64,000 nt of DNA from Lachnoclostridium sp. (GTDB lineage: Bacteria > Bacillota > Clostridia > Lachnospirales > Lachnospiraceae). Both the position numbers and the translations under genes were made by a program. Below the pieces are notes generated by a model, which saw nothing but the letters and a program-made list of their open reading frames with translations, made no database searches and was not told the origin of the DNA. Below, one piece after another: positions 1-64,000 of the stretch; within the stretch, counting starts at the first letter, position 1, and each line of letters begins with the position of its first letter. The stretch is from the NCBI GenBank assembly GCA_021770065.1, contig JAETRR010000012.1, forward strand, positions 207 through 64,206. Direction: 5' to 3'.

Positions 1-22
1 GCGTTCAACACGCAACTTTGAC

Positions 23-51
23 ATCTTACCACGTCGCTTTTGCTTTGTCAA
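23..51 (-). promoter_or_regulatory. second putative sigma-A promoter, tandem with the first
   Basis: Minus strand reads TTGACA (51..46), a 17-nt spacer, then TAAGAT (28..23). Confidence 0.4.
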
Positions 52-103
52 TACCTTGTTTTGTATTTTTTCAAAAACTTTTTCACCGACGCGGTGGAAT
101 TAT

Positions 104-132
104 ATTATATCATCTTGTCCCTATTCTGTCAA
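104..132 (-). promoter_or_regulatory. putative sigma-A promoter firing toward the left window edge
   Basis: Minus strand reads TTGACA (132..127), a 17-nt spacer, then TATAAT (109..104). No gene follows inside the window. Confidence 0.5.
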
Positions 133-170
133 TGACTGGAAGGGGCAAAAAAAATATCTTTTGAAAAGAA

Positions 171-260
171 GCGGAGAAAGAGGGATTTGAACCCTCGCGC
201 CGTTATTCACGACCTACACCCTTAGCAGGGGCGCCTCTTCAGCCTCTTGAGTATTTCTCC
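171..260 (-). tRNA. tRNA-Ser (anticodon GCU)
   Basis: Minus strand reads GGAGAAATACTCAAGAGGCTGAAGAGGCGCCCCTGCTAAGGGTG...GCGAGGGTTCAAATCCCTCTTTCTCCG. It has a 7-bp acceptor stem, the anticodon loop CT-GCT-AA, a long variable arm and a GGTTCAAATCC T-loop. CCA is not encoded. Confidence 0.9.
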
Positions 261-330
261 TGAAGTTCTATCTTTCAAACGATATTCTTTTCTACGTCAC
301 CTGTGACGCAGAAGTTATTATACTTGACCT

Positions 331-819
331 TTACTTGTTTGTCAACAGGTTTTTTTCTTTTTTTCGATTTTCCCGCAGATGTTGAAAAAAAGCGCTCAGC
401 ATTTCGCTGCACTCCTTTTCCAGCACCCCTCTTTCCACCTCTGCCTGATGGTTAAACTGAGGGTTCTCTAAAAGATTCAGAACCGAACCTGCACAGCCTG
501 CTTTCGGATTCATGGCTCCGATCACCACACGTCCCATACGTGCCTGTACAATTGCTCCGGCGCACATCTGACAGGGTTCCAGGGTGATGTACATCGTACA
601 GTCCTCCAGCCTCCAGTCCCCTGTCTTTCTGCTTGCTTTCCGAATGGCGATCAGTTCCGCATGAGACAGTGTATTCTTATCCGTATTCCTGCGGTTGTAT
701 CCGCGGGCAATAATCCGCCCTTCCTTTACAATAACGCAGCCTATGGGTACCTCCTCCAGAGCCTCTGCTTTTCCGGCCTGGCGTAAGGCTTCCTTCATAT
801 ACTTTTCATCCTCTGTCAT
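331..819 (-). CDS. tadA: tRNA adenosine(34) deaminase TadA
   Basis: CMP/dCMP-type zinc deaminase motifs HAE (SHAELIAI) and PCQMC are present. AGGAGA lies 7 nt upstream of the ATG at 819. The longer 843 start is GTG with no RBS. Confidence 0.9.
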   Translation of the reverse strand: MTEDEKYMKEALRQAGKAEALEEVPIGCVIVKEGRIIARGYNRRNTDKNTLSHAELIAIRKASRKTGDWRLEDCTMYITLEPCQMCAGAIVQARMGRVVIGAMNPKAGCAGSVLNLLENPQFNHQAEVERGVLEKECSEMLSAFFQHLRENRKKEKNLLTNK

Positions 820-852
820 GGTATTTCTCCTGTTGCCGGTCACTCTTTAAAC

Positions 853-1776
853 TTAATTTCCCAGAGTACGGCACCAATATCCGAAAGCACCTTTTCCCGC
901 TCCCGGCTCCTTCAGCATCCGAAACTCCTGAAACCCGAACATGGAGGCCATCATCTGCTCTTGATCACTGTAAACTCCGGGAACGCCTATGTAATAAGTA
1001 GTTTCTTCTTCCGTCTGCCTCCGCAGAAGAAGAAGATGGCGGTAATGGTAGATTCCGTGAAGGAGAAAGCTGTTGTTGCCAAGCTCCCATTTATCCCGGG
1101 GCACCTTTGTAAGACTCTTGGGATCCAGACGGATACTGGACATGACGGCTCCCTCTCCATCCACATACTGCACCACCGGAAAATGTCTGGTAAGATATTC
1201 CCATTGTTCCTGACGGGAATCCGGCCTCCTCACCGGTTTCTCCGGTTCCGTCATTTCCTGTTCTGCCGGTTCCTCTGCAGATGCCTCCAGAGCTATCTGC
1301 GCCGCCCGGACTGCTTCCTCCGGCTCTCTTTCTTTTTCCGAAGCTGTTCCTTCAGATGTTCCGCCCACAGTCTGCCTGACCGACCTCCTCAGGGGCTCAA
1401 ACCTTTCCACATCTACCGGAAAATCGTTCCACTGTGCTGCGTAGATATGGTCTTCCCCTTCTATATAGATTCCCTGGCTTTCTTCCAGGCCAAAGCCGCC
1501 CTTCATCAGATTGTCCGTCACTGTAACTCCGCTCCACTCCAGGGCTCCGTTTTTATCTTCCAGTTCCCCCAGGGGCAGTCCCAAAAGACGCTCCCGTTTC
1601 TGGGTAAATATATATGCTTCGCAGGGTCTCTGCCCCCGGGTATAGAAGCCGCGCATGTGAATATGGATTTTGCAGATTCCGTCCCGGGCATTTACTTTTA
1701 CGAATCCAAGGCTCTCCCTTTTTTCTCCCTGGACATACTCATAGATATAGGAAATAAATCGTTTATAGTCAGACAA
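853..1776 (-). CDS. conserved hypothetical two-domain protein with an acidic linker
   Basis: Long ORF with coding-like composition. GGAGGT precedes a TTG start at 1776 (MSDYKRFISYIYEY...). The N- and C-terminal globular parts are joined by an E/P-rich linker. I recognise no catalytic motif. It resembles uncharacterised Lachnospiraceae DUF proteins, from memory only. Confidence 0.6.
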   Translation of the reverse strand: MSDYKRFISYIYEYVQGEKRESLGFVKVNARDGICKIHIHMRGFYTRGQRPCEAYIFTQKRERLLGLPLGELEDKNGALEWSGVTVTDNLMKGGFGLEESQGIYIEGEDHIYAAQWNDFPVDVERFEPLRRSVRQTVGGTSEGTASEKEREPEEAVRAAQIALEASAEEPAEQEMTEPEKPVRRPDSRQEQWEYLTRHFPVVQYVDGEGAVMSSIRLDPKSLTKVPRDKWELGNNSFLLHGIYHYRHLLLLRRQTEEETTYYIGVPGVYSDQEQMMASMFGFQEFRMLKEPGAGKGAFGYWCRTLGN

Positions 1777-1929
1777 AAAGCTACCTCCATTCCAGAAACT
1801 CGCTGTTCTCCCGTTCCGCAATTTCCTCTGAAAAAGGATTTCCATTCGCAGAACTGCGTTCTCTGAAATATTCTATGCCCGACTTGTCTTTCTCATGTCT
1901 AATCCGACAAAACTTCTTAACTGCTCTGG

Positions 1930-2829
1930 TTATGATGGCTGTTCTGCAGCTTTTTGCATCTCCCATGTCCGATTTGCAAGTTCTGCAAACTGGGCAAGGG
2001 TCAATGCCTCCCCTCGTATGCCCGGTGAAAGTTCCATTTTTTTCAGAGCCTCCTCAAAGGCTTCTTTAGATACCAGAATATCCGGCGCATGGTTCAGGCC
2101 GTTTACCAGGGTCTTTCTGCGCTGCTGAAAGGAGGCGCGTATCAGCCGGAACAGATATGTCTCATTTTCCACCCGGACCGGGGGCTTCTCATGCCTGGTC
2201 AGCCGTATCACGGCCGATCCCACCCTCGGCCTTGGCATAAAGCAGTTAGGCGGCACATTGGCTATCAGTTCCGGGCGGGCGTAATACTGCACAGCCAGGG
2301 AAAGGGCTCCGTAGTCCTTTGACCCAGGGCCCGTCCGCATTCGGTCCGCCACTTCCTTCTGTACCATCACTGTTATGCTTTCAACCGGCACATGACTTTC
2401 AAAAAGCCCCATAATAATAGGTGTTGTAATATAGTAGGGAAGGTTCGCCACTACCTTTATGGGCCGTCCTCCATTCTGCTCCTTCGCCAGACGGAAGAGG
2501 TCCACCTTTAAAACGTCCTCATTGAGAATGGTTACATTGTCATACTCCTTTAAGGTGTCTTCCAGAATGGGAATCAGTGCCTTGTCAATCTCTATAGCCG
2601 TCACCCGGCCTGCCGCAAAGGCCAGATACTGGGTCATGGTTCCTATCCCCGGCCCCACCTCAACCACAAAATCCTCCGGCCCAATCCGGGCCGCACGAAT
2701 AATTTTATCCAGTACATGCGTATCAATCAGAAAATTCTGTCCGTATTTTTTCTGAAACACAAAACGATATTGATTCAATACGGCAATTGTATTTTGAGGA
2801 TTCCCCAAAACCGGAACCGGCCTGTTCAT
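1930..2829 (-). CDS. rsmA: 16S rRNA (adenine1518/1519-N6)-dimethyltransferase RsmA/KsgA
   Basis: Contains QNFLID, the VVEVGPGIGTMT SAM motif and NLPYYITTP. GGAAGGAGAG precedes the ATG at 2829. Confidence 0.92.
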   Translation of the reverse strand: MNRPVPVLGNPQNTIAVLNQYRFVFQKKYGQNFLIDTHVLDKIIRAARIGPEDFVVEVGPGIGTMTQYLAFAAGRVTAIEIDKALIPILEDTLKEYDNVTILNEDVLKVDLFRLAKEQNGGRPIKVVANLPYYITTPIIMGLFESHVPVESITVMVQKEVADRMRTGPGSKDYGALSLAVQYYARPELIANVPPNCFMPRPRVGSAVIRLTRHEKPPVRVENETYLFRLIRASFQQRRKTLVNGLNHAPDILVSKEAFEEALKKMELSPGIRGEALTLAQFAELANRTWEMQKAAEQPS

Positions 2830-2882
2830 AAAAAGCTCTCCTTCCCGAAAGGCATACGAATATGCCGACATGTCCGCACGGC

Positions 2883-3653
2883 TCATCGCCCTCCAAAATA
2901 CAGGGTTTTGGCATTTTCATTGGTCACGCGGATAACCTCTTTCGTCTCAATCCCTTTCAGCTGCCCTATCGCTTCCGCAATATAGGGAAGATTTAAAGAG
3001 GTGTTTCGTTTCCCTCTGTTAGGCTCCGGAGCCAGATACGGGCAGTCCGTCTCCAGGAGAATCCGCTCTAAAGGCAGCATCTTCACAACCTCTTTCAGCT
3101 TTTTTGCGTTTTTAAAAGTGACTACGCCGCCTATTCCGATATAGTATCCCATATCCAGATATTCCCCGGCAAGCTCCGGCCCGTAGGAAAAACAGTGAAT
3201 TACCCCCCGGAGCTTTGGCGAATGAGCGGCACGCACTGCTTCTAAGGTATCTGCCGCCGCTTCCCTGCTGTGTACGATTATGGGAAGTCCCAGCTCCTTC
3301 GCCAGCTCCATCTGACGGCGGAACCAATATTTCTGAAGTTCATGCTTTTCCTTATCCCAATAGTAATCCAGGCCGATTTCACCGACAGCGACAGCTTTCG
3401 GATGGCGGCACTGCCCGCACAGCCACGCAAATGCCTCCTCGCTTAACTCTCCCGTCTCGTCCGGATGAATTCCTACCGCACCGTAAATAAAAGGATACTT
3501 CTCCGCAAGCGCCAGTGTGCTTTTTACCGAATCCAGACTGGCACTGACATTTATTATCGTCTCTATACCCTGTTCCCGGCATTGGTTCAATATTTCCTCC
3601 CGGTCGGCATCAAACGCTGTATCGTCATAATGTGCATGGCTTTCAAATATCAT
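2883..3653 (-). CDS. TatD family metal-dependent hydrolase (YabD-like)
   Basis: Begins MIFESHAHYDD and contains GEIGLDYYW and ETDCPYLAP, which are typical TatD motifs. It sits upstream of rsmA as in B. subtilis. Confidence 0.9.
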   Translation of the reverse strand: MIFESHAHYDDTAFDADREEILNQCREQGIETIINVSASLDSVKSTLALAEKYPFIYGAVGIHPDETGELSEEAFAWLCGQCRHPKAVAVGEIGLDYYWDKEKHELQKYWFRRQMELAKELGLPIIVHSREAAADTLEAVRAAHSPKLRGVIHCFSYGPELAGEYLDMGYYIGIGGVVTFKNAKKLKEVVKMLPLERILLETDCPYLAPEPNRGKRNTSLNLPYIAEAIGQLKGIETKEVIRVTNENAKTLYFGGR

Positions 3654-4725
3654 TTTGCTTCTCCTTACCCGCTGTCCTGCTGATTAAACCCGAAAAAGTT
3701 TCCTCCCTTTCGTTCTTATTATAAAGGAGTTCCCCCGAAAGATCTACCACATATTTCACGTCTGCGAAGCCCACATGGTCGCCGGAGCGGATTCGTGCTT
3801 TTTCGTTTACTTCCAGGCGGCCGCCGTTTAGAAAGGTGCCGTTGGTGGAATTGAGATCGGTCAGATAATAAATGCCGTTTTCCTTTGAAATCTTTCCGTG
3901 AAAACGTGAAATTCCTCTTGCTTTGATGAAGCCGTCAACGACGTCCTTTTTCTTTCCAATCACAAATTGTTCCCCTGTGATTTCCATGCTTGGATAGGAA
4001 GGGTTCTCACTGCGCAGTACCAGACCCGGGGTTTTCTTTAAAAATGTGGTTTCACCTCTTTCACTGTGATGCTGCAAAGGCTCCATAACTGCCTGTATCT
4101 GTGCCGCCTGTACATCCGGCTCTGCTCCAGGCGCCTCTTTTACTTCTTCTGTCTCGTCCCCTGCTTCCTCTGTTTTTTCTTCCGGCTTCTTTGTACTCTT
4201 CCATTTTGTAAGGATCTGCTCTAAAGAAGTATTTTCCTCTCCTGCCATGCGGTAGAACTCATATCCCAGAGCTACAGCTCCCGGATCCTCTTTGTCAAGG
4301 CGGTCCAGGAGATATTCTGCCAGTTCCAAAAGTCCGCTTTTCATATCTCCCTCATAACAGGGAAACAGACAGAAGGAAAATTCCCATGTATCCGGATCCA
4401 GATAAATGTAATCCGGATCCAGCAGCAGCGCCCGGGTATCCAGCAGATATTCTTCGCAGCTTTCTGCCGTCCGAAGAAGCCCGTCAAGCAGAGCTTCTAA
4501 CTGAAAAACCGTCAGACGCCTGCGCTCCAGTACCAGGCAGAGATTCTGCCGGGAGGTAATTTCATAATAAAACGCCGCATCTTTGTCCATTCTGCTTAAG
4601 GTGCATTCCAAAAGGCCGGGAATTCTGTTTTTTATAAGCATGCCGGCCTGATAATTACTCTGAAATTCCTCCTGCTCCAATATCAGATAATTGTGATCGA
4701 GTTCTCTCTTATAAGACGTTTTCAT
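3643..4725 (-). CDS. FHA domain-containing protein, last gene of the Tad locus
   Basis: The C-terminal FHA signature is GISRFHGKISKENGIYYLTDLNSTNGTFLNGGRL. The N-terminal ~180 aa are of unknown function and are followed by an acidic linker. The stop overlaps the tatD start by 11 nt. Confidence 0.8.
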   Translation of the reverse strand: MKTSYKRELDHNYLILEQEEFQSNYQAGMLIKNRIPGLLECTLSRMDKDAAFYYEITSRQNLCLVLERRRLTVFQLEALLDGLLRTAESCEEYLLDTRALLLDPDYIYLDPDTWEFSFCLFPCYEGDMKSGLLELAEYLLDRLDKEDPGAVALGYEFYRMAGEENTSLEQILTKWKSTKKPEEKTEEAGDETEEVKEAPGAEPDVQAAQIQAVMEPLQHHSERGETTFLKKTPGLVLRSENPSYPSMEITGEQFVIGKKKDVVDGFIKARGISRFHGKISKENGIYYLTDLNSTNGTFLNGGRLEVNEKARIRSGDHVGFADVKYVVDLSGELLYNKNEREETFSGLISRTAGKEKQNDI

Positions 4726-4736
4726 ACAATACCTCT

Positions 4737-4780
4737 ATTCCAGTTCCGGGATATTACTGTTTCCAGTTCCGTAATATCCC
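4737..4780 (-). repeat. RBS-proximal hairpin module, family 2 (GGGATATTAC-N13-GTAATATCCC)
   Basis: A 10-bp inverted repeat (4748..4757 and 4771..4780) has the loop TGTTTCCAGTTCC. TTCCAGTTCCG is repeated at 4737 and 4760. The same module occurs at 19255..19285. Confidence 0.7.
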
Positions 4781-4788
4781 TTACATGT

Positions 4789-5199
4789 TTAAAGTTTCTT
4801 TAGTTCCCGGATGCTTCGAAGCCTCTTGGCCGGATTCAGGCGGACTGCCTGTTCTTCTTCCACCGCTTTTAAGCCCCCGAGAAGGCCGGTTTTTCCCGAA
4901 TAACTCACCGAAATGCGCTGTTTTGTAACTTTTACCGATACTTCCGGTTCCCTCAGGCAGAGAAGCTTTCCTCTTGCCAGTCCAGCCGCCTGTCCCTGAA
5001 GCCAGACTTCCAGTTCTTTTTCTGTCTGATATTTTTTTGCAGCTCCCTTTCCTGCCAGCTCTGCGGCACAGGAAGACAAAACACTTCTGTCGTGGAGATA
5101 CAGGCACAGACACAGAAATACGAATATAAGCAGAATCAAAAACGGAATCAGCATGGATGCCTCCACTGCAAAGCTTCCTTTTTGTAATCTTTTTCTCAC
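4789..5199 (-). CDS. TadE/TadG-like pseudopilin (Tad pilus assembly protein)
   Basis: The N-terminus KGSFAVEASMLIPFLILLIFVFL matches the TadE-like G-x-x-x-V-E hydrophobic motif. It lies within the Tad locus. Confidence 0.7.
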   Translation of the reverse strand: MRKRLQKGSFAVEASMLIPFLILLIFVFLCLCLYLHDRSVLSSCAAELAGKGAAKKYQTEKELEVWLQGQAAGLARGKLLCLREPEVSVKVTKQRISVSYSGKTGLLGGLKAVEEEQAVRLNPAKRLRSIRELKKL

Positions 5200-5621
5200 A
5201 AAAACAACCTCCCTATAAATCCTAATAGTAAAAACGGAACGAACGGAAGCCGATCCTTAAGCTTCACCTTTTTTACCAAAACGCCCGCCCCCAGAATCAA
5301 TGCACTTAAGACCGCCCCCAGAAATAACAGGTTCAGATTCTCCCAGAATCCCAGATAAATCCCGGTAACACAGAGCAGGAAACCGTCTCCAAAGCCAATG
5401 GCTTCCCCTGTGAGAAACGCTGTCAGCAAAAGCAGAATCCCAAGCCCTGCGCCTCCCGCTGCTTCAAGCAGGCTCTGATAGCCGAGCCATACATTCAAGC
5501 CGATTCCGGCTGCCCCGAAGCTCAAAAGGCTGACAAGGCTTACCTCGCCTTTTCGCCAGTCCAGTATGCCGTTAATAAGGAGCAGCAGGAAAACGGCCGA
5601 TTTTATTATTTTTGCTTCCAT
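5196..5621 (-). CDS. A24 family prepilin peptidase (TadV/CpaA-like)
   Basis: Polytopic 141-aa membrane protein with the two aspartate motifs (ILDWRKGEV and GFGDGFLL) typical of Flp prepilin peptidases. Confidence 0.8.
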   Translation of the reverse strand: MEAKIIKSAVFLLLLINGILDWRKGEVSLVSLLSFGAAGIGLNVWLGYQSLLEAAGGAGLGILLLLTAFLTGEAIGFGDGFLLCVTGIYLGFWENLNLLFLGAVLSALILGAGVLVKKVKLKDRLPFVPFLLLGFIGRLFL

Positions 5622-5634
5622 AAATTAATCTTTT

Positions 5635-6534
5635 CTATCCTCCGCATACAGAGCAGGGCGGCAGTCCGCCCGTCTCCGAAATCAAAACCGTCCGAATCCC
5701 TCTCACCAGTCCGGAGCAATTCAGTGTCGCGTGATATCTGTTCCCTTCCTTCGTAATATAAACTACACGGCTTCCGTCTTTCCAGCACCGCTCACAGGGG
5801 GTATATTTTCCTCCGCTCCCATTGCGCAGGCTTTCCGTCTGCGCCAAGGCCGCCTGCTGAACGGAAAGCTTTAAATGTCTGCAGTTTAACCTTCGATGAT
5901 ATACGGTTCCATAGTCAGTTACATAGACGATCTCTTCCCCCTGTTGTCCCGAAACCGCCTGCCTTTTCCCAAAGCCGGTCCATCCCCGGACAACCTTTAT
6001 CTGAGTGATTTTGACGGGTCGAAACCAGGAAATCCCCGGCGGAAGAAGCACCTGGTAAGATGCCCGCAGCGTCAGAACAAAGTCCTGTGTACTCCATCCG
6101 CTTCCGGCCAGGGATATCCCGTCCGCCCCCTGCTTTATGATTTCCACTCCTGGCTGTCCGCTCAAGTACTCTTTTACTTTCCGCTTCCCTTCCGCCCCTG
6201 CCAGAAGAGAGCTTCCTGTTCCGTCCATAAGGGATGCATTCTGCGACATCTCTCTGCCAGCGTCCGTAAGTGCACGCCCAACCTCTGTCTCTATCCGCAG
6301 AAGTACAAACAGATACAAAAGAGCGGTCAATGCAAAAAGGAACAGCGGAAATGCAAGAGCCGCCTCCACGGTCATACTGCCCCGAAAGCTTATGGGGGCG
6401 CACCATGATATTCTTTTGCAGGAAGAAATTTGATCATTATATGGAATATCCGATGAACTAACGGTATAATCATTTGCAACTGCCTGGAGAGCTTTCTTTT
6501 TTCTTAGAGACTCTTCTCCGCAAAAGAACATCAT
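5635..6534 (-). CDS. TadE-like membrane protein with two C-terminal YH-x4-C...C-x2-C modules
   Basis: The TadE-like segment is GSMTVEAALAFPLFLFALTALLYLF. The C-terminus carries VYVTDYGTVYHRRLNCRHL...YTPCERC and VYITKEGNRYHATLNCSGL...LPPCSVC. Confidence 0.65.
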   Translation of the reverse strand: MMFFCGEESLRKKKALQAVANDYTVSSSDIPYNDQISSCKRISWCAPISFRGSMTVEAALAFPLFLFALTALLYLFVLLRIETEVGRALTDAGREMSQNASLMDGTGSSLLAGAEGKRKVKEYLSGQPGVEIIKQGADGISLAGSGWSTQDFVLTLRASYQVLLPPGISWFRPVKITQIKVVRGWTGFGKRQAVSGQQGEEIVYVTDYGTVYHRRLNCRHLKLSVQQAALAQTESLRNGSGGKYTPCERCWKDGSRVVYITKEGNRYHATLNCSGLVRGIRTVLISETGGLPPCSVCGG

Positions 6535-6618
6535 GGTACACCCCTCACTTTCCGGAGTCTTTTTTACTCCTGTTTATTTCGACGGTTTTTTCAGAAACGA
6601 AGTCCGGATCGTATACTG

Positions 6619-8010
6619 CTACCACTCGTAGCAGAATGTCCGCTCTGACATCCATTCTTTTCCGTTAAAAAGAATGGTCCGAATCCGGAAGCCGTCCGTA
6701 CACTGGTCTATGTAAAAGCCTCCGCAGCCCGGAAGCCTTTGTATCACGCCCTCTATTACATCCAGGCTTCTCATTGTCTTTTTCTCACGCCCCAGAGGAG
6801 CCAGCAGCATCCCTAAGTAATCTTTATAGGAAAGTCCGCCCGAATCTTCACCCCTGTCAAATCCAGAGGCCGAGTTCTGCAGATCCAACGCTCCCGAAAG
6901 GGAAGTCCGCCAGACGCCGTCTCCCTTCCAGAAGGCGCTCTTCTTTCCATTTAAGAGAGCACGCACATCCGCCACACTCTCCGCAAATGCCCAGGCCAGC
7001 AGAAATGCCTGTTTTACGGCCTCCACCAGTCCCGGAATCATCGTGGCTCCCACCATAGCAATAGCCAGCGCCTCACATTCCGCCTGTTTTGCGGAATCAG
7101 TCAGCAGATATGCATAGTTTACACCCTCCCGTATTGCCAGGATTCGTTTACATACTGCCTCGAGATTTGCAATGTCCGTGTCCTTTCCTCCAATGAGGTA
7201 TTCCACCTGGTAGTCAAGCCAGGGACTGCTTTCTGTCTCTCCGGCCAGAAAATCCACGGCATTCGTAAGGTTCTCCAGCAAATATCCGTGAAAGAACAGA
7301 TCATTTCCCACCGTTCCCTCGTGTATCCCTCTGGCGCCGCTTCCGATCAGACAGTTCCTCTTAGAAGGCATGTTCTCCAGAATCACTTTTTTCCCGGATA
7401 CACTGCCCGTGTCAGGAAGGAGCAGATGAAGACAGCTCCCTCCCTGCAGCGTGTTGACGGATGATACGGGATCCGGTGTATGTACCTGTTCCTCCGTCTC
7501 CCGGCGCCGCCGTAACTCTTCCAGATTTTTCTCTTCCCTCGCCTTTGTCTCCTCGTATGCGGCGCTCTGTTCCTCCGCCTGCTTTTCCCATTGCTCACAG
7601 AAGCGGAGGCGATCAAGAATTGCCGCACCTGTTTTCTGCTTCATATAGGATACTGCCTGTTCATAGAAGGCCATACCCCTGTCGTCTGTGGCCCGCGAAA
7701 AGTCCCAGGCCTCCAGAGCCGTCACGCTGCCCTGCGGCAGATTTTCATTCAGAAATCCCCGAATCCGCTGTTCCAGATATGCCGTATCCTCCAGGCCGCT
7801 TCCGTATCCAAGCTCCACATAGATGAGACCATAGCGGTCGAAAAGCTCCCGATGGTACTCGGAAAGAACGGAATATTCTGCAAGTTCCAGAGCCTCCTGG
7901 GTCTGACTTCGGAGAAAGGCCAGCCTGGCAGATTGAAGGCACGCCTGAGAAAAGAAAAGCAGAACTGCCATCATAAGGCTTAAGAATACTGTAACCTCAC
8001 CTTTTTTCAT
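6619..8010 (-). CDS. Tad-locus membrane-anchored protein of unknown function
   Basis: It has an N-terminal pseudopilin-like anchor (MKKGEVTVFLSLMMAVLLFF) and a large extracytoplasmic domain. Its start lies 2 nt after the flp stop. Confidence 0.6.
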   Translation of the reverse strand: MKKGEVTVFLSLMMAVLLFFSQACLQSARLAFLRSQTQEALELAEYSVLSEYHRELFDRYGLIYVELGYGSGLEDTAYLEQRIRGFLNENLPQGSVTALEAWDFSRATDDRGMAFYEQAVSYMKQKTGAAILDRLRFCEQWEKQAEEQSAAYEETKAREEKNLEELRRRRETEEQVHTPDPVSSVNTLQGGSCLHLLLPDTGSVSGKKVILENMPSKRNCLIGSGARGIHEGTVGNDLFFHGYLLENLTNAVDFLAGETESSPWLDYQVEYLIGGKDTDIANLEAVCKRILAIREGVNYAYLLTDSAKQAECEALAIAMVGATMIPGLVEAVKQAFLLAWAFAESVADVRALLNGKKSAFWKGDGVWRTSLSGALDLQNSASGFDRGEDSGGLSYKDYLGMLLAPLGREKKTMRSLDVIEGVIQRLPGCGGFYIDQCTDGFRIRTILFNGKEWMSERTFCYEW

Positions 8011-8012
8011 AC

Positions 8013-8183
8013 TTATATTGTAGCGCTCTGGCTTGTGATTTTTTCAAAAATCGTGTTTACTAAGGTTGTGAGCTGGCTCTTAAAAATAATCACAAGGCCA
8101 ATCAGTACCACCAAAATCAGTATCATTTCTACTACTCCGATACCGTCCTCTTCTCTCCAAAACCGACACCATAACTTCTTCAT
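8013..8183 (-). CDS. flp: Flp family type IVb pilin (56 aa, absent from the ORF track)
   Basis: Hand translation gives MKKLWCRFWREEDGIGVVEMILILVVLIGLVIIFKSQLTTLVNTIFEKITSQSATI. There is a Flp-type processing motif (G/IGVVE) followed by a hydrophobic helix. GGAGGA lies 6 nt upstream of the ATG at 8183 and the stop TAA is at 8015..8013. Confidence 0.85.
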   Translation of the reverse strand: MKKLWCRFWREEDGIGVVEMILILVVLIGLVIIFKSQLTTLVNTIFEKITSQSATI

Positions 8184-8204
8184 ATTAATCCTCCATTCCT
8201 ATTT

Positions 8205-8374
8205 AAAGTCGCTGCGCGACAGCACTAAAGGGTAAAGTCGCTTCGACACACTGGTAGTGAGAGAAACTTTCATTCGAAAGGGCACTCATGAAAGTTCCTC
8301 TCGTGCGCCTTTGCGACTTTACCGTTCAAAGTCGCTGCGCGACAGCACTAAAGGGTAAAGTCGCTTCGACACAC
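8205..8374 (-). repeat. two perfect 47-nt direct repeats (8205..8251 and 8328..8374) flanking a 15-bp hairpin; structured flp leader, family 1
   Basis: AAAGTCGCTGCGCGACAGCACTAAAGGGTAAAGTCGCTTCGACACAC occurs twice with a period of 123 nt. The central hairpin pairs 8259..8273 with 8288..8302. A related copy lies at 33830..33869. Confidence 0.85.
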
Positions 8375-8378
8375 CTTC

Positions 8379-9716
8379 TTACATCTGCATTGACATTCCT
8401 GCCGGTACTAAAATCAGAATCATTACCACGATCAGCATAAGAATCATAGGCAGCAGCATCCGTGTGGATGCCTCTTCTCCTGCCCGTACTGCGAGCTCTT
8501 TGCGCTGCTCAAAGGCTTCCTGTACTTCGCTCTTAAGGAGCCTCGTCAGACCATGATTCCCTTTTCTTAAGTTCTGCTCCAGCAGCACGGACAGCTTAAG
8601 GTAACAGGGAATCCGGCAGCGCAGGCCGAAGTTTTCATAGGCCTTGATTTCCGCAACTCCGTTCTGCATTTCCCTTAAGGCCAGGGCCATTTCCTCATAG
8701 GCATAGCGCTTCGGCATCTCTTCCCGGTCCCGCTTGGCCAGATAGTCCCGGACTATCATTTCCCAGGCTATGCGCACTGCTGCCCCCGCACCCATGAGCA
8801 GCACCAGCTTGCTCACAATCTGCGCATAATCTTTGCGCATCTGCTGCTCCCGTTCCTTTGTCTTCTGTATCAGTTCCCGATCCTTTGCCCCATAAAGCGC
8901 GGCCGAACACACCAGGGTAAGAATCAATATCAGTATGGAAGAGGAGGACTTTTTTTCTTCCCAGACAAGACGCCTTCCGTTTATCCGGACAGGAAGCTCC
9001 TTCTGCTCCTTCTCTTCTCCTTTTTCCTGCAGCTCTTCAAGCTTTCCGGCAAGTTCCTGCATGAACTCCTCCTTTGCGCTTAAAACCGGCGGAAGGACTT
9101 TTACATAAATCCGGCGGACGATCTTTGCCTGATTACAGGTCAGACGTGCAGTCAGTTCTACAATGCTTCCTTCTTCCTTAACCTTTTCCGGGCGGATACT
9201 TCCGTCCAGATTTAAGACCTCATAGGAATCCAGTTCCCAATCGATATCTATGGGAAGTCCCTCTATCTTCCGGACAAGCTTTAAGTTGCTGCGCACCTCC
9301 TCCAGAGAACTATTCTCTCCCAGAATATAGTCTGCCATCTCTTCAGCCGTCCGATCCAGCAGTTCCCGGCTTTCCTTCAGAGACAGCTTCTGCGGCTCCA
9401 CCTCTATGGTCATTTCTTCCGTATCGCCTTCCTCCGGTGTCACCAGAAGCTCCCTGTGGTAAGTGTACTTCTGTCTTGGCAGGAAGCGGCCGTCTGTCAG
9501 GCTGTGTTCCCCCAGAGACAGCACCCCGGCAAAGACGGATATACACAGCCCTGCCGCCAGAACTTTCAGCAAGAGACTGATTTTTTCCGTATAGTAAAGC
9601 TCCTCCTCCTTTGCTCCGTCCGTTCCGGCATGGAGCAGCCTTAGATTCTGCCGCACGGCCTCCTGCCCCGGCATCCTTCCCCTGATTCTATTCCAAATAT
9701 GTCTGCTCAGTTTCAT
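8379..9716 (-). CDS. type II secretion system F family protein (TadC-like) with a long N-terminal extension
   Basis: The C-terminal ~170 aa carry a T2SSF-like helical membrane domain and end in LLPMILMLIVVMILILVPAG. It follows the TadB-like gene. Confidence 0.7.
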   Translation of the reverse strand: MKLSRHIWNRIRGRMPGQEAVRQNLRLLHAGTDGAKEEELYYTEKISLLLKVLAAGLCISVFAGVLSLGEHSLTDGRFLPRQKYTYHRELLVTPEEGDTEEMTIEVEPQKLSLKESRELLDRTAEEMADYILGENSSLEEVRSNLKLVRKIEGLPIDIDWELDSYEVLNLDGSIRPEKVKEEGSIVELTARLTCNQAKIVRRIYVKVLPPVLSAKEEFMQELAGKLEELQEKGEEKEQKELPVRINGRRLVWEEKKSSSSILILILTLVCSAALYGAKDRELIQKTKEREQQMRKDYAQIVSKLVLLMGAGAAVRIAWEMIVRDYLAKRDREEMPKRYAYEEMALALREMQNGVAEIKAYENFGLRCRIPCYLKLSVLLEQNLRKGNHGLTRLLKSEVQEAFEQRKELAVRAGEEASTRMLLPMILMLIVVMILILVPAGMSMQM

Positions 9717-9719
9717 TTC

Positions 9720-10457
9720 TCATACCTCAATATCAAGCAGCCGTTTTCCCATATGCCAGGCCAGAAGATACAGTCCCAGGCTGCCGGTCATCACACAGAT
9801 TCCCACCGGATTTCCATACAACGGATCCAGAAATCCGGGGCATCCCGTCCGAAGATACAGAATCATGGCAAATGGAACAAGAGTCATCACCTTCTGCTCA
9901 TATTTTCTGGAAGCAAGAGCCATGGATGCCTGGCGTTCTGTCTCTACAATCTGCGTGATCGTCCGGGCCGTATCCTCCATAATTCCAATTAGATCCCCGC
10001 CGTTTCTCTTTCCTGCGGCAAAAATTTCCGCGAAAGTCTCTGCCTCCTCCAGTCCGCTTCGCTCTGCAAAATCTTCCATGGCTGCTTCAACCGTCTGGTT
10101 GGCGTCCATTTTCCGTTCCATGGCAGAGAGTTCCCGAACCATATCCGGGTTCCCTGCATAGACAAGCTGTAGATCCTTTCTCGCTTCCCGGACGGCATTT
10201 TCCGCCGAATATCCCGCTGCAAGAGCCGCGGCAATCCCCTCCACCGCATCTTTAAACTGCAGCTTTAATTCCCTTCTCCGGCGTTCCCCCAACGTCCGGC
10301 CCTTTTCCCGAAGGAGCCAGAGAAGCACCAGCGGATATATTGCGGCCGCCCAGGGGGAATTGTAAAAACACAGGGCAATGATTCCGGTCAGAACTGCGGC
10401 TTCCAGACCAAGCAGAATCCTCTCTCTTCTATTCGGGTGATAATGCCTGTAATCCAC
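9720..10457 (-). CDS. type II secretion system F family protein (TadB-like)
   Basis: A 245-aa membrane protein with an N-terminal TM, a cytoplasmic helical domain and two C-terminal TMs. It lies directly downstream of the CpaF ATPase gene. Confidence 0.75.
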   Translation of the reverse strand: MDYRHYHPNRRERILLGLEAAVLTGIIALCFYNSPWAAAIYPLVLLWLLREKGRTLGERRRRELKLQFKDAVEGIAAALAAGYSAENAVREARKDLQLVYAGNPDMVRELSAMERKMDANQTVEAAMEDFAERSGLEEAETFAEIFAAGKRNGGDLIGIMEDTARTITQIVETERQASMALASRKYEQKVMTLVPFAMILYLRTGCPGFLDPLYGNPVGICVMTGSLGLYLLAWHMGKRLLDIEV

Positions 10458-11628
10458 CTGCTTCCCTCCCGATTCCTGCCGCTTTCATTTTTCCCGTATG
10501 ATGCAGCTCTCCCTGTCGTTCCAATCGTCCCCGGACCTGCTCTTTTGAACCGTCTTCCTCTTGAAAAGAAAACAGGACATGGAGGAGAATCTCGCCTTCC
10601 TTTATTCCGTCAAGTTCCACAATCTTAAGAACCCTGCGGCTTCCGTCCCTTAAACGGCCCAGATGCACAATCAGATCCACACCGGAAGCAATCTGCCTGC
10701 GGATGGCTGTCAGAGGCAGATCCATTCCCATGAGTACCATAGTTTCCAGACGGCTCAGCATGTCCTTCGGGCTGTTGGCATGCCCGGTGCTTAAAGAACC
10801 GTCATGCCCCGTATTCATTGCCTGAAGCATGTCAATGGCTTCCGCACCCCTGACCTCTCCCACAATAATGCGGTCGGGCCGCATCCGCAGCGCAGTGCGT
10901 ATGAGATCCCGGATGGTAATTTCATGCCCTCCCTCCAGATTGGCATTCCTGGCCTCTAAGCGCACCAGGTTTTCCGCCGTCACCAACTGAAGCTCCGCAT
11001 TGTCCTCTATGGTAATAATCCGCTCTCCCGGCGGAATAAATTCCGAGAGCGCATTGAGAAAGGTCGTTTTCCCGGAACCTGTTCCGCCGCTTACAAAGAT
11101 GTTGTATCCGGCCGCAACCGTCTCCTTTAAAAAATCCGCCGCCTCCCTGGTTACGGAACCCCACTCTATCAGCCGGGCAATCCGGATGGGATGCTCCGGA
11201 AATCTCCGGATGGTAATGACCGGCCCGTTCAGTGCAATGGGATCCAGTACAATATTTACCCTGGAGCCGTCTGACAGCCTCGCGTCTGCAATGGGATTCG
11301 CCTTGGAAATGCTCCGGTTACAGAAGCTTACTATCTGCTGAACCACATCCTCCAGCTTCTGTCCCGATGTAAACTGCTTGTCCCATCGGAACAGCCGTCC
11401 GCCCTTCTCTACAAATATATCTTCGGGGCCGTTTACCATAATCTCCGTTACGAGAGGGTCTTCAATAAGCTCCTGCAGCATATCCAGTCTCCGGATTCCG
11501 TTAAACAGCTCCTTCTGTATGCGCAGCTTCTCCTCCAAAAGGAGATAATTCCTGCTGCTGAAACGCAGAACCTCCTGCAGAATCAGCTCCTTTACTTCCT
11601 CATCCGTCAATTCTCTCGACAGATCCAT
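10429..11628 (-). CDS. cpaF: CpaF/TadA family pilus assembly ATPase
   Basis: Contains Walker A (VSGGTGSGKTTFLNAL), Asp box and Walker B (RPDRIIVGEVRG) and the His box (TGHDGSLSTGHANS). Confidence 0.92.
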   Translation of the reverse strand: MDLSRELTDEEVKELILQEVLRFSSRNYLLLEEKLRIQKELFNGIRRLDMLQELIEDPLVTEIMVNGPEDIFVEKGGRLFRWDKQFTSGQKLEDVVQQIVSFCNRSISKANPIADARLSDGSRVNIVLDPIALNGPVITIRRFPEHPIRIARLIEWGSVTREAADFLKETVAAGYNIFVSGGTGSGKTTFLNALSEFIPPGERIITIEDNAELQLVTAENLVRLEARNANLEGGHEITIRDLIRTALRMRPDRIIVGEVRGAEAIDMLQAMNTGHDGSLSTGHANSPKDMLSRLETMVLMGMDLPLTAIRRQIASGVDLIVHLGRLRDGSRRVLKIVELDGIKEGEILLHVLFSFQEEDGSKEQVRGRLERQGELHHTGKMKAAGIGREAGGLQALSPE

Positions 11629-11681
11629 CTGCCGCTGTATCCGTTCCTGCAGTTCTGTCCGCAGATTTTCCCAATTCCTTT

Positions 11682-12647
11682 TCAGCTTTTACTCCACCTC
11701 TTTCCTTCTGCCTTTGCATATCCTTCCAGCTGCTCCATATCCGGGAAGGCAATCTCTTTTGTCTTTTCCAGTATTTCCTCCAGTTCCAGAAGCTTTAAAG
11801 TCTCCCGGTACTGCCACAGCTTTGCCCCGGCCGTTTCGTCCGCGGCAACAGGCATATAAATTGCATCGCAGCGCTCCAAAAGCTCAAACAGCCCGTCTGC
11901 CCCGAAGCTCATATCCAGAATCGCAAACTCATATCTGCTTTCCTTTTCCAGTGCTTCAAGAAGTTCTTCCCAGTCCTCTTTTCTGATATCTTTTAGCTCT
12001 GCGGGCGATTTGACCGGAGGGATAAAGCTTAAACTCCCTATTTTCCCTATAATACTCTCCAGTTTGCATGCAAAAGCCTTTTTTCCCTGTTTCATAAAAC
12101 AGATAAGTTCCGAAAGGGTCTGATCGCTGCACGGGTAAAGAACCTCAAAGCCGGAGAAATCTTCCATATTCAGATACAGGGTGCGTCTCTGCTTTGCCAG
12201 CTCTTTTCCCAGCGCCAGGGCAAAGCTTGTCTTGCCTATACGACCTAAGGGGGAAAATATACCGATACGTTTCATTTGCCCCAGGCGCAGGGCGGTTCCA
12301 AGGCCTGCAGGCGAGCGCTCGGCATAAATGTCATAGGCTCTTTTTAAAATCTGCGGACACGACTGGTATTTGTAGATTATCGGATATTCCGGCTCTTCCT
12401 CCTGGTATTCTTCCTCTGACAGACAAATGATTTGTCCCGGGCATTCTTCCTTTTTGAGATTCTCTGCATATTTTTTTGAGAGCAGGACTATATCTGCCGG
12501 GTGTTCCTTTGTATCTTCTAAAAGCTCTTTAAGACAGGTAAAGCCATGGACTGCAAACAAAGGATTCCGATTCCGGCCGGCATACTCTGCAAACCGCTTC
12601 GTGTATTCCCGTTCTTCATCGCAGACCGCAATTTGTTTTCTCTTCAC
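11682..12647 (-). CDS. TadZ/CpaE-like protein (receiver-like N-domain plus atypical ParA/MinD ATPase fold)
   Basis: Carries the deviant P-loop GIFSPLGRIGKTSFALALG. Its N-terminus (KQIAVCDEEREY...) resembles a receiver domain. The proposed GTG start at 12647 has AGGGAGGA 6 nt upstream. The longer 12731 start adds a Gly/Pro-rich segment that does not look native. Confidence 0.7.
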   Translation of the reverse strand: MKRKQIAVCDEEREYTKRFAEYAGRNRNPLFAVHGFTCLKELLEDTKEHPADIVLLSKKYAENLKKEECPGQIICLSEEEYQEEEPEYPIIYKYQSCPQILKRAYDIYAERSPAGLGTALRLGQMKRIGIFSPLGRIGKTSFALALGKELAKQRRTLYLNMEDFSGFEVLYPCSDQTLSELICFMKQGKKAFACKLESIIGKIGSLSFIPPVKSPAELKDIRKEDWEELLEALEKESRYEFAILDMSFGADGLFELLERCDAIYMPVAADETAGAKLWQYRETLKLLELEEILEKTKEIAFPDMEQLEGYAKAEGKRWSKS

Positions 12648-12930
12648 CAAAGTCCTCCCTTGAGGAACAGCACCCCCGCCAGCAGGCAGACAAGCATCTG
12701 TAATTCCAGAAAGGCCAGGGCCAGAAGACAATAGCCTTGATTTTTCCGCATAAACTGCAGCATGGATACCAAACTGCCACCTCCTTCTACATCAATAAGT
12801 AAATCCGGAAATATGGTTTGACTCAAACCTGAGATATTGGCTGTGCCGTCTTCGGCAGCAGCCAGGAAAGATTAATCGATCTTGTGTTAGATTATAGTTC
12901 CGATCCCTTTATTTGTAAATTGTAAATTTT

Positions 12931-13149
12931 TCACAAAATTCCGAAGGCCGAAATTCCGTAAAGCAGCCCAAGTCCGCTGATGCCAAGGCTTCCGACTGTC
13001 AAAAGGGTCAGTATATTTAATCCTACAAATACTGCAATATTTTGAGAAATCAGGATTGCATTGATGATCTGGATGCCGATTGCGCCAAATACCATGCGGA
13101 GCAGAAAATTTAATACCTTCATCTCTTTGTCCCGATCTTTTTTTACCAT
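12931..13149 (-). CDS. bofA: BofA family pro-sigma-K processing inhibitor
   Basis: A 72-aa two-TM protein. VGLNILTLLTVGSLGISGLGLL matches the conserved BofA C-terminal motif. It is adjacent to yaaL as in B. subtilis. Confidence 0.7.
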   Translation of the reverse strand: MVKKDRDKEMKVLNFLLRMVFGAIGIQIINAILISQNIAVFVGLNILTLLTVGSLGISGLGLLYGISAFGIL

Positions 13150-13260
13150 TATATGGATATTTGATCCAATATATTCTATTTTTTAGTATAAATGCCAGTT
13201 ATTCTGCCTATACTTTTACTACAAGACAAATACTTATCACGGAAAGTGGGGGATTGCAGC

Positions 13261-13494
13261 ATGGGGTTTTTACGAAAGGAACCGGCGCCGCCGGAGGATT
13301 CCTTTACCAGACGGCAGCTTCTGGAAGATCTTCATTCTACCAAAAATGCATTGGAAACCGCTTACGCCAATTTTGAGACAGTGGTGGACCCCGATCTCAT
13401 CGACTGTTATACTTATGAAATCTATTCTGTGCAGAAGCGATATAAGTTTCTTTTGGAGCAGGCGAAGCAGATGGATCTGCAGACGTTTTTCTAA
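13261..13494 (+). CDS. YaaL family protein (DUF2508)
   Basis: MGFLRK...LLEDLHSTKNALETAYANFE...IYSVQKRYKFLLEQAK matches the recalled YaaL pattern. The ATG is at 13261. The upstream part of the 13192 ORF looks non-coding. Confidence 0.75.
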   Translation: MGFLRKEPAPPEDSFTRRQLLEDLHSTKNALETAYANFETVVDPDLIDCYTYEIYSVQKRYKFLLEQAKQMDLQTFF

Positions 13495-13511
13495 ATTGAG
13501 AAATCAGATTA

Positions 13512-13558
13512 TAAAAACAGGACCCCGGATCTTTTAAATCCTCTGGTCCTGTTTTTTA
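13512..13558. terminator. bidirectional intrinsic terminator between yaaL and metG
   Basis: The stem AAAACAGGACC (13514..13524) pairs with GGTCCTGTTTT (13545..13555). It is flanked by an A-run and a T-run. Confidence 0.75.
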
Positions 13559-13605
13559 TAACCCGTTTTTTATTAGGTCTCCCGCTTTTATCTTCATCGG
13601 ATGTC

Positions 13606-15558
13606 TTAACAGATCTCCGCTCCGGCCGGCATCGTTTTCTCCGGCACAACCAGCGCCAGATTCCCGTCCGCATCCTCTGCGCAGAGGAGCATTCCCTCAG
13701 ACTTCACTCCTGCCAGGGTTGCGGGCTTTAAGTTCACCAGCACCATCACTTTCTTGCCTACCATCTCTTCCGGTGTGTAATGGGCCTTGATGCCGGACAC
13801 AATCTGCTTCACCTGGCTGCCGATCCGCACCTGGGAGCAGAGCAGCTTCTTTGACTTCTTAACCGCCTCACAGGCAATGATCTCTCCCACCTGGAACTGA
13901 AGCTTTGAGAAATCGTCAAAGGTAATCTCTTCCTTTGGCTCCAGATCAATCACCGGCTCTTCCAAAACCTCCGGCTGCGCCTCCTGCGCTTTCTTCTCTT
14001 CCACCTTTGCCAGCACCTCATTCACATCCAGACGGGCAAAGAGGATCTCCGGTTTCTCTGTCACCTTCTGGCCGGACTGATAGAGGCCGAACATATTCAT
14101 CACCTCAATGGAGCGTTTCTTTGCGCCCAGCTGGGCCAGAATCTTTGCGGAGGTCTCAGGCATAAAGGGTTCCAGGAGGGAAGCGCCGATGCTGATTCCT
14201 TCTACCAGATTGTAAAGCACCGTAGCCAGACGATCCTTTTTACTCTCATCCTTGGCCAGAGCCCAGGGCATCGTCTCATCGATGTATTTATTGCAGCGCT
14301 TAAAAAGGGCAAAGATCTCCGTCATGGCATCCGCCACCCGAAGCTCCTCCATCTTATCCGTCACCCTCTGAGCCGTACTTACAGCCGTCTCACGCAGATC
14401 CCGGTCCATAGGCTCCATAAAGCCCGGATTGCTCACCACGCCGCCAAAATACTTGTTGGACATGGAGATGGTCCGGTTCACCAGGTTGCCCAGAGTGTTG
14501 GCAAGCTCAGAATTCATACGCTCTACCATCAGCTCCCATGTGATGACGCCGTCGTTGTCGAAAGGCATCTCGTGGAGCACAAAGTAGCGCACAGCGTCTA
14601 CGCCGAACATTTCTGCCAGTTCATCCGCATAGAGCACATTTCCCTTGGACTTGCTCATCTTTCCGTCTCCCTGCAGGAGCCATGGATGGCCGAATACCTG
14701 CCTGGGCAGCGGCAGATCAAGAGCCATAAGGAAAATAGGCCAGTAAATGGTATGGAAGCGGATAATATCCTTTCCAATCAAGTGCAGATCCGCAGGCCAG
14801 TCTTTTTTAAACTGCTCTGTGGATTCCCCGTCACAGTCATATCCGATTCCGGTAATGTAGTTGGTCAGCGCATCCAGCCAGACATAGGTTACATGCTTCG
14901 GATCGAAGCTTACAGGAATGCCCCAGCTAAAGGAGGTTCTGGACACGCAGAGATCCTGGAGGCCCGGAAGCAGGAAGTTGTTCATCATCTCGTTTTTCCG
15001 CGAAACGGGCTGTATGAATTCCGGGTGGGTATTGATGTGCTCAATCAGCCGATCCGCATATTTGCTCATTTTGAAGAAATAGGCTTCCTCCCTGGCCGGC
15101 TTTACCTCTCTTCCGCAGTCGGGACATTTGCCGTCCACCAGCTGGGATTCGGTGAAAAAGGACTCGCAGGGGGTGCAGTACATGCCCTCATAGTACCCCT
15201 TGTAAATGTCGCCCTGGTCATAGAGCTTTTTGAAAATCTTCTGAACCTGCTTTTCGTGGTCCTCGTCGGTTGTGCGGATAAATTTGTCGTAGGAGGTGTT
15301 CATCAGATCCCAGATGCGGCGGATCTCTCCTGCCACATTATCCACAAATTCCTTTGGGGTTACACCGGCTTCCTTTGCCTTCTCCTCGATCTTCTGTCCG
15401 TGCTCATCCGTCCCGGTCTGGAAAAATACGTCATAGCCCTGCATTCTCTTAAACCGGGCTATGGCATCCGCCAGTACAATCTCATAGGTATTGCCGATAT
15501 GGGGCTTGCCGGAGGTGTAGGCAATAGCGGTGGTGATATAATATTTCTGCTTTTCCAT
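13606..15558 (-). CDS. metG: methionine--tRNA ligase with a C-terminal tRNA-binding domain
   Basis: Contains HIGN (KPHIGNTYE) and KMSKSKGN, a CPDCG zinc knuckle and a C-terminal EMAP/Trbp111-like domain. Confidence 0.97.
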   Translation of the reverse strand: MEKQKYYITTAIAYTSGKPHIGNTYEIVLADAIARFKRMQGYDVFFQTGTDEHGQKIEEKAKEAGVTPKEFVDNVAGEIRRIWDLMNTSYDKFIRTTDEDHEKQVQKIFKKLYDQGDIYKGYYEGMYCTPCESFFTESQLVDGKCPDCGREVKPAREEAYFFKMSKYADRLIEHINTHPEFIQPVSRKNEMMNNFLLPGLQDLCVSRTSFSWGIPVSFDPKHVTYVWLDALTNYITGIGYDCDGESTEQFKKDWPADLHLIGKDIIRFHTIYWPIFLMALDLPLPRQVFGHPWLLQGDGKMSKSKGNVLYADELAEMFGVDAVRYFVLHEMPFDNDGVITWELMVERMNSELANTLGNLVNRTISMSNKYFGGVVSNPGFMEPMDRDLRETAVSTAQRVTDKMEELRVADAMTEIFALFKRCNKYIDETMPWALAKDESKKDRLATVLYNLVEGISIGASLLEPFMPETSAKILAQLGAKKRSIEVMNMFGLYQSGQKVTEKPEILFARLDVNEVLAKVEEKKAQEAQPEVLEEPVIDLEPKEEITFDDFSKLQFQVGEIIACEAVKKSKKLLCSQVRIGSQVKQIVSGIKAHYTPEEMVGKKVMVLVNLKPATLAGVKSEGMLLCAEDADGNLALVVPEKTMPAGAEIC

Positions 15559-15976
15559 TCTTGAATCCCTCTCTTTCTGTTACAAGTTTCCTCTGCACGG
15601 GCCTGTGTAATCAAGCAGGGAAGGCTCCTCTTCCCTGCTCGCCGCGCGGCCCGTGCGCCACTTTAGCGGCATACTTCCTCTGCACGGGCCTGTGCATAAA
15701 AAACCCGTCTTCTTTATCATCAAAGAAGACGGGCATATTCCCGTGTTACCACTTCCGTTCGTCTGCCTCTCGCGAAAACAGACCTCTGCGAGTACCTTCA
15801 TACTCTTCCGCTATAACAGGCGGAGTCCTGTCGCGGCTTATCGCTTGCATGCGTTCATCCGCGCCGCTCTGAAACCATCTTCAGCCAGCTTCTTTCCTTC
15901 CCTCTCAGCAACCGGGAATTCTCTGTAGAAAATCCATCAGGCCTACTCTTTTCTTCACTGCGTTTTCCTATTGCAT
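15559..15976 (-). promoter_or_regulatory. T-box leader of metG (promoter, stem I, T-box, terminator), plus an extra ~130-nt module
   Basis: The minus-strand promoter is TTGACA (16011..16006), 17 nt, TAGGAT (15988..15983). The T-box core GAAGTGGTAACACGGG maps to 15740..15756. The terminator CCCGTCTTCTTT/AAAGAAGACGGG plus a U-run maps to 15697..15733. An AUG is available in the CUGAAGAUGG segment as the Met specifier. Confidence 0.8.
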
Positions 15977-16082
15977 AGGGAAATCCTAACATATGGAAAT
16001 TTGTTTGTCAAGGTTGGAATTTCTTATGTATTTCTCCCCGGCCTTTCTCATAGAATACACCAACAATGATTCTGGTGAGTAT

Positions 16083-17834
16083 ATGAAACGAAAAAAACTT
16101 CTGCCTGCAGGCCTGCTCCTGCTCCTTTTTCTGTGCTGCAGCGCTTTCCTGCTTTCCCGGTTTCAGAAGGATTCCACGGAAACCGCGGACGAGGCCTTTG
16201 AGCGCTTTACACATACCCTGTTTGTGGATGAGATATCTTCCGATTCTCTGACGCTTCACTACACGTTCTCAGAACCGGAGAATTTTGGGATTGCGGATGT
16301 GCCTTCGGCTTTTCATCTCTATTCCAAAGACACTTCCGATGCCGCAGCCGCTGCTCTGGAGAATACCCGGCAGGCGCTTTCTGCCTTTTCCCGGGAGGAG
16401 CTTTCCGATTCCAACCGTCTTACCTATGATATTTTATCCTATCAGCTGGAAAAACAGACAGACCTTCTTGATTTTCCATACTATGAAGAGATTTTCAGTC
16501 CTACACTGGGTACCCAGGCACAACTGCCCATTCTCCTTGCCGAATACGCTTTTCGGACCGAGGATGATATTCGGAATTATCTTGCCCTTCTCTCCCAGAT
16601 GGATGTGTATTACGAAAGCCTTATGGATTATGAACGGGAAAAGGCAGAAGCCGGGCTGTTTATGTCGGACGAGACGGCTGACGCTGTGATTGCCCAGTGC
16701 CGGGCTTTTCTATCCAATCCCGGCAGTCATTTTCTTCTTTCCACCTTTGAAGAGCGGATTGATTCTGCGGACTTTCTTTCTGAGGAAAAGACACAGGAGT
16801 ATCTTGATTCCAACCGGGCATTGTTTTTCGGCCACGTGGTTCCGGCTTATGAGTTTTTGATTCGGGAAATGACTGCGCTGAAGGGCTCCGGGAAAAACTC
16901 CTGCGGGCTCTGCTATTTTGAAAACGGAGCGGATTATTATGAGGCACTGGCGGCCGCCGTTACGGGAACCGGACGAAATATGGAAGAAATTCTGCTGCTT
17001 ATTGAGGAACAATTGGATACGGATCTGGAAACGGTCGCTTATCTTGTCAGCCGGAATCCGGAAATTGTAAAATCTGTCTCCAGGCAGACCGGGAGCTCGG
17101 AGCCATCCGTCATTCTGAAAAATCTGGAACAGCAGATCGGAGCGGATTTCCCTCCAGTGCCTTCTGTCTCCTGTCAAGTCAAATATGTGGATGCCTCTCT
17201 TGAAAAATATTTAAGTCCGGCTTTTTATCTGACGCCGCCTCTGGATCGGATGAATGAGCATGTGATCTATATCAACCCCGCCAATAACTATGACAGTCTT
17301 TCCCTTTTTACGACCCTGGCCCATGAGGGGTGGCCCGGCCATCTCTATCAGACTCTTTATGAAAATTCCTGTGGGTTTGATCCGGTGCGGAATCTTTTTA
17401 ATTTCGGGGGCTATACGGAAGGGTGGGCTACCTATGTGGAATGGCTTTCCTACGCTTATGCGGTTCCGGATGCGGAAATGGCAGAGCTTCTGTCGGCTAA
17501 CGGTGCCGTGTCCCTGGGACTTCATGCCCGGGCGGATGTGGGAATTCACTATGAAGGATGGTCCCTTGAGGATACGGAAGCTTTTTTTGCCGGATATGGC
17601 GTTACCAATCCGGATACGGTGTATCAGATTTACCAGGCTGTGATTCAGGATCCGGGAAATTATCTGAAGTATTACCTTGGAGCGGCAGAAATACTTAAAT
17701 TAAGGGAACAGGCCGAGACTGCTCTTTCGGAGCGTTTTGTGCTGAAGGATTTTCATACCTTCCTCCTGTCTATGGGGCCGGCTCCTTTTCCGGTGATTGA
17801 GGATTATATGGAGGAATGGCTGTCAAAGCAATAA
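16083..17834 (+). CDS. DUF885 family lipoprotein (putative metallopeptidase-like)
   Basis: The lipoprotein signal is MKRKKLLPAGLLLLLFLCCSAF. It contains the HEGWPGH motif that I recall as characteristic of DUF885. The ATG is at 16083. Confidence 0.75.
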   Translation: MKRKKLLPAGLLLLLFLCCSAFLLSRFQKDSTETADEAFERFTHTLFVDEISSDSLTLHYTFSEPENFGIADVPSAFHLYSKDTSDAAAAALENTRQALSAFSREELSDSNRLTYDILSYQLEKQTDLLDFPYYEEIFSPTLGTQAQLPILLAEYAFRTEDDIRNYLALLSQMDVYYESLMDYEREKAEAGLFMSDETADAVIAQCRAFLSNPGSHFLLSTFEERIDSADFLSEEKTQEYLDSNRALFFGHVVPAYEFLIREMTALKGSGKNSCGLCYFENGADYYEALAAAVTGTGRNMEEILLLIEEQLDTDLETVAYLVSRNPEIVKSVSRQTGSSEPSVILKNLEQQIGADFPPVPSVSCQVKYVDASLEKYLSPAFYLTPPLDRMNEHVIYINPANNYDSLSLFTTLAHEGWPGHLYQTLYENSCGFDPVRNLFNFGGYTEGWATYVEWLSYAYAVPDAEMAELLSANGAVSLGLHARADVGIHYEGWSLEDTEAFFAGYGVTNPDTVYQIYQAVIQDPGNYLKYYLGAAEILKLREQAETALSERFVLKDFHTFLLSMGPAPFPVIEDYMEEWLSKQ

Positions 17835-17871
17835 AAATATTGTTTGGAATATGAGGTCACATGTTGTGGCC

Positions 17872-19149
17872 TCATGACCTTCCCGACAGCATCTGGAGCA
17901 GCATCCAGTTTGCCCGAAAGGGACGCATCAGATTCCAGTATCCAATACCCAGAAATCCGTAGGAGATGGCCGTCCTAAGCTTAGCCTGGATGCTTCTCAC
18001 ATCCTCAAACCAGACTTCGTGAGTTACTCCGTCCCGTTCATAGGTATACCAGGGACTCTGGGCTGTCTCATCATACTGGACAGGAGCTCCGTTTACGGCC
18101 GCCCGACGGACAGCCTCTGCATTTCCAATTAGTTCGGCCCTGGACACCCCCCGTTCAAAAGGCAGACGCCAGTCATAGGCATAATTGGGAATTCCCATCA
18201 GAATTTTATCCCTCGGGATTTCCGTAACGGCGTAATCCAATACCTGACGGACTTTATTGAGGGGCGCTACTGCCATCGGCGGGCCATAAGTGTACCCCCA
18301 TTCATAAGTCATCAGAAATACCTGATCCGCGCTGGCTCCAAGGAGGCCGTAGTCCATCCCTTCGTAAAGGAGCCCCTGCTGCTCCCTTGAGGTCTTCGGC
18401 GCAAGAGCCACGGATACCTGGTATCCTTCCCGGTTCATTGCTTCACGAAGATTTCCCACAAAGGCTGCGTAGCCTTCCCGATCCTCCGGAAGAATATATT
18501 CAAAGTCCACGTCCACCCCTGCATATCCTGATTCTCTTACAGTTTCCAGGAGATTTTCAATTAAAACCTGCTGCATTTCCAGATCCTCGGACACTGCTTT
18601 TACCAGCTGATTGTTAAAGTTCCCCTGCTCGGAAAACGGAGTCAGGACAAGAATGGGCCGGACACCCATCTGCCATGCCAGAGAAATCATCCAATTTTCG
18701 GGTATCTGCGGCGGAATCAAGGTACCGGCCGTTGTAAAGCCGTAAGAAAAGATCAAAAGCTCATCAAGATACAGTAAAACCTCCCTCAAAACCGCCTCCT
18801 CAATAAAAGGATATGCGTAACCCGTCACAGTAAGATTACGCTCCTCCTGTCCCCGGTAGCGAATCACCAGGCTTTGTCCCGTTCTGAGGTAAGGCTGCTC
18901 CAACAGATAAGGATTCTTTTGATAGAGCTGTCTTGGCGTAATGCCATAAGACGCTGCAATTGCTTCTGCTGTCTCTCCCTCCGTTACCACATGAATCAGG
19001 GACGGAATTAAAATGAGTATTGCCATCCCTGCCGGGAGATAAGGAAGTTCTGACAGCTGATTGTCATAGATTAACCTCTGGGGAGATACACCAAACATAG
19101 CCGCAATACTTTCCGGTGTGTCTCCCGGTTGAACCACATAAATCTCCAT
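17872..19149 (-). CDS. LysM-LysM-GH18 spore cortex hydrolase-like protein (YaaH/SleL-like)
   Basis: It has two N-terminal LysM repeats (YVVQPGDTPESIAAMFGV and HVVTEGETAEAIAASYGI) and the GH18 motif GVDVDFEY. GGAGG precedes the ATG at 19149. Confidence 0.85.
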   Translation of the reverse strand: MEIYVVQPGDTPESIAAMFGVSPQRLIYDNQLSELPYLPAGMAILILIPSLIHVVTEGETAEAIAASYGITPRQLYQKNPYLLEQPYLRTGQSLVIRYRGQEERNLTVTGYAYPFIEEAVLREVLLYLDELLIFSYGFTTAGTLIPPQIPENWMISLAWQMGVRPILVLTPFSEQGNFNNQLVKAVSEDLEMQQVLIENLLETVRESGYAGVDVDFEYILPEDREGYAAFVGNLREAMNREGYQVSVALAPKTSREQQGLLYEGMDYGLLGASADQVFLMTYEWGYTYGPPMAVAPLNKVRQVLDYAVTEIPRDKILMGIPNYAYDWRLPFERGVSRAELIGNAEAVRRAAVNGAPVQYDETAQSPWYTYERDGVTHEVWFEDVRSIQAKLRTAISYGFLGIGYWNLMRPFRANWMLLQMLSGRS

Positions 19150-19161
19150 TTTTTTCCTCCA

Positions 19162-19315
19162 TTCCAGTTCCGTAATATCCTTCCGATACACCTTTGCCTA
19201 AATCAGCTTCCAGCCGTACAAACATACGTCTGTAAGCTGATTTGTGCATCGTCAGGATATTACTGTTTCCAGTTCCGTAATATCCTTCCGATACACCTTT
19301 GCCTAAATCAGCTTC
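19162..19315 (-). repeat. two perfect 49-nt direct repeats (19162..19210 and 19267..19315) plus the family-2 hairpin at 19255..19285
   Basis: TTCCAGTTCCGTAATATCCTTCCGATACACCTTTGCCTAAATCAGCTTC occurs twice with a period of 105 nt. GGATATTAC-N13-GTAATATCC overlaps the second copy. Confidence 0.85.
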
Positions 19316-19325
19316 TGTAATATCC

Positions 19326-19865
19326 TTACTGCATCATCCCTGCCAGCGCCACACTGGCGGCGATTCCTGCTGCCGTGGCGAGCAGGGCTCCTGCCAGCGT
19401 GTGGCGGGTCTTTCGCACCTTGGCCGTCATAAAGTAGACACTCATGGTATAAAATATGGTCTCCGTACACCCCATCATAATAGATGCAATCAGGCCCAGA
19501 CGAGAATCCGTTCCGTATTTCTGAAAAATATCCAGCGCCAGCCCCGTAGCCGCCGATGAAGAAAACATCCGGACAACAGCCAGCGGCACAAGCTCCGACG
19601 GGAAGTGAATCAAATCCGTCACACGGCTCAGCGCTCCGGACAGAAAGTCCAGAAATCCGGAGGCGCGGAGCACTCCCACAGCCACCATCAGTCCAATCAG
19701 TGTAGGCATGATCTGAATCACCGTCTGAAAACCGTCCTTCGCTCCCCGGACAAAATCATCGTAGACCGGGCGCTTCATAAGAATTCCATATGCAACTACA
19801 TAAAAAATCAAAAAGGGAACCAGTAAATCCGAAGTATAAAGAAGAATGCGAATTGCCGCCTGCAT
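19326..19865 (-). CDS. spmB: spore maturation protein B
   Basis: A 179-aa nucleoside-recognition-type membrane protein that aligns by eye with recalled B. subtilis SpmB (…VPLAVVRMFSSSAATGL…, …TETIFYTMSVYF…). Confidence 0.85.
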   Translation of the reverse strand: MQAAIRILLYTSDLLVPFLIFYVVAYGILMKRPVYDDFVRGAKDGFQTVIQIMPTLIGLMVAVGVLRASGFLDFLSGALSRVTDLIHFPSELVPLAVVRMFSSSAATGLALDIFQKYGTDSRLGLIASIMMGCTETIFYTMSVYFMTAKVRKTRHTLAGALLATAAGIAASVALAGMMQ

Positions 19866-19952
19866 GAGCCGACCCTCTGTAGAAATCTTATTTCTATTTT
19901 ATGAAGCCGGGATCGGGAATATTCTGCGGCATCGGATCCGAAAAGCCTGCTC

Positions 19953-20735
19953 TCATTTGTACCTCCTTCTCCGATACTCCCTGGGCGTCATGCGATGCAC
20001 CTCGCGGAACACCCGGTTGAAGGTACGCTGGCTCTCGAAGCCTGCGTCCATGCCGATCTCCGTGATGGTTCGATCCGTATATTCCAGCAGTTCGCAGGCA
20101 TAGGAGAGCCGGATTTCATTGATATACTGATTAAAATTTGTGTGAAAGGTTCCGGAAAATACCCGTGACAGCACGTACCTGCTGACCCCCAGATCCGAAG
20201 CCATCTCTCCCAGAGACATCGGCTCCCGGAAGCGGGAAGCCACATAGGCCACCGCCCGATCTACGATATCCCCGCTCCCCGGCTTTTCCCTCTCCCTGAG
20301 CGTAAGCAGGGGAATGGTTTTTGCCAGGAGAATCTGCACATACGCCCGGCCTGCAGCCGGCTCCTGAGACTGTGTAAGACATGCCACCGCATTGACAACC
20401 TCTTTGGACACCCGGTCTTTGGACAGCACCGGATTTTCCGGAACATATTTTGAAAGTTCCTCCCCAAAGACGCCGCACATCCCGGGATTCGCAATCAGGT
20501 AGCAGGCCCGGCCCGGTTTTTTGGAAAAGACCTGATAATGATGAATCGTATCCGGAAATACAATCCCCAAATCCCCTTCCTCCATATGGTAGAGTTCCCT
20601 TCCTGTTCCAAGTTCCAGACTTCCCTCTGTCACATAGACAAATTCCATCGCTCTGTGTAAATGGGGCGCCGTATGCTCCGGCTCCTTGTCAATGACACGG
20701 ATTTCTTCCTCTGCGGATTCATAAAAAGGATGCAT
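19953..20735 (-). CDS. AraC family transcriptional regulator (cupin plus HTH)
   Basis: It has an N-terminal cupin-like sensor and a C-terminal double HTH (…ITEIGMDAGFESQRTFNRVFREVHRMTPREYRR). Confidence 0.88.
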   Translation of the reverse strand: MHPFYESAEEEIRVIDKEPEHTAPHLHRAMEFVYVTEGSLELGTGRELYHMEEGDLGIVFPDTIHHYQVFSKKPGRACYLIANPGMCGVFGEELSKYVPENPVLSKDRVSKEVVNAVACLTQSQEPAAGRAYVQILLAKTIPLLTLREREKPGSGDIVDRAVAYVASRFREPMSLGEMASDLGVSRYVLSRVFSGTFHTNFNQYINEIRLSYACELLEYTDRTITEIGMDAGFESQRTFNRVFREVHRMTPREYRRRRYK

Positions 20736-20984
20736 TTTTCTTCCCTTTCTGCAAAAAATGTCTGCTTTTCGTTCTCATCCGGCACGTAATCCGCCCTTTT
20801 TTCTGCTATGATAAGTTCACACAGAGAGAAAGGAGGATTTCCATGAACCGAATCAGAAATTTTATAAATGAGCTTCTTGATTTTTATGCGGACTATTTCA
20901 GCCATGTATATCATGCTTAAAAACCCCGGATTTAAAAAGGCATTGCCCTATAGCCGTATTCTCTACAGGACAATGCCCCTATTC

Positions 20985-22373
20985 TTATCTTATCCAGTAT
21001 GTATTATCCGTCTGCTGCTTCTCCTGTCTCAGCTTCTCATTGGCAGCTTCTACATTCATCCCGGAAAGCACCAGAGTAATTACCAGATTGATAATCAGCG
21101 GAATCCACAGATACATAAAATAGAGCATCTGCATACAGGATTCCGGCTGAACAGCCAGATTCTTGTCAAATCCGCTTGCGGCAAGCAGCCAGCCTGCAAT
21201 GGCTGTTCCAAGGCCTCCGCCCAGCTTTACCCCCAGTGAAGTACAGGAGTACATGGTTCCGTCCACCCGCTTCCCCGTTTTCAGATAGGTATACTCGGAG
21301 CAGGAGGCAATCACTGCATTCATATCCCCCTGCCAGGGTCCCTGCCCGAAGGCTGCGATTCCCGTAAAGAGCAGCATCAGAGGAACACTGCCCAGATAAC
21401 CTGCTATAACCACCATACCCCTTCCAAAGGTGCCCAGCATATAGCCCCTCAGATTCAGCTTATACATGCCTTTCCACCTGGCTACCAGCGTCGGCGTAAA
21501 CACCAGTGCGGCAATCAGCGGAATATTCATGGCCCATGAAAATACGCCGTACAGATTTTCATTTCTCAATACATAGGTCATATAATAGATGCCCATATTC
21601 AACATGGCCGTGTAGACCTGCTGAAGAATATACACCGCACAGATCATCAGATAAAATCGGTTTGAGGCCAGAAGCCCCGCGGCCGTGGCGAGCCCATACT
21701 TTTCCTCCGGCCTGCGCTCCTCTGTCTCCTCATTCAGCTCTTCCTCCGGAAGCTCCTTTACGGAGAGGACTGAGACGGTATTGACGATCAGACCAATCAG
21801 CGCATAGATAATGGCAGTCGTTCTCCATCCGGCCGCACCGCCGCCGCAGGCAGCTACCGCCCGGATGGTAACGGACTGAATCAGCAGGCTTGTGCCGAAT
21901 GCAAAGATGAACCTGTAAGATCCCATCTGTACACGCTCCTTGCTGTTTTTTGTTACAAGGGCGGTCAGGGCTGAGTAGGCTATGTTGTTGGCCGTATAGA
22001 ACACCGCGTTTAAGAGGGTGTAGGCAATAAAGAACCATGCATACTGAGCCGTTTTCCCCAGTTCCAGAGGGATGGCGAAAATGGCGGCCAGCGTAACGGC
22101 GCAGCCGATATAACCGTAGAGCATCCAGGGCCTCGCTTTTCCGAGCCTGCTTTTCGTCTTGTCAATCATGGCCCCGAAAAAGATGTCCGTCACTCCGTCA
22201 AAAAGCTTGGAAGCCGCGATCAGTGTTCCGACCACACCGGGATGAAGTCCTACGGTGTTGGTGAGGTAAATCATTACAAAGGAGGATAGGAATGCATATA
22301 CCACATTTCCTGCAATATCTCCGGAACCATATCCCACTTTGTTGTACCATTTTAAATACGTTTTTTCCTGCAT
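20985..22373 (-). CDS. glycoside-pentoside-hexuronide (GPH):cation symporter family transporter
   Basis: A 12-TM protein. YGSGDIAGNVVYAFLSSF and DGVTDIFFGAMIDKTKSRLGKARPW are typical of MelB/LacS-type carriers. Confidence 0.88.
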   Translation of the reverse strand: MQEKTYLKWYNKVGYGSGDIAGNVVYAFLSSFVMIYLTNTVGLHPGVVGTLIAASKLFDGVTDIFFGAMIDKTKSRLGKARPWMLYGYIGCAVTLAAIFAIPLELGKTAQYAWFFIAYTLLNAVFYTANNIAYSALTALVTKNSKERVQMGSYRFIFAFGTSLLIQSVTIRAVAACGGGAAGWRTTAIIYALIGLIVNTVSVLSVKELPEEELNEETEERRPEEKYGLATAAGLLASNRFYLMICAVYILQQVYTAMLNMGIYYMTYVLRNENLYGVFSWAMNIPLIAALVFTPTLVARWKGMYKLNLRGYMLGTFGRGMVVIAGYLGSVPLMLLFTGIAAFGQGPWQGDMNAVIASCSEYTYLKTGKRVDGTMYSCTSLGVKLGGGLGTAIAGWLLAASGFDKNLAVQPESCMQMLYFMYLWIPLIINLVITLVLSGMNVEAANEKLRQEKQQTDNTYWIR

Positions 22374-22543
22374 AAACTGCTCCTTTCTATTTTAGATCCG
22401 CACCGCCTGAGCGGTGCTGCCTGGAACAATTGTTTTCATCTCCCTTACCCTGGTATCCGGTTCCGGATTCTGCATGCTTAAGATACCCGGGCCGGGAAAT
22501 GATGTTCCTTTATTCTGCTGCAATTCACAAAGTGAATTGTAAC

Positions 22544-25618
<3,075 letters not shown>

Positions 25619-25805
25619 TTAATTTCTCCGTTCTTCTTATCTTAATCCTTATTATAGTGATCCGCATACAAAACGTCCATAGACTGCATTAGACAAAACA
25701 TGCACAAAATGATACAATTATTACAAGCATCTCTGTTCATCACAGGAAGCGCCAAACGGATATGAGCCTGCGGCTCTAAATTATAAAAAGGAGGCTGACT
25801 GCAGT

Positions 25806-26675
25806 ATGTATATTAATTCCGCATATTTAAATAATTCATTGGTGGATTTCCAGGATAAGAGCAGGCCCCTTGTAGTGGGAAGCTGCGGAACGTATCATTT
25901 ATATACCAGGCCGAAGCTTCCTACCTATCGCCCCAAGGGACGGCTGGATTTTCAGCTACTGTACATTGCTTCGGGTATTGCGCATTTTTATTTTGATAAT
26001 GAGGAAAAAGACACGATTGTACCGGCCGGACATATGGTGCTCTACAGACCTAAGGAGCCCCAGCGGTATGTGTATTACGGAAATGAACAGACGGAAGTGT
26101 ACTGGGTACACTTCACCGGAAGCAGTGTAAAAAAGATTCTTGCGGGCTATGGCATCACAAATAATATGCGTGTGCTTCCCACCGGAACCTCTCTGGACTA
26201 TGCCCGGATTTTCAAACAGATGATTTATGAGCTGCAGCGGTGCCAGACTCACTACCCGGAGATTTTAACCCTGCTGCTCAGGCAGCTTTTTATTCTGATT
26301 CACCGGCAGCTTACCAGAGACCATACACGGAAAAACGATTATCTGGAAGAAGAAATGGCTCTTGCCATGCAGTTTTTTAATGACAATTATAATACAGAAG
26401 TGAATATTGAGGAGTACGCTTCCGCCAGGGGCATGAGTGTGAGCTGGTTTATCCGCAGCTTTAAGCAGTATACGCACACCACGCCCATGCAGTATCTTGT
26501 ATCGAGACGCATTACCAATGCACAGATGCTGCTGGAGACGACAAATTATAATATTACAGAAATCGGACAGATTGTGGGATATGACAACCCCCTGTATTTC
26601 AGCCGGATCTTCCGCAAACAGAAGGGTATGTCGCCTTCGGATTACCGGAAGCTCGGACAGGCAGCAGAAAAGTAA
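25806..26675 (+). CDS. AraC family transcriptional regulator, divergent from lacZ
   Basis: It has a cupin-like N-domain and a C-terminal HTH (…ITEIGQIVGYDNPLYFSRIFRKQKGMSPSDYR). Confidence 0.88.
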   Translation: MYINSAYLNNSLVDFQDKSRPLVVGSCGTYHLYTRPKLPTYRPKGRLDFQLLYIASGIAHFYFDNEEKDTIVPAGHMVLYRPKEPQRYVYYGNEQTEVYWVHFTGSSVKKILAGYGITNNMRVLPTGTSLDYARIFKQMIYELQRCQTHYPEILTLLLRQLFILIHRQLTRDHTRKNDYLEEEMALAMQFFNDNYNTEVNIEEYASARGMSVSWFIRSFKQYTHTTPMQYLVSRRITNAQMLLETTNYNITEIGQIVGYDNPLYFSRIFRKQKGMSPSDYRKLGQAAEK

Positions 26676-26696
26676 TTTTTCACCCATATCACTGCT

Positions 26697-27650
26697 TTAT
26701 GCCCGTGCCGTAAACACTTGTCTTCTTCCGGACAAATAACTTCCGGGGGTCTTTGCCATATTCGATATCTGCTCCAGGAAAAGGCTGATCTGCAGACTTT
26801 TGTTATCCTGAAGCTTTGCCTGAACAGATGCGAGAAAACTCTCCTTGCTTGAGGTATCGGCTCCGGCAAAGGTCTGATTGAGCTCTGCCTTCTGAAGCTT
26901 CTCGTACTGCTCCTCCTGTTTCTTTTTATAATTCTTTTTGTTGTTGTTGATGAGAAGCAGATTTTTGATGGCCCATCGAACGGAAAAAAAGGCCGCCTCC
27001 ACGTCTTGGGAGTTTTCTTTCAGCTTCTGATAAGTCTCATAGTCCTTAGGCGCTTTCATTTTCATGGCATAGAGAAATTCCTCCGAATGATTCTCATGCA
27101 CATAGCCGTCCCCGTCTATCTGTATGACATTCTTTACCTGGTATTCCATCTCGCAGGCGCTCACACGTGTCCCCTTTGTGCCAATCCTGGCAATGGTTCG
27201 CATGGCTTCCATAAAGGAGGATTTCGTCCTGTCGTCCATAAATTGATCCGCCAGATACTGTGCCTTTTCCACCCCCAGGCCGATTTTGGCCAGACGATCC
27301 GCTTCCTCCAGGCCGTGGACGTTATGGGGGAGAAAATCATCCCGGATAATCCGGTAGACATCGTCCTTTAATTCCTGGCTTTTTTCCTTCAGTGCATCGG
27401 TGACTGCATTGTCGATCCGGGCATAACCCGTATAGAACGGTCTCACCGGTCCTGTTTCAATCACCACAGGGCGGCGTTCCACGGGCGCGCCGGGAGCGGT
27501 ATCCGCAGGAAGCGACAGGGGCTCTTCGTTCATGGGCTTCCGGGACTGGAATTGTTCTCTTATCTTTGCATCCTGTTCCGGGGAAATCTGCTCCCTCCAG
27601 GGACGGATTGGCTGGGACGGTGCGGAATGAAAGCAGGTACAGTTTATCAT
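26697..27650 (-). CDS. hypothetical protein
   Basis: A 317-aa ORF with AAGGAGG 8 nt upstream of the ATG at 27650. I recognise no motif. The C-terminal third is K/E/N/Q-rich. Confidence 0.55.
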   Translation of the reverse strand: MINCTCFHSAPSQPIRPWREQISPEQDAKIREQFQSRKPMNEEPLSLPADTAPGAPVERRPVVIETGPVRPFYTGYARIDNAVTDALKEKSQELKDDVYRIIRDDFLPHNVHGLEEADRLAKIGLGVEKAQYLADQFMDDRTKSSFMEAMRTIARIGTKGTRVSACEMEYQVKNVIQIDGDGYVHENHSEEFLYAMKMKAPKDYETYQKLKENSQDVEAAFFSVRWAIKNLLLINNNKKNYKKKQEEQYEKLQKAELNQTFAGADTSSKESFLASVQAKLQDNKSLQISLFLEQISNMAKTPGSYLSGRRQVFTARA

Positions 27651-27786
27651 AGAGGATGCCTCCTTTTGTTGAAAACAGCTTTTGAAGGTAAGTTTTTGCA
27701 GGTATTTATCCGTATATTAGATTTATCGGCCGGCCGGGGAGACATCATAATCTATTTAAAAACAATATTTAAAAAGCGAAGAGGCT

Positions 27787-28425
27787 TTACACTCTCCGCC
27801 TCCCGTCCATCACTTTACAATAAACAACCGCAGCCGCTGTGCTCACCATAGTCGCTGCAATTGCCGGTCCGACGATCGCTGCCGGATTTACGCTGCCATA
27901 CTGGCTCCGGTAGGCGATGATATTCACCGGGATCAGCTGCAGGGACGAGATATTGATAATGAGAAAGGTACACATCTCATTGCTCGCCGTTCCTTTCGGT
28001 ACAGGCGGACGGATACCTCTGCCGCCCGTATGCGCCGCTCCATTTTTTCTCCGTTCCTCCTCCAGTTCCTCCAGCGCCTCCATGGCTTTGAGCCCTGCCG
28101 GTGTTGCCGCCCAGCCCAGCCCGAAGATGTTGGCAATAATATTGGTGGTTATGTACTCTCTTGCTTTGTGTCCTTTGGGAATCCCGGGAAACATAAAGCT
28201 GATAAAAGGCTGCAGCTTTCCTGCTGCCTGGCGGATCATTCCGCTCTTCCGGGCAATCTCCATAAGACCTACCCACAGAGACATCACGCCGGTCATAGTG
28301 ATGCACAGGCTCACCGCATCCTTGGCAGAATCAAGGGCCGCTGTTGTCAACTCCGGAAGCCTTCCCTGAAATGCTCCGTATACAATTCCTATGAGCAGCA
28401 TCACTCCCCATAAATAATTTAACAT
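27787..28425 (-). CDS. spmA: spore maturation protein A
   Basis: Aligns by eye with recalled B. subtilis SpmA (…LWVGLMEIARKSG…, NIFGLGWAATPAGLKAME…). Confidence 0.85.
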   Translation of the reverse strand: MLNYLWGVMLLIGIVYGAFQGRLPELTTAALDSAKDAVSLCITMTGVMSLWVGLMEIARKSGMIRQAAGKLQPFISFMFPGIPKGHKAREYITTNIIANIFGLGWAATPAGLKAMEALEELEEERRKNGAAHTGGRGIRPPVPKGTASNEMCTFLIINISSLQLIPVNIIAYRSQYGSVNPAAIVGPAIAATMVSTAAAVVYCKVMDGRRRV

Positions 28426-28659
28426 TTTACACCGTTTTTTCTCCTTTTACGATCAATATATTCTCTTGTGTCCCGTCCCATGTTTTAAAGGAATATTTTT
28501 CTTAATTTTCCACATTTTTTGCACTTTTCAGCAAATTTTTCCACCTAATTTATTTTTAACTTTTGCGCAATATTTGTAAAAATTCCTATTGGAATCTTGC
28601 GGACTTTTTGTTATACTAACAAACAAGAACGTGCTACTATCGCAGAAGGAGGAGACACA

Positions 28660-28914
28660 ATGAAAAATACCGGAGTAGTTAGAAGGCTAGACGAACTGGG
28701 ACGTATCACGCTTCCAATGGAATTGAGAAAAGTGTTTAACATTGAAGAACGTGATTCTCTCGAAATTTATGTTGAAGATGACAAAATCATTTTAAAAAAG
28801 TATGCACCAACGGATATTTTCACAGGAGAACGGGAGGATCTGATCGAATACCGCGGTAAGATGGTATCCAGAAAAACTATCGAGGAGCTTGCAAAGCTTG
28901 CTGAACTGATTTAA
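28660..28914 (+). CDS. abrB: AbrB family transition-state regulator
   Basis: MKNTGVVRRLDELGRITLPMELRKVFNIEERDSLEIYVEDDKIILKKY is the SpoVT/AbrB swapped-hairpin domain. AGGAGGAG precedes the ATG at 28660. Confidence 0.92.
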   Translation: MKNTGVVRRLDELGRITLPMELRKVFNIEERDSLEIYVEDDKIILKKYAPTDIFTGEREDLIEYRGKMVSRKTIEELAKLAELI

Positions 28915-28970
28915 ATATCCGTAGTCTGAAAAACAATTTTATTGAGCTGCTGATTTTTTACATAAGTACA

Positions 28971-29001
28971 GACCGGGCCCACAGCTGTGGAGCCCGGTTT
29001 T
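28971..29001 (+). terminator. intrinsic terminator after abrB
   Basis: ACCGGGC (28971..28977) pairs with GCCCGGT (28991..28997) and is followed by a short T-run (the stem's final T plus TTTT, to 29001). Confidence 0.7.
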
Positions 29002-29020
29002 TCCGGCCATAACCAAGTCT

Positions 29021-29866
29021 CTATTCCCTCTCCAGCAGCTCCTGGTAAATATCCCTGCGGGATACCCCCCGATCCCTGGCTGCCAGCCGCATGGCCTCCT
29101 TATGCGTATATCCCTGTTCCTCATAAAGCTTCATATGTTCCTCAAGGCCCAGCTCCTGCCAGGCCTTCTTCTGCTCCTCCCGTATCTCCTCCGCCTTCCT
29201 TCCCTCAATAACCAGCACGCATTCTCCCCTGGGCTCTTCTCCCTCATAATATTGAACTGCCTGCTGAAAATCTGTCCGGAACGCCGTTTCATACTTCTTC
29301 GTAAGTTCCCGGCAGACGGTCAAGCGCCGGTTGCCCAGGAGTTCATAAAGCTCCTTTAATGTCTTTCTAAGCCGGTGCGGCGCCTCATAGATAATAATGG
29401 TTCTCGTTTCTCCCTGCAGCTCCTTCAGCACAGCCTGCCGCTCCTTTTTGTCTGCGGGAAGAAAAGCCTCAAATGCAAAGCGTCTGGTACTTAAAGCTGA
29501 GAGTGTCAGCGCCGTAATACAGGCAGAAGCTCCCGGAAGGGAAGTTACTTCAATTCCCTCCTCCACGCACATTTTCACCAGCTCTTCCCCGGGATCGGAG
29601 ATTCCCGGCGTTCCGGCATCCGTGATCAGGGCAATGTTCTTTCCCTGCCGAAGCTTTGCAATCAGCTCTCTTCCTTTTTCATGCTTATTGTATTCATGGT
29701 AGCTGGTCATAGGCGTATGAATCTCAAAATGATTCAGAAGCTTTATACTGTTTCTTGTATCCTCCGCCGCAATCAAGTCCGCTTCCTTTAAAGTCCGAAG
29801 CACCCGGAGGGTAATATCTTCCAGATTTCCAATGGGTGTGGCGCATAAATATAATTTTCCCTGCAT
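29021..29866 (-). CDS. rsmI: 16S rRNA (cytidine1402-2'-O)-methyltransferase RsmI
   Basis: The tetrapyrrole-methylase-fold N-terminus LYLCATPIGNLEDITLRVLRTLKEADLIAAEDTR is typical of RsmI/YabC. Confidence 0.92.
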   Translation of the reverse strand: MQGKLYLCATPIGNLEDITLRVLRTLKEADLIAAEDTRNSIKLLNHFEIHTPMTSYHEYNKHEKGRELIAKLRQGKNIALITDAGTPGISDPGEELVKMCVEEGIEVTSLPGASACITALTLSALSTRRFAFEAFLPADKKERQAVLKELQGETRTIIIYEAPHRLRKTLKELYELLGNRRLTVCRELTKKYETAFRTDFQQAVQYYEGEEPRGECVLVIEGRKAEEIREEQKKAWQELGLEEHMKLYEEQGYTHKEAMRLAARDRGVSRRDIYQELLERE

Positions 29867-29869
29867 CCT

Positions 29870-31111
29870 TTAATCCTCACTCAAAAGCCCTTCCTCCGTG
29901 TAAGAGCACTTTGCATTCCACAGCAGCCATTCCTCACAGCCGCTGTCATAGACTGCCTGTATCTGCTCCCGGATCTGCTCTCCTCCATAGCTCTGGTGGT
30001 GAGAAATCCAGACAGCCGTAAAATCCTGGAGCCATGGCCGTACAGCCGCCCTGTGCTCTCCCTCCGGAATCCTGTTAAGAACCTCCTCCGAGGCCCTGAG
30101 CGCCGCCGCAACCGTCTCATACGGCATTAGATCCGGGTGTTCGATGCCATACACTCCGTCGCGGTAGTGAGAAGGATAGACCATGGGACAGATATAGTCG
30201 AGATGCCTTGCCATGGCCCCGTAATCCTGCCCCACAAGGGCCGCATCATTCTCATTGTCAATCACGGTTCCAAATACATCCGCCGATACCTGTACTCCGA
30301 GAGGAGAAAGCTTTTCATAGGCGTATGCCGTAAATTCGGTAATAATATCCGTTTTGGATTTTCCCCGGGCCTCTGCTCCATAATCCGCTTCCCCGTCGGT
30401 AATCTCTGTAGGAAAACGGATATAGTCAAACTGAATCTCGTCAAAACCTGCCCGGGCGGCCTCCCTTCCCAGATCTACGAGATATTCCCATACCTCTCTT
30501 TTGTAAGGATTCACCCAGGCCAGACCGTTTTTATCCCGAAAGACTGTACCGTCCTTTCTGCGGATGCACAGCTCCGGATGCTTGTCGGCCAGCAGGGGAT
30601 CTTTAAAGGCAACGATTCTGGCAATCAGATAAAGATCCTGTTCCTTCAGGCGATCTTTAAGCTCCGGCAGATCCCGTATATATGCCGTACCGGCACCCAG
30701 TTCTTCCACTGTGGGCTGGTTCATCTTATACGTAACAATGCCCTCGTCATTTTTAATGTCAATCACCATGGCGTTAAGCTCCGTATCTGCCGCAAGCTGC
30801 TCCCGATCCGCCATTCCCTCATGGCCCGCCATGGGGCCGGTGATATAGATGCCTTTCACCTTCGGCAGATCCTTCTGCGGCGTCTCCGGCTCCGGAGCCT
30901 CGTCCGGGGCTTCCGGCATTTTCTGTTCCGGCTGTTTTGGCATTTCAGGTTCTGCCTGTTCATCGCCTCCGGCTGCCTCTTCCGTTTTCTCCGCCTCCGG
31001 AACGGCCTGTTTTACGGCCGGCACCTCTGCTTCCGGCTGTCTCACTCGTCCGGCCATAAGCACTATCAGAAGCAGTGTTAAGGCCGGCACAAGAATTTCT
31101 GCTTTCTTCAA
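29870..31111 (-). CDS. putative glycoside hydrolase-like TIM-barrel protein (DUF4015-like), membrane anchored
   Basis: It has an N-terminal TM and a P/E-rich linker, followed by KGIYITGPMAG...NAMVIDIKNDEG...FDEIQFDYIRFP, which I recall from the DUF4015 family. The start is TTG at 31111 with GGAGGA upstream. Confidence 0.7.
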   Translation of the reverse strand: MKKAEILVPALTLLLIVLMAGRVRQPEAEVPAVKQAVPEAEKTEEAAGGDEQAEPEMPKQPEQKMPEAPDEAPEPETPQKDLPKVKGIYITGPMAGHEGMADREQLAADTELNAMVIDIKNDEGIVTYKMNQPTVEELGAGTAYIRDLPELKDRLKEQDLYLIARIVAFKDPLLADKHPELCIRRKDGTVFRDKNGLAWVNPYKREVWEYLVDLGREAARAGFDEIQFDYIRFPTEITDGEADYGAEARGKSKTDIITEFTAYAYEKLSPLGVQVSADVFGTVIDNENDAALVGQDYGAMARHLDYICPMVYPSHYRDGVYGIEHPDLMPYETVAAALRASEEVLNRIPEGEHRAAVRPWLQDFTAVWISHHQSYGGEQIREQIQAVYDSGCEEWLLWNAKCSYTEEGLLSED

Positions 31112-31184
31112 TCCATTTCCTCCGCCCGGCAGGCAGGCACGCCTGCGCAGCCCCTGTTTCTTTCCCTAATTGCCGTATATACCA

Positions 31185-31922
31185 TCAATATCCATAGATA
31201 TCATAAATCTCGTCCGTATAAACCCCCTGTTCTTTATACACGATCAGAGGTTTTTCCACCGTAATGCGTGATTTTCCTCCGGACAAGGCTTCAATAAGCA
31301 CCATATTGGGCTCCTTATCCACAAAAGGGTACACCAGGCGCATCCGTTTCGGCTCCAGCTTGCAGCTCACCAGAAGGGCCAGAATCTCCGCAAGCCGGAA
31401 AGGCCGGTGAACCAGATAGAAACGTCCTCCCGGCCGGAGCACCTTTGCCGTCTGCCTTACTACATCTTCCAGAGTACAGAGGATCTCATGCCGGGCAACG
31501 GCCTTTGGCTGCTCCGGATTTACCAGACCGTGGTTTCCCGTCATATAGGGGGGATTGCAGGTAACTACATCAAAAGAAGCAGCTCCAAAAAGAGCTGCCG
31601 CTTCTTTTATATCTCCGGTTACAATAGAAACCGATTCCTCCAGATGATTGTATGCCACGCTCCGCCTGGCCATGTCCGCGCTTTCCTCCTGAATCTCCAG
31701 TCCGGTAAAGTCCCGTCCTTCGGTTTTTCCCCGAAGCAGAATGGGGATGATCCCTGTCCCCGTTCCCAGATCCAGTGCCCGTTCCCCCGGCTTTACCCTT
31801 GCAAAACCGGACAACAGAACCGCATCCATGCCAAAACAGAATTTCCGGGGATTCTGGATGATCCGATATCCGTTTCTGTGCAGTTCGTCCAGACGCTCCC
31901 CCTCCCTAAGCTCAATTGTCAT
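31185..31922 (-). CDS. tRNA (adenine37-N6)-methyltransferase-like SAM methyltransferase (YabB/TrmN6 family)
   Basis: Contains the SAM motif LDLGTGTGIIP and the NPPY motif (VVTCNPPYM). Confidence 0.85.
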   Translation of the reverse strand: MTIELREGERLDELHRNGYRIIQNPRKFCFGMDAVLLSGFARVKPGERALDLGTGTGIIPILLRGKTEGRDFTGLEIQEESADMARRSVAYNHLEESVSIVTGDIKEAAALFGAASFDVVTCNPPYMTGNHGLVNPEQPKAVARHEILCTLEDVVRQTAKVLRPGGRFYLVHRPFRLAEILALLVSCKLEPKRMRLVYPFVDKEPNMVLIEALSGGKSRITVEKPLIVYKEQGVYTDEIYDIYGY

Positions 31923-32823
31923 CTAATTTTGATTTTCCTTCCTGGCGCTCCAGTGCCTCCAGCTTTTTCAGCTCCTTATCGGCAATGTCGCCCTTTTCCT
32001 TTCTGCGTCTGGGACGGAATTTAAGTTCGTCCACCTTGTACTCGCGGATCTCCTTCTCATCTCCCTCCAGAGTTACAATCACCTTTACCTTCTGGCGGAG
32101 AACATTGACACTCTGCACCTCACCCCTCAGTCCGTCGGCGGCTGTCACATGGTCTCCCACATTCGGCAGCCGGCTGTTGAGCTCCTCATACGTTTCCTGC
32201 TCATGCTTTAAACAGCACATAAGCCTGCCGCAGACACCGGAAATCTTGGTGGGATTTAAGGAAAGGTTCTGCTCCTTGGCCATTTTGATAGAAACAGGTA
32301 TAAATTCCGACAAGTGCGTATGGCAGCAGAGGCTTCTGCCGCAGATGCCGATTCCCCCTATAATCTTTGTCTCGTCCCGGACGCCGATCTGTCTCAGCTC
32401 AATCCGTGTCTTAAAGACGGCTGCCAGATCCTTGACCAGCTCCCGAAAGTCAATGCGGCCGTCCGCCGTAAAGTAAAACAATACCTTATTGTTGTCAAAC
32501 GTGTACTCCGCCTGAATCAGCTTCATATCCAGCTTGTGCTTTCGGATCTTCTCCAGACAGATCTGAAAAGCTTCTTTTTCCTTCTGCCGGTTGGCTGCTT
32601 CCTTTGCGTCATCCTCTGCCGTAGCAATCCGAAGAACCGGCTTCAAAGGCTGAATAACCTTGTCTGCCTCAACCTCCTTGGTTCCCACTACAACATATCC
32701 ATACTCTATCCCTCTGGCTGTCTCTACTATGACATGCTTTCCCTTGGGGATATTCAGCTTTCCGGGAGAAAAATAATAAACCTTCCCCGCATTCCGGAAT
32801 CTGACTCCGATTACTTTTTCCAT
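31912..32823 (-). CDS. ricT: PSP1 domain protein RicT/YaaT (stage 0 sporulation protein)
   Basis: Contains the PSP1 C-terminal domain and the cysteine cluster GGIGICGRSLCCHTHL...GVCGRLMCCL. It lies downstream of holB as in B. subtilis. Confidence 0.9.
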   Translation of the reverse strand: MEKVIGVRFRNAGKVYYFSPGKLNIPKGKHVIVETARGIEYGYVVVGTKEVEADKVIQPLKPVLRIATAEDDAKEAANRQKEKEAFQICLEKIRKHKLDMKLIQAEYTFDNNKVLFYFTADGRIDFRELVKDLAAVFKTRIELRQIGVRDETKIIGGIGICGRSLCCHTHLSEFIPVSIKMAKEQNLSLNPTKISGVCGRLMCCLKHEQETYEELNSRLPNVGDHVTAADGLRGEVQSVNVLRQKVKVIVTLEGDEKEIREYKVDELKFRPRRRKEKGDIADKELKKLEALERQEGKSKLDDN

Positions 32824-32824
32824 C

Positions 32825-33814
32825 TCAATTCTCCTTTATGGTCAGCAAGAGAAGCTCCATGGTCAGCTCAAAATTCACATTGGCCTTCAGACGCATCTTC
32901 GCCTTCTCTAACGCTTCTATAATCTGCTCCAGGCCTTCGTAGGATATCTTGGTTGCCTGGAGGCTGATATAATTGATTTCATCCGAAAATATAAGGCTGT
33001 CTACCTGCCTTGTAGCCTTAAAGAGCAGAACATCCCGATACCAGAGTTCCAGAAGATCCAGATAATCGTTAATATCTGCTTTGTAGTCCGACACCCTGCG
33101 GATTGCTTCGGTGATCTCCCAAAGCTCCATGTCATTCATATGACGCACCAGATGAATCGCATGATCCTTAAGCTCTCCAAAATGCTCGGACAGCGCCAGC
33201 ATACGCGCCCTTCCCACGTTCCCTCTGGCAAATGCAGTACAGATATCTGCCTGGTAATCGGGAATCCGCAGCTGTTCCATCAGATAGCTTCTGATCTGGC
33301 TGTCCTTTACCGGGCGCAGCTTTAAGGTCACACACCGGGACAGTATGGTGGGAAGAAAACTTTCGGAATTCGTGGTCAGCAGAAGAATCACCCCATAAGA
33401 GGGAGGCTCTTCTATGGTCTTTAAGAGGGCATTCTGCGCCTGAACCGTCATTTTTTCGGCCTCATCTATAAGATATATCTTGTACGGGCTGCTGTACGGG
33501 CGAATCTGAATGTCGCCGCAGAGCTGTTCCCGGATATCTTCTACTCCGATGGAACCGGGCTTTTCATGGCGGATACAGATAATGTCCGGCTGATTGCCGC
33601 TGACTGCCTGCTTACAGGAACGGCAGGCACCGCAGGGCGCATCACCGCCTTTTTCACACTGTAAAGTCTGGGCAAAAGTCTGGGCGAGAAGATTCTTTCC
33701 TGACCCCTCTTCACCGTCAAAAATGTAAGCATGGGAGATCTTTTTCAGGCGGACTGCATTCTTAAGATGGCTGATGATTTCTTCATGGCCTATGATATCT
33801 TTAAAATCGGGCAT
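32825..33814 (-). CDS. holB: DNA polymerase III subunit delta prime
   Basis: HAYIFDGEEGSGK is the degenerate P-loop and CGACRSC is the zinc module. It also contains NALLKTIEEPP and the SRC motif (ILSRC). Confidence 0.92.
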   Translation of the reverse strand: MPDFKDIIGHEEIISHLKNAVRLKKISHAYIFDGEEGSGKNLLAQTFAQTLQCEKGGDAPCGACRSCKQAVSGNQPDIICIRHEKPGSIGVEDIREQLCGDIQIRPYSSPYKIYLIDEAEKMTVQAQNALLKTIEEPPSYGVILLLTTNSESFLPTILSRCVTLKLRPVKDSQIRSYLMEQLRIPDYQADICTAFARGNVGRARMLALSEHFGELKDHAIHLVRHMNDMELWEITEAIRRVSDYKADINDYLDLLELWYRDVLLFKATRQVDSLIFSDEINYISLQATKISYEGLEQIIEALEKAKMRLKANVNFELTMELLLLTIKEN

Positions 33815-33829
33815 GGGATCTCCCCTCCT

Positions 33830-33869
33830 ACTATTTAAAATCGCTGCGCGATGGCACTAAAGGGTAAAG
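33830..33869 (-). repeat. third copy of the family-1 RBS-proximal module, upstream of holB
   Basis: ACTATTTAAAATCGCTGCGCGATGGCACTAAAGGGTAAAG matches CCTATTTAAAGTCGCTGCGCGACAGCACTAAAGGGTAAAG at 8199..8238. It is placed identically, just 5' of the RBS on the minus strand. Confidence 0.75.
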
Positions 33870-33933
33870 CTGGACTATACTAAGCTGTGCCTACGTGTAG
33901 TATACCACATTTCTTCTGCAAAAGACAAATTTT

Positions 33934-34527
33934 TTACATTTCCATTTGTTCCTGGAGGTAGACTGTGATTTCCTGTATGCATTCCTTTAGATCATTATTC
34001 GGAAATCTCCGTTCCAGCTTTGCTTCAAGGAGCTTTTCTTCTGCAAAATCCGCGCTGTCCGTGAGGAATCTCCGGCACATCTCCGCATACCGCGGCTGCT
34101 CCTGGCTTCTCTCCCTGTCAAGGGCTCTCTGAAGGCGTTCTCCGTCCTCTACTTCAATATAAACCGGAATTACTTTGTCCTCTCCGTAGTATCTGCGGAC
34201 TGCCAGAAAAGAATCCAGAACCCCTACCATAGCATAGTTATGGTTTTTCAGATCGATATGCTTCCCGTCAACCGTAAAATATTTCCAAACCCCGTGGACA
34301 GTCTCATAAGCCCGCAGTTCTATAACCTTACCGGCCGCCTGCATCTGTGCCAGCTCTTCTTCATCCGTAAAATGGTACTCCACCCCCGGCGTCTCCTTTG
34401 CCCTCATGGGACGGGTGGTATAGGGAACGACCGGGCGGAGATTCAGCTCCCTGTTTTCCATAAGATTTTTATAAATGGTATCTTTTCCGGTTGAACTTTT
34501 TCCGAATATATAAAATATTTTTCCCAT
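33934..34527 (-). CDS. guanylate kinase family protein
   Basis: Contains the P-loop GKSSTGKDT and the Gmk substrate motif YTTRPMRAKETPGVEYHF. Confidence 0.8.
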   Translation of the reverse strand: MGKIFYIFGKSSTGKDTIYKNLMENRELNLRPVVPYTTRPMRAKETPGVEYHFTDEEELAQMQAAGKVIELRAYETVHGVWKYFTVDGKHIDLKNHNYAMVGVLDSFLAVRRYYGEDKVIPVYIEVEDGERLQRALDRERSQEQPRYAEMCRRFLTDSADFAEEKLLEAKLERRFPNNDLKECIQEITVYLQEQMEM

Positions 34528-34618
34528 TCTTTCCTCCCCCTGTCCTTTGAGACTGTTTTCTCAATTATACTCTGTCATCCGGACTTCCTTTGGCATTCTG
34601 CACCGATTATGTTACTGT

Positions 34619-36130
34619 TCACACGTCACTGTTCCGCGAGGTGTTTCCGCACATTTTGTGCGGAGATCCCGACAGCACGGCTATTCTGCCGTCCCCGTCA
34701 AGTCCGTGCAGTTCCTGACCCATACGTATGCCCGCTTCTATTTTCCTGCAGATTCCCTCCGTAAGAATCTCCCCGGGAACCGCCAGCGGAATTCCCGGAG
34801 GATACAGATACAGGTATGCTGCACTGATGCGTCCCAGGCAATGCGTTCTCTCCAGCCATTCCTTTTTCTGCTCCAGCGCCCTGCCCAGAGTCATTGCCGA
34901 AGGCGCTTCCAAAGCTGCCTGCACTGCGCTCTCTTCTTCGTCCGGGTTTTGTATCTGCCCGCTTTCTTCTTTAAGGGAATTTTCTATCCGGTGAAGCGCA
35001 TAATCTAACCTTTCAAAATCTTCCTCTCTGTCAGCCGCGCCGGAGATCCCGGTCACATACGAATCTGCCGCCATCTCCATCTGAATGTGGTACTTAAGCC
35101 TCAGGCATTTTAAAAGCTCATACCCGGAAATGCCCCCTTTCCGGGTGGAAATCACCAGCCTGGAGCAGTCAAAGTCCCATATCGCGGCTTTTCCTATACA
35201 TTCCTTTCCCATCAGCCCTAACTTTTTCAGATCTCCGCAGTTTCTCCGGAAATGTTCCAGCCTCTCAACATAGGCTGCAAACAGCTCCTTCCCCTGCCTC
35301 TTAAGCTGCTCCATACAGTTATCAATGGAAGCCATCAGCACATAAGAAGGGCTGCTGGTCTGATACACGGAAAGATAATAGCGCAGTCTCTCTCTGTCTG
35401 CCAGCCTCCCCTGTATATGCAAAAGCGCTGTCTGTGTCAGCGCCGGTAATGTCTTATGTACGCTCTGAATCACAATGTCGGCACCCGCCGTTAGGGCATC
35501 CTCCGGAAAATAACCGGAAAATGGAAAATGAGCGCCATGGGCCTGGTCCACAATCAACGGCACTCCCTGCCTGTGGCAAATCTCTGCAATAGCCCTTACA
35601 TCCAGGCAGATGCCTTCATAGGTCGGCGACGTCACAAATACCGCCCGGATCCCGCGATGCTCTGCCAGTGCGTTTTCCACATCCGACGGCAGAATTCCGC
35701 CGTTTATCCCCAGGCTTTTAAGAATCTGCGGATAAAGATACCAGACCTTCAGTCCTCTTAACCCCGCTCCATGGTACGCACTCCGGTGGCTGTTTCTTGC
35801 AAGCAGAAGTTCGCCTCCTGGATGGACACAGGCCGATATGGCACTCAGCACACCTGCCGTACTGCCGTTTACCAGGAAATGAGTCTCCTCCGCCTTATAC
35901 AGTCCGGCCGCCCTCTCCTGGGTCTGTACCAGAATCCCCTGTTCCTTGGGATGATGCAGATCATCAAATCCGTCTATCTCTGTAATATCTATCCGGCAGG
36001 GACTTACCATATCTCCCATGTGCCGCTTATGACCCGGCATATGAAATCCGCAGTAATCCGCTTCCCCGTAATCTAAAAGCTTCTCATACAGCGGACCCTT
36101 GAATGTATTTTCATCTCTTGTCTCTGTCAC
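34619..36130 (-). CDS. PLP-dependent Orn/Lys/Arg decarboxylase family protein (YaaO-like)
   Basis: Contains FHMPGHKR and the PLP-lysine motif SVHKTLPALTQ. A C-terminal decarboxylase domain is present. Confidence 0.88.
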   Translation of the reverse strand: MTETRDENTFKGPLYEKLLDYGEADYCGFHMPGHKRHMGDMVSPCRIDITEIDGFDDLHHPKEQGILVQTQERAAGLYKAEETHFLVNGSTAGVLSAISACVHPGGELLLARNSHRSAYHGAGLRGLKVWYLYPQILKSLGINGGILPSDVENALAEHRGIRAVFVTSPTYEGICLDVRAIAEICHRQGVPLIVDQAHGAHFPFSGYFPEDALTAGADIVIQSVHKTLPALTQTALLHIQGRLADRERLRYYLSVYQTSSPSYVLMASIDNCMEQLKRQGKELFAAYVERLEHFRRNCGDLKKLGLMGKECIGKAAIWDFDCSRLVISTRKGGISGYELLKCLRLKYHIQMEMAADSYVTGISGAADREEDFERLDYALHRIENSLKEESGQIQNPDEEESAVQAALEAPSAMTLGRALEQKKEWLERTHCLGRISAAYLYLYPPGIPLAVPGEILTEGICRKIEAGIRMGQELHGLDGDGRIAVLSGSPHKMCGNTSRNSDV

Positions 36131-37344
36131 ATTGTCTCTCCATTCAGCAAAAATGCCGTTTCCGGAAACGGCTCCAGACTTCTCTTTAGAATTCCTTTTA
36201 TGCAGGCTATCAGAATCCCGTAATTGGTTACCGGTATCCCTTTTTCAGCCGCCGTCTTAAGACGGTATTGCATCTCACGTTCCGTCAGCATACAGCCGCC
36301 GCAATGGACAATAAGACTGTACCGCTCAAGATCCCGGGGGAATTCATTTCCGGAGGCAAACTCAAACTCCGGCTTCTTTCCCGTATATTCTCTTATCCAC
36401 CGGGGCAGCTTTACCGTCCCGATATCCTCACACTGGCGGTGATGGGTACACCCTTCGGCAATCAGTATCCGATCCCCGTCCTGCAGCTCCTCCAATGCCC
36501 GGACTCCCTGTACAAGCTGCAGAAGACTGCCCTTATACCGGGCAAATAAAATGGAAAAGGAGGTCAAAAGTATATCTTTTGGCGTTTCCTTATTCACTCT
36601 CTCAAATACCTGGCTGTCGGTAATCACAATTCCGGGCTTCTTTTTGAAAAGCTTAAGCGTCTCTTTAAACTCCGTGTCTTTTACTACAACGGAAACTGCT
36701 CCGGCCTCCAGAATGTCACGGATAGTCTGCTGCTGAGGCAGAATCAGCCGGCCTCTGGGCGCACTTTTGTCAATAGGTACCACCAGTACCACAGTGTCAT
36801 GGGGAGCCAGCAAATCTCCGACCAGGCGCTTCCGGGGATCCCTTGTGGGAATCATTTTTGCCATCCGCTCCTTAAGCTCCCTAATTCCCTGCCCGGTCAG
36901 GGCGCTTACCCAGACTGCGTCCGGCTCCCCGGAAAGAACGGCATCCGGCCCGAGATCGCACTTGTTGTATACAGTCAAAAACGGCGTCTGCCGCTTTTTC
37001 AATTCTTCCGCCAGCTGCTGTTCCAGGCTGTCCGCTCCTTTTGCTCCGTCAATTACCAGAAGGGCCAGATCTGCTTTTTCCAGCACTTCCCGGCTTCTCG
37101 CCGCCCGAAGCTTCCCCAGCTCCCCCTGATCGTCAAGGCCCGGCGTATCCATAAGCAGGACCGGTCCCAGAGGCAGAAGTTCCATGGCCTTATACACGGG
37201 GTCCGTAGTTGTCCCCTTTTTTTCTGATACAAGAGCTGCGCGCTGTCCGGTAATCGCATTGATGAGACTGGATTTGCCTGCATTCTGTTTTCCGAAAATG
37301 CCGATGTGGATTCGTTCCGATGAAGGTGTCTGGTTTAAACTCAT
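36127..37344 (-). CDS. hydF: [FeFe] hydrogenase H-cluster maturation GTPase HydF
   Basis: GTPase motifs G1 (GKQNAGKSS) and G3 (DTPG) are present. The C-terminal FeS ligand motifs are EGCTHH and HCGGC. Confidence 0.9.
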   Translation of the reverse strand: MSLNQTPSSERIHIGIFGKQNAGKSSLINAITGQRAALVSEKKGTTTDPVYKAMELLPLGPVLLMDTPGLDDQGELGKLRAARSREVLEKADLALLVIDGAKGADSLEQQLAEELKKRQTPFLTVYNKCDLGPDAVLSGEPDAVWVSALTGQGIRELKERMAKMIPTRDPRKRLVGDLLAPHDTVVLVVPIDKSAPRGRLILPQQQTIRDILEAGAVSVVVKDTEFKETLKLFKKKPGIVITDSQVFERVNKETPKDILLTSFSILFARYKGSLLQLVQGVRALEELQDGDRILIAEGCTHHRQCEDIGTVKLPRWIREYTGKKPEFEFASGNEFPRDLERYSLIVHCGGCMLTEREMQYRLKTAAEKGIPVTNYGILIACIKGILKRSLEPFPETAFLLNGETM

Positions 37345-37544
37345 AGCGTTCTCCTGTCCGTTGTTCTCAACTTCTTTATCTTACTATAAAGTCCCGGGAA
37401 TTACTACCCGGTATGGCAATATTGTTTTGGAGATTATTCTGCGAAGGCAACAGTTCAGACGGCAGCGGCGCAGGCCGATGGGTTTTTCCATATCTGTGTC
37501 TGGCCGGTTCACGTACACGCTGTCTGAACTGCTGCATCGTGTGA

Positions 37545-37576
37545 TCAAAAAAGCAGGAGCTTTATCTGCTCCTGCT
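37545..37576 (-). terminator. intrinsic terminator after the C40 peptidase gene
   Basis: On the minus strand, AGCAGGAGC pairs with GCTCCTGCT around a 7-nt loop and is followed by TTTTTT. Confidence 0.75.
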
Positions 37577-37587
37577 CTCTTATTCTT

Positions 37588-38682
37588 TTAGAAAATTCTT
37601 CTTACTGCAAGAATGGGCTTGTAGTTTGCCGGTGAAGTATATTTGATTCCGGTGGCTGCCGTACTTGCATGTACGATGGTATTGTTGCCGCAGTAAATGC
37701 CGACATGGCCGCTGTAACAGATGATATCGCCCGGCTGTGCATCTGCAAGGCTCACACCGTATCCCACACCGCGCATTGCGCTGGATGAATGGGGAAGTCC
37801 TACGCCGAAGTTCGCATATACGCTCATTACGAATCCGGAGCAGTCCGCGCCGTTTGTAAGGCTGGTTCCGCCATATACATAAGGATTGCCGACAAACTGG
37901 CTTGCAAAAGATGCTACTGCATTTCCGCTGCTGCTTCCGCCGCCGTTGCCCAAAGCCGAATTCTGGCTGCCGGACTTGGCTGCCGCTGCTGCCGCCTTAC
38001 GCTTTCCTTCCTCTTTGGCTGCCTCTTCCTTGGCCAGTCTGGCCTCTTCCTCGGCCTTGGACTCTGCCTGGACGAAATCTGTCCGAAGGTCCACGAACTC
38101 TTTGGATACCCAGCCATCGCCTTCCTCTATGGATACCTGTACCCAATCGTCTGTCTCATCTGTTACCGTAAGCTCTTCCTCTTCTCCGATAAGACCTAAG
38201 ATACTGGACTCCGTACTGGCTTCACTTCTTACACGAAGGGTTTCCGTCGTAACGGTGGCAACTCTTTTTCCCACTTCCGCCGCCAAAGCTTCCGCTTCGT
38301 CGCCTGTAACTACATAATCACTCTTTACATATCCGGTTACGCTTCCGGAAGTAATCTTGAACCAGCCGTCCACATCCTCCTCTATGGTTCCTGCCGACTC
38401 GTCATAAAGCTTTCCAAGAATCTCGCCTTCCTCACTGGGCAGGCTTCTTACATTTACATAATCATTTACCTGTGCAATACAGATACCGTCAAATTCGGAA
38501 GGTGTCAATTCTTCTATCACCTTTTCATCTACGGCAGGGTCTGCTGTATGTGCTTCTGTCATTACGGATGCAATTCCTTCTTCTCCGAAAGCGGAAAGAT
38601 TGCTGGCTTCCGCCCTCAGTCCTCCAAAGCTGAAACAAAGCGCACCGGTCAGACATAGGGTTGTCAATTTATATACTCTCAT
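37588..38682 (-). CDS. secreted SH3b-repeat NlpC/P60 (C40) peptidoglycan peptidase
   Basis: It has a signal peptide, two SH3b-like repeats (VNVRSLPSEEGEILGKL and LRVRSEASTESSILGLI) and the C40 catalytic motif DCSGFV, followed by a downstream His (GHVGIY). Confidence 0.88.
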   Translation of the reverse strand: MRVYKLTTLCLTGALCFSFGGLRAEASNLSAFGEEGIASVMTEAHTADPAVDEKVIEELTPSEFDGICIAQVNDYVNVRSLPSEEGEILGKLYDESAGTIEEDVDGWFKITSGSVTGYVKSDYVVTGDEAEALAAEVGKRVATVTTETLRVRSEASTESSILGLIGEEEELTVTDETDDWVQVSIEEGDGWVSKEFVDLRTDFVQAESKAEEEARLAKEEAAKEEGKRKAAAAAAKSGSQNSALGNGGGSSSGNAVASFASQFVGNPYVYGGTSLTNGADCSGFVMSVYANFGVGLPHSSSAMRGVGYGVSLADAQPGDIICYSGHVGIYCGNNTIVHASTAATGIKYTSPANYKPILAVRRIF

Positions 38683-39041
38683 TTTTTAGCTATCCTCCGT
38701 AAGCTTCTCAACTCAATTATTACAAATTTGTTAAGACTTATGAAAGAATTATAACAGCATGAATACTTGTTGTCAACCGTTTCTACAATTTTCTAGATTT
38801 TTTATATTTAATAATTTGTAACAGTTCAAACGGCAGCAAGACAGCCCTTTTCCATAAACTGCTAATGGTTCTCTATTGACTTTTCCAGTTTTTTTGCTAA
38901 AATATAAAAAACAATAATTGTTATCGTTATTAAAACGATATGTGAATTTATGCACGAAAAAACTGTGCGGATCAATGAAACACCCTTCGGGTATACCTTT
39001 ATGCACAAAAAACCCGTGCGAATTAATGAAAGGAGGTTTTT

Positions 39042-39425
39042 ATGACAGTCTTGAAGCACAGCCGTCAGCGGGAATGTATTAAAAATTTTCTTCTTTCCAG
39101 ATACGATCACCCCACAGCGGATACTATCTATATAAATGTAAGAAAAGAATTTCCCAACATCAGCCTTGGAACCGTCTACCGCAATCTTGCTCTTCTGACA
39201 GACTTAGGAGAAGTTATCAAGATCACTACCGACGGCGCTGACCGTTTTGATGCTCATGTGGAACCGCATTCACATTTTGTCTGCAGAAAGTGCCATAGCC
39301 TTCTGGATATTCATATGAAAAATGAAGATTTCATCAACACCGAAGCACAGAAGGAATTTTCCGGCCGGATTGAGGGGCATACGGTACAGTATTACGGCAT
39401 CTGCGGCAATTGTCTGGATAAGTAA
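39042..39425 (+). CDS. Fur family transcriptional regulator, PerR-like
   Basis: Contains the winged helix HPTADTIY...SLGTVYRNL, the metal sites HSHFVCRKC and CGNC, and sits beside a rubrerythrin gene. Confidence 0.85.
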   Translation: MTVLKHSRQRECIKNFLLSRYDHPTADTIYINVRKEFPNISLGTVYRNLALLTDLGEVIKITTDGADRFDAHVEPHSHFVCRKCHSLLDIHMKNEDFINTEAQKEFSGRIEGHTVQYYGICGNCLDK

Positions 39426-39457
39426 AAATTTTACTTTAAAAATTTTAAAAATATCGC

Positions 39458-39505
39458 TTGACGCTTGTTCTGATTTGTGATATCTTAATAACAGTAATCA
39501 TTACT
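39458..39505 (+). promoter_or_regulatory. rubrerythrin promoter with an overlapping Fur/PerR-type 6-1-6 palindrome
   Basis: TTGACG (39458..39463), a 17-nt spacer, then TATCTT (39481..39486). The perfect palindrome AGTAAT-C-ATTACT lies at 39493..39505. Confidence 0.6.
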
Positions 39506-39550
39506 ATTTTAGAGCACAAAACATTTGTATAAGAAAAGGAGAATAAAACC

Positions 39551-40093
39551 ATGAAGAAATTTGTATGTCAGGTATGCGGCTATGTTCACGAAGGAGATTC
39601 TGCTCCCGAAAAATGTCCCCAGTGCGGTGTTGGACCGGAAAAGTTTACTGAGCAGGCAGAGGGCCTTTCCTGGGCTGCCGAGCACGCAGTAGGCGTAGCT
39701 AAGGGTGTCAGCGAGGATATTCTTGAGGACTTAAGAGCTAACTTCAACGGCGAGTGCTCCGAGGTTGGTATGTATCTTGCTATGGCGAGAGTTGCTCACA
39801 GAGAGGGCTATCCGGAGATCGGACTTTACTGGGAGAAGGCAGCTTACGAAGAGGCAGAGCATGCTGCTAAGTTTGCAGAGCTTCTGGGCGAGGTTGTTAC
39901 CGACAGCACCAAGAAGAACCTGGAGATGAGAGTTGCCGCTGAGAACGGCGCTACTGCCGGCAAGTTTGATCTGGCAAAGCGTGCTAAGGCTGCTAACCTT
40001 GATGCAATTCATGACACCGTTCATGAGATGGCCCGTGACGAGGCAAGACACGGCAAGGCATTCGAGGGACTTCTGAAGAGATACTTCGGCTAA
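39551..40093 (+). CDS. rbr: reverse rubrerythrin (N-terminal rubredoxin-like domain plus diiron ferritin-like domain)
   Basis: CQVCGY...CPQCG lies at the N-terminus. It is followed by the diiron ligand helices (E...EAEHA, E...ARH). Confidence 0.9.
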
Positions 40094-40130
40094 TCAGAAA
40101 TGCCGCAAGGGTCAATGTTTTGAGGATTTA

Positions 40131-40168
40131 GGGGTATGTTGGAGCAATCCTGCATACCCTTATTTTTC
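40131..40168 (+). terminator. intrinsic terminator after rbr
   Basis: GGGTATG (40132..40138) pairs with CATACCC (40153..40159). It is followed by TTATTTTT. Confidence 0.65.
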
Positions 40169-40196
40169 TTAGGTATTGCAATAGGCAAACCGGAAG

Positions 40197-40670
40197 TTAT
40201 CTCTTTGAGAAAGCTTTTTCAATCATCTCTGCTTTTTCTTTTCGCTGCATCAGCTTGTAGTATTCGCACCACAGAAGCGGAGATTGCAGCGGAATCTTTT
40301 CACCATCCAAAGGCATCCATTCAATGATCTGTTCTTCTTTCAGTGAACAGTCAAAAAGTTTGCCATCTTTCAAAATAGAAAATCCGGCCATGACATCAAC
40401 ATCAATATAATCTATAATGAACTCCATGAATGTTTTTGTCTGATACATGGAATCGGGATTCGGCGGCTTGATTTCTCCCATTTCAGATAAAATTCTTCTG
40501 ACGCATTCAACGTCAGAATCTGCAATCATCAAATCAATATCATTGAAATCTGATGCAATACCCTTGAAATAGAGCAGCATTGACGCACCCAAAGCCCAGA
40601 CAATATTAGATTCATTGAATTGATGCGCAATTTTCTTCAGCAGCTCAATCTTTTCATATGTTCCTGCCAT
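40197..40670 (-). CDS. small pol-beta superfamily nucleotidyltransferase
   Basis: A 157-aa protein. WALGASMLLYFKGI...FNDIDLMI fits the G-[SA]...D-x-D nucleotidyltransferase signature seen in small Lnu/ANT-like enzymes. GGAGG precedes the ATG. It lies 48 nt downstream of the macro gene. Confidence 0.65.
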   Translation of the reverse strand: MAGTYEKIELLKKIAHQFNESNIVWALGASMLLYFKGIASDFNDIDLMIADSDVECVRRILSEMGEIKPPNPDSMYQTKTFMEFIIDYIDVDVMAGFSILKDGKLFDCSLKEEQIIEWMPLDGEKIPLQSPLLWCEYYKLMQRKEKAEMIEKAFSKR

Positions 40671-40718
40671 AATGAACCTCCAAAAAATCCGGTTTGTTAA
40701 TCGGAAGATGCCGCCAAA

Positions 40719-41585
40719 TCAGACCAAAATTTTTTTATAAAGCTCTAAGTCATTGTCTTTAAAGACATTAAAAATGATCCGTTCCATACAATCGCCATGC
40801 TTTTCCAGGAAAGCCGTTACCGTTTTCCATGCGATTTCCGCCGCCTTATCATTTGGAAAATGAAATTCCCCCGTTGAAATACAACAGAACGCAACAGATC
40901 TGATATCATGTTCCAGGCAGCATTGCAGGACATTTTCATAACAATTTTGCAAATCCCGGCAGAGCATATCATTCAGCCGGCCGTATACAATCGGCCCCAC
41001 TGTGTGAATCACATAATTGCAGGGAAGATTATAGGCTTTTGTTAAAGTAGCCGTGCCTGTCGGCTCTTCGTAGTTCCTGCCATATTTCTGCCGCCTCCGG
41101 CTCATAATACGGCTGCATTCTTCTCTAAGCTGCATTCCCGCCGCACTGTGAATGGCATTGTCAATGCACCTGTGGCAGGGTACAAAGCAGCCCAGCAGCT
41201 GTGAATTAGCGGCATTTACAATGGCACCGGCCTCAAGTCTCGTTATATCTCCCTGCCAAAGTGATATTTTCCTCCCATAAGGAGACTTACTGTTAAATGC
41301 TTCCTTTATTGTCGGAATATCCGCCAGTTTTACGATTCCCTTTGCTTCCCGCTCATCCTGCAGATATTCGTCCTGTAAATCCGTCAATTCATCGGGAAGC
41401 TCTCTCGGCATACGGATATTCATAAGAGAACGGATTGCATTTTTCTTTTCCTCTAAACTGTATTCCCCGGTTTCAAGTTCTTTGTATTCCACCGAGTCTG
41501 CTTTTAATTTTTCCAGAAGAACCTCTGTCTTTTCTGCTCTATTCATTGCTGCCACCATACTTTCCTCATATAATGTCCCGGTCAT
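40719..41585 (-). CDS. macrodomain protein (ADP-ribose hydrolase, SirTM-linked zinc-macro type)
   Basis: ISLWQGDITRLEAGAIVNAANSQLLGCFVPCHRCIDNAIHSAAG is the macro fold, with the C-x-H-x-C zinc motif that I recall from staphylococcal SirTM-linked macrodomains. There is a ~110-aa helical N-extension. Confidence 0.85.
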   Translation of the reverse strand: MTGTLYEESMVAAMNRAEKTEVLLEKLKADSVEYKELETGEYSLEEKKNAIRSLMNIRMPRELPDELTDLQDEYLQDEREAKGIVKLADIPTIKEAFNSKSPYGRKISLWQGDITRLEAGAIVNAANSQLLGCFVPCHRCIDNAIHSAAGMQLREECSRIMSRRRQKYGRNYEEPTGTATLTKAYNLPCNYVIHTVGPIVYGRLNDMLCRDLQNCYENVLQCCLEHDIRSVAFCCISTGEFHFPNDKAAEIAWKTVTAFLEKHGDCMERIIFNVFKDNDLELYKKILV

Positions 41586-41655
41586 TCCTTCAGCTCTACG
41601 GTTTCACTTTCCTGAAAAAGCATAATGCCATCTCCTTTACCTATTCGCCGGGCTT

Positions 41656-41684
41656 ATTATATCAAATCGGGTCAATCGGGTCAA
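41656..41684 (-). promoter_or_regulatory. near-consensus sigma-A promoter for the macro/NTase genes
   Basis: Minus strand reads TTGACC (41684..41679), a 17-nt spacer, then TATAAT (41661..41656). It is embedded in four GGTCA/TGACC half-sites. Confidence 0.65.
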
Positions 41685-41816
41685 TGCGCATGACACGATT
41701 GTGACCTAATCCTGATTTGACCTGATATTTTCATTATGCTCGCAAATGAGGGCGAGTATTAACATCAAAAGCCGTCCTCTCTGAAAACCAGCCAGTAAGC
41801 ACATAAATCTGCTGTC

Positions 41817-42740
41817 TTATAATTGTTTCAGTATCTCTCCAATGTCTGCATTGATACAGACGGAGCGCTTTGCAATTTTCTCGGGTACATAGGCTTCCCC
41901 ATAATTGATACAGACATAAACTGCCTTCGGATTCGCTGCCGTCATCTGCCAGAACGGATATTTTATAATCCCGGGTGTATTAAACCCGACACCGAGTTCC
42001 AGCAGAACGGCCTTTTTCTGCTCCGTTTTTTTCAGAAAATTGTTATATCGTCCTGCTGCCTCATGCCAGTTTTCATCTTCCACAAAATACTGATCACAGC
42101 GAAGGTGCATTGTCATATTGCCGCCGCATACGGGACATTTCGGCACCATATAAGAAGGCACCAGACAGTCATGCCTCGCCCGATCCATCCGGCGGAATAA
42201 ATCCTCTGCATCATAAATCTTCGGATGACACCCCTTTTCACATTGAATATTACCGTAATCTCCCTGTGTTGCAAAAATACGCTCCGTCCGAAACCCGGCT
42301 TTTTGAAACTGGTGATCAACATTCGTTGTTAAAACAAAATACTCTTTTTCTTTTACAATTTCATAAAGCCGATGATATAAAGGCAGTGCAGGCGGAAGGA
42401 AACGGTTTATCATGCTGTGTTTTGACCAGTAACCCCATTTTGCCTCCTGTGTGGGAAACGGATAAAAACCCGCCGCATACATATCCGTCATATACGCAGT
42501 ACCATATTTTTCTATAAACTCACCAAAGTTACGGGTAAACCGTTCCCCGCTATAAGTAAGTCCGGCAGCAGCAGACATTCCTGCCCCTGCACCAATCAGT
42601 ATGATATCAGCCGCCTTTATCAGCGCGGACACATGTTCCATCTGCTCCGCATATGGAATATTTTGAAAAATGTAATCTCCGGCAGGCACACCGTTTAAAA
42701 TCCGCGAACCATTAATTCTCTTTTTCTGACTCTGCTTCAT
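41817..42740 (-). CDS. SIR2 family protein, class M (SirTM-like NAD-dependent ADP-ribosyltransferase)
   Basis: Contains the Rossmann motif GAGAGMSAAAG and TTNVDHQF. ATQGDY stands where canonical sirtuins have the catalytic HG. The zinc ribbon is CEKGC...CPVCGG. Confidence 0.8.
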   Translation of the reverse strand: MKQSQKKRINGSRILNGVPAGDYIFQNIPYAEQMEHVSALIKAADIILIGAGAGMSAAAGLTYSGERFTRNFGEFIEKYGTAYMTDMYAAGFYPFPTQEAKWGYWSKHSMINRFLPPALPLYHRLYEIVKEKEYFVLTTNVDHQFQKAGFRTERIFATQGDYGNIQCEKGCHPKIYDAEDLFRRMDRARHDCLVPSYMVPKCPVCGGNMTMHLRCDQYFVEDENWHEAAGRYNNFLKKTEQKKAVLLELGVGFNTPGIIKYPFWQMTAANPKAVYVCINYGEAYVPEKIAKRSVCINADIGEILKQL

Positions 42741-42805
42741 AATCCATCAACCCCTTTTCGCACTGCACCGCGCCGCTTCTTCCTGGTATTTAACCGTTCA
42801 CCAGA

Positions 42806-42825
42806 TGTAATTATAATCATTACAG
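42806..42825. promoter_or_regulatory. PerR-like box upstream of the SirTM gene
   Basis: TGTAATTATAATCATTACAG contains TTATAAT-C-ATTACAG and shares the 10-nt core TAATCATTAC with the rbr operator. It lies ~70 nt upstream of the start at 42740. Confidence 0.45.
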
Positions 42826-43093
42826 CTCATAACTATACAATAGCACCTTTTTGTTGTAATGTCAACAATTACAACTATTAATAAAGAAAATTTTACGCAC
42901 ATGCCGGATATTCGTTTCGTTCTTACACTTGCCTAAAATATTCCTAACCACATTACCAGCTCCATTCCCAATATGCATAAAATCATTCCCAAGTGTTGAC
43001 ATTTCTATTTCCATGGTATAATATATCAGTATCTACACATAGTATTTAAAACTACATGTTGAAATATAGTTATTCAAAAAAGGAGATGTCCAT

Positions 43094-43762
43094 ATGAAGT
43101 TTGAATTTCAAATCAAAGATCCCGGCAGCGCCATCACTCATTTTATCGGCATGCTCATGGCCGCATTTGCCGCAACCCCCTTACTGATCCGTGCTGCCAG
43201 GCAGCCGGATACCATCCATCTAATCTCACTGGCCATTTTTATCGGAAGCATGATCCTGCTTTACGGAGCCAGTACCACCTACCACACCCTGAACCTTTCC
43301 GAGCGTTCCAACCGAATTCTCCGAAAGATCGATCACATGATGATATTCATCCTCATCGCAGGTTCCTACACCCCCGTATGTCTGATCGTACTGGGCGGCA
43401 GAACCGGCTACAGCCTGTGCGCGCTCGTATGGGGCATCGCACTGGCCGGAATCCTGATAAAAGCATTCTGGATCACCTGCCCGAAATGGTTCTCATCCAC
43501 ACTATACATTGCCATGGGCTGGGTCTGCGTGCTGGCCTTCACCCAGATCCTCAACTCCCTCTCTCCTGCCGCTTTCGGATGGCTTCTGGCCGGCGGAATC
43601 ATCTACACCATAGGCGGCATCATCTACGCACTGAAGCTTCCCCTCTTCAATGCACGCCACAAGTACTTCGGTTCCCACGAGATCTTCCACCTCTTCGTCA
43701 TGGGCGGAAGCATCTGCCACTTCATTATGATGTACGTATTCGTAGCCCCCATGCCAATCTAA
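43094..43762 (+). CDS. hemolysin III / PAQR family membrane protein
   Basis: A 7-TM protein containing SAITHFIG, STTYH and the C-terminal HEIFHLFV motif. The promoter TTGACA...TGGTATAAT lies upstream. Confidence 0.88.
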   Translation: MKFEFQIKDPGSAITHFIGMLMAAFAATPLLIRAARQPDTIHLISLAIFIGSMILLYGASTTYHTLNLSERSNRILRKIDHMMIFILIAGSYTPVCLIVLGGRTGYSLCALVWGIALAGILIKAFWITCPKWFSSTLYIAMGWVCVLAFTQILNSLSPAAFGWLLAGGIIYTIGGIIYALKLPLFNARHKYFGSHEIFHLFVMGGSICHFIMMYVFVAPMPI

Positions 43763-43938
43763 TTCAGCGTCCTAAACCAAACAGCATTCGACGTAATTGC
43801 TTCTGTTATTTATCAAATGCTATACCAGCACATCATAACCAATTGCCAAAAACAATAAAACCCCTTATAATAAAAGAACCTTCCCAATTTTAAACAGGAA
43901 GGTTCTTTCACAAAATAACCCTCACACCCCCAAAACCA

Positions 43939-44196
43939 GGTCCGGCCGTGAAAGAAGCCGGCATGCTTTTCCGATATCAAGTGTCCAGCTGTTCGCGTAC
44001 ATCCTGTCTGATATGGACGAACATTGTCCAAGATATCTTCTGATTTGCAGATACATTCATAGAGCAATGTTCGTACAGAGCAGACAGGGTGTACGAGAAC
44101 CGTCCGAACCGTTGTGATAAGGAGGGACCCACAAAGTGGGAGGATTCCTTATTGCTGGATATGGAAAAGCATGCCGGCTTCTTTCACGGCCGGACC
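43939..44196 (+). other. 258-nt element bounded by perfect 34-bp inverted repeats; candidate structured RNA or MITE-like/invertible element
   Basis: 43939..43972 is the exact reverse complement of 44163..44196. Nested internal helices pair 43996..44010 with 44081..44095, 44017..44026 with 44065..44074, and 44117..44123 with 44146..44152. Confidence 0.6.
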
Positions 44197-44222
44197 GTCC
44201 CCCCAGGAAGCAAAATTCTCCC

Positions 44223-44504
44223 ATGAAAGCATACACCTACATCCTAAAATGCTCCGACAACACCCTCTACACCGGCTGGACCACAGATCTCCCCAAACGC
44301 CTGAAATCCCACAACCAGGGCAAAGGCGCCAAATACACCCGTTCCCGCCTCCCGGTAACCCTTATCTATTACGAAACCTTCGAAACCAAACAAGAAGCCA
44401 TGTCCCGGGAAGCCGCCATCAAAAAACTAAGCCGCCCCCAAAAGGAACGGCTTATCAGTTCAAAAAACCACGACTATCAAAACACTACTGCAGCAAAGTC
44501 ATAG
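44223..44504 (+). CDS. GIY-YIG nuclease family protein (YazA/UPF0213-like)
   Basis: The protein begins [39 protein letters not shown], so GIY-YIG core motifs are present. The ATG is at 44223. Confidence 0.88.
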
Positions 44505-45402
44505 GATCAACACTCTCCCCATCCTTACGCACTGCAAAATACACATTGCACCCCTCCTGGGCATAATACTTCGTAGGCTCACTCACATACCCGATAGTCT
44601 CACCGGCCTTCAGGTAATCCCCTTCCTTCACCGTAAGCTCCTTAAGCTGCCCGTAAACAAGCTCATATCCATCGCCAATATCCATAGTAACCGTAGTCCC
44701 TGTCTCGTCCAAAGTCTCAATGGATGTAACCTTTCCCTGCGCAGCACACATTACAGAGGCATCCAGACTTCCCTGTATAATCACCGCCGGATTATATTTA
44801 TACTGATTCAGAGTAGAAAAATAAACAGACTTGTCCATGCTGTAATCCAGAATAACATTTCCCGCAACAGGCCAGAAAAGCTTGTCTGTCTCTGCGGAAA
44901 AAGAAAGAGTCGGCTCCTCTGCCATAGCATCCGACGACGCCTCTTCCATCTCATCTATCACAACATTTTCGGCAATCTCTGCACTCTCCGACTGAAATTC
45001 GCTTTCTAACTCCGCCTCATTAATCACTTTTGTATCTACAGCCTTATCTGTCTTGTCCGTTTCCGTATCACGCTTTGCCGAGGCGGACGCCGCCTCCTGC
45101 CGCTGCTCTTCTTCTCTTTCTTCTTCCTGCTCCTGAACCTTTTGTGCCTCCGCCTGTTTTGCCTTTTCCTCTTCCTGTTTTTTCTGCTCGGCCTGCGCTA
45201 CCTTCTGCTCAATCTCATTCTGCTTCTGCTCGCTTTTCCCCACCGTATACATACCAATCATAGCAACAACGGCAAGGAGGCAGAGACTGAAAGCAGCTGT
45301 AACGGATCGGCCTCCCATAAATGTACCTTTTTTCTTTCTTTTTACTGTCATAAGCTTCACCTCTATACTAGATTTCACACGTTTCTCTGTGCTGCTAACC
45401 AT
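44485..45402 (-). CDS. degenerate LytM/M23 domain membrane protein, SpoIIQ-like
   Basis: It has an N-terminal TM and an E/Q/K-rich linker. The C-terminal LytM fold has its catalytic His motifs replaced (YNPAVII and NVYFAV). It lies directly downstream of spoIID. The start may be at 45351. Confidence 0.7.
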
Positions 45403-45414
45403 AGGATAGCCACT

Positions 45415-46284
45415 TTAGGAGAAGCTTATACATTCCACATTTTTATAAAAATAGAGTAATATTTCCAGATAGGGCCGTCCATCCTGTGCCTGCCGATTGG
45501 CCTGGAATATACTTAAACCAAGACCGTGTCCAAGCCCCTTTGTGACCACGCGAACTCCTTCCTCTGTCTGCTCCAGTGTAAAATTACTGGAATTCAGGGA
45601 GAAACGGCTGCGAAATTCTTCTCCGGCCAGATACTCTTCTCCCATGCGGATCTCTGTCACATATCCCGCATCATCCCGCTCCGTAATCTCCGGAAGCTCC
45701 GAAAGCGTCAGAAACTGAATATTCAGATAATCCGCCGACTCGACATCCCCCGGACAGTCCACGGATTCCAGATAAGAATATCCCACCCCCAGAACCCCGC
45801 CGCTGCGGGTTCTTCCGGCGCTCACCGCATGATAGGGAAGTTCCACCGGCATATTGTCAATGGTCAATATCTGCCCTTCCGTTGCCTGTACTGCCTGCCA
45901 GATCTTTTCCTGATATGCCTCCCACTGTTCATAGCCCCAGAGCCGCTCAAGCTCCTCCGGCGAAGCATAGGAAAATCCCATAGCCTTCAAATCGCTCTGC
46001 CTGACAGCTTCTGCCGCCTCTTGAATACTGTCTGTTCCATAAAATTCTATACTTTTCTTCAGAAGGTTCGTCCGTATAATCACAGCCTGGGCCTTGAGTG
46101 CTTCTATATGGCAGGAAACGGGTATCTGTCCCGGCAGAATTCCTGCCACATAGTCTTCAAGGCCCGGTACTTCGGCTGCTTTTCCCTCTCTTCTCATATT
46201 TCCTGTGCGAAAAACCACAGCTACATAAGGAAGCAGTATTAAAATAATAAATATGGATATTCCTGTCTTTATTTTTTCTCTCAT
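45415..46284 (-). CDS. spoIID: stage II sporulation protein D (SpoIID/LytB domain)
   Basis: It has an N-terminal TM and contains EALKAQAVIIRT, YHAVSAGRT and GHGLGLS. Confidence 0.85.
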   Translation of the reverse strand: MREKIKTGISIFIILILLPYVAVVFRTGNMRREGKAAEVPGLEDYVAGILPGQIPVSCHIEALKAQAVIIRTNLLKKSIEFYGTDSIQEAAEAVRQSDLKAMGFSYASPEELERLWGYEQWEAYQEKIWQAVQATEGQILTIDNMPVELPYHAVSAGRTRSGGVLGVGYSYLESVDCPGDVESADYLNIQFLTLSELPEITERDDAGYVTEIRMGEEYLAGEEFRSRFSLNSSNFTLEQTEEGVRVVTKGLGHGLGLSIFQANRQAQDGRPYLEILLYFYKNVECISFS

Positions 46285-46397
46285 TTTACATCTTATGAAC
46301 AGGCCGAAAAAATAAACACTTTTATTTTACCCATCGCATATTTTGTTGTATATACTGTCACCCCCAAAATAAACCGTTTTTAAATTGTATTAATTCC

Positions 46398-47693
46398 TTA
46401 CATCATTAAACCTGGTAAAACAGATGTCAGCTGGGGTATATATGTCACGCAGAGCAGTATAACAATCTCGCCAAGTACATACGGCAGTATCGCCCTGCCT
46501 CCTTTCGCCAGAGATACTTTCCCAATTTTACAGCCTATAAAAAGGCACAGCCCCAGCGGAGGCGTGGCATGCCCGATGACCAGATTTATACACATGATTA
46601 TACCAAAATGAACCGGATCAACCCCATAGGCTGCCGCAAGGGGAGCTAAAATCGGTGCCAAGAGAATTAAGGAAGCGGATGCATCCATAAAGGTTCCTAC
46701 CATCAACAAAAAAATGTTTATCAAAAGCAAAAAAAGTATTTTAGAGCTGACAAAGGTATGAAAAAATGTGCCTATTATCTCTGAAATGTGCAGCAGCGCC
46801 ATGACCCAGCTGAGAATTTTTGAACATCCGACAATCATAAGGATCGATGCTGTCGTCTGACCGGAAGTCTTCAGCATGCCAATGACATCCCTCCAGGTGA
46901 CTGTTTTCAGAAAAAATAAAGCTATAATCAGAGAATAAAGTACTGCAATTGCTCCCGCCTCTGTCGCTGTAAAAATGCCTCCAAGAATGCCTCCCATTAA
47001 AATAATGGGCATTCCAAGCGGAATCAGTGCGTCAATAATAATTTTTTTCGCTTCTTCCCTGGTATATTTTTTTGCAGAGCGCGGGAAATGATATTTTCTG
47101 TCACGTATCATAACCACACCCATCAGTCCTAAGCCGACCATTACGCCGGGAATCAAGGCCCCCATAAACATTTCCCCTATTGATACATTCATTGTACTGC
47201 CATACAGCACCATAATGATACTTGGCGGAATTATAGGGCCAATGCAGGATGAAGACGCAGTAACGGCAACCGCTTCTTCCCTTGTATAGCCATCCTCCAC
47301 CATTGCCGGAATCAGAATGCCTCCGACACAGGAAGTGTCCGCCTGCGCCGAGCCCGTAATTCCGCCGAAAAACATGCTGGAAAGAATATTTACATGAGCC
47401 AGGCTTGCAGGAATACGGCCGATAATCAGCTTTGACAGCTTGATCAGCCTTGTTGTTATCCCTCCTTTATTCATCAATTCTCCGGCAAACACGAAAAACG
47501 GAACCGCAATAAGTGTATAGTAGTTAATTCCTGAATATAAGCATTGAGGTATCATCGTCATCGGATTCCCATCAACAAAAATCAGCCCGATCACCCCTGC
47601 TATCCCGATAGCCCAGCAAATCGGAACTGCTAAAAAAATCAAAAGAAACAGCAGCAGAATCAAAAATACAATTGTCATCTTACTCACCCCCAT
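46398..47693 (-). CDS. TRAP transporter large permease (DctM family)
   Basis: A 431-aa polytopic protein with typical DctM segments (FFGGITGSAQADT and GIIMCINLVIGHATPP). Confidence 0.9.
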   Translation of the reverse strand: MGVSKMTIVFLILLLFLLIFLAVPICWAIGIAGVIGLIFVDGNPMTMIPQCLYSGINYYTLIAVPFFVFAGELMNKGGITTRLIKLSKLIIGRIPASLAHVNILSSMFFGGITGSAQADTSCVGGILIPAMVEDGYTREEAVAVTASSSCIGPIIPPSIIMVLYGSTMNVSIGEMFMGALIPGVMVGLGLMGVVMIRDRKYHFPRSAKKYTREEAKKIIIDALIPLGMPIILMGGILGGIFTATEAGAIAVLYSLIIALFFLKTVTWRDVIGMLKTSGQTTASILMIVGCSKILSWVMALLHISEIIGTFFHTFVSSKILFLLLINIFLLMVGTFMDASASLILLAPILAPLAAAYGVDPVHFGIIMCINLVIGHATPPLGLCLFIGCKIGKVSLAKGGRAILPYVLGEIVILLCVTYIPQLTSVLPGLMM

Positions 47694-48222
47694 CCTGTTC
47701 AGATACGGAATTCATATGTTCCTCAACCGGTATAAAGCGACATTCATTATTTCTGATATCTTTGGCTATATTTAACAAGGTTTCTATGATATATAAAATA
47801 CAGGACACGGGTATTAATCCATAAAAGAATACCATAGGCCATTTAAGCATCGTTGATTTTTGCGCGCCGACGGTGCCCAGAAAGCGAAATCCGGCCACGC
47901 AGAAATAAAACAATAAAACCAGAACCATGATATTTATCAGAAAGTACCCTGCTGTCTGGAGTTTTCGCGGCAGCTTACACATTAGTCCGTCAAGGCTGGT
48001 ATTCAGCTTATCCCGTACACAGCCTGCAGTCCCAATCAGTCCGATAATCAGCATGCCGAATCCGATAAATTCATCGCTCCAGATAATTGCGGAATAAAAA
48101 ACATATCTCATCAATATGTTTAAAATCGTCATAATCAGTATGGCAACAGTAGCAATAATCAGAACAGCATCCTCAAGCTGGTGGAGTATCCGAAATAATA
48201 TAAAATTTTCTATTTTTTTCAT
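47680..48222 (-). CDS. TRAP transporter small permease (DctQ family)
   Basis: A 180-aa 4-TM protein. It overlaps the dctM start by 14 nt and follows the dctP-like gene. Confidence 0.85.
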   Translation of the reverse strand: MKKIENFILFRILHQLEDAVLIIATVAILIMTILNILMRYVFYSAIIWSDEFIGFGMLIIGLIGTAGCVRDKLNTSLDGLMCKLPRKLQTAGYFLINIMVLVLLFYFCVAGFRFLGTVGAQKSTMLKWPMVFFYGLIPVSCILYIIETLLNIAKDIRNNECRFIPVEEHMNSVSEQDGGE

Positions 48223-48287
48223 AGTACCTCCTTAAAAGAAAGATTCTCCGCCAGCTATTCTTTCAAATCTCTGGCGGAGTAACAGCT

Positions 48288-49379
48288 TTACCTTCCTACA
48301 GCAGCCATCATTGCATCATACAATTCTTCCGCATCCGGCACCTCTTTAAAAAATTCATCGTATAAAGGTGCCGTAATATCTACAAATTTCTGATGGTTTT
48401 CTTCTGTAATTGTATTAACCTCGCACCCGGCTGCCTTTAAATTTTCAAGCGCTTCTGCTTCGTATTCTTCATATGCCTGCCACTGCCATACTTCCCATTC
48501 CGCCCCGGCCTCATCAATCGCTGCCTGCAGGTCTTCCGGCAAATTACTGTAAGCATTGTGGCTCATCATAATACACCCCGGCTGGCGGACCATCTCTGTT
48601 AAAGAAACGTATTTACACAAATCCTGGAATTGTGCGTCATACAGATAAACAGCCGAGTTATCTGCGCCGTCAACTGTTCCCTGCTGAATAGCAGAATATA
48701 CTTCCGTCCATCCCATCGCCACGGGATTAAAGCCGCATAACTCAAATCCTTTTGCGATATAAACATCCTGGAGACATCTGATCGTGATTCCGCTGCAGTC
48801 GCCCGGTTCATTTATGGGCCGGATCTTATTTATAACAGAACGTGCCCCGGCATCCTCTACACCAAGAAGTTTCATGCCGATCTCCTGTAAATCATTGTCC
48901 AGTAATCCGCGAACCGCTTCATCCTGAAAGGCCGCCTGTGCTTCCTGATAATTTGAAAACATAAACGGAAGGCTGAATACGCTCCAGCGGTTATTCCAGC
49001 TTGAAATGTTAGTTGCTGCACACTGGCAGATATCAACTGTGCCTGTACGGAGTCCTTCCAGATTAGCAACTATATCGCCCAGCTGCCCTGCCGGATACAG
49101 CTCCACCTTGATACGTCCTTCTGACTTTTCCTCGATGAGCTCTGCCATTTTTACACACATATCCGAACCAAAGGTTCCTTCATTATGTGTATATGCGAAA
49201 GTCATAGTGTATTCCGGCGATGAAACCACCGATTCCGGCTGCTCCTCTTTTGATGCTCCTTCCGCTGTGGTTACATTTTCAGAAGGTATATCTGTATCTT
49301 CTTTTGTCCGGGTGCCGCACCCTGCTGCACATATCAGAATAAATACCAGCACTAAAAGCAATACATTATTTTTTTTCAT
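48288..49379 (-). CDS. TRAP transporter substrate-binding lipoprotein (DctP family)
   Basis: It has the lipobox LICAAGCG and a DctP-like fold, and it sits at the head of the Q/M genes. Confidence 0.85.
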   Translation of the reverse strand: MKKNNVLLLVLVFILICAAGCGTRTKEDTDIPSENVTTAEGASKEEQPESVVSSPEYTMTFAYTHNEGTFGSDMCVKMAELIEEKSEGRIKVELYPAGQLGDIVANLEGLRTGTVDICQCAATNISSWNNRWSVFSLPFMFSNYQEAQAAFQDEAVRGLLDNDLQEIGMKLLGVEDAGARSVINKIRPINEPGDCSGITIRCLQDVYIAKGFELCGFNPVAMGWTEVYSAIQQGTVDGADNSAVYLYDAQFQDLCKYVSLTEMVRQPGCIMMSHNAYSNLPEDLQAAIDEAGAEWEVWQWQAYEEYEAEALENLKAAGCEVNTITEENHQKFVDITAPLYDEFFKEVPDAEELYDAMMAAVGR

Positions 49380-49409
49380 ACCTGACTCCTTTCTTAATCC
49401 CCTTGCATC

Positions 49410-50783
49410 TTAATCCAGAAATGCCCCAGCCATTCTTAACTGCTGCTGCAGCTCCTGTATATCCAGTTCCGTCGGAAGAATTCCTTTAAGAGCCGCCAAA
49501 GCCGCCGCCGTCCCTGCCGCCTGTCCAAGCCCCATACAGACCGGCATAATACGGGTTCCTCCCACAGCCTCCGGTGTGACAGAAATGCAGCGGCCCGTTA
49601 CGATCAGTCCCTCAACATCTTTTGGCAGCATGCAGCGGTATGGCATATAAAACGGATGCCCCGGTACAATATCTTCAAATGAAGCATCCCTGCCGTCCGA
49701 TGTATGGTTTCCCACCAGAGCACACGCACATGAAACTGTATCTTCAAAATGCTTATGTGTCAGAAGATCTTCCTGGGTAACTGTATAACGGCCTGTAATC
49801 TGTCTGCTTTCCCGTACCCCCAGTGTGGAACCCGTAGAAATTAAGTACATATTTTCACAGCCCGGAATATATTTTTTAAATACCTGAATGCATTCGGCAA
49901 TACGGCGGCGGCTTAAATCCTCTGCCCCCGACAAGGCATCTGCATCCGTCCCGTCTATTTCTGTGGCACCGGATATATTCAGTATAAATTCACCGTCTCT
50001 TATTGTTTCATAAAACAATATAAACCAGTCCCGTAAATACTCTAATTCTTCCGGAAGTTTATAATTTCTGAGTTCTCTGTCAATGCGATAAGTATGAAAT
50101 GGAGTGACAGGCCAATTTCTTGTAAAGCTTCCCATAAATTCCGGATTTTCTTTGTAGTATTTCAACAACACATCTTTATTTATTCCGCCCGTTTTCGCAA
50201 GAAGCGTAACCGGGTGGGTTTTCCGGGGATCTGCTGTAACCGTATCATTTCCGGAATAATATGCAATATCCGCATCGCCGGTGGCATCGATAACACATTT
50301 TGCATAGACCGCCTGATGTCCTGACTTATTTTCAATTAATAAGCCCCGGATACAGTTTCCATCCATAATCGCTCCGGATATCCACGTATAATATAATACA
50401 TCCAGTCTCTGCTCTTCCCCTGCCATTTCAGACGCAGTCTGCTTTGCAATCTCTGCATCAAAGAAAACGAATGCTTCTTTTTCCATCTGCGCGTCAATTA
50501 TTCCGCCCTGCTTCTCAATTCGCTGAAAAAACTCAAGCGGAATTCCCCGCACAACTATTTTCTCCATGTCATTGATTCCACAGGAGGCAGACATCATACC
50601 TGCCGTCAGCAATCCGCCCAGGCAGTCAAGCCTGTCAATAACGAGTGTTTTTGCTCCTGTTCTGGCTGCCGCAATAGCCGCGAACAATCCCGCCGTACCG
50701 CCGCCGGCTACAACAACATCATATTCCCCATACACTGGTACTCTTTTTTCTGCTTCATAATAATATTCCATTTTTACCCCCAA
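49410..50783 (-). CDS. FAD-dependent oxidoreductase
   Basis: Contains the dinucleotide fold YDVVVAGGGTAGLFAAIAAARTGAKTLVIDR. It is 457 aa. Confidence 0.8.
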   Translation of the reverse strand: MGVKMEYYYEAEKRVPVYGEYDVVVAGGGTAGLFAAIAAARTGAKTLVIDRLDCLGGLLTAGMMSASCGINDMEKIVVRGIPLEFFQRIEKQGGIIDAQMEKEAFVFFDAEIAKQTASEMAGEEQRLDVLYYTWISGAIMDGNCIRGLLIENKSGHQAVYAKCVIDATGDADIAYYSGNDTVTADPRKTHPVTLLAKTGGINKDVLLKYYKENPEFMGSFTRNWPVTPFHTYRIDRELRNYKLPEELEYLRDWFILFYETIRDGEFILNISGATEIDGTDADALSGAEDLSRRRIAECIQVFKKYIPGCENMYLISTGSTLGVRESRQITGRYTVTQEDLLTHKHFEDTVSCACALVGNHTSDGRDASFEDIVPGHPFYMPYRCMLPKDVEGLIVTGRCISVTPEAVGGTRIMPVCMGLGQAAGTAAALAALKGILPTELDIQELQQQLRMAGAFLD

Positions 50784-50791
50784 GCTGACTG

Positions 50792-51703
50792 TTACTCCAT
50801 ATCTGATAACAGTTTCTCAATCCTTTTCTTATTCTTATCATCAAGATCGCCCAGCGGTTTTCTGGGAGTGCCCGCATCCAGCCCCTGCGCACGCAGCGTA
50901 TATTTGCAAATCTCCTGCCAATGGGGAACGCCGTTTACCTTTTCGTTAAAAAAGTAATCGATATATAACTGGATTTTCTGCTGTGCCTTAATTGTAGCCT
51001 GCACATCTCCCTTTTGGGCTGCATCTAAAATTGCCCGGCATTGCTTCGGCAATATAGCCGGAAAACCTGACAGCCATCCATCCGCACCCATTAAGAGGCC
51101 CTCAGCCGCACAATAGTCATGCCCATAAAAAACATTCAATTTTTCTCCCAGATAGAATTTCAATTTATGGATGCGGTCCGGATCTCCATGCGCCGCCTTA
51201 ATATCTTGAATCGTTCCGTCCTCAACTAATTCGATAATTTCCGGTACAGTCATTTCATAGCCAGCGAACCACGGATTGTTATATATCATCAGACGAATAT
51301 CTATAGCCTCGCGGATATCTTTAAAATGCTGTATAACTGCCGCTTTATAAGGCGATAAGTAATACGGCAGAATTACCATTACGCCGTCAGCGCCGCAATC
51401 CTGTGCATACCTGCTCATTCTGATGGTATTCAATGTGTCATAACGCCCGGTACCACAGATTAACGGCACCTCTTTTCCTAAAAAGGAGGCTACATGGCCG
51501 ATAATCTCCCTTTGCTCTTCCATATTCATAGCTACATTCTCGCCTGTGCTTCCGCAGATCGATATGGACTGGGCACCATTATCAAGCAGCCATGTCAGAT
51601 ATTTTTCCATCCCCTTTCTGTTATAGCTCTGATCTGCATTCCAGATAGTCATGGATGCAGGACAAATGCCATACGGTTTCTTTGCACTCTCTTTTACTTT
51701 CAT
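50792..51703 (-). CDS. dihydrodipicolinate synthase / N-acetylneuraminate lyase family (class I aldolase) protein
   Basis: A DapA-family TIM barrel (CGSTGE, YNNP, and a Schiff-base lysine in IQDIKAAHG). Confidence 0.85.
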   Translation of the reverse strand: MKVKESAKKPYGICPASMTIWNADQSYNRKGMEKYLTWLLDNGAQSISICGSTGENVAMNMEEQREIIGHVASFLGKEVPLICGTGRYDTLNTIRMSRYAQDCGADGVMVILPYYLSPYKAAVIQHFKDIREAIDIRLMIYNNPWFAGYEMTVPEIIELVEDGTIQDIKAAHGDPDRIHKLKFYLGEKLNVFYGHDYCAAEGLLMGADGWLSGFPAILPKQCRAILDAAQKGDVQATIKAQQKIQLYIDYFFNEKVNGVPHWQEICKYTLRAQGLDAGTPRKPLGDLDDKNKKRIEKLLSDME

Positions 51704-51745
51704 TTTTCTTCCCCTTTCTCTTTTTATTCGTAGAATAATTGCTAT

Positions 51746-51784
51746 ATTAAATTTAAAATTTTAAATAAAAATTTTAAATTTAAT
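51746..51784. promoter_or_regulatory. perfect 17-5-17 AT-only palindrome upstream of the aldolase/TRAP operon
   Basis: ATTAAATTTAAAATTTT-AAATA-AAAATTTTAAATTTAAT. Confidence 0.5.
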
Positions 51785-51880
51785 TCAGATAATAAACAAT
51801 TTGAGCATGCATTTTATGTACCTGCCGAGCAAAATCCATGTCTCCACGAAAGCCCGGCTAATATAAAATGCAGCTATACT

Positions 51881-52564
51881 TCATGCTGTATACGCCTTAC
51901 TCAAGTTCATCTTATCCAGAATTTTATCTCTTGCACCGTTAATATGCAGATCTATAATGGAACAGGCTCTCTGATAATCCTCCTGTTCTAATGCCTTAAC
52001 CAGCTTTACATGATCATCGGAAGCCACCTGCTGCTGTGTCGGCGTATGTTCTGCCAGAAGATAATTCACAACCACGAACTGTCCCTGTATTTCTTCATAC
52101 AATTTGCTCAAATACTGATTATGAGCCTGTGAAACCATAAAACGATGAAATTCCAGATCCGCTTTTCTCGTTTTTACAACTTCACACGCCGTATTTAAGG
52201 CTGCGCAGCTGTCAGCCAGTTTTTTCATGGCATTTAAATCGGCTTTTTGTTCCTGGCGTTCCATATCCAGTATCACTTGACGTTCCAGCAGTCCGCGGAC
52301 TTCTAAAAGATCTTCAACCTGCTTTTTTGTATATGTAGGGACATAAAAATGTCCTGCCGGCAAAACCGATATCATGTCTAATGTAAGCATACGCTTGAGT
52401 GCCTGCACAACCGGGGTGCGGCTCACTCCGTAACGGCTTACAAATTCGTCGGGACTCAGTATCTGGCCGGGTTCCCATTTTCCGCAGATAATTTCTTCAT
52501 ACATTTTTTCGTAAATAACGATATCCAGATTTTTCTTTAATGACATATCTAACACCCTTTTCAT
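51881..52564 (-). CDS. GntR family transcriptional regulator (FadR/FCD subfamily)
   Basis: The N-terminal winged HTH is PDEFVSRYGVSRTPVVQALKRM. The C-terminus is an all-helical FCD-like domain. Confidence 0.88.
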   Translation of the reverse strand: MKRVLDMSLKKNLDIVIYEKMYEEIICGKWEPGQILSPDEFVSRYGVSRTPVVQALKRMLTLDMISVLPAGHFYVPTYTKKQVEDLLEVRGLLERQVILDMERQEQKADLNAMKKLADSCAALNTACEVVKTRKADLEFHRFMVSQAHNQYLSKLYEEIQGQFVVVNYLLAEHTPTQQQVASDDHVKLVKALEQEDYQRACSIIDLHINGARDKILDKMNLSKAYTA

Positions 52565-52608
52565 TTTATGTTCTTATCTTACCTGTTTTTATTTTAAATT
52601 ACAATCTT

Positions 52609-52647
52609 AATAATGCATAAAAAATTTTAAATTTTTTATGCATTATT
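52609..52647. promoter_or_regulatory. perfect 17-5-17 palindrome upstream of the GntR gene and downstream of glgP
   Basis: AATAATGCATAAAAAAT-TTTAA-ATTTTTTATGCATTATT. Confidence 0.5.
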
Positions 52648-52751
52648 TCCAAACTTATAACAGTACAAACTAAAAGGACTGAATCCGATAAAAGGGATTC
52701 AATCCTTATTAGTTATATAATCATCAATTTCTGTCTGGCTTTTTCAATCAT

Positions 52752-55211
52752 TTACAGATTTACGGTAATCTTATCCAGATGCCAGATCTCATCCACATAC
52801 TCCTTGATCGTCCGGTCAGAGGAAAACTTTCCGCAGGAAGCCGTATTCATAATGGCCTTCTTTGCCCAGCCCTTTTCATCCCTGTAAGCCTCTTCTACCT
52901 TCTTATGGGCATCCGCATAGGAACGGAAGTCCTTCAGAATAAAGTAAGTATCCGCACGATCGCTGCTCTTGGTATTCAGAAGAGAATCATATATATCCCT
53001 GAAGCGCTCCGGATCGTTGGGCGCATAGCTGCCGTTAATAAGCTGCATCAGCACCTGGCGGATATCCTGATCGCTGTTAAAGATATCCATGGGATTGTAA
53101 CCGCCGTTCTGCTCGTAATTGATAACCTCGTCAGAGCTTAAGCCGAAGATGATGGCATTCTCCTCACCCATCTCTTCTACCATCTCCACGTTGGCGCCGT
53201 CCATCGTTCCGATGGTAATAGCGCCGTTCAGCATAAACTTCATATTACCCGTACCGGAAGCTTCCTTGCTGGCCGTGGAGATCTGCTCGGACACATCGGC
53301 AGCAGCAAAGATCAGTTCTGCATTGGATACGCGGTAGTCCTCAATAAACACAACCTTAAGCTTTCCGTTAATGGAAGCGTCATTGTTAATTACCTCCGCC
53401 ACTGCATTAATCAGCTTAATGGTCAGCTTTGCGCGGTGATAGCCTGCCGCCGCCTTGGCACCGAAGATAAAAGTCCTTGGATAGAAAGGCATCTCCGGAT
53501 GCTCCTTAATCTGGTTGTACAGATACATTACATGAAGAATATTCATCAGCTGGCGCTTATATTCATGGAGACGCTTCACCTGCACGTCAAAGATAGATCT
53601 GGGATCTACCTCTACCCCGTTGTGTTCCAGAATGTATTTTGCAAGGCGCACCTTATTCTGATACTTGATGTTCATAAACTCCTGCTGGGCCTTCTCGTCA
53701 TCCGCATAAATCTTAAGCTTTCCGATCTGGGACAGATCCGTAATCCACTCGTCGCCGATATGCTCCGTTACCCAGGATGCCAGCAGCGGATTGCCGTGAA
53801 GCAGGAACCGGCGCTGCGTGATTCCGTTTGTCTTATTGTTGAACTTCTCCGGCATCATCTGGTAGAAGTCCTTGAGTTCCTGATTCTTGAGAATCTCTGT
53901 GTGCAGCCTTGCCACGCCGTTTACAGAATAGCCCGCGGCAATTGCCAGATGCGCCATTTTCACCTGCCCATCGTAGATAATGGCCATCTTACGCACCTTC
54001 TCATGGTCGCCCGGGTACTTTTTCTGGATCTCCAGGATAAACCGGCGGTTGATCTCCTCAATGATCTGGTATACACGGGGAAGCAGTCTGGAAAACAATT
54101 CAATGGGCCATTTTTCCAGAGCCTCGGACATAATCGTATGGTTTGTATAAGCACAGGTCTTAGTGGTGACCTCCCAGGCCTCATCCCAATCCAGATTTTC
54201 CTCATCAATGAGCACACGCATCAGCTCCGCCACAGCCACTGTGGGATGGGTATCATTAAGCTGGAAAGTTGCCTTCTCATAGAACTTGCGGATATCTTTG
54301 TGGGTATCCTTATATTTTGCAACAGCCCTCTGCACACTTGCGGAGATAAAGAAATACTGCTGTTTCAGGCGGAGCTCTTTGCCTGCCATATGGTTGTCAT
54401 TGGGATAGAGAACCTCAACGATAAGCTTTGCCAGGTTTTCCTCCTCCACGGCCTTCTGATACTCTCCCTTGTCAAAGGAATCCAGATGGAAGGAATTCAT
54501 GGGCTCTGCATCCCAGATACGCAGGGTATTAACCACATTATTGCCGTATCCTACGACCGGCAGGTCACAGGGAACCGCACGGACGCTCTGATATCCCTTC
54601 TGTACAAAATGGTTCCTGCCGTTTTTATCTGTTTCAACTTCTACATAACCACCGAATTTAATAATCTGGGCATACTCTGCGCGGCGCAGTTCAAAAGGAT
54701 TGCCGTCTTTGAGCCACTCGTCGGGCACCTCGATCTGGTAGCCGTCCTTGATCTTCTGCTTAAACATCCCGTAATGATAACGGATTCCGCAGCCATAGGC
54801 AATATAGCCAAGCGTAGAAAGCGAATCCAGAAAACATGCAGCCAGTCTGCCTAAACCGCCGTTTCCAAGCGCAGCGTCCGGCTCCTGATCTTCAATCAGA
54901 TTCAAATCACAGCCCAGTTCTTCCAGCGCCTCTTTTACTCCGTCATAAAAGGTCAGATTGATCAGATTGTTGCCCAGGGCGCGGCCCATCAGAAATTCCA
55001 TGGACATGTAGTAGACGATTTTCGGATCCTTCTTTTTCATCTCTTCCTGGGTTGCAAGCCAGGCATCGATAACGGCATCCTTTGTGGCAAGCGCTACCGC
55101 ATGGAAAATCTGCTGCTGTGTTGCCTCCTCCATACTTCTTCTGTAAAGCGTTTTCACATTGTAGACAACGCTTCTCTTAAAGAATTCCTTATCAAAGGCT
55201 CTCTTACTCAT
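52752..55211 (-). CDS. glgP: glycogen/maltodextrin phosphorylase
   Basis: The PLP site EASGTGNMKFMLNGA is present and the protein is full length (~819 aa). The ATG at 55211 is preceded by GGGAGGGA. The 55253 start would overlap ileS. Confidence 0.95.
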   Translation of the reverse strand: MSKRAFDKEFFKRSVVYNVKTLYRRSMEEATQQQIFHAVALATKDAVIDAWLATQEEMKKKDPKIVYYMSMEFLMGRALGNNLINLTFYDGVKEALEELGCDLNLIEDQEPDAALGNGGLGRLAACFLDSLSTLGYIAYGCGIRYHYGMFKQKIKDGYQIEVPDEWLKDGNPFELRRAEYAQIIKFGGYVEVETDKNGRNHFVQKGYQSVRAVPCDLPVVGYGNNVVNTLRIWDAEPMNSFHLDSFDKGEYQKAVEEENLAKLIVEVLYPNDNHMAGKELRLKQQYFFISASVQRAVAKYKDTHKDIRKFYEKATFQLNDTHPTVAVAELMRVLIDEENLDWDEAWEVTTKTCAYTNHTIMSEALEKWPIELFSRLLPRVYQIIEEINRRFILEIQKKYPGDHEKVRKMAIIYDGQVKMAHLAIAAGYSVNGVARLHTEILKNQELKDFYQMMPEKFNNKTNGITQRRFLLHGNPLLASWVTEHIGDEWITDLSQIGKLKIYADDEKAQQEFMNIKYQNKVRLAKYILEHNGVEVDPRSIFDVQVKRLHEYKRQLMNILHVMYLYNQIKEHPEMPFYPRTFIFGAKAAAGYHRAKLTIKLINAVAEVINNDASINGKLKVVFIEDYRVSNAELIFAAADVSEQISTASKEASGTGNMKFMLNGAITIGTMDGANVEMVEEMGEENAIIFGLSSDEVINYEQNGGYNPMDIFNSDQDIRQVLMQLINGSYAPNDPERFRDIYDSLLNTKSSDRADTYFILKDFRSYADAHKKVEEAYRDEKGWAKKAIMNTASCGKFSSDRTIKEYVDEIWHLDKITVNL

Positions 55212-55230
55212 GGTAAATCCCTCCCGTTTC

Positions 55231-58200
55231 TTATTTTTCTTTTTCAACCCCAAGGGTCACATTCTCTCCGTTGATGTTCCAATCCTTTACATAACCCTTT
55301 GTTTCTCCAATCTTCACATCAAGGGCCAGCACTTCTGACTGAATGGCCTCTTTATGGGATGTAAGAAGCTCTGCAATCTTATCATTTCCCCGGCAATAAA
55401 CTGTGATCTTATCCATAACCTCAAAGTCTGCCTCTTTACGCATGGTCTGAATCTTGCTGATGATCTCCCGGATGTAGCCTTCCTCGATCAGCTCCGGCGT
55501 CAGTCTGGTGTCAAGAACCACCGTAATCTCATTGTCTCCGTCGGATACATAGCCCTCGGTCTGCGCCATGTCGATCAGCAAATCTTCTTCTGATAATACC
55601 ACAGAAACACCGTTTACGTCAAATGTGAGGCTTCCTTTTTCCTTCAGTTCATCCATGGCCGCATTGCCGTCCACCTCTGCCAGCCAGCTGCGGATGCCGT
55701 TCAGAGATTTGCCGTATCTGGGGCCTACGGTCTTAAGCTGGGGCTTGAAACTGTAAGTGGTAAAGGAGCGCACATCATCCGTAAAGGATACGGCCTTTAC
55801 ATTCAGTTCGTCCCGGATGATTTCCCTGTAATAGCTGTCAAGCTCATAGGGTGCTTTCACAAACATATCGGCAATCGGCTGGCGGTTCTTAATATTTGCT
55901 GCGTTTCTGCATGCCCGGCCCATCACCACAATGCGGAGAACCTCGTCCATGTTCTTCTCCAGCTCTTTATCAATCCATTCCGTCTTTACCTCCGGGAAGT
56001 CACAGAGATGGATGCTCTCCGGAGCACTCTTGTCAATGCTGCACACCAGATTCCGGTAAATGTCCTCGGTAATAAACGGTACCATAGGAGCCGCTGCCTT
56101 GCAGATGGTTACCAAAGCAGTGTAGAGGGTCATATAGGCGTTGATCTTATCCTGCTCCATCCCCTTTGCCCAGAAGCGTTCCCGGCTGCGGCGCACATAC
56201 CAGTTGCTCATATCATCCACAAACTCCTGGAGAGCTCTGGCTGTCTCGGGAATCCGGTAGTTTTCCAGATTATCGTCCACCTGGCCCACAACGGTATTCA
56301 GCTTGGAAAGAAGCCATTTGTCCATGACACTTAAGGAATCATAATTCAGTTCATATGCGGAAGCATCAAAATCATCAATATTGGCATACAGCACAAAGAA
56401 AGCATAGGTATTCCAGAGCGTTCCCATAAATTTGCGCTGTCCCTCCATTACGGCTTTTCCGTGGAAACGGTTGGGCAGCCAGGGAGCGCTGTTCACATAA
56501 AAGTACCAGCGGATGGCATCTGCACCGTAAGTTGCCAGTGCATCGAAGGGATCCACGGCATTTCCTTTGGATTTGCTCATCTTCTGTCCGTTCTCGTCCT
56601 GCACATGGCCCAGTACAATAACATTTTCGTAAGGAGCCCTGTTGAAAATCAGCGTGGATTCGGCAAGCAGGGAGTAGAACCAGCCTCTTGTCTGGTCTAC
56701 GGCCTCGGAAATAAACTGAGCTGGGAACTGCTGCTCAAACAAGTCTTTATTTTCAAAGGGATAGTGATGCTGTGCGAAGGGCATGGCTCCGGAATCAAAC
56801 CAGCAGTCAATAACCTCCGGTACACGATGCATGTCTTTTCCGCATTCCGGGCATTTAATAGTAATCTCGTCAATGTAAGGACGGTGGAGCTCCACAGTGA
56901 GAGCCTTTTCATTGCCGCTCATTTCCATAAGCTCCTGACGGCTTCCGACGGCATGCTGATGGCCGCACTCACACTCCCATACATTTAAAGGCGTCCCCCA
57001 ATAACGGTTCCGGCTGATGCCCCAGTCCTGGATATTCTCCAGCCAGTCACCGAACCGGCCCTTGCCGATACTTTCGGGAATCCAGTTGATGGTGTTATTG
57101 TTGCGGATTAAGTCTTCCTTAACCGCAGTCATTTTAATAAACCAGGATTCCCTTGCATAGTAGATAAGAGGCGTGTCACAGCGCCAGCAGAAAGGATAGT
57201 CATGCTCAAATTTCGGCGCCGAGAACAGCTTGCCTTCCTTATCAAGATCCTTTAAAATCTCCGGATCCGCTTTCTTGACAAACATTCCCGCATAAGGGGT
57301 CTCCTCTGTCATATCGCCTTTGCCATCCACAAACTGCACAAAGGGCAGATCGTACCTGCGGCCTACCTGGGCATCGTCCTCACCGAAAGCCGGTGCGATA
57401 TGAACGATTCCCGTACCGTCTATCATGGTTACATAAGTGTCGCAGGTCACGTAATGGCCTTTTTTCTTCTGTTTTGCGGCTGCCTCTCCGGTACAGGCAA
57501 ATAAGGGCTCGTATTCTTTGTATTCGAGATCCGTTCCTTTGAAGGTCTCCAGAATCTCGTAAGCTGCCTGTCCTTCTTCGGCCAGAGAGCCGAGCACCTT
57601 GTCAAGGAGCTCTTTTGCCATATAATAAGTGTAACCGTCCGCCGCCTTTACCTTTACATAGGTATCATTCGGATTCACGCAGAGCGCTACGTTCGAGGGC
57701 AGAGTCCAGGGGGTTGTGGTCCATGCCAGGAAGCAGGCATCCTCCCCCTTCACTTTAAAGCGTACAATGGCAGAACGTTCCTTCACTGCCTTATAGCCCT
57801 GTGCCACCTCGTGAGAGGATAAGGGCGTTCCGCAGCGCGGACAGTAAGGCACAATCTTAAATCCCTTGTACAAAAGGCCTTTTTTCCAGATCTCTTTTAA
57901 AGCCCACCATTCGGACTCGATGTAATCATCATGGTAGGTTACGTAAGGATCGTCCATATCGGCCCAGAAGCCTACGGTACCGGAAAAATCCTCCCACATG
58001 CCTTTGTATTTCCAGACGCTTTCCTTACATTTTGTGATAAAGGGGTCGAGGCCGTATTCCTCGATCTGTTCCTTTCCGTCAAGTCCTAAGAGTTTCTCCA
58101 CCTCCAGCTCTACCGGAAGCCCATGGGTATCCCAGCCGGCTTTCCTTGGAACCATGTAGCCCTTCATGGTACGGTATCTTGGGATCATATCCTTGATAAC

Positions 58201-58386
58201 ACGGGTCAGTACATGGCCGATATGGGGCTTTCCGTTTGCCGTGGGCGGTCCGTCATAAAAGGTATAAGTTTCGCCGTTTTTGCGGTTTTCCATGCTCTTT
58301 TCAAAAATGTGGTTTTCCTTCCAGAAGTTTTCCACATTTTTTTCCCTCTCTACGAAATTAAGATTGGGTGATACTTTTTCATACAT
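55231..58386 (-). CDS. ileS: isoleucine--tRNA ligase (type 2, long form)
   Basis: Contains HIGH (PHIGHVLT) and KMSKSKGN, an editing domain and C-terminal zinc motifs. It is 1051 aa. Confidence 0.97.
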   Translation of the reverse strand: MYEKVSPNLNFVEREKNVENFWKENHIFEKSMENRKNGETYTFYDGPPTANGKPHIGHVLTRVIKDMIPRYRTMKGYMVPRKAGWDTHGLPVELEVEKLLGLDGKEQIEEYGLDPFITKCKESVWKYKGMWEDFSGTVGFWADMDDPYVTYHDDYIESEWWALKEIWKKGLLYKGFKIVPYCPRCGTPLSSHEVAQGYKAVKERSAIVRFKVKGEDACFLAWTTTPWTLPSNVALCVNPNDTYVKVKAADGYTYYMAKELLDKVLGSLAEEGQAAYEILETFKGTDLEYKEYEPLFACTGEAAAKQKKKGHYVTCDTYVTMIDGTGIVHIAPAFGEDDAQVGRRYDLPFVQFVDGKGDMTEETPYAGMFVKKADPEILKDLDKEGKLFSAPKFEHDYPFCWRCDTPLIYYARESWFIKMTAVKEDLIRNNNTINWIPESIGKGRFGDWLENIQDWGISRNRYWGTPLNVWECECGHQHAVGSRQELMEMSGNEKALTVELHRPYIDEITIKCPECGKDMHRVPEVIDCWFDSGAMPFAQHHYPFENKDLFEQQFPAQFISEAVDQTRGWFYSLLAESTLIFNRAPYENVIVLGHVQDENGQKMSKSKGNAVDPFDALATYGADAIRWYFYVNSAPWLPNRFHGKAVMEGQRKFMGTLWNTYAFFVLYANIDDFDASAYELNYDSLSVMDKWLLSKLNTVVGQVDDNLENYRIPETARALQEFVDDMSNWYVRRSRERFWAKGMEQDKINAYMTLYTALVTICKAAAPMVPFITEDIYRNLVCSIDKSAPESIHLCDFPEVKTEWIDKELEKNMDEVLRIVVMGRACRNAANIKNRQPIADMFVKAPYELDSYYREIIRDELNVKAVSFTDDVRSFTTYSFKPQLKTVGPRYGKSLNGIRSWLAEVDGNAAMDELKEKGSLTFDVNGVSVVLSEEDLLIDMAQTEGYVSDGDNEITVVLDTRLTPELIEEGYIREIISKIQTMRKEADFEVMDKITVYCRGNDKIAELLTSHKEAIQSEVLALDVKIGETKGYVKDWNINGENVTLGVEKEK

Positions 58387-58672
58387 CGTAACGCCTCCTT
58401 ATAAAATAAAGCCCCCATCCTGTAAAAGGACGGAAGCCCCGCTTCTGTTATACCACCTGTTACAACATGCTGTCACATGCGTTTCCTTTTAACGGAGGAA
58501 AACCGTCAGTGCCTAAGAAAATGACGGAGCCATCTTCTTTCAGCCTGCAGCTCGGAAGTGATCTTCGGAAAAATCCTACTTGCACCGGGCTTCCACCCTC
58601 CCCGGATCGCTTTGCCGTTCGGATAAATCTTACTCTCTTCGTCTTCGCTTTTACTTATCGTTCACTAGTATA
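58387..58672 (-). promoter_or_regulatory. T-box leader of ileS
   Basis: The minus-strand promoter is TTGACA (58696..58691), 18 nt, TATACT (58672..58667). Stem I contains AGAGAGTAAG, and an AUC codon occurs in GAAGAUCAC. The T-box core ACAGGTGGTATAACAG maps to 58446..58461. A terminator plus U-run maps to 58403..58442. Confidence 0.8.
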
Positions 58673-58742
58673 ACTTGCTTTTGCTTGGTTTGTCAATGTT
58701 TTCGGTCTAATTCCGTTTTCCTTTTTTATTATTACATTTTTT

Positions 58743-58782
58743 GTTACAGTTCGGGCGGCAGCTGCGAACTGTAACTTTTTTT
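58743..58782 (+). terminator. orphan intrinsic-terminator-like hairpin on the plus strand
   Basis: GTTACAGTTCG (58743..58753) pairs with CGAACTGTAAC (58765..58775) and is followed by 7 T. No plus-strand gene lies upstream. Confidence 0.45.
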
Positions 58783-58865
58783 CTTAACGAATTGTAAACT
58801 TTTTATAATAGACCTTGCGCCTGTAAAAAAAATAACATATACTTGTATTTTACAGGAGGCAAAAT

Positions 58866-60455
58866 ATGAAATTTTCACATAGATTTTTAGCTGCGGCTCT
58901 GGGCCTGGCTCTCTTTGGTTCTGCCTGTTTTCACCCCCTTAATGCAGATGCGGCCAAAAAGAAACGCGGACCTACGGCTGCAGAGATTGCCGCGGCAGAG
59001 CAGGCGGAACAGGAACGACAGGATGCCTATAACAAAGCCATTGATTCCAATCAGATAGAAAACTGGCCCCAGGGACCGCAGATTTATGCGGAGTCTGCCG
59101 TTATTATGGAGGCGGATACAGGTACAATCCTTTACAATAAGGATATGGATATGCGCAATTATCCCGCCAGCATTACCAAGATTATGACGGCGCTCATTAC
59201 ATTGGAGCACTGCTCTCTAGATGAAATTGTTACCTATTCCTACTATGCCACTCATTCCATTGAAGCCGGAAGCAGCAGTATCGGGCGGACAGAAGGGGAA
59301 GAGCTTACCGTTGAAGAATCTCTCTATGCACTTTTGCTCGAATCTGCCAATGAATGCGGCAATGCCCTGGCAGAGCATATAGCCGGCTCTGTAGAAGCTT
59401 TCGCAGATATGATGAATGAAAAAGCGGCGGAACTTGGATGTACGGGAACACATTTCGTAAATCCCCATGGACTTCACGACGAAAATCACTATACTACCGC
59501 CCATGATATGGCTTTGATTATGAAAGCCGCACTTGAGAATGAAAACTTTGTCCGCATCTCCGGAACGGGTAATTATGAACTGCGCGCTACCAATAAGAGT
59601 GATGATATCGTATATATGAAAAATCATCACTATATGATCGGCCCCTACAGGGGCGTCACCAAGTACCTTGATGATACGGTAATTGCCGGTAAAACCGGAG
59701 GAACCAGTGCAGCTAAGAATACACTTGTTACTGCCGCAGAGCGAAACGGCCTGACTTTGATTGTTGTTACTATGCGGACCGGATCGGATCCGAACTCAGA
59801 AAGAGGAATCCCTCTTTTCCCGGATACGGCCCTGCTTCTTGACTATGCCTCGGAAAATTTCAGCAAAATCAATGTAGCTGCAAACGAAACAAATTTTTCT
59901 GTAAACAGCTCCGGCTTTTTTCATACCGGAAGCTCTATTTTCGGACAGACGGAATCTTTGATTGAAATTAATAAAAATGATTACATTGTCCTTCCCAATG
60001 ATGTCCCCTTTACGGAGGCTTCACCCGAACTGACTTTTCAGAGTGCGGAAGATTCCGACGTTATTGCAGCCCTGGCTTATACCTGGCAGGGACAGCCTGT
60101 AGGCTCCGCCTCCATAGAGCTTGCCCAGTCAAAAATCCAGGCCTTTTCCTTTGATCGGGAAACAGGGGATCCGGCAGCCCCGGATATAGATAGTTCCAGC
60201 GAAACCGCACCGAAGAGATTTATTCAGATTAATATCCGTCTGGTTTTGACAGGTGTTCTCATTGCTGCGGCGGCTCTTCTGCTCTTTGCTGCAATCCGCA
60301 AGCTGTCAAAACAGTGGGATCTTATGGGAAAGCTGCGCCGCTTTCGTCTGCAAAAACACCGTAAACGCAAAAAACGCCGCCGGGTGACTCCAAGAAACCG
60401 CTATCAGCGGACGCCTAAAAAGCGGAATTCTCCGTATTCGGATTTAGATCTGTAA
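58866..60455 (+). CDS. D-alanyl-D-alanine carboxypeptidase (S11 family low-MW PBP) with a C-terminal TM anchor and basic tail
   Basis: It has a signal peptide and the motifs SITK (ASITKIMTAL), SAN (ESANE) and KTG (GKTGGT). The C-terminal TM is followed by an R/K-rich tail. Confidence 0.9.
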   Translation: MKFSHRFLAAALGLALFGSACFHPLNADAAKKKRGPTAAEIAAAEQAEQERQDAYNKAIDSNQIENWPQGPQIYAESAVIMEADTGTILYNKDMDMRNYPASITKIMTALITLEHCSLDEIVTYSYYATHSIEAGSSSIGRTEGEELTVEESLYALLLESANECGNALAEHIAGSVEAFADMMNEKAAELGCTGTHFVNPHGLHDENHYTTAHDMALIMKAALENENFVRISGTGNYELRATNKSDDIVYMKNHHYMIGPYRGVTKYLDDTVIAGKTGGTSAAKNTLVTAAERNGLTLIVVTMRTGSDPNSERGIPLFPDTALLLDYASENFSKINVAANETNFSVNSSGFFHTGSSIFGQTESLIEINKNDYIVLPNDVPFTEASPELTFQSAEDSDVIAALAYTWQGQPVGSASIELAQSKIQAFSFDRETGDPAAPDIDSSSETAPKRFIQINIRLVLTGVLIAAAALLLFAAIRKLSKQWDLMGKLRRFRLQKHRKRKKRRRVTPRNRYQRTPKKRNSPYSDLDL

Positions 60456-60460
60456 ATTGT

Positions 60461-60526
60461 AAAAATCGTTACAGACTGCCGCTGTCTCTATTTGTAATAA
60501 GCCGGCTGATTCTGTAACGATTTTTT
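60461..60526. terminator. bidirectional terminator-like long hairpin
   Basis: AAAAATCGTTACAGA (60461..60475) pairs with TCTGTAACGATTTTT (60511..60525) around a 35-nt loop. It is flanked by A and T runs. Confidence 0.6.
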
Positions 60527-60534
60527 AGTCTTTG

Positions 60535-61191
60535 TTATATTTTCCGAGCCTCCGCCATTCGTTCCCGGAATTGTTCGTAAAAGTCCCTGCTTTCTTCATA
60601 AGGTTTTAAATAAAATGTTTTCAGCAGATACATACTCAGACTCTTCTGATAGTTTCCCTCCTCCGTATGTTCCAGACGCCCAGACAGCGTTTTCAGGAAA
60701 TAGTGCCATTCTATAATAAAAGCCTCATTCTTTTTTACCTCCGGCGTATCAATCCATTTCTGCACCTTTACTTTTGTCTTCGGTTCCTTTCTGCATTCAT
60801 GTACCTGCAGAAAATACCGGAAACTTTCATTTTCATAGTAACGGCCCAGCGGGAAGATACGGCACATGCCCGGACGGAAAGAATGAATCAAGCAGCGGCC
60901 TTCCCGGCTTAAAAAGCCGCACTGTTCCCGCGAGCCTGTCATCTTTAAGTTGGGCAGTATAATTCCTTCTGCCGGATTCAGTTCAATCTCCTTTTCCAGA
61001 AAATCTTCAAAGGGGCGATGCAGGCCTGTAGTCAGGCGGAATATGTCATACGGATCCAGTACTATGCTGCTTCCCATTCCTCTGCAGCAGTCTGAGCAGC
61101 CCTGGCAGCCGCCGCAGTCTGCCCTCACCATATCGCGCAGGCCGTAAAACCGTCCGTCTGAGACTTCTCTCATGTCTATTTCACGTTCCAT
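60535..61191 (-). CDS. YkgJ family cysteine-cluster protein (UPF0153)
   Basis: The N-terminus carries CGGCQGCSDCC. Later Cys residues are typical of the family. Confidence 0.8.
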   Translation of the reverse strand: MEREIDMREVSDGRFYGLRDMVRADCGGCQGCSDCCRGMGSSIVLDPYDIFRLTTGLHRPFEDFLEKEIELNPAEGIILPNLKMTGSREQCGFLSREGRCLIHSFRPGMCRIFPLGRYYENESFRYFLQVHECRKEPKTKVKVQKWIDTPEVKKNEAFIIEWHYFLKTLSGRLEHTEEGNYQKSLSMYLLKTFYLKPYEESRDFYEQFRERMAEARKI

Positions 61192-61423
61192 CCCGGTTCT
61201 CCTTTATCTTATTATTCATTATTCTATTATCCGTAATTGCTACTGCCTTCTGGAAATATATTTCTCTTGCGGCAGTTCGTATAATAGAACTACTGTCTTT
61301 TCTTCACTTTTTACTTGTGTACTTATTTATTTTATGGTACACTCTTAACTGAAAGCTAGTCAAGAGAGATTTTTCAAGCAGGTAAAATGTTACGGGTTCT
61401 ACAATTTCATAGTTTTTATAAAT

Positions 61424-61481
61424 GTCGCTATAGCTCAGCCGGATAAAGCGACCGCTTCCTAAGCGGTAGATGGTTCGAGTC
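61424..61481 (+). pseudogene. 3'-truncated tRNA-Arg(CCU)-like fragment
   Basis: GTCGCTA-TA-GCTC...ACCGC-TTCCTAA-GCGGT-AGATG-GTTCGAGTC has an acceptor 5' half, a D arm, an intact anticodon arm (CCT) and the start of the T arm. There is no 3' T-stem and no acceptor complement. Confidence 0.55.
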
Positions 61482-61515
61482 TAAATTAGGAATACAAGTT
61501 CATATTTTTACAGAT

Positions 61516-61592
61516 GTCCACGTAGCTCAGCTGGATAGAGCACACGCCTCCTAAGCGTGGGGTCGGAGGTTCAAATCCTCTCGTGGACGCCA
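61516..61592 (+). tRNA. tRNA-Arg (anticodon CCU), CCA encoded
   Basis: GTCCACG-TA-GCTC-AGCTGGATA-GAGC-A-CACGC-CTCCTAA-GCGTG-GGGTC-GGAGG-TTCAAAT-CCTCT-CGTGGAC-GCCA forms a full cloverleaf. Confidence 0.92.
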
Positions 61593-61600
61593 GAAACAAC

Positions 61601-61639
61601 GCTGTAAGCCTTTGTTTTCAAGGGTTTACAGCTTTTTTT
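61601..61639 (+). terminator. intrinsic terminator after tRNA-Arg
   Basis: GCTGTAA (61601..61607) pairs with TTACAGC (61626..61632) and is followed by 7 T. Confidence 0.7.
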
Positions 61640-61787
61640 GTTCAGCCGTAATCCTTGGACAAAACCATCTTCCTTTGGTTGGAGGGTAGTTGATTGTTTA
61701 TGAGTTGCGATGTATATTTTGCTAATTGGAAACGAACAAAAATCTGTGCCTTGCTAATAAAAACTGCCTCTTTGCTAATTTGAGATT

Positions 61788-62465
61788 TCAGACCGCTTTT
61801 TGACCTGAAATCAGAGCTGCCAGGGTACTTGCAAGTTCCGGCGATTTTTGAAGCTGTTCAATCAACGCTGCCAGGTCTAATGTCTGCGCCTGGGTCTGTT
61901 CCTGTGGAGGTTCTACATTTCTCAAATCAGATTTTGCATAGAAAGCCCTCTCAAATTTCTGTGCATTGATTTTGCGATCCTCGTCGAGAATGTGGGCGTA
62001 GACTTTGGTAATCATATCAATTTCTGCATGGCCTGTGTGCCCTTCAGATCGCCGTGATTGAGTTTCAGCTTATAAGTTGTACTGGAATGTCTCAAAGAGT
62101 GAAATACGACGTTTGGAAGCCCTGCTTTTTGTTTCAGCAGCGAAAACTCTTTCTCAATAATTCGATTCTCACAAGGGCGGCCATTTGGCAGAGCTACCAC
62201 CAGGTCGAAGTCCTGGTATTCATCACCGAGAAAACCTTTCAATTCTTCCTGTGACTTTTTCCATTCCCGAAGAATGTAGGCGACTGTCTTAGGCAGCCAG
62301 ACTTTACGAATACTGGAATCTGTCTTTGGTTTTTTCAGGATCAACCGGGTGCTGGTATTCGGCATTAAAGGAGTGAAGATGGGGTCTGTATCCATTTTTT
62401 CTAAAACTTTTTTCAAACGCCGAAGTCCGCGCTGGATTCCTTCATGCACGGAGCTGATGCCGGAA
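61788..62465 (-). pseudogene. tyrosine recombinase (Tn916/Tn1549-like integrase) remnant: N-terminally truncated and frameshifted
   Basis: Catalytic-domain motifs KTDSSIRKVWLP and HSLRHSSTT are present. A frame change at about 62030 (GTQ then HAEIDMITKVYAH in another frame) separates the catalytic Tyr segment (61788..62015). No N-terminal DNA-binding domain is present. Confidence 0.75.
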
Positions 62466-62825
62466 CCCTCGCGGCTATGGCTGGACTGTGAAGCCACATA
62501 TCCCTTTGTAACCATCTCATTCCTCTTTATATTTGGATAATGCCGCTTTTTCGTCAGATTGTTCTCCGGGAGTGACGCCCAGTGTAGAAAACAATCTACG
62601 GCACACTGAGGGCGATAACCGTCCCATAAGAGTAGACCATATCCTTGTTTTCTGGCAAGTTTTTGAGCTTTGCGTAAAGCAGCTCCCAACTCTTTCGTTC
62701 CCACAATACGGTTTACTTTATATCCATCTACTGGTTTGCCTGTGAAATTATCCCATGTAGCATATTTGGCGTCCCAACGGACACCGGGCAGCATTTCATC
62801 TAAAAAACAAAGTTCTTTTCCATGG
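62466..62825 (-). pseudogene. vanX: vanX-type D-Ala-D-Ala dipeptidase remnant (first ~125 codons only, frameshifted at the start)
   Basis: FLDEMLPGVRWDAKYATWDNFTGKPVDGYKVNRIVGT...GYGLLLWDGYRP...KGYVASQSSHSR closely resembles recalled VanX sequences. Similarity ends after SSHSR and the reading frame continues into integrase sequence. Confidence 0.75.
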
Positions 62826-62828
62826 TGT

Positions 62829-63285
62829 TTACCTCCTGAGAGCCAGTCCAATCAAACGGTCAATGAGTTCCGAAAGGGTAAAGCCTGCCACAGTCATCAT
62901 GCGGGGATAGCGGCTATACGAAGTAAAACCAGGCATGGTATTTATTTCATTGAGAACAATCTGCCCATCCTCCCGCAAAAACAAATCAATGCGGGCCAGC
63001 CCTCTGCAGCCAAGTACCTGATAAATTTTCTTAGCCGTTTCCTGAATCCGTTTCCTTACCTCTGCCGGCAGGTCAGCCGGGAATTGAATTGTTGCGTTTT
63101 CAGATCCCTTTTCAGGCTGTGCTTCCTGATGAATCTTAAAAAAACCATGTTTCAGATTGATCTGATCAATTTCGCTAACAATCAGATCCGTACCGGTTCC
63201 CAATACAGCGCAGCCGACCTCACTTCCATAAATGGCCTGCTCCATCAATACTTTTCTGTCGTATTGCCTTGCTTCGTTTGAACAG
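62829..63285 (-). pseudogene. C-terminal half of a VanA/B/D-type D-Ala--D-Lac ligase (5'-truncated)
   Basis: ARQYDRKVLMEQAIYGSEVGCAVLG...FKIHQEAQPEKGSENA...LGCRGLARIDLFLREDGQIVLNEINTMPGFTSYSRYPRMM resembles the last ~150 aa of Van ligases. The N-terminal ATP-grasp half is absent. Confidence 0.75.
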
Positions 63286-63335
63286 GAACGATGATTCCTG
63301 CTCTTTACTACTCTCTTCATATAATCTGTTGTTGA

Positions 63336-64000
63336 TTATTTACGGCTGAAAATCTCTCGGGCCTTTTTCATATTCTGCCGGATTTTGACACCAAACGGAC
63401 AGTTAGGCTCGCACCGTCCGCACATCAGGCAATCGTCCGCCGTAGCCGAAAGCGCCCAATAATGCTGCGCCACTGTTTCCGGTACAGTGTCCTGTTGGAT
63501 TGCCAGATCCAGAAATTTGGTCACGGCGGCGATATCAATATGGGCAGGACAGGGCTGACAGTGGTTGCAGTACATACAGCGCCCGGTCATGTGAATGGTA
63601 TTTCCTCCACTGAAAATTTGAGCATAGCTGCGTTCTTCCTCGGTCACATCGTAATATTTTACCGCTTCCAGCACTTCTTCCACGGTGTGGCAGCCAACGA
63701 TCGCAACTTTTACGCCGTTGCGGTCCAGACAATACTGGATACACTGAGGAACCGTCATGGCCACGCCAAAGGGGGAGCTCTCCGCTTTCAGCAGCGTACC
63801 GGCGCCCAGGGGCTTCATTAACGGTGATCGCTACACTCTTGGCTTCACAGGCGGAATACAGCTTCTGACGTGCTTCATCTACCACCAGGCCGGTTTTTTC
63901 CATGCCCTTAAATTCCATTAGGTCGTAAATATCAGTGTCGGCTGCCTCCATATCGTAGGCGGGGTTGATGCTGAACATCAGAACGTCGATCCAGCCGCTT
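63336..64000 (-). pseudogene. aldo/keto reductase with a C-terminal 4Fe-4S domain; partial at the window edge with an apparent +1 frameshift
   Basis: The frame with ...DVLMFSINPAYD...AITV shifts at about 63819..63820 (GTTAATGAAG where GTTATGAAG would keep AITVMKPLGAG in frame). The C-terminus has CMYCNHCQPCP and CLMCGRCEPNCP. Confidence 0.6.

Follow-up and report, generated by a model that had tools for sequence, protein, structure and literature searches.

A 64-kb stretch of DNA from a gut Lachnospiraceae bacterium, referred to here as the window, carries a sirtuin gene and a macrodomain gene that we consider likely to form a "minimal" writer/eraser ADP-ribosylation pair under the dual operators of a trans-encoded Rrf2 repressor of the YwnA/HypR type, with derepression by thiol oxidation; this judgment covers the pair and its control jointly. 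Lone SirTM/Zn-Macro minimal operons are a described category, with Lachnospiraceae among the listed hosts (PMC4518038, PMC11490716). At the protein level the pair is of this known kind and differs in nothing essential. Its Rrf2 wiring appears to be previously undescribed, and our literature search found no account of a dual-operator promoter, of linkage to a YwnA-type Rrf2 gene, or of co-operonic YwnB-like, PNPOx-like or SnoaL_2 genes. An earlier note on this DNA had placed three open reading frames here, and all three are present at those positions on the minus strand. For comparison we used a survey of Lachnospiraceae-type SirTMs with at least 60% identity, comprising 80 related genome loci (82 or 85 in some counts). 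The GC content of the locus is slightly under the window average.

A class M sirtuin and a zinc macrodomain

The first gene of the pair, SirTM (41817..42740, minus strand), encodes 307 aa that match SpySirTM (PDB 5a3a) with E=1.7e-55. Class M sirtuins are defined by equivalents of Asn118 and Arg192 and by a GVGx[NT]TP motif (PMC4518038). Residues N140, D142 and R214 of SirTM align with SpySirTM N118, D120 and R192, and GVGFNTP at residues 250-256 corresponds to the SpySirTM pyrophosphate motif. Within ATQGDY, Q159-G160 replaces the catalytic HG and aligns with SpySirTM Q137-G138; this QG is invariant across 13 homologues. The zinc ribbon is formed by C167/C171/C202/C205, and the Pfam SIR2 model scores just 21 bits, under its gathering score. 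Linkage to a zinc macrodomain, another property of the class, is also present: in the window, 231 bp separate SirTM from the downstream macro gene, and a macro gene directly follows SirTM in 74 of the 80 related loci. Judged by sequence, SirTM is a class M sirtuin, with every signature of the class plus a class-M macrodomain partner, and the earlier note's call was correct. Its predicted activity is that of a protein mono-ADP-ribosyltransferase; members of the class are expected to transfer ADP-ribose and not to deacylate.

The macro gene (40719..41585, minus strand) encodes 288 aa from the first ATG and is predicted to specify a Zn-dependent MacroD-type protein-ADP-ribose hydrolase. Model NF003163 matched it at 301 bits (cut-off 272) over residues 14-287, that is, at full length including the N-terminal three-helix extension. 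Its best PDB match was MorMacro (8rsi, E=1.6e-67), a member of a minimal operon (PMC11490716), with the alignment again beginning at residue 14. Relatives and gene callers point to M10 (41558) as the probable true start, giving 279 aa. Zn-Macro proteins are defined by a Cx(4)HxC Zn-loop that replaces the glycine-rich catalytic loop, together with an NAAN motif (PMC11490716); these correspond to C133-FVPC-H138-R-C140 and N124-A-A-N127. Placement in the zinc subgroup, also proposed earlier, therefore agrees with both the motif and the model score, although the motif had been spelled C-x-H-x-C rather than Cx4HxC.

The accessory genes of larger SirTM operons are missing. When S. pyogenes and Staphylococcus GcvH-L, LplA2, OYE and LLM were used as tblastn queries, the 64-kb window returned noise alone at E<=1, which extends to the whole window the earlier statement that GcvH-L and LplA2 are not nearby. 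The same queries against 85 related loci gave one OYE match only, with L176 and L177 as positive controls. Searches for GcvH and LplA with approximate E. coli and B. subtilis sequences gave no match. We propose that SirTM would mono-ADP-ribosylate a protein target other than an operon-encoded lipoylated GcvH-L, and that the zinc macrodomain would take the modification off again.

Putative operators of the SirTM promoter and their candidate regulator

Transcription of SirTM would start from a promoter bracketed by two TGTAAY-N7-RTTACA repeats. A promoter scan located TTGACA-17-TATTGT with a TG extension at 42837..42865 on the minus strand. Operator 1 (TGTAAT-TGTTGAC-ATTACA, 42855..42873, minus strand) overlaps the -35 hexamer, and operator 2 (TGTAAT-GATTATA-ATTACA, 42806..42824, minus strand) begins 12 nt downstream of the -10 hexamer. 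The two operators are 49 bp apart, bracket the promoter, and are the only perfect TGTAAYN7RTTACA matches in the window, where 0.31 sites with at most one mismatch would be expected. An Rfam scan of 38000-44500 returned a sub-threshold mir-944 match alone, i.e., a chance match.

This arrangement is shared by relatives. Pairs of operators 40-50 bp apart occur in 77/80 related loci, placed before the first gene of the SirTM operon, with a spacing of 49 bp in 56 cases and 42 bp in 12 cases. The relatives' consensus for operator 1 is TGTAACtATTGACATTACA; across 84 site pairs, the variation in operator 2 falls in its spacer, with half-sites conserved. The 80 related loci, 1.116 Mb in total, contained 188 exact sites; reversed-sequence controls contained 2, and unrelated gut-Firmicute loci (0.63 Mb) none. 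Conservation extends to the entire promoter cassette: a consensus promoter built from 54 related operons can be aligned with that of the window along its full length. Further dual operators stand ahead of YwnB-like, PNPOx-like and flavin-reductase-like genes in relatives.

The repeats are most likely operators of a YwnA/HypR/SaiR-type Rrf2 repressor that lacks a cluster. An Rrf2 gene is found within the flanks of 58/80 related loci. In 38/82 loci the Rrf2 start is preceded, at ~43 bp, by a single TGTAAY-N7-RTTACA site, a fixed position that suggests Rrf2 autoregulation. The relatives' Rrf2 proteins are YwnA-type (1ylf, E=3.6e-34; YwnA 1xd7, E=3e-23), with a conserved HENPxxxCPVG cysteine and without the 3-Cys Fe-S motif. 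The S. aureus HypR operator, TAATTGTAACTA-N3-CAGTTACAATTA, equivalent to TGTAAC-N7-GTTACA, has been verified by EMSA, and oxidation with NaOCl or diamide abolishes HypR binding (PMC6067689). The two perfect sites in the window are inverted repeats of this type, overlapping a promoter. We infer binding of the repressor to the operators from genomic association and from the operator match to HypR, a distant member of the subfamily with ~23% identity to YwnA (PMC6067689). By analogy with HypR, the repressor would release DNA on cysteine oxidation, such as under disulfide, hypochlorite or electrophile stress.

The 64-kb window itself encodes no Rrf2 homologue. For this genome, the regulator is therefore hypothetical and must be trans-encoded, its gene lying outside the window. 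By Pfam, the SirTM operons of relatives also contain genes for YwnB-like NAD(P)H-binding proteins, PNPOx-like proteins with or without a ferredoxin domain, and SnoaL_2 proteins. No Rrf2, YwnB-like, PNPOx-like or SnoaL_2 gene was found elsewhere in the window, and this lineage lacks both the redox-type operon genes and the cis Rrf2 gene of its relatives.

A different regulator might act at the repeats, with the neighbouring Rrf2 gene merely a member of the regulon. The presence of operators without an Rrf2 gene within ~8 kb in 22/80 loci, as well as in the window, fits this alternative. We nevertheless regard it as unlikely: a single site stands ahead of the Rrf2 gene at a fixed distance in 38 loci, no other regulator family recurs in the neighbourhoods, and the operator has the form bound by HypR, which belongs to the same Rrf2 subgroup and has been characterised.

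Neighbouring genes and alternative readings of the locus

The gap between SirTM and macro contains traces of a lost gene. Positions 41582..41623 on the minus strand retain 13 codons (MLFQESETVELKE) of a deleted SLFN_AlbA_2/HATPase_c_4 gene, and the stop of this remnant overlaps the first macro ATG. The same 13 residues open the product of a 448-aa gene found between SirTM and Macro in one related locus (L001). Upstream of macro and the nucleotidyltransferase gene (NTase) that follows it is a promoter-like site, TTGACC-17-TATAAT with a TG extension (41656..41684, minus strand), which matches the consensus at 11/12 positions and is homologous to the promoter of the L001 AlbA_2 gene. Deletion of the intervening AlbA_2 gene would have left its strong promoter ahead of macro, and transcription of macro and NTase from this internal site may in part escape the control of the operators. 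In relatives, mobile-looking ATPase genes (AlbA_2/HATPase_c_4, AAA_14/DUF4143-like) are inserted between SirTM and macro.

The NTase gene (40197..40670, minus strand, 157 aa) encodes a TM1012-like minimal nucleotidyltransferase. The pol-beta fold proposed in the earlier note was borne out by sequence (4hx0, E=1.6e-7) and by structure: Foldseek with the AlphaFold model (pLDDT 85) ranked TM1012 first (2ewr, TM-score 0.84, E=6e-10), followed by LnuA, MenT1 and ANT(2''). The signature G28-A-S30, D44xD46 and D90/D92 is conserved, and the family alignment shows no variation at G28/S30, D44/D46 or D92, giving the pol-beta G-x-S and acidic triad. Pfam and NCBIfam assigned no family, returning a spurious FUBP_C match only. 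As previously described, 48 nt separate macro from NTase; a GGAGG ribosome-binding site precedes NTase and no terminator lies between the two genes, which are probably co-transcribed.

Partnership of NTase with the pair, suggested by this layout in the earlier note, did not survive comparison. NTase was absent from all 80 related SirTM genome loci, SirTM was absent from all ~84 NTase-homologue loci outside this species, and NTase follows macro solely in this species. Homologues at 65-89% identity occupy unrelated, variable contexts without SirTM. The NTase family has no conserved neighbour at all, the commonest neighbour family occurring in 13/77 loci. NTase is a recent, unrelated neighbour and no conserved partner of the SirTM/macro pair; a stand-alone TM1012-like gene would have been acquired downstream of macro.

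It is conceivable, albeit improbable, that NTase has since become a functional partner of the macrodomain in this species, creating a new macro-NTase operon with, for example, a shared substrate or activity on ADP-ribose-derived nucleotides. Every contig that carries a 100%-identical NTase and reaches far enough upstream has macro directly before it, the inherited strong promoter is common to both genes, and some macrodomain gene lies within 6 kb in 3 of the ~84 NTase-homologue loci (L095, L140, L156). However, those macrodomain genes are only 32-40% identical and placed differently, the adjacency is limited to one species, and at locus L096 no macro gene adjoins an NTase of 89% identity. The nearest characterised folds are also those of small-molecule and tRNA nucleotidyltransferases (LnuA, ANT(2''), MenT).

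The earlier note further proposed a peroxide-responsive module of three enzymes, with PerR binding TTATAAT-C-ATTACAG and NTase contributing a third activity. The perR (39042-39425) and rbr (39551-40093) genes are both real. Of all sequences in the window, the proposed box, TTATAATCATTACAG at 42811-42825, comes closest to the B. subtilis PerR consensus, TTATAATNATTATAA, and no other has 2 or fewer mismatches. It shares with the palindrome at the rbr promoter, beside perR, the core GTAATNATTA, which occurs 3 times in the window against 0.4 expected; the rbr palindrome itself, read on each strand, accounts for two of these occurrences. The ribosome-binding site of NTase and its uninterrupted connection to macro likewise fit a three-gene module. 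However, 29/100 shuffled sequences contained at least one match as good, which is no better than chance, and the box consists of a half-site plus the spacer of operator 2. The bases of its right half-site fall in the non-conserved spacer of what is a conserved 6-7-6 inverted repeat, linked to an Rrf2 gene. Neither perR nor rbr was adjacent in any of the 80 related loci, from which NTase is missing too, and the NTase homologues sit in variable contexts without SirTM. We consider the module very unlikely and rejected PerR as the regulator of SirTM on the chance-level box, the variable spacer and the 0/80 linkage.

Scans for the PerR consensus and GTAATNATTAC in 230 kb upstream of related SirTM genes gave scattered matches at no consistent position, and no conserved Fur-type 7-1-7 box with perR linkage was found. 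One related locus has a single Fur-family gene, 28% identical, 6 kb away. The literature we found gives no sequence consensus for clostridial PerR boxes, so the rbr palindrome is only a plausible PerR box. Additional PerR binding at operator 2, which is 2 mismatches from the B. subtilis consensus, might still occur. We read the convergent perR-rbr pair as an unrelated neighbour. The idea of control by oxidative stress survives, with a regulator from another family than PerR.

An NAD-depleting anti-phage system based on SIR2, also raised in the earlier note because SIR2 domains occur in defence systems, gains some colour from the mobile-looking ATPase genes between SirTM and macro in relatives but is extremely unlikely, as PADLOC (E<=0.01) matched none of the three proteins, SirTM bears every class-M signature and has a class-M macrodomain partner, the pair is stably tied to a redox-type regulon in 80 species, and GC content is depressed just slightly.

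Implications and comparison with known systems

A bracketed promoter with a linked repressor predicts that the inducers are disulfide, hypochlorite and electrophile stress, not peroxide acting via PerR. The co-regulated redox proteins of these abundant gut commensals would make up a short list of possible substrates or partners. We tentatively raise a broader possibility, which we hold to be doubtful: lone SirTM/Zn-Macro pairs of gut Lachnospiraceae could be core members of a YwnA/HypR-type Rrf2 thiol-stress regulon, with the co-regulated YwnB-like, PNPOx-like/ferredoxin and SnoaL_2 proteins as their targets. If true, redox-detoxification enzymes would be switched reversibly by ADP-ribosylation, and the orphan minimal SirTM systems would gain a signal, a regulator and candidate substrates. 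For this window, two attractive but wrong leads, NTase partnership and PerR wiring, have been removed.

Among known systems, the pair most resembles the minimal operons of Methanobrevibacter oralis (MorMacro), Enterococcus faecalis and Treponema pedis (Rack 2015, Ariza 2024). Both combine a sirtuin having the QG, N, R and GVGxNTP features with a Cx4HxC macrodomain, both are without GcvH-L, LplA2, OYE and LLM, and MorMacro (8rsi) is the best structural relative of macro. MorMacro does not demodify SpyGcvH-L (PMC11490716). The extended operons of Staphylococcus and Streptococcus (LLM-GcvH-L-Macro-SirTM-LplA2 with OYE) use the same writer and eraser enzyme families and share a connection to oxidative stress. 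In contrast to them, the GcvH-L substrate, ligase and oxidoreductases are absent here, and SirTM precedes Macro rather than following it. The extended operons examined had neither TGTAAY-N7-RTTACA sites nor an Rrf2 neighbour. NTase resembles TM1012 of Thermotoga maritima (PDB 2ewr/2fcl/4hx0) in fold (~25% identity), size and G-x-S / DxD / D signature, but differs in sitting behind a macrodomain gene, in one species only.

The regulatory arrangement is closest to that of B. subtilis YwnA-ywnB, B. anthracis SaiR and S. aureus HypR. The relatives' regulator is YwnA-type, with a conserved Cys where the dimerisation helix begins, and their operons often include a YwnB-like NAD(P)H-binding gene, as in YwnA-ywnB. 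The hypR-merA system shares the half-site and spacing (TGTAAC-N7-GTTACA), the overlap with a promoter, and a site at the regulator's own gene. Unlike in that system, the regulator gene is not in cis in this window, and Cys33 of HypR is not obviously conserved. [quoted passage not shown]

The gene cluster and its proteins

Three minus-strand open reading frames follow one another head to tail in the window: a sirtuin-like gene (41817-42740; 307 aa), a macrodomain gene (40719-41585; 288 aa, start probably M10) and, 48 nt beyond the macrodomain stop, a 157-aa gene with a GGAGG ribosome-binding site in front (40197-40670). A TrhA/HlyIII gene (43094-43762) is divergent to the cluster upstream of the sirtuin, while rubrerythrin (rbr; 39551-40093) and perR (39042-39425) lie downstream and are convergent with it. 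A sub-threshold Rfam match to mir-944 in the stretch separating trhA from a GIY-YIG gene (43990-44101, plus strand) reached 38.5 bits where the gathering score is 100, and probably reflects a chance hairpin or a terminator.

Searches against families and structures confirmed the gene identifications. The sirtuin scored 21 bits against Pfam SIR2, under the gathering threshold; among solved structures it matched S. pyogenes SirTM (5a3a, E=1.7e-55) and, in the fungal fusion 8rsn, the SirTM half (E=4.6e-30). In class M sirtuins (SirTM), as defined by Rack et al. (PMC4518038), QG stands in for the catalytic HG, Asn118 and Arg192 are conserved, a GVGx[NT]TP motif is present and the gene is linked to a macrodomain. 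The presence of Q159-G160, N140, R214 and GVGFNTP (250-256), together with a four-Cys zinc ribbon, bears out the class M assignment made in the earlier note. The partner scored 301 bits against the NCBIfam protein-ADP-ribose hydrolase equivalog, above its cut-off of 272, and carries NAAN; it is a zinc macrodomain (Zn-Macro) as proposed, with a zinc loop that is Cx4HxC (C133, H138, C140) rather than C-x-H-x-C. Its nearest solved structure is MorMacro (8rsi, E=1.6e-67), which comes from a "minimal operon" and does not demodify GcvH-L (PMC11490716). The 157-aa protein belonged to no Pfam or NCBIfam family, and its match to TM1012 by sequence (E=1.6e-7) and predicted fold (TM-score 0.84, pLDDT 85), with signature residues invariant across its family, identifies it as a nucleotidyltransferase (NTase); remoter fold matches were LnuA, MenT1 and ANT(2''). 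None of the three proteins matched a PADLOC defence model, and the suggested role in phage defence is not supported.

SirTM relatives numbered at least 8000 candidates at E<=1e-5. For comparison, we took from a scan of species-representative genomes 80 loci of Lachnospiraceae type, in which SirTM identity is 60-85%. The macrodomain gene follows SirTM in 74 of these loci, and none of the 80 has the NTase. Contigs carrying a 100%-identical NTase all show the window's own arrangement, macro-NTase with convergent rbr. At about 84 other loci with NTase homologues of 65-89% identity, SirTM is never nearby and the neighbours vary, one copy lying between mnmE and mnmG and another next to DUF3783/ApbE. 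The NTase had been proposed as a third partner, to be abandoned if it was not co-conserved with the pair elsewhere; such is the case, and the partnership is not supported. Three NTase-homologue loci have a macrodomain gene within 6 kb (L095:9251-10465, L140:7784-8269 and L156:5006-5488), with 32-40% identity to the window's and unrelated to it. This proximity may be slightly above chance in a redundant sample, and is too weak to build on.

Paired probable operators at the SirTM promoter

The earlier note reported a PerR-like motif upstream of the sirtuin. The motif, TTATAATCATTACAG, is real (42811-42825) and is the window's best match to the B. subtilis PerR consensus, a quality of match also reached in 29 of 100 shuffles. 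The 10-nt core common to it and the rbr palindrome occurs three times (0.4 expected), two of these being the two strands of that palindrome. On the coding strand, the motif forms part of a 6-7-6 inverted repeat, TGTAAT-GATTATA-ATTACA (42806-42824), with another, TGTAAT-TGTTGAC-ATTACA (42855-42873), at a distance of exactly 49 bp on its upstream side. The upstream copy overlaps the -35 hexamer of the SirTM promoter (TTGACA-17-TATTGT), and the downstream copy begins 12 nt past its -10 hexamer. The window has no further perfect match to TGTAAYN7RTTACA. Allowing 1 mismatch adds just TGTTATACCACCTGTTACA (58446-58464), a single site that is probably due to chance.

This operator pattern is strongly enriched in related loci, with 188 exact sites in the 80 loci (1.116 Mb), 2 in the same loci reversed (1.116 Mb) and 0 in 0.63 Mb of unrelated gut-Firmicute loci. 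Pairs spaced 40-50 bp occur in 77 of the 80 and always stand in front of whichever gene opens the SirTM-containing operon; among 82 loci, 56 cases have a spacing of 49 bp and 12 have 42 bp. The window fits the conserved cassette, which reads TGTAACtATTGACATTACA, then gTGnTATAGT, then AGATGTAAY-N7-RTTACA. Because the cassette's second repeat has an unconserved spacer, the PerR-like 7-1-7 reading reflects only what this lineage happens to carry there. Neither perR nor rbr was near SirTM in any of the 80 loci, and the proposed wiring to PerR is not supported.

Two perfect palindromes are found closer to perR itself. AGTAATCATTACT (39493-39505), immediately downstream of the rbr -10 hexamer (TTGACG-17-TATCTT) and beside perR, is a plausible candidate PerR box of the Fur 7-1-7 type, with GTAAT half-sites 5 positions off the B. 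subtilis PerR consensus. AACAATAATTGTT (~38912-38924), directly after the perR promoter (TTGACT-16-TAAAAT, 38876-38903), could be an autoregulatory site, its half-sites being unlike those of the rbr palindrome.

A candidate Rrf2-family regulator

An Rrf2-family gene is present in the flanks of 58 of the 80 related loci, mostly directly upstream and co-oriented, and a single repeat copy stands ~43 bp ahead of the Rrf2 start codon in 38 of 82. The encoded protein, a cluster-less regulator of YwnA type, matches B. subtilis YwnA (1xd7, E=3e-23) as well as 1ylf (E=3.6e-34), has a conserved HENPxxxCPVG cysteine and lacks the three-Cys Fe-S motif. The HypR/SaiR/YwnA group, of which it is a member, also includes S. 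aureus HypR. Its EMSA-verified operator, TAATTGTAACTA-N3-CAGTTACAATTA, can be rewritten as TGTAAC-N7-GTTACA, and HypR comes off DNA upon oxidation by NaOCl or diamide, through an intersubunit disulfide (PMC6067689). The literature searched showed no connection between SirTM and Rrf2 or YwnA.

Redox-type proteins make up the optional operon members in the relatives: a YwnB-like NAD(P)H-binding protein, PNPOx-like proteins (some with a 2x[4Fe-4S] domain) and a SnoaL_2 protein. Extra dual TGTAAY-N7-RTTACA promoters occur outside the SirTM operon at four loci (L060, L061, L071 and L075), ahead of YwnB-like, small PNPOx-like and flavin-reductase-like genes, and together they sketch a small, redox-enzyme-rich regulon. 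The window contains no Rrf2, YwnB-like, PNPOx-like or SnoaL_2 gene, so its regulator must act in trans, as is likewise required at the 22 related loci without a nearby Rrf2 gene.

The best-supported reading of these sequences is that SirTM and Zn-Macro would act as a reversible ADP-ribosylation pair. A YwnA/HypR-type Rrf2 repressor would gate SirTM transcription via the two promoter-bracketing operators, and such gating implies that thiol-oxidising stress would induce the pair. We infer this putative link, with the regulator gene drawn from relatives' loci, from strong comparative evidence. It appears to be the one piece that is new and useful, since it points to conditions and possible partners for a minimal SirTM system, a kind whose targets published work lists as unknown.

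Locus history and relation to known SirTM operons

Among relatives with a long contig, the closest (L001, 87% identity) has the order Rrf2 - SnoaL_2 - PNPOx/Fer4 - SirTM - AlbA_2/HATPase_c_4 - Macro, including an intact 448-aa SLFN_AlbA_2/HATPase_c_4 gene between SirTM and Macro. The corresponding gap in the window is 231 bp and retains a scar of that gene (41582-41684, minus strand) comprising its promoter (TTGACC-17-TATAAT, 11/12 positions), ribosome-binding site and, of its coding sequence, precisely the initial 13 codons, MLFQESETVELKE, with a stop overlapping the first macro ATG. Judged against this relative, the gap is a deletion of ~1.5 kb. Given the retained promoter, macro and NTase may be expressed from a second promoter without operators. 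The window's HlyIII-SirTM junction and both its operators recur in a 97%-identical relative (L085), which carries a different ATPase gene, AAA_14/DUF4143-like, after SirTM. The SirTM/Macro junction looks like an insertion hot spot.

Extended operons from S. pyogenes (L176) and Staphylococcus (L177) served as positive controls, both having LLM-GcvH-L-Macro-SirTM-LplA2 with OYE. Queries for GcvH-L, LplA2, OYE and LLM from both operons found none in the 64-kb window, upholding the reported lack of GcvH-L and LplA2 nearby, and only one OYE match in 85 related SirTM loci. This absence is not new, since lone SirTM/Zn-Macro pairs are already recognised, with Lachnospiraceae among the named hosts and targets stated as unknown (PMC4518038, PMC11490716). 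The locus is a regular member of this known minimal class. The two extended operons examined differ from it in being without the TGTAAY-N7-RTTACA repeat or an Rrf2 neighbour, and in gene order, with Macro preceding SirTM, whereas SirTM precedes Macro in the Lachnospiraceae-type loci (n=80) except L036, L048 and L070.

Follow-up and report, generated by a model that had tools for sequence, protein, structure and literature searches.

Upstream of a stand-alone GIY-YIG nuclease gene of Lachnoclostridium sp. lies a long palindromic element, and the question raised by this locus is what kind of element it is: an RNA dedicated to the gene, an invertible DNA switch, or one copy of a dispersed repeat. 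The locus was analyzed within a stretch of 64 kb, called the window hereafter, to which all coordinates refer. A preliminary description, made from the letters of the window, had favoured the first of these readings, i.e. an RNA found at this single locus, and had kept a young MITE-like element and an invertible switch as alternatives. Our analysis indicates that the element is probably a copy of an unnamed family of MITE/REPIN/bcr1-like interspersed palindromic repeats, distributed in mouse-gut Lachnospiraceae and passively carried here in the 5' leader of the GIY-YIG gene.

A long inverted repeat in front of a GIY-YIG gene

The element is 258 nt long (43939-44196) and is located 5' of the GIY-YIG gene. 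Its parts are listed below together with the tails that flank it; the majority-base frequencies and the wording on conservation come from the family alignment described further on.

43927..43938, plus strand: C/A-rich conserved left tail CCCCCAAAACCA, seen in the flank information profile and in the alignment, not complementary to the right tail
43939..43972, plus strand: left arm of the outer stem, fast-evolving but always paired in the family (alignment columns 33-64)
43973..44026, plus strand: left half of the conserved core, GATATC..GTGTCCAGCTGTTCGCGTACA..CTGTCTGATATGGACGAACATTG (majority-base frequency about 0.88 in 35 copies)
44027..44064, plus strand: variable apical region (majority-base frequency 0.58)
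44065..44109, plus strand: right half of the conserved core, which contains the 32-nt probe motif GAGCAGACAGnnTGTnCGnGAACCGTCCGAAC at 44078-44109
44110..44157, plus strand: optional 48-nt hairpin module (the "third hairpin") GATAAGGAGGGACCCACAAAGTGGGAGGATTCCTTAT, lacking in most family members
44163..44196, plus strand: right arm of the outer stem, inverted-repeat partner of the left arm
44197..44204, plus strand: conserved right tail GTCCCCCC (family consensus GTCCGTCC), seen in the flank profile and in the alignment

The two arms of the outer stem form a perfect inverted repeat of 34 nt (100 % complementary, 190 nt between the arms), which is the longest inverted repeat of the window when searched up to a limit of 1.5 kb. 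With up to three mismatches allowed, the 34-mer has no further site in the 64-kb window, and 100 shuffles gave 0 matches. Inside it, an imperfect inverted repeat was found at 43991-44026 and 44065-44100, with arms of 36 nt that are 86 % complementary. The minimum free energy of the plus strand of the element is -152.7 kcal/mol, compared to -73.2 +/- 4.8 kcal/mol in shuffled sequences (z = -16.6). The corresponding fold has three components: the outer stem, the inner hairpin, which is long, and a small hairpin in which ATAAGGA...TCCTTAT encloses CCCAC-AAA-GTGGG. The fold of the minus strand is nearly as stable (z = -16.5), as would be expected of a near-palindrome. The inverted repeat and its nested helices, exactly as they had been described, are real and far beyond chance. 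The ORF list of the window contains no ORF of a plausible gene within the element.

A dispersed family of repeats

The 32-nt core motif (28 specified bases) was used as a family probe in a metagenome search, and was found in 83 metagenome stretches. A GIY-YIG gene adjoins 3 of the 83, all three being the orthologous locus, and the remaining 80 stretches are located elsewhere. Several copies share a contig, and a single contig of 145 kb (OFFF01000004.1) carries four of them, mutually diverged. The neighbours of nine copies were called by eye from translated ORFs; read in this way they look like unrelated housekeeping ORFs, i.e. ThiI-, FtsY-, RecJ-, chemoreceptor- and 6-phospho-beta-glucosidase-like. 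A search of the flanks with the family profile brought 10 additional copies. With the family profile, a second copy was also found in the window itself:

~37446..37535, minus strand: truncated copy, reduced to the right core and the right arm (nhmmer, E = 4.2e-12)

The minus-strand gene 37588-38682 ends in a terminator, and this half copy sits just 3' of it.

The choice of the probe is decisive. An exact 25-mer taken from the inverted repeat of the window gave 0 matches in metagenome contigs and in one-genome-per-species contigs; it is the wrong probe because the outer stem is copy-specific, the conserved core being the right one. No family match was obtained in a plasmid collection (blastn) or in viral contigs (core motif). 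Copies of one genome are strongly diverged and not near-identical, and chimeric arms are present in L099, L108, L113 and L158 (L followed by a number designates a locus throughout).

The position of the copies relative to genes is asymmetric: gene boundaries, in many cases stop codons of convergently oriented genes, lie close to the right end (median distance 11 nt) and much farther from the left end (median 145 nt). Some loci are conserved across species, e.g. L126/L144 and the GIY-YIG locus.

The element of the window thus belongs to a dispersed family of structure-conserving palindromic repeats. The single-locus RNA that had been favoured has to be abandoned: 80 of the 83 stretches are elsewhere, a half copy lies in the window, and the element is lost in syntenic relatives (see below). 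The MITE-like alternative was essentially right in that the element is dispersed and multi-copy, but the copies are diverged, not young and identical. Absence from syntenic relatives combined with many dispersed identical copies had been named beforehand as the outcome that would contradict an RNA; this is in substance what we observe, again with copies that are diverged instead of identical.

Anatomy of the family and covariation

The family alignment comprises 35 distinct copies, with a consensus structure of 71 pairs. The usual member is 205-220 nt long, or about 250-260 nt with the extra hairpin module. From left to right, a copy is composed of a short C/A-rich left tail, an outer stem of about 34 bp, a central helix of about 23 bp, an apical stem with a variable A/C-rich loop, and a right tail resembling GTCCGTCC. 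The tails are conserved and non-complementary (..CCAAAAnCA on the left, GTCCGTCC on the right). Most arms are about 34 bp long, with arm mismatches in many of the copies.

Pairing is maintained throughout the family: 96.7 % of the cells are paired over the 35 copies, versus 81.5 % in shuffled alignments and 32-44 % when the partners are slid. Cells changed on both sides number 326, versus 76 in shuffles, and 37 of the 71 consensus pairs show compensatory changes. Such changes concern 25 of the 36 pairs of the outer stem (helix 1), and 9 of the 11 pairs of the apical stem covary. In the central helix (helix 3, 23 bp), 14 of the 23 pairs are invariant. The arms of the outer stem are 92 % complementary within a copy, whereas between copies they are 56 % identical. 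The conserved residues of the family correspond to the helices, and the loops are variable. This conservation pattern is the opposite of that of an ordinary transposase-driven MITE, as the centre is invariant and the termini are the least conserved part.

A minority of the copies (L146, L155, L159 and L168) possess the third hairpin, whose small stem displays a compensatory change (CCCAC/GTGGG versus CCCGC/GCGGG). In one subfamily an apical mini-hairpin, CAGGCGAAGCCTG, stands in place of the region 44027..44064. Because the third hairpin is optional and restricted to a minority of copies, the three-way junction does not characterise the family; it is specific to the window copy compared with its orthologues. 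The preliminary description had made of this junction a property of the element: it does appear in the fold of the window copy, but the third hairpin is missing from the orthologous copies L089, L012, L014, L017 and L091.

The same locus in related genomes

Eighty Lachnospiraceae loci, mostly from mouse gut, were fetched via the upstream HlyIII protein. The HlyIII and GIY-YIG genes are adjacent in 47 of them. In most of these 47 loci the GIY-YIG gene is on the strand opposite to HlyIII, and the two are co-oriented only in the clade of the window and in a few others. The palindrome could then have been imagined as a fold-back or inverted duplication left at the junction of an inversion that turned the GIY-YIG gene round in this clade, since the element does lie at one junction and the orientation does differ from most of the 47 loci. 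The occurrence of the same family at dozens of unrelated loci already refutes this idea, which we regard as the least probable of all those considered.

Homologues of the element, about 78 % identical, occupy the same site in L012, L014 and L017. Two other loci, reached via GIY-YIG homologues, contain a homologue between HlyIII and GIY-YIG: L089, the closest relative (98 % protein identity), and L091. Compensatory changes affect 19 of the 77 pairs among the orthologous copies of the GIY-YIG locus. L089 differs from the window essentially by lacking the 48 nt of the third hairpin (44110-44157) and a small hairpin at 43873-43908.

Losses of the element were also observed. The close strain L090 (96 % protein identity) carries a deletion of 233 nt between two AAAA runs, and what remains is the right arm, 44169-44196. 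In L009, a close species (97 % HlyIII identity), the promoter is kept and the spacer holds only a remnant, AGTCTGCCGGCTTATTTTT, whose 19 nt are identical to part of the right arm of the family member L173. The spacers of L010 and L013, 19 and about 40 nt long, are devoid of the element. In both L090 and L009 the element is lost while the promoter and the GIY-YIG gene persist.

The copy in the GIY-YIG leader is old, since no fewer than five lineages carry it at one and the same site, and the comparison shows an ancient entry into the leader followed by repeated loss. This entry took place in an ancestor that the window species shares with those of L009, L012, L014 and L017; since then the copy has been inherited, reshaped by compensatory changes, and repeatedly lost.

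Promoter and leader of the GIY-YIG gene

The features surrounding the element at the GIY-YIG locus are the following.

43843..43871, plus strand: TTGCCA-17-TATAAT, sigma-70-type promoter of the GIY-YIG gene, agreeing with the consensus at 11 of 12 positions, 67 nt 5' of the element
43873..43908, no strand assigned: 12-bp hairpin AAAGAACCTTCC/GGAAGGTTCTTT, directly 3' of the -10 box
44225..44504, plus strand: stand-alone GIY-YIG nuclease gene, 93 aa (Pfam PF01541, E = 2.3e-22)

The ORF starts with the ATG at 44225, so that the gene does follow the element immediately, as had been described, but after a spacer of 28 nt and not 27 nt. No record was returned by an exact-sequence look-up of the 93-aa product. 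The GIY-YIG protein is far more widespread than the repeat family.

The co-orientation of the element with the gene was also correctly noted: both are on the same strand, with the promoter 67 nt upstream conserved in five relatives. The hexamers are kept and the spacer is variable in the window, L009, L012, L014 and L017. Among 38 copies scanned over 200 nt, an upstream promoter with 11 of 12 consensus positions was found only at the 7 copies of the GIY-YIG locus; a weaker match, 10 of 12, lies upstream of the L124 copy. This TTGCCA-17-TATAAT promoter is a property of the locus and not of the repeat. Because of the conserved promoter upstream, the element is very probably co-transcribed with the GIY-YIG gene and part of its 5' UTR. 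The hairpin at 43873..43908 is probably the terminator of HlyIII, and looks bidirectional. Neither in the window sequence nor in the family alignment is the stem followed by a U-tract on the plus strand, and the minus strand of the family has only a weak one. When the whole leader is folded, the predicted centroid structure leaves both the Shine-Dalgarno sequence and the ATG unpaired.

The element could not be assigned to a known RNA class, in agreement with the preliminary description. Rfam 15, at gathering score, leaves it unmatched and identifies in the window only a T-box and three tRNAs, located elsewhere; relaxing the limit to E <= 10 adds, for this region, nothing but generic miRNA models of long hairpins, with scores far under threshold. 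The loci of 14 other family copies, taken whole, gave 0 matches at gathering score. We also considered a retron, an integron attC site, parS and domain V of a group II intron, and dropped them for lack of their defining partners or motifs, the formal comparison being that with Rfam.

One Rfam class deserves specific attention. In distant Lachnospiraceae the GIY-YIG gene is on the other strand and is preceded by the COG2827 RNA (RF02938), which scores 52.6-66 bits there for a gathering threshold of 49.1 bits. In the window, this model has no match between 43700 and 44500, even at E <= 10. Homology of the element to the COG2827 RNA was rejected, as the covariance model gave no match and the similarity by eye was vague.

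These results bear on the possibility of a dedicated cis-regulatory leader of the GIY-YIG gene, in which the three-way junction would act like a riboswitch or bind a protein, in analogy with the COG2827 RNA motif. The position of the element, 3' of a conserved promoter and 5' of a co-oriented ORF, would suit such a leader, and the COG2827 RNA in front of orthologous GIY-YIG genes suggests that this gene family tends to have structured leaders. On the other side stand the 80 of 83 copies away from GIY-YIG, the closest relative, which without the third hairpin has no junction, the disappearance of the element from L090 and L009 with promoter and gene retained, the undetectable COG2827 RNA, and a ribosome-binding site that is not sequestered in the predicted fold. 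The dispersed distribution has already largely refuted a dedicated leader, which is in our opinion very unlikely.

Mobility and orientation of the copies

Several characters of MITEs are found in the family: terminal inverted repeats surround a short non-coding core, and many dispersed copies exist. Target-site duplications, another character of MITEs, are absent from the flanks of 34 copies, which extends to the family what had been seen at the single site. Neither a transposase nor a RAYT-like ORF was found among the ORFs examined beside and between the copies (about 600 kb of flanks, partly inspected). A search for empty sites in the fetched loci found none; the only polymorphism observed consists of deletions, in L090 and L009, each of which spares one arm. 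We infer the mobility of the family from its dispersed distribution alone, the L090 deletion being the only filled-versus-empty pair. Characters expected of an independent small RNA are absent as well, the family having no promoter of its own over 38 copies and no plus-strand U-tract.

The invertible switch was examined through the orientation of the interior. Relative to the asymmetric flanks, this orientation is identical in all six assemblies of the GIY-YIG locus, and also in all 34 distinct flanked copies, none of which has the complement of the right tail on the left. Such constancy argues against a switch. In short-read graph assemblies, eight of eight contigs carrying the upstream gene end 30 nt into the left repeat; these ends are uninformative because they are expected of any perfect inverted repeat longer than k = 31.

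Perfect 34-bp repeats around a short segment of a 5' UTR are what an inverton would look like, with a recombinase acting in trans that flips the 190-bp interior and changes downstream expression. Besides the single orientation, the interior 43973-44162 contains no promoter-like site, as had been noted in the preliminary description; it is also near-palindromic, so that a flip would change little, and the arms of many copies have mismatches. We consider an inverton extremely improbable, and the earlier proposal of a switch is not retained.

Strand bias of the consensus pairs

In the 15-bp helix of the inner hairpin a single U-G pair can be read directly in the sequence, as previously described, and it had been taken as an argument in favour of a plus-strand RNA. 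Over the consensus pairs of the family, the plus strand has 50 G-U versus 21 A-C cells; G-U exceed A-C in 20 copies and the reverse is true in 3. The argument therefore holds statistically, but family-wide, including behind genes of the opposite strand, where the bias is equally strong (24 versus 10). The G-U excess is thus a trait of the element and is uninformative on the GIY-YIG mRNA. It could reflect a stage of propagation at which the plus strand folds as single-stranded DNA or RNA, descent from master copies, or a mutational bias. An excess of A-C given by a crude half-versus-half comparison was an artefact of the A/C-rich loops, and was reversed when only consensus pairs were counted.

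Base composition around the copies is also biased. The 100-nt flanks of every copy are very poor in G on the plus strand, and at 21 of 26 loci the plus strand is also richer in C than its complement across several kilobases.

The strand bias enters into a further explanation, according to which the family is a functional RNA module exploited by the host: a long hairpin of UTRs, placed behind stop codons or before ribosome-binding sites, that would stabilize, terminate or process transcripts, every copy being under selection. Several observations are consistent with such a module: the very strong covariation, including that of the orthologues, the one-strand G-U excess, the proximity of the right end to gene boundaries (11 nt versus 145 nt on the left), the loci kept across species (e.g. 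L126/L144 and the GIY-YIG locus), and the fact that the optional hairpin modules themselves covary. However, conserved helices with variable loops are the reverse of what is seen in most functional RNAs, and the G-U bias stays on the same strand of the element whichever strand the neighbour gene is transcribed from. Moreover, copies are lost without replacement in close relatives, U-tracts are missing on the plus strand and weak on the minus strand, and the family has no promoter of its own. A module of this kind is, in our view, unlikely. As a counterpoint to passive carriage, the conservation of pairs among orthologues and the one-strand G-U excess could mean per-copy selection for a host function.

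A probable passive passenger in the GIY-YIG leader

The reading that we retain is that of a dispersed repeat passively carried in the leader. The family would spread, or would once have spread, as a hairpin-dependent, non-autonomous, selfish or mobile element, in the manner of MITEs, REPINs and bcr repeats. The leader copy would be passively transcribed from the GIY-YIG promoter, within a 5' UTR of about 350 nt, and the leader RNA would form a very long double-stranded hairpin that leaves the ribosome-binding site free. Its likeliest effect, according to the predicted folds, would be on mRNA processing or stability, e.g. as a substrate of RNase III; such an effect is plausible because the Shine-Dalgarno sequence and the start codon are predicted to be unpaired and no U-tract lies 3' of the stem. 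Perfect double-stranded RNA of at least 34 bp is a textbook substrate of RNase III. The leader copy would not be a signal-sensing switch, and it appears dispensable because natural alleles devoid of the element exist.

Beyond a decaying MITE, we would give some credit, well short of favouring it, to a new kind of hairpin-dependent element whose life cycle would require the plus strand to fold, either as single-stranded DNA or as RNA, whose invariant 23-bp helix would be recognized by an undiscovered protein, and which would insert by gene ends without target-site duplication; the small GIY-YIG nuclease, whose gene has retained a copy on its 5' side in several species, is a conceivable partner, as RAYT is for REPINs.

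Some consequences can be drawn. For the window, a candidate "new riboregulator" is removed, and the repeat explains why short-read graph assemblies of the window species break at this spot. Such repeats fragment metagenome assemblies, create chimeric contigs, seed deletions and rearrangements, and can alter the expression of neighbour genes. The family shows unusually clean covariation, with an invariant centre and ends that are free to change as long as they pair. Taken together with the G-U bias, the gene-end placement and the absence of target-site duplication, this leaves a minority possibility of a new mobilisation or RNA mechanism; should the bias and the placement have a mechanistic cause, study of the family could reveal a new mobilisation system of Firmicutes.

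Comparison with known systems

We found no paper describing the family under the themes MITE/Lachnospiraceae and REPIN/RAYT/Firmicutes, and its core 13-mers are absent from searchable papers. Its resemblance to several known systems is nevertheless clear. Like the classical MITEs (Correia/NEMIS, ERIC, RUP and the Tn3-derived TIMEs), its members have terminal inverted repeats, fall in the range of about 100-400 bp, encode no transposase, and are multi-copy and intergenic. MITEs differ in being flanked by target-site duplications, and their termini are conserved and correspond to those of a parent insertion sequence. The present family shows no duplication and varies most at its termini; a parent element was not found. 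The consensus of the outer arm, GGGTCTGCCGC, may resemble the start of Tn3-family inverted repeats.

REPIN and REP elements are reportedly mobilised by RAYT transposases. REPINs consist of two REP units of 20-40 nt, are about 70-110 nt long and mostly proteobacterial, and are defined by a flanking RAYT (Y1 HUH) gene. They share with the present family the nature of long hairpin-forming extragenic palindromes, the many diverged copies, the absence of target-site duplication, a frequent position directly behind stop codons, and the apparent conservation of the hairpin rather than of the terminal sequence. One copy of the present family also stands beside a small nuclease gene. However, the present element is 258 nt long, and its neighbour is a housekeeping-type GIY-YIG protein, of far wider spread than the repeat.

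The COG2827 RNA is similar in being structured and located immediately upstream of the same GIY-YIG family (COG2827) in related Lachnospiraceae loci. It is a 77-nt motif with two small hairpins and conserved single-stranded flanks, tied to its gene, whereas the present element is a dispersed repeat.

Bacterial MITE-like repeats form long RNA stem-loops when they are co-transcribed, and bcr1 of the Bacillus cereus group is transcribed, with a structure maintained through compensatory changes (review PMC3184786). This repeat of a Firmicute, of about 155 nt, is like the present family in being interspersed, intergenic and non-coding, with a stable predicted RNA kept by compensatory changes, in its co-transcription with neighbouring genes, and in the repeated loss of its structure or copies between close strains (PMC3184786). 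The two differ in several respects: bcr1 has 5-bp direct repeats, and none are found in the present family; its fold is a cruciform-like pair of stem-loops, compared to one hairpin of about 100 bp here; and there is no sequence similarity, the host clade being another one. The family appears to be undescribed, and its kind, bacterial interspersed palindromic repeats, is one already known.

Copies of the repeat and their surroundings

Besides the full copy at 43939-44196, the window holds a truncated member of the family, reduced to the right core and right arm, on the minus strand at 37446-37535. Just upstream of it lies an intrinsic terminator (37551-37578) belonging to the minus-strand gene 37588-38682. 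The flanks of every family copy (100 nt on each side, e.g. window 43840-43938) are extremely G-poor on the plus strand of the element, with a GC skew of -0.35 to -0.78. On the opposite strand these flanks carry G-runs that could fold into G-quadruplexes.

All eight Logan contigs with an identical HlyIII gene (L001-L008) end exactly 30 nt inside the left arm, at the position corresponding to window 43968, because the perfect inverted repeat is longer than k = 31 and breaks the assembly graph. On five contigs (L099, L108, L113, L158 and L101) the left arm comes from one copy and the right arm from another; they are either assembly chimeras formed at the repeat or products of real recombination between copies. 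Nested arrangements were also seen. On L094 (approximately 4230-4560) and L164, one full copy lies between the arms of another that is otherwise empty; this second layer of complementary arms is about 45 bp long and its ends are likewise TTTCCAATATC and GATATTGGAAA.

The GIY-YIG gene: start, end and orientation

A perfect AAGGAGG, contributed by the optional hairpin module, stands 7-8 nt before an in-frame GTG (window 44136-44504), and gene callers therefore lengthen the GIY-YIG protein to 122 aa (predicted protein P0001). The N-terminal extension is not conserved, the module being absent from L089, the closest relative, and for this reason the 122-aa form is probably an annotation artefact. 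At about position 944-946 of the same L089, a low-coverage contig, AGG is found where the ATG start codon is expected; either a sequencing error or a start that has been disabled could account for this.

At its other end, in the window, the gene overlaps a convergent M23-peptidase ORF by 20 nt (44485-44504). Inside the 3' end of its coding sequence, on the opposite strand, there is a terminator-like element, positioned as such for the M23-peptidase/SpoIID genes:

44428-44454, minus strand, hairpin with T-run

In relatives the GIY-YIG gene also adjoins the HlyIII gene, yet in most of them it is on the opposite strand (window 44225-44504 versus loci L015-L088). In the clade of the window, a segment of about 300-400 bp carrying the GIY-YIG gene alone has apparently been flipped.

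The region upstream of GIY-YIG in other relatives

In Lachnospiraceae that are less closely related, the orthologous gene is immediately preceded by the Rfam COG2827 RNA motif (RF02938), found at the following loci among others:

L065, 6982-7057, minus strand
L080, 6986-7062, minus strand
L071, 7843-7928, minus strand

It also occurs at L053, L061, L067, L074, L075, L079 and L081, and in L071 and L075 it is surrounded by an extra closing helix of at least 13 bp. No COG2827 RNA was found in the window or in its closest relatives. In L011 (6660-6790) the family element is replaced, in the spacer between HlyIII and GIY-YIG, by a 51-nt unit, TTAAGGTATACCCAGAGGGCACACCGTATTTAAGAACGCTTCGCGTTGTAAGA, that occurs twice in tandem.

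Other features

Other RNA features of the window and of one related locus (L043)
15722-15967, minus strand, T-box leader (109.9 bits)
172-260, minus strand, tRNA gene
61424-61494, plus strand, tRNA gene
61516-61589, plus strand, tRNA gene
L043, 492-576, minus strand, GA-cis RNA (RF02987; 51 bits)

The T-box leader and the three tRNA genes are ordinary and have no relation to the repeat. Two adjoining genes on the minus strand (40719-42740) encode a Macro-domain protein (288 aa) and a protein with weak similarity to SIR2 (307 aa), a pairing reminiscent of ADP-ribosylation systems.
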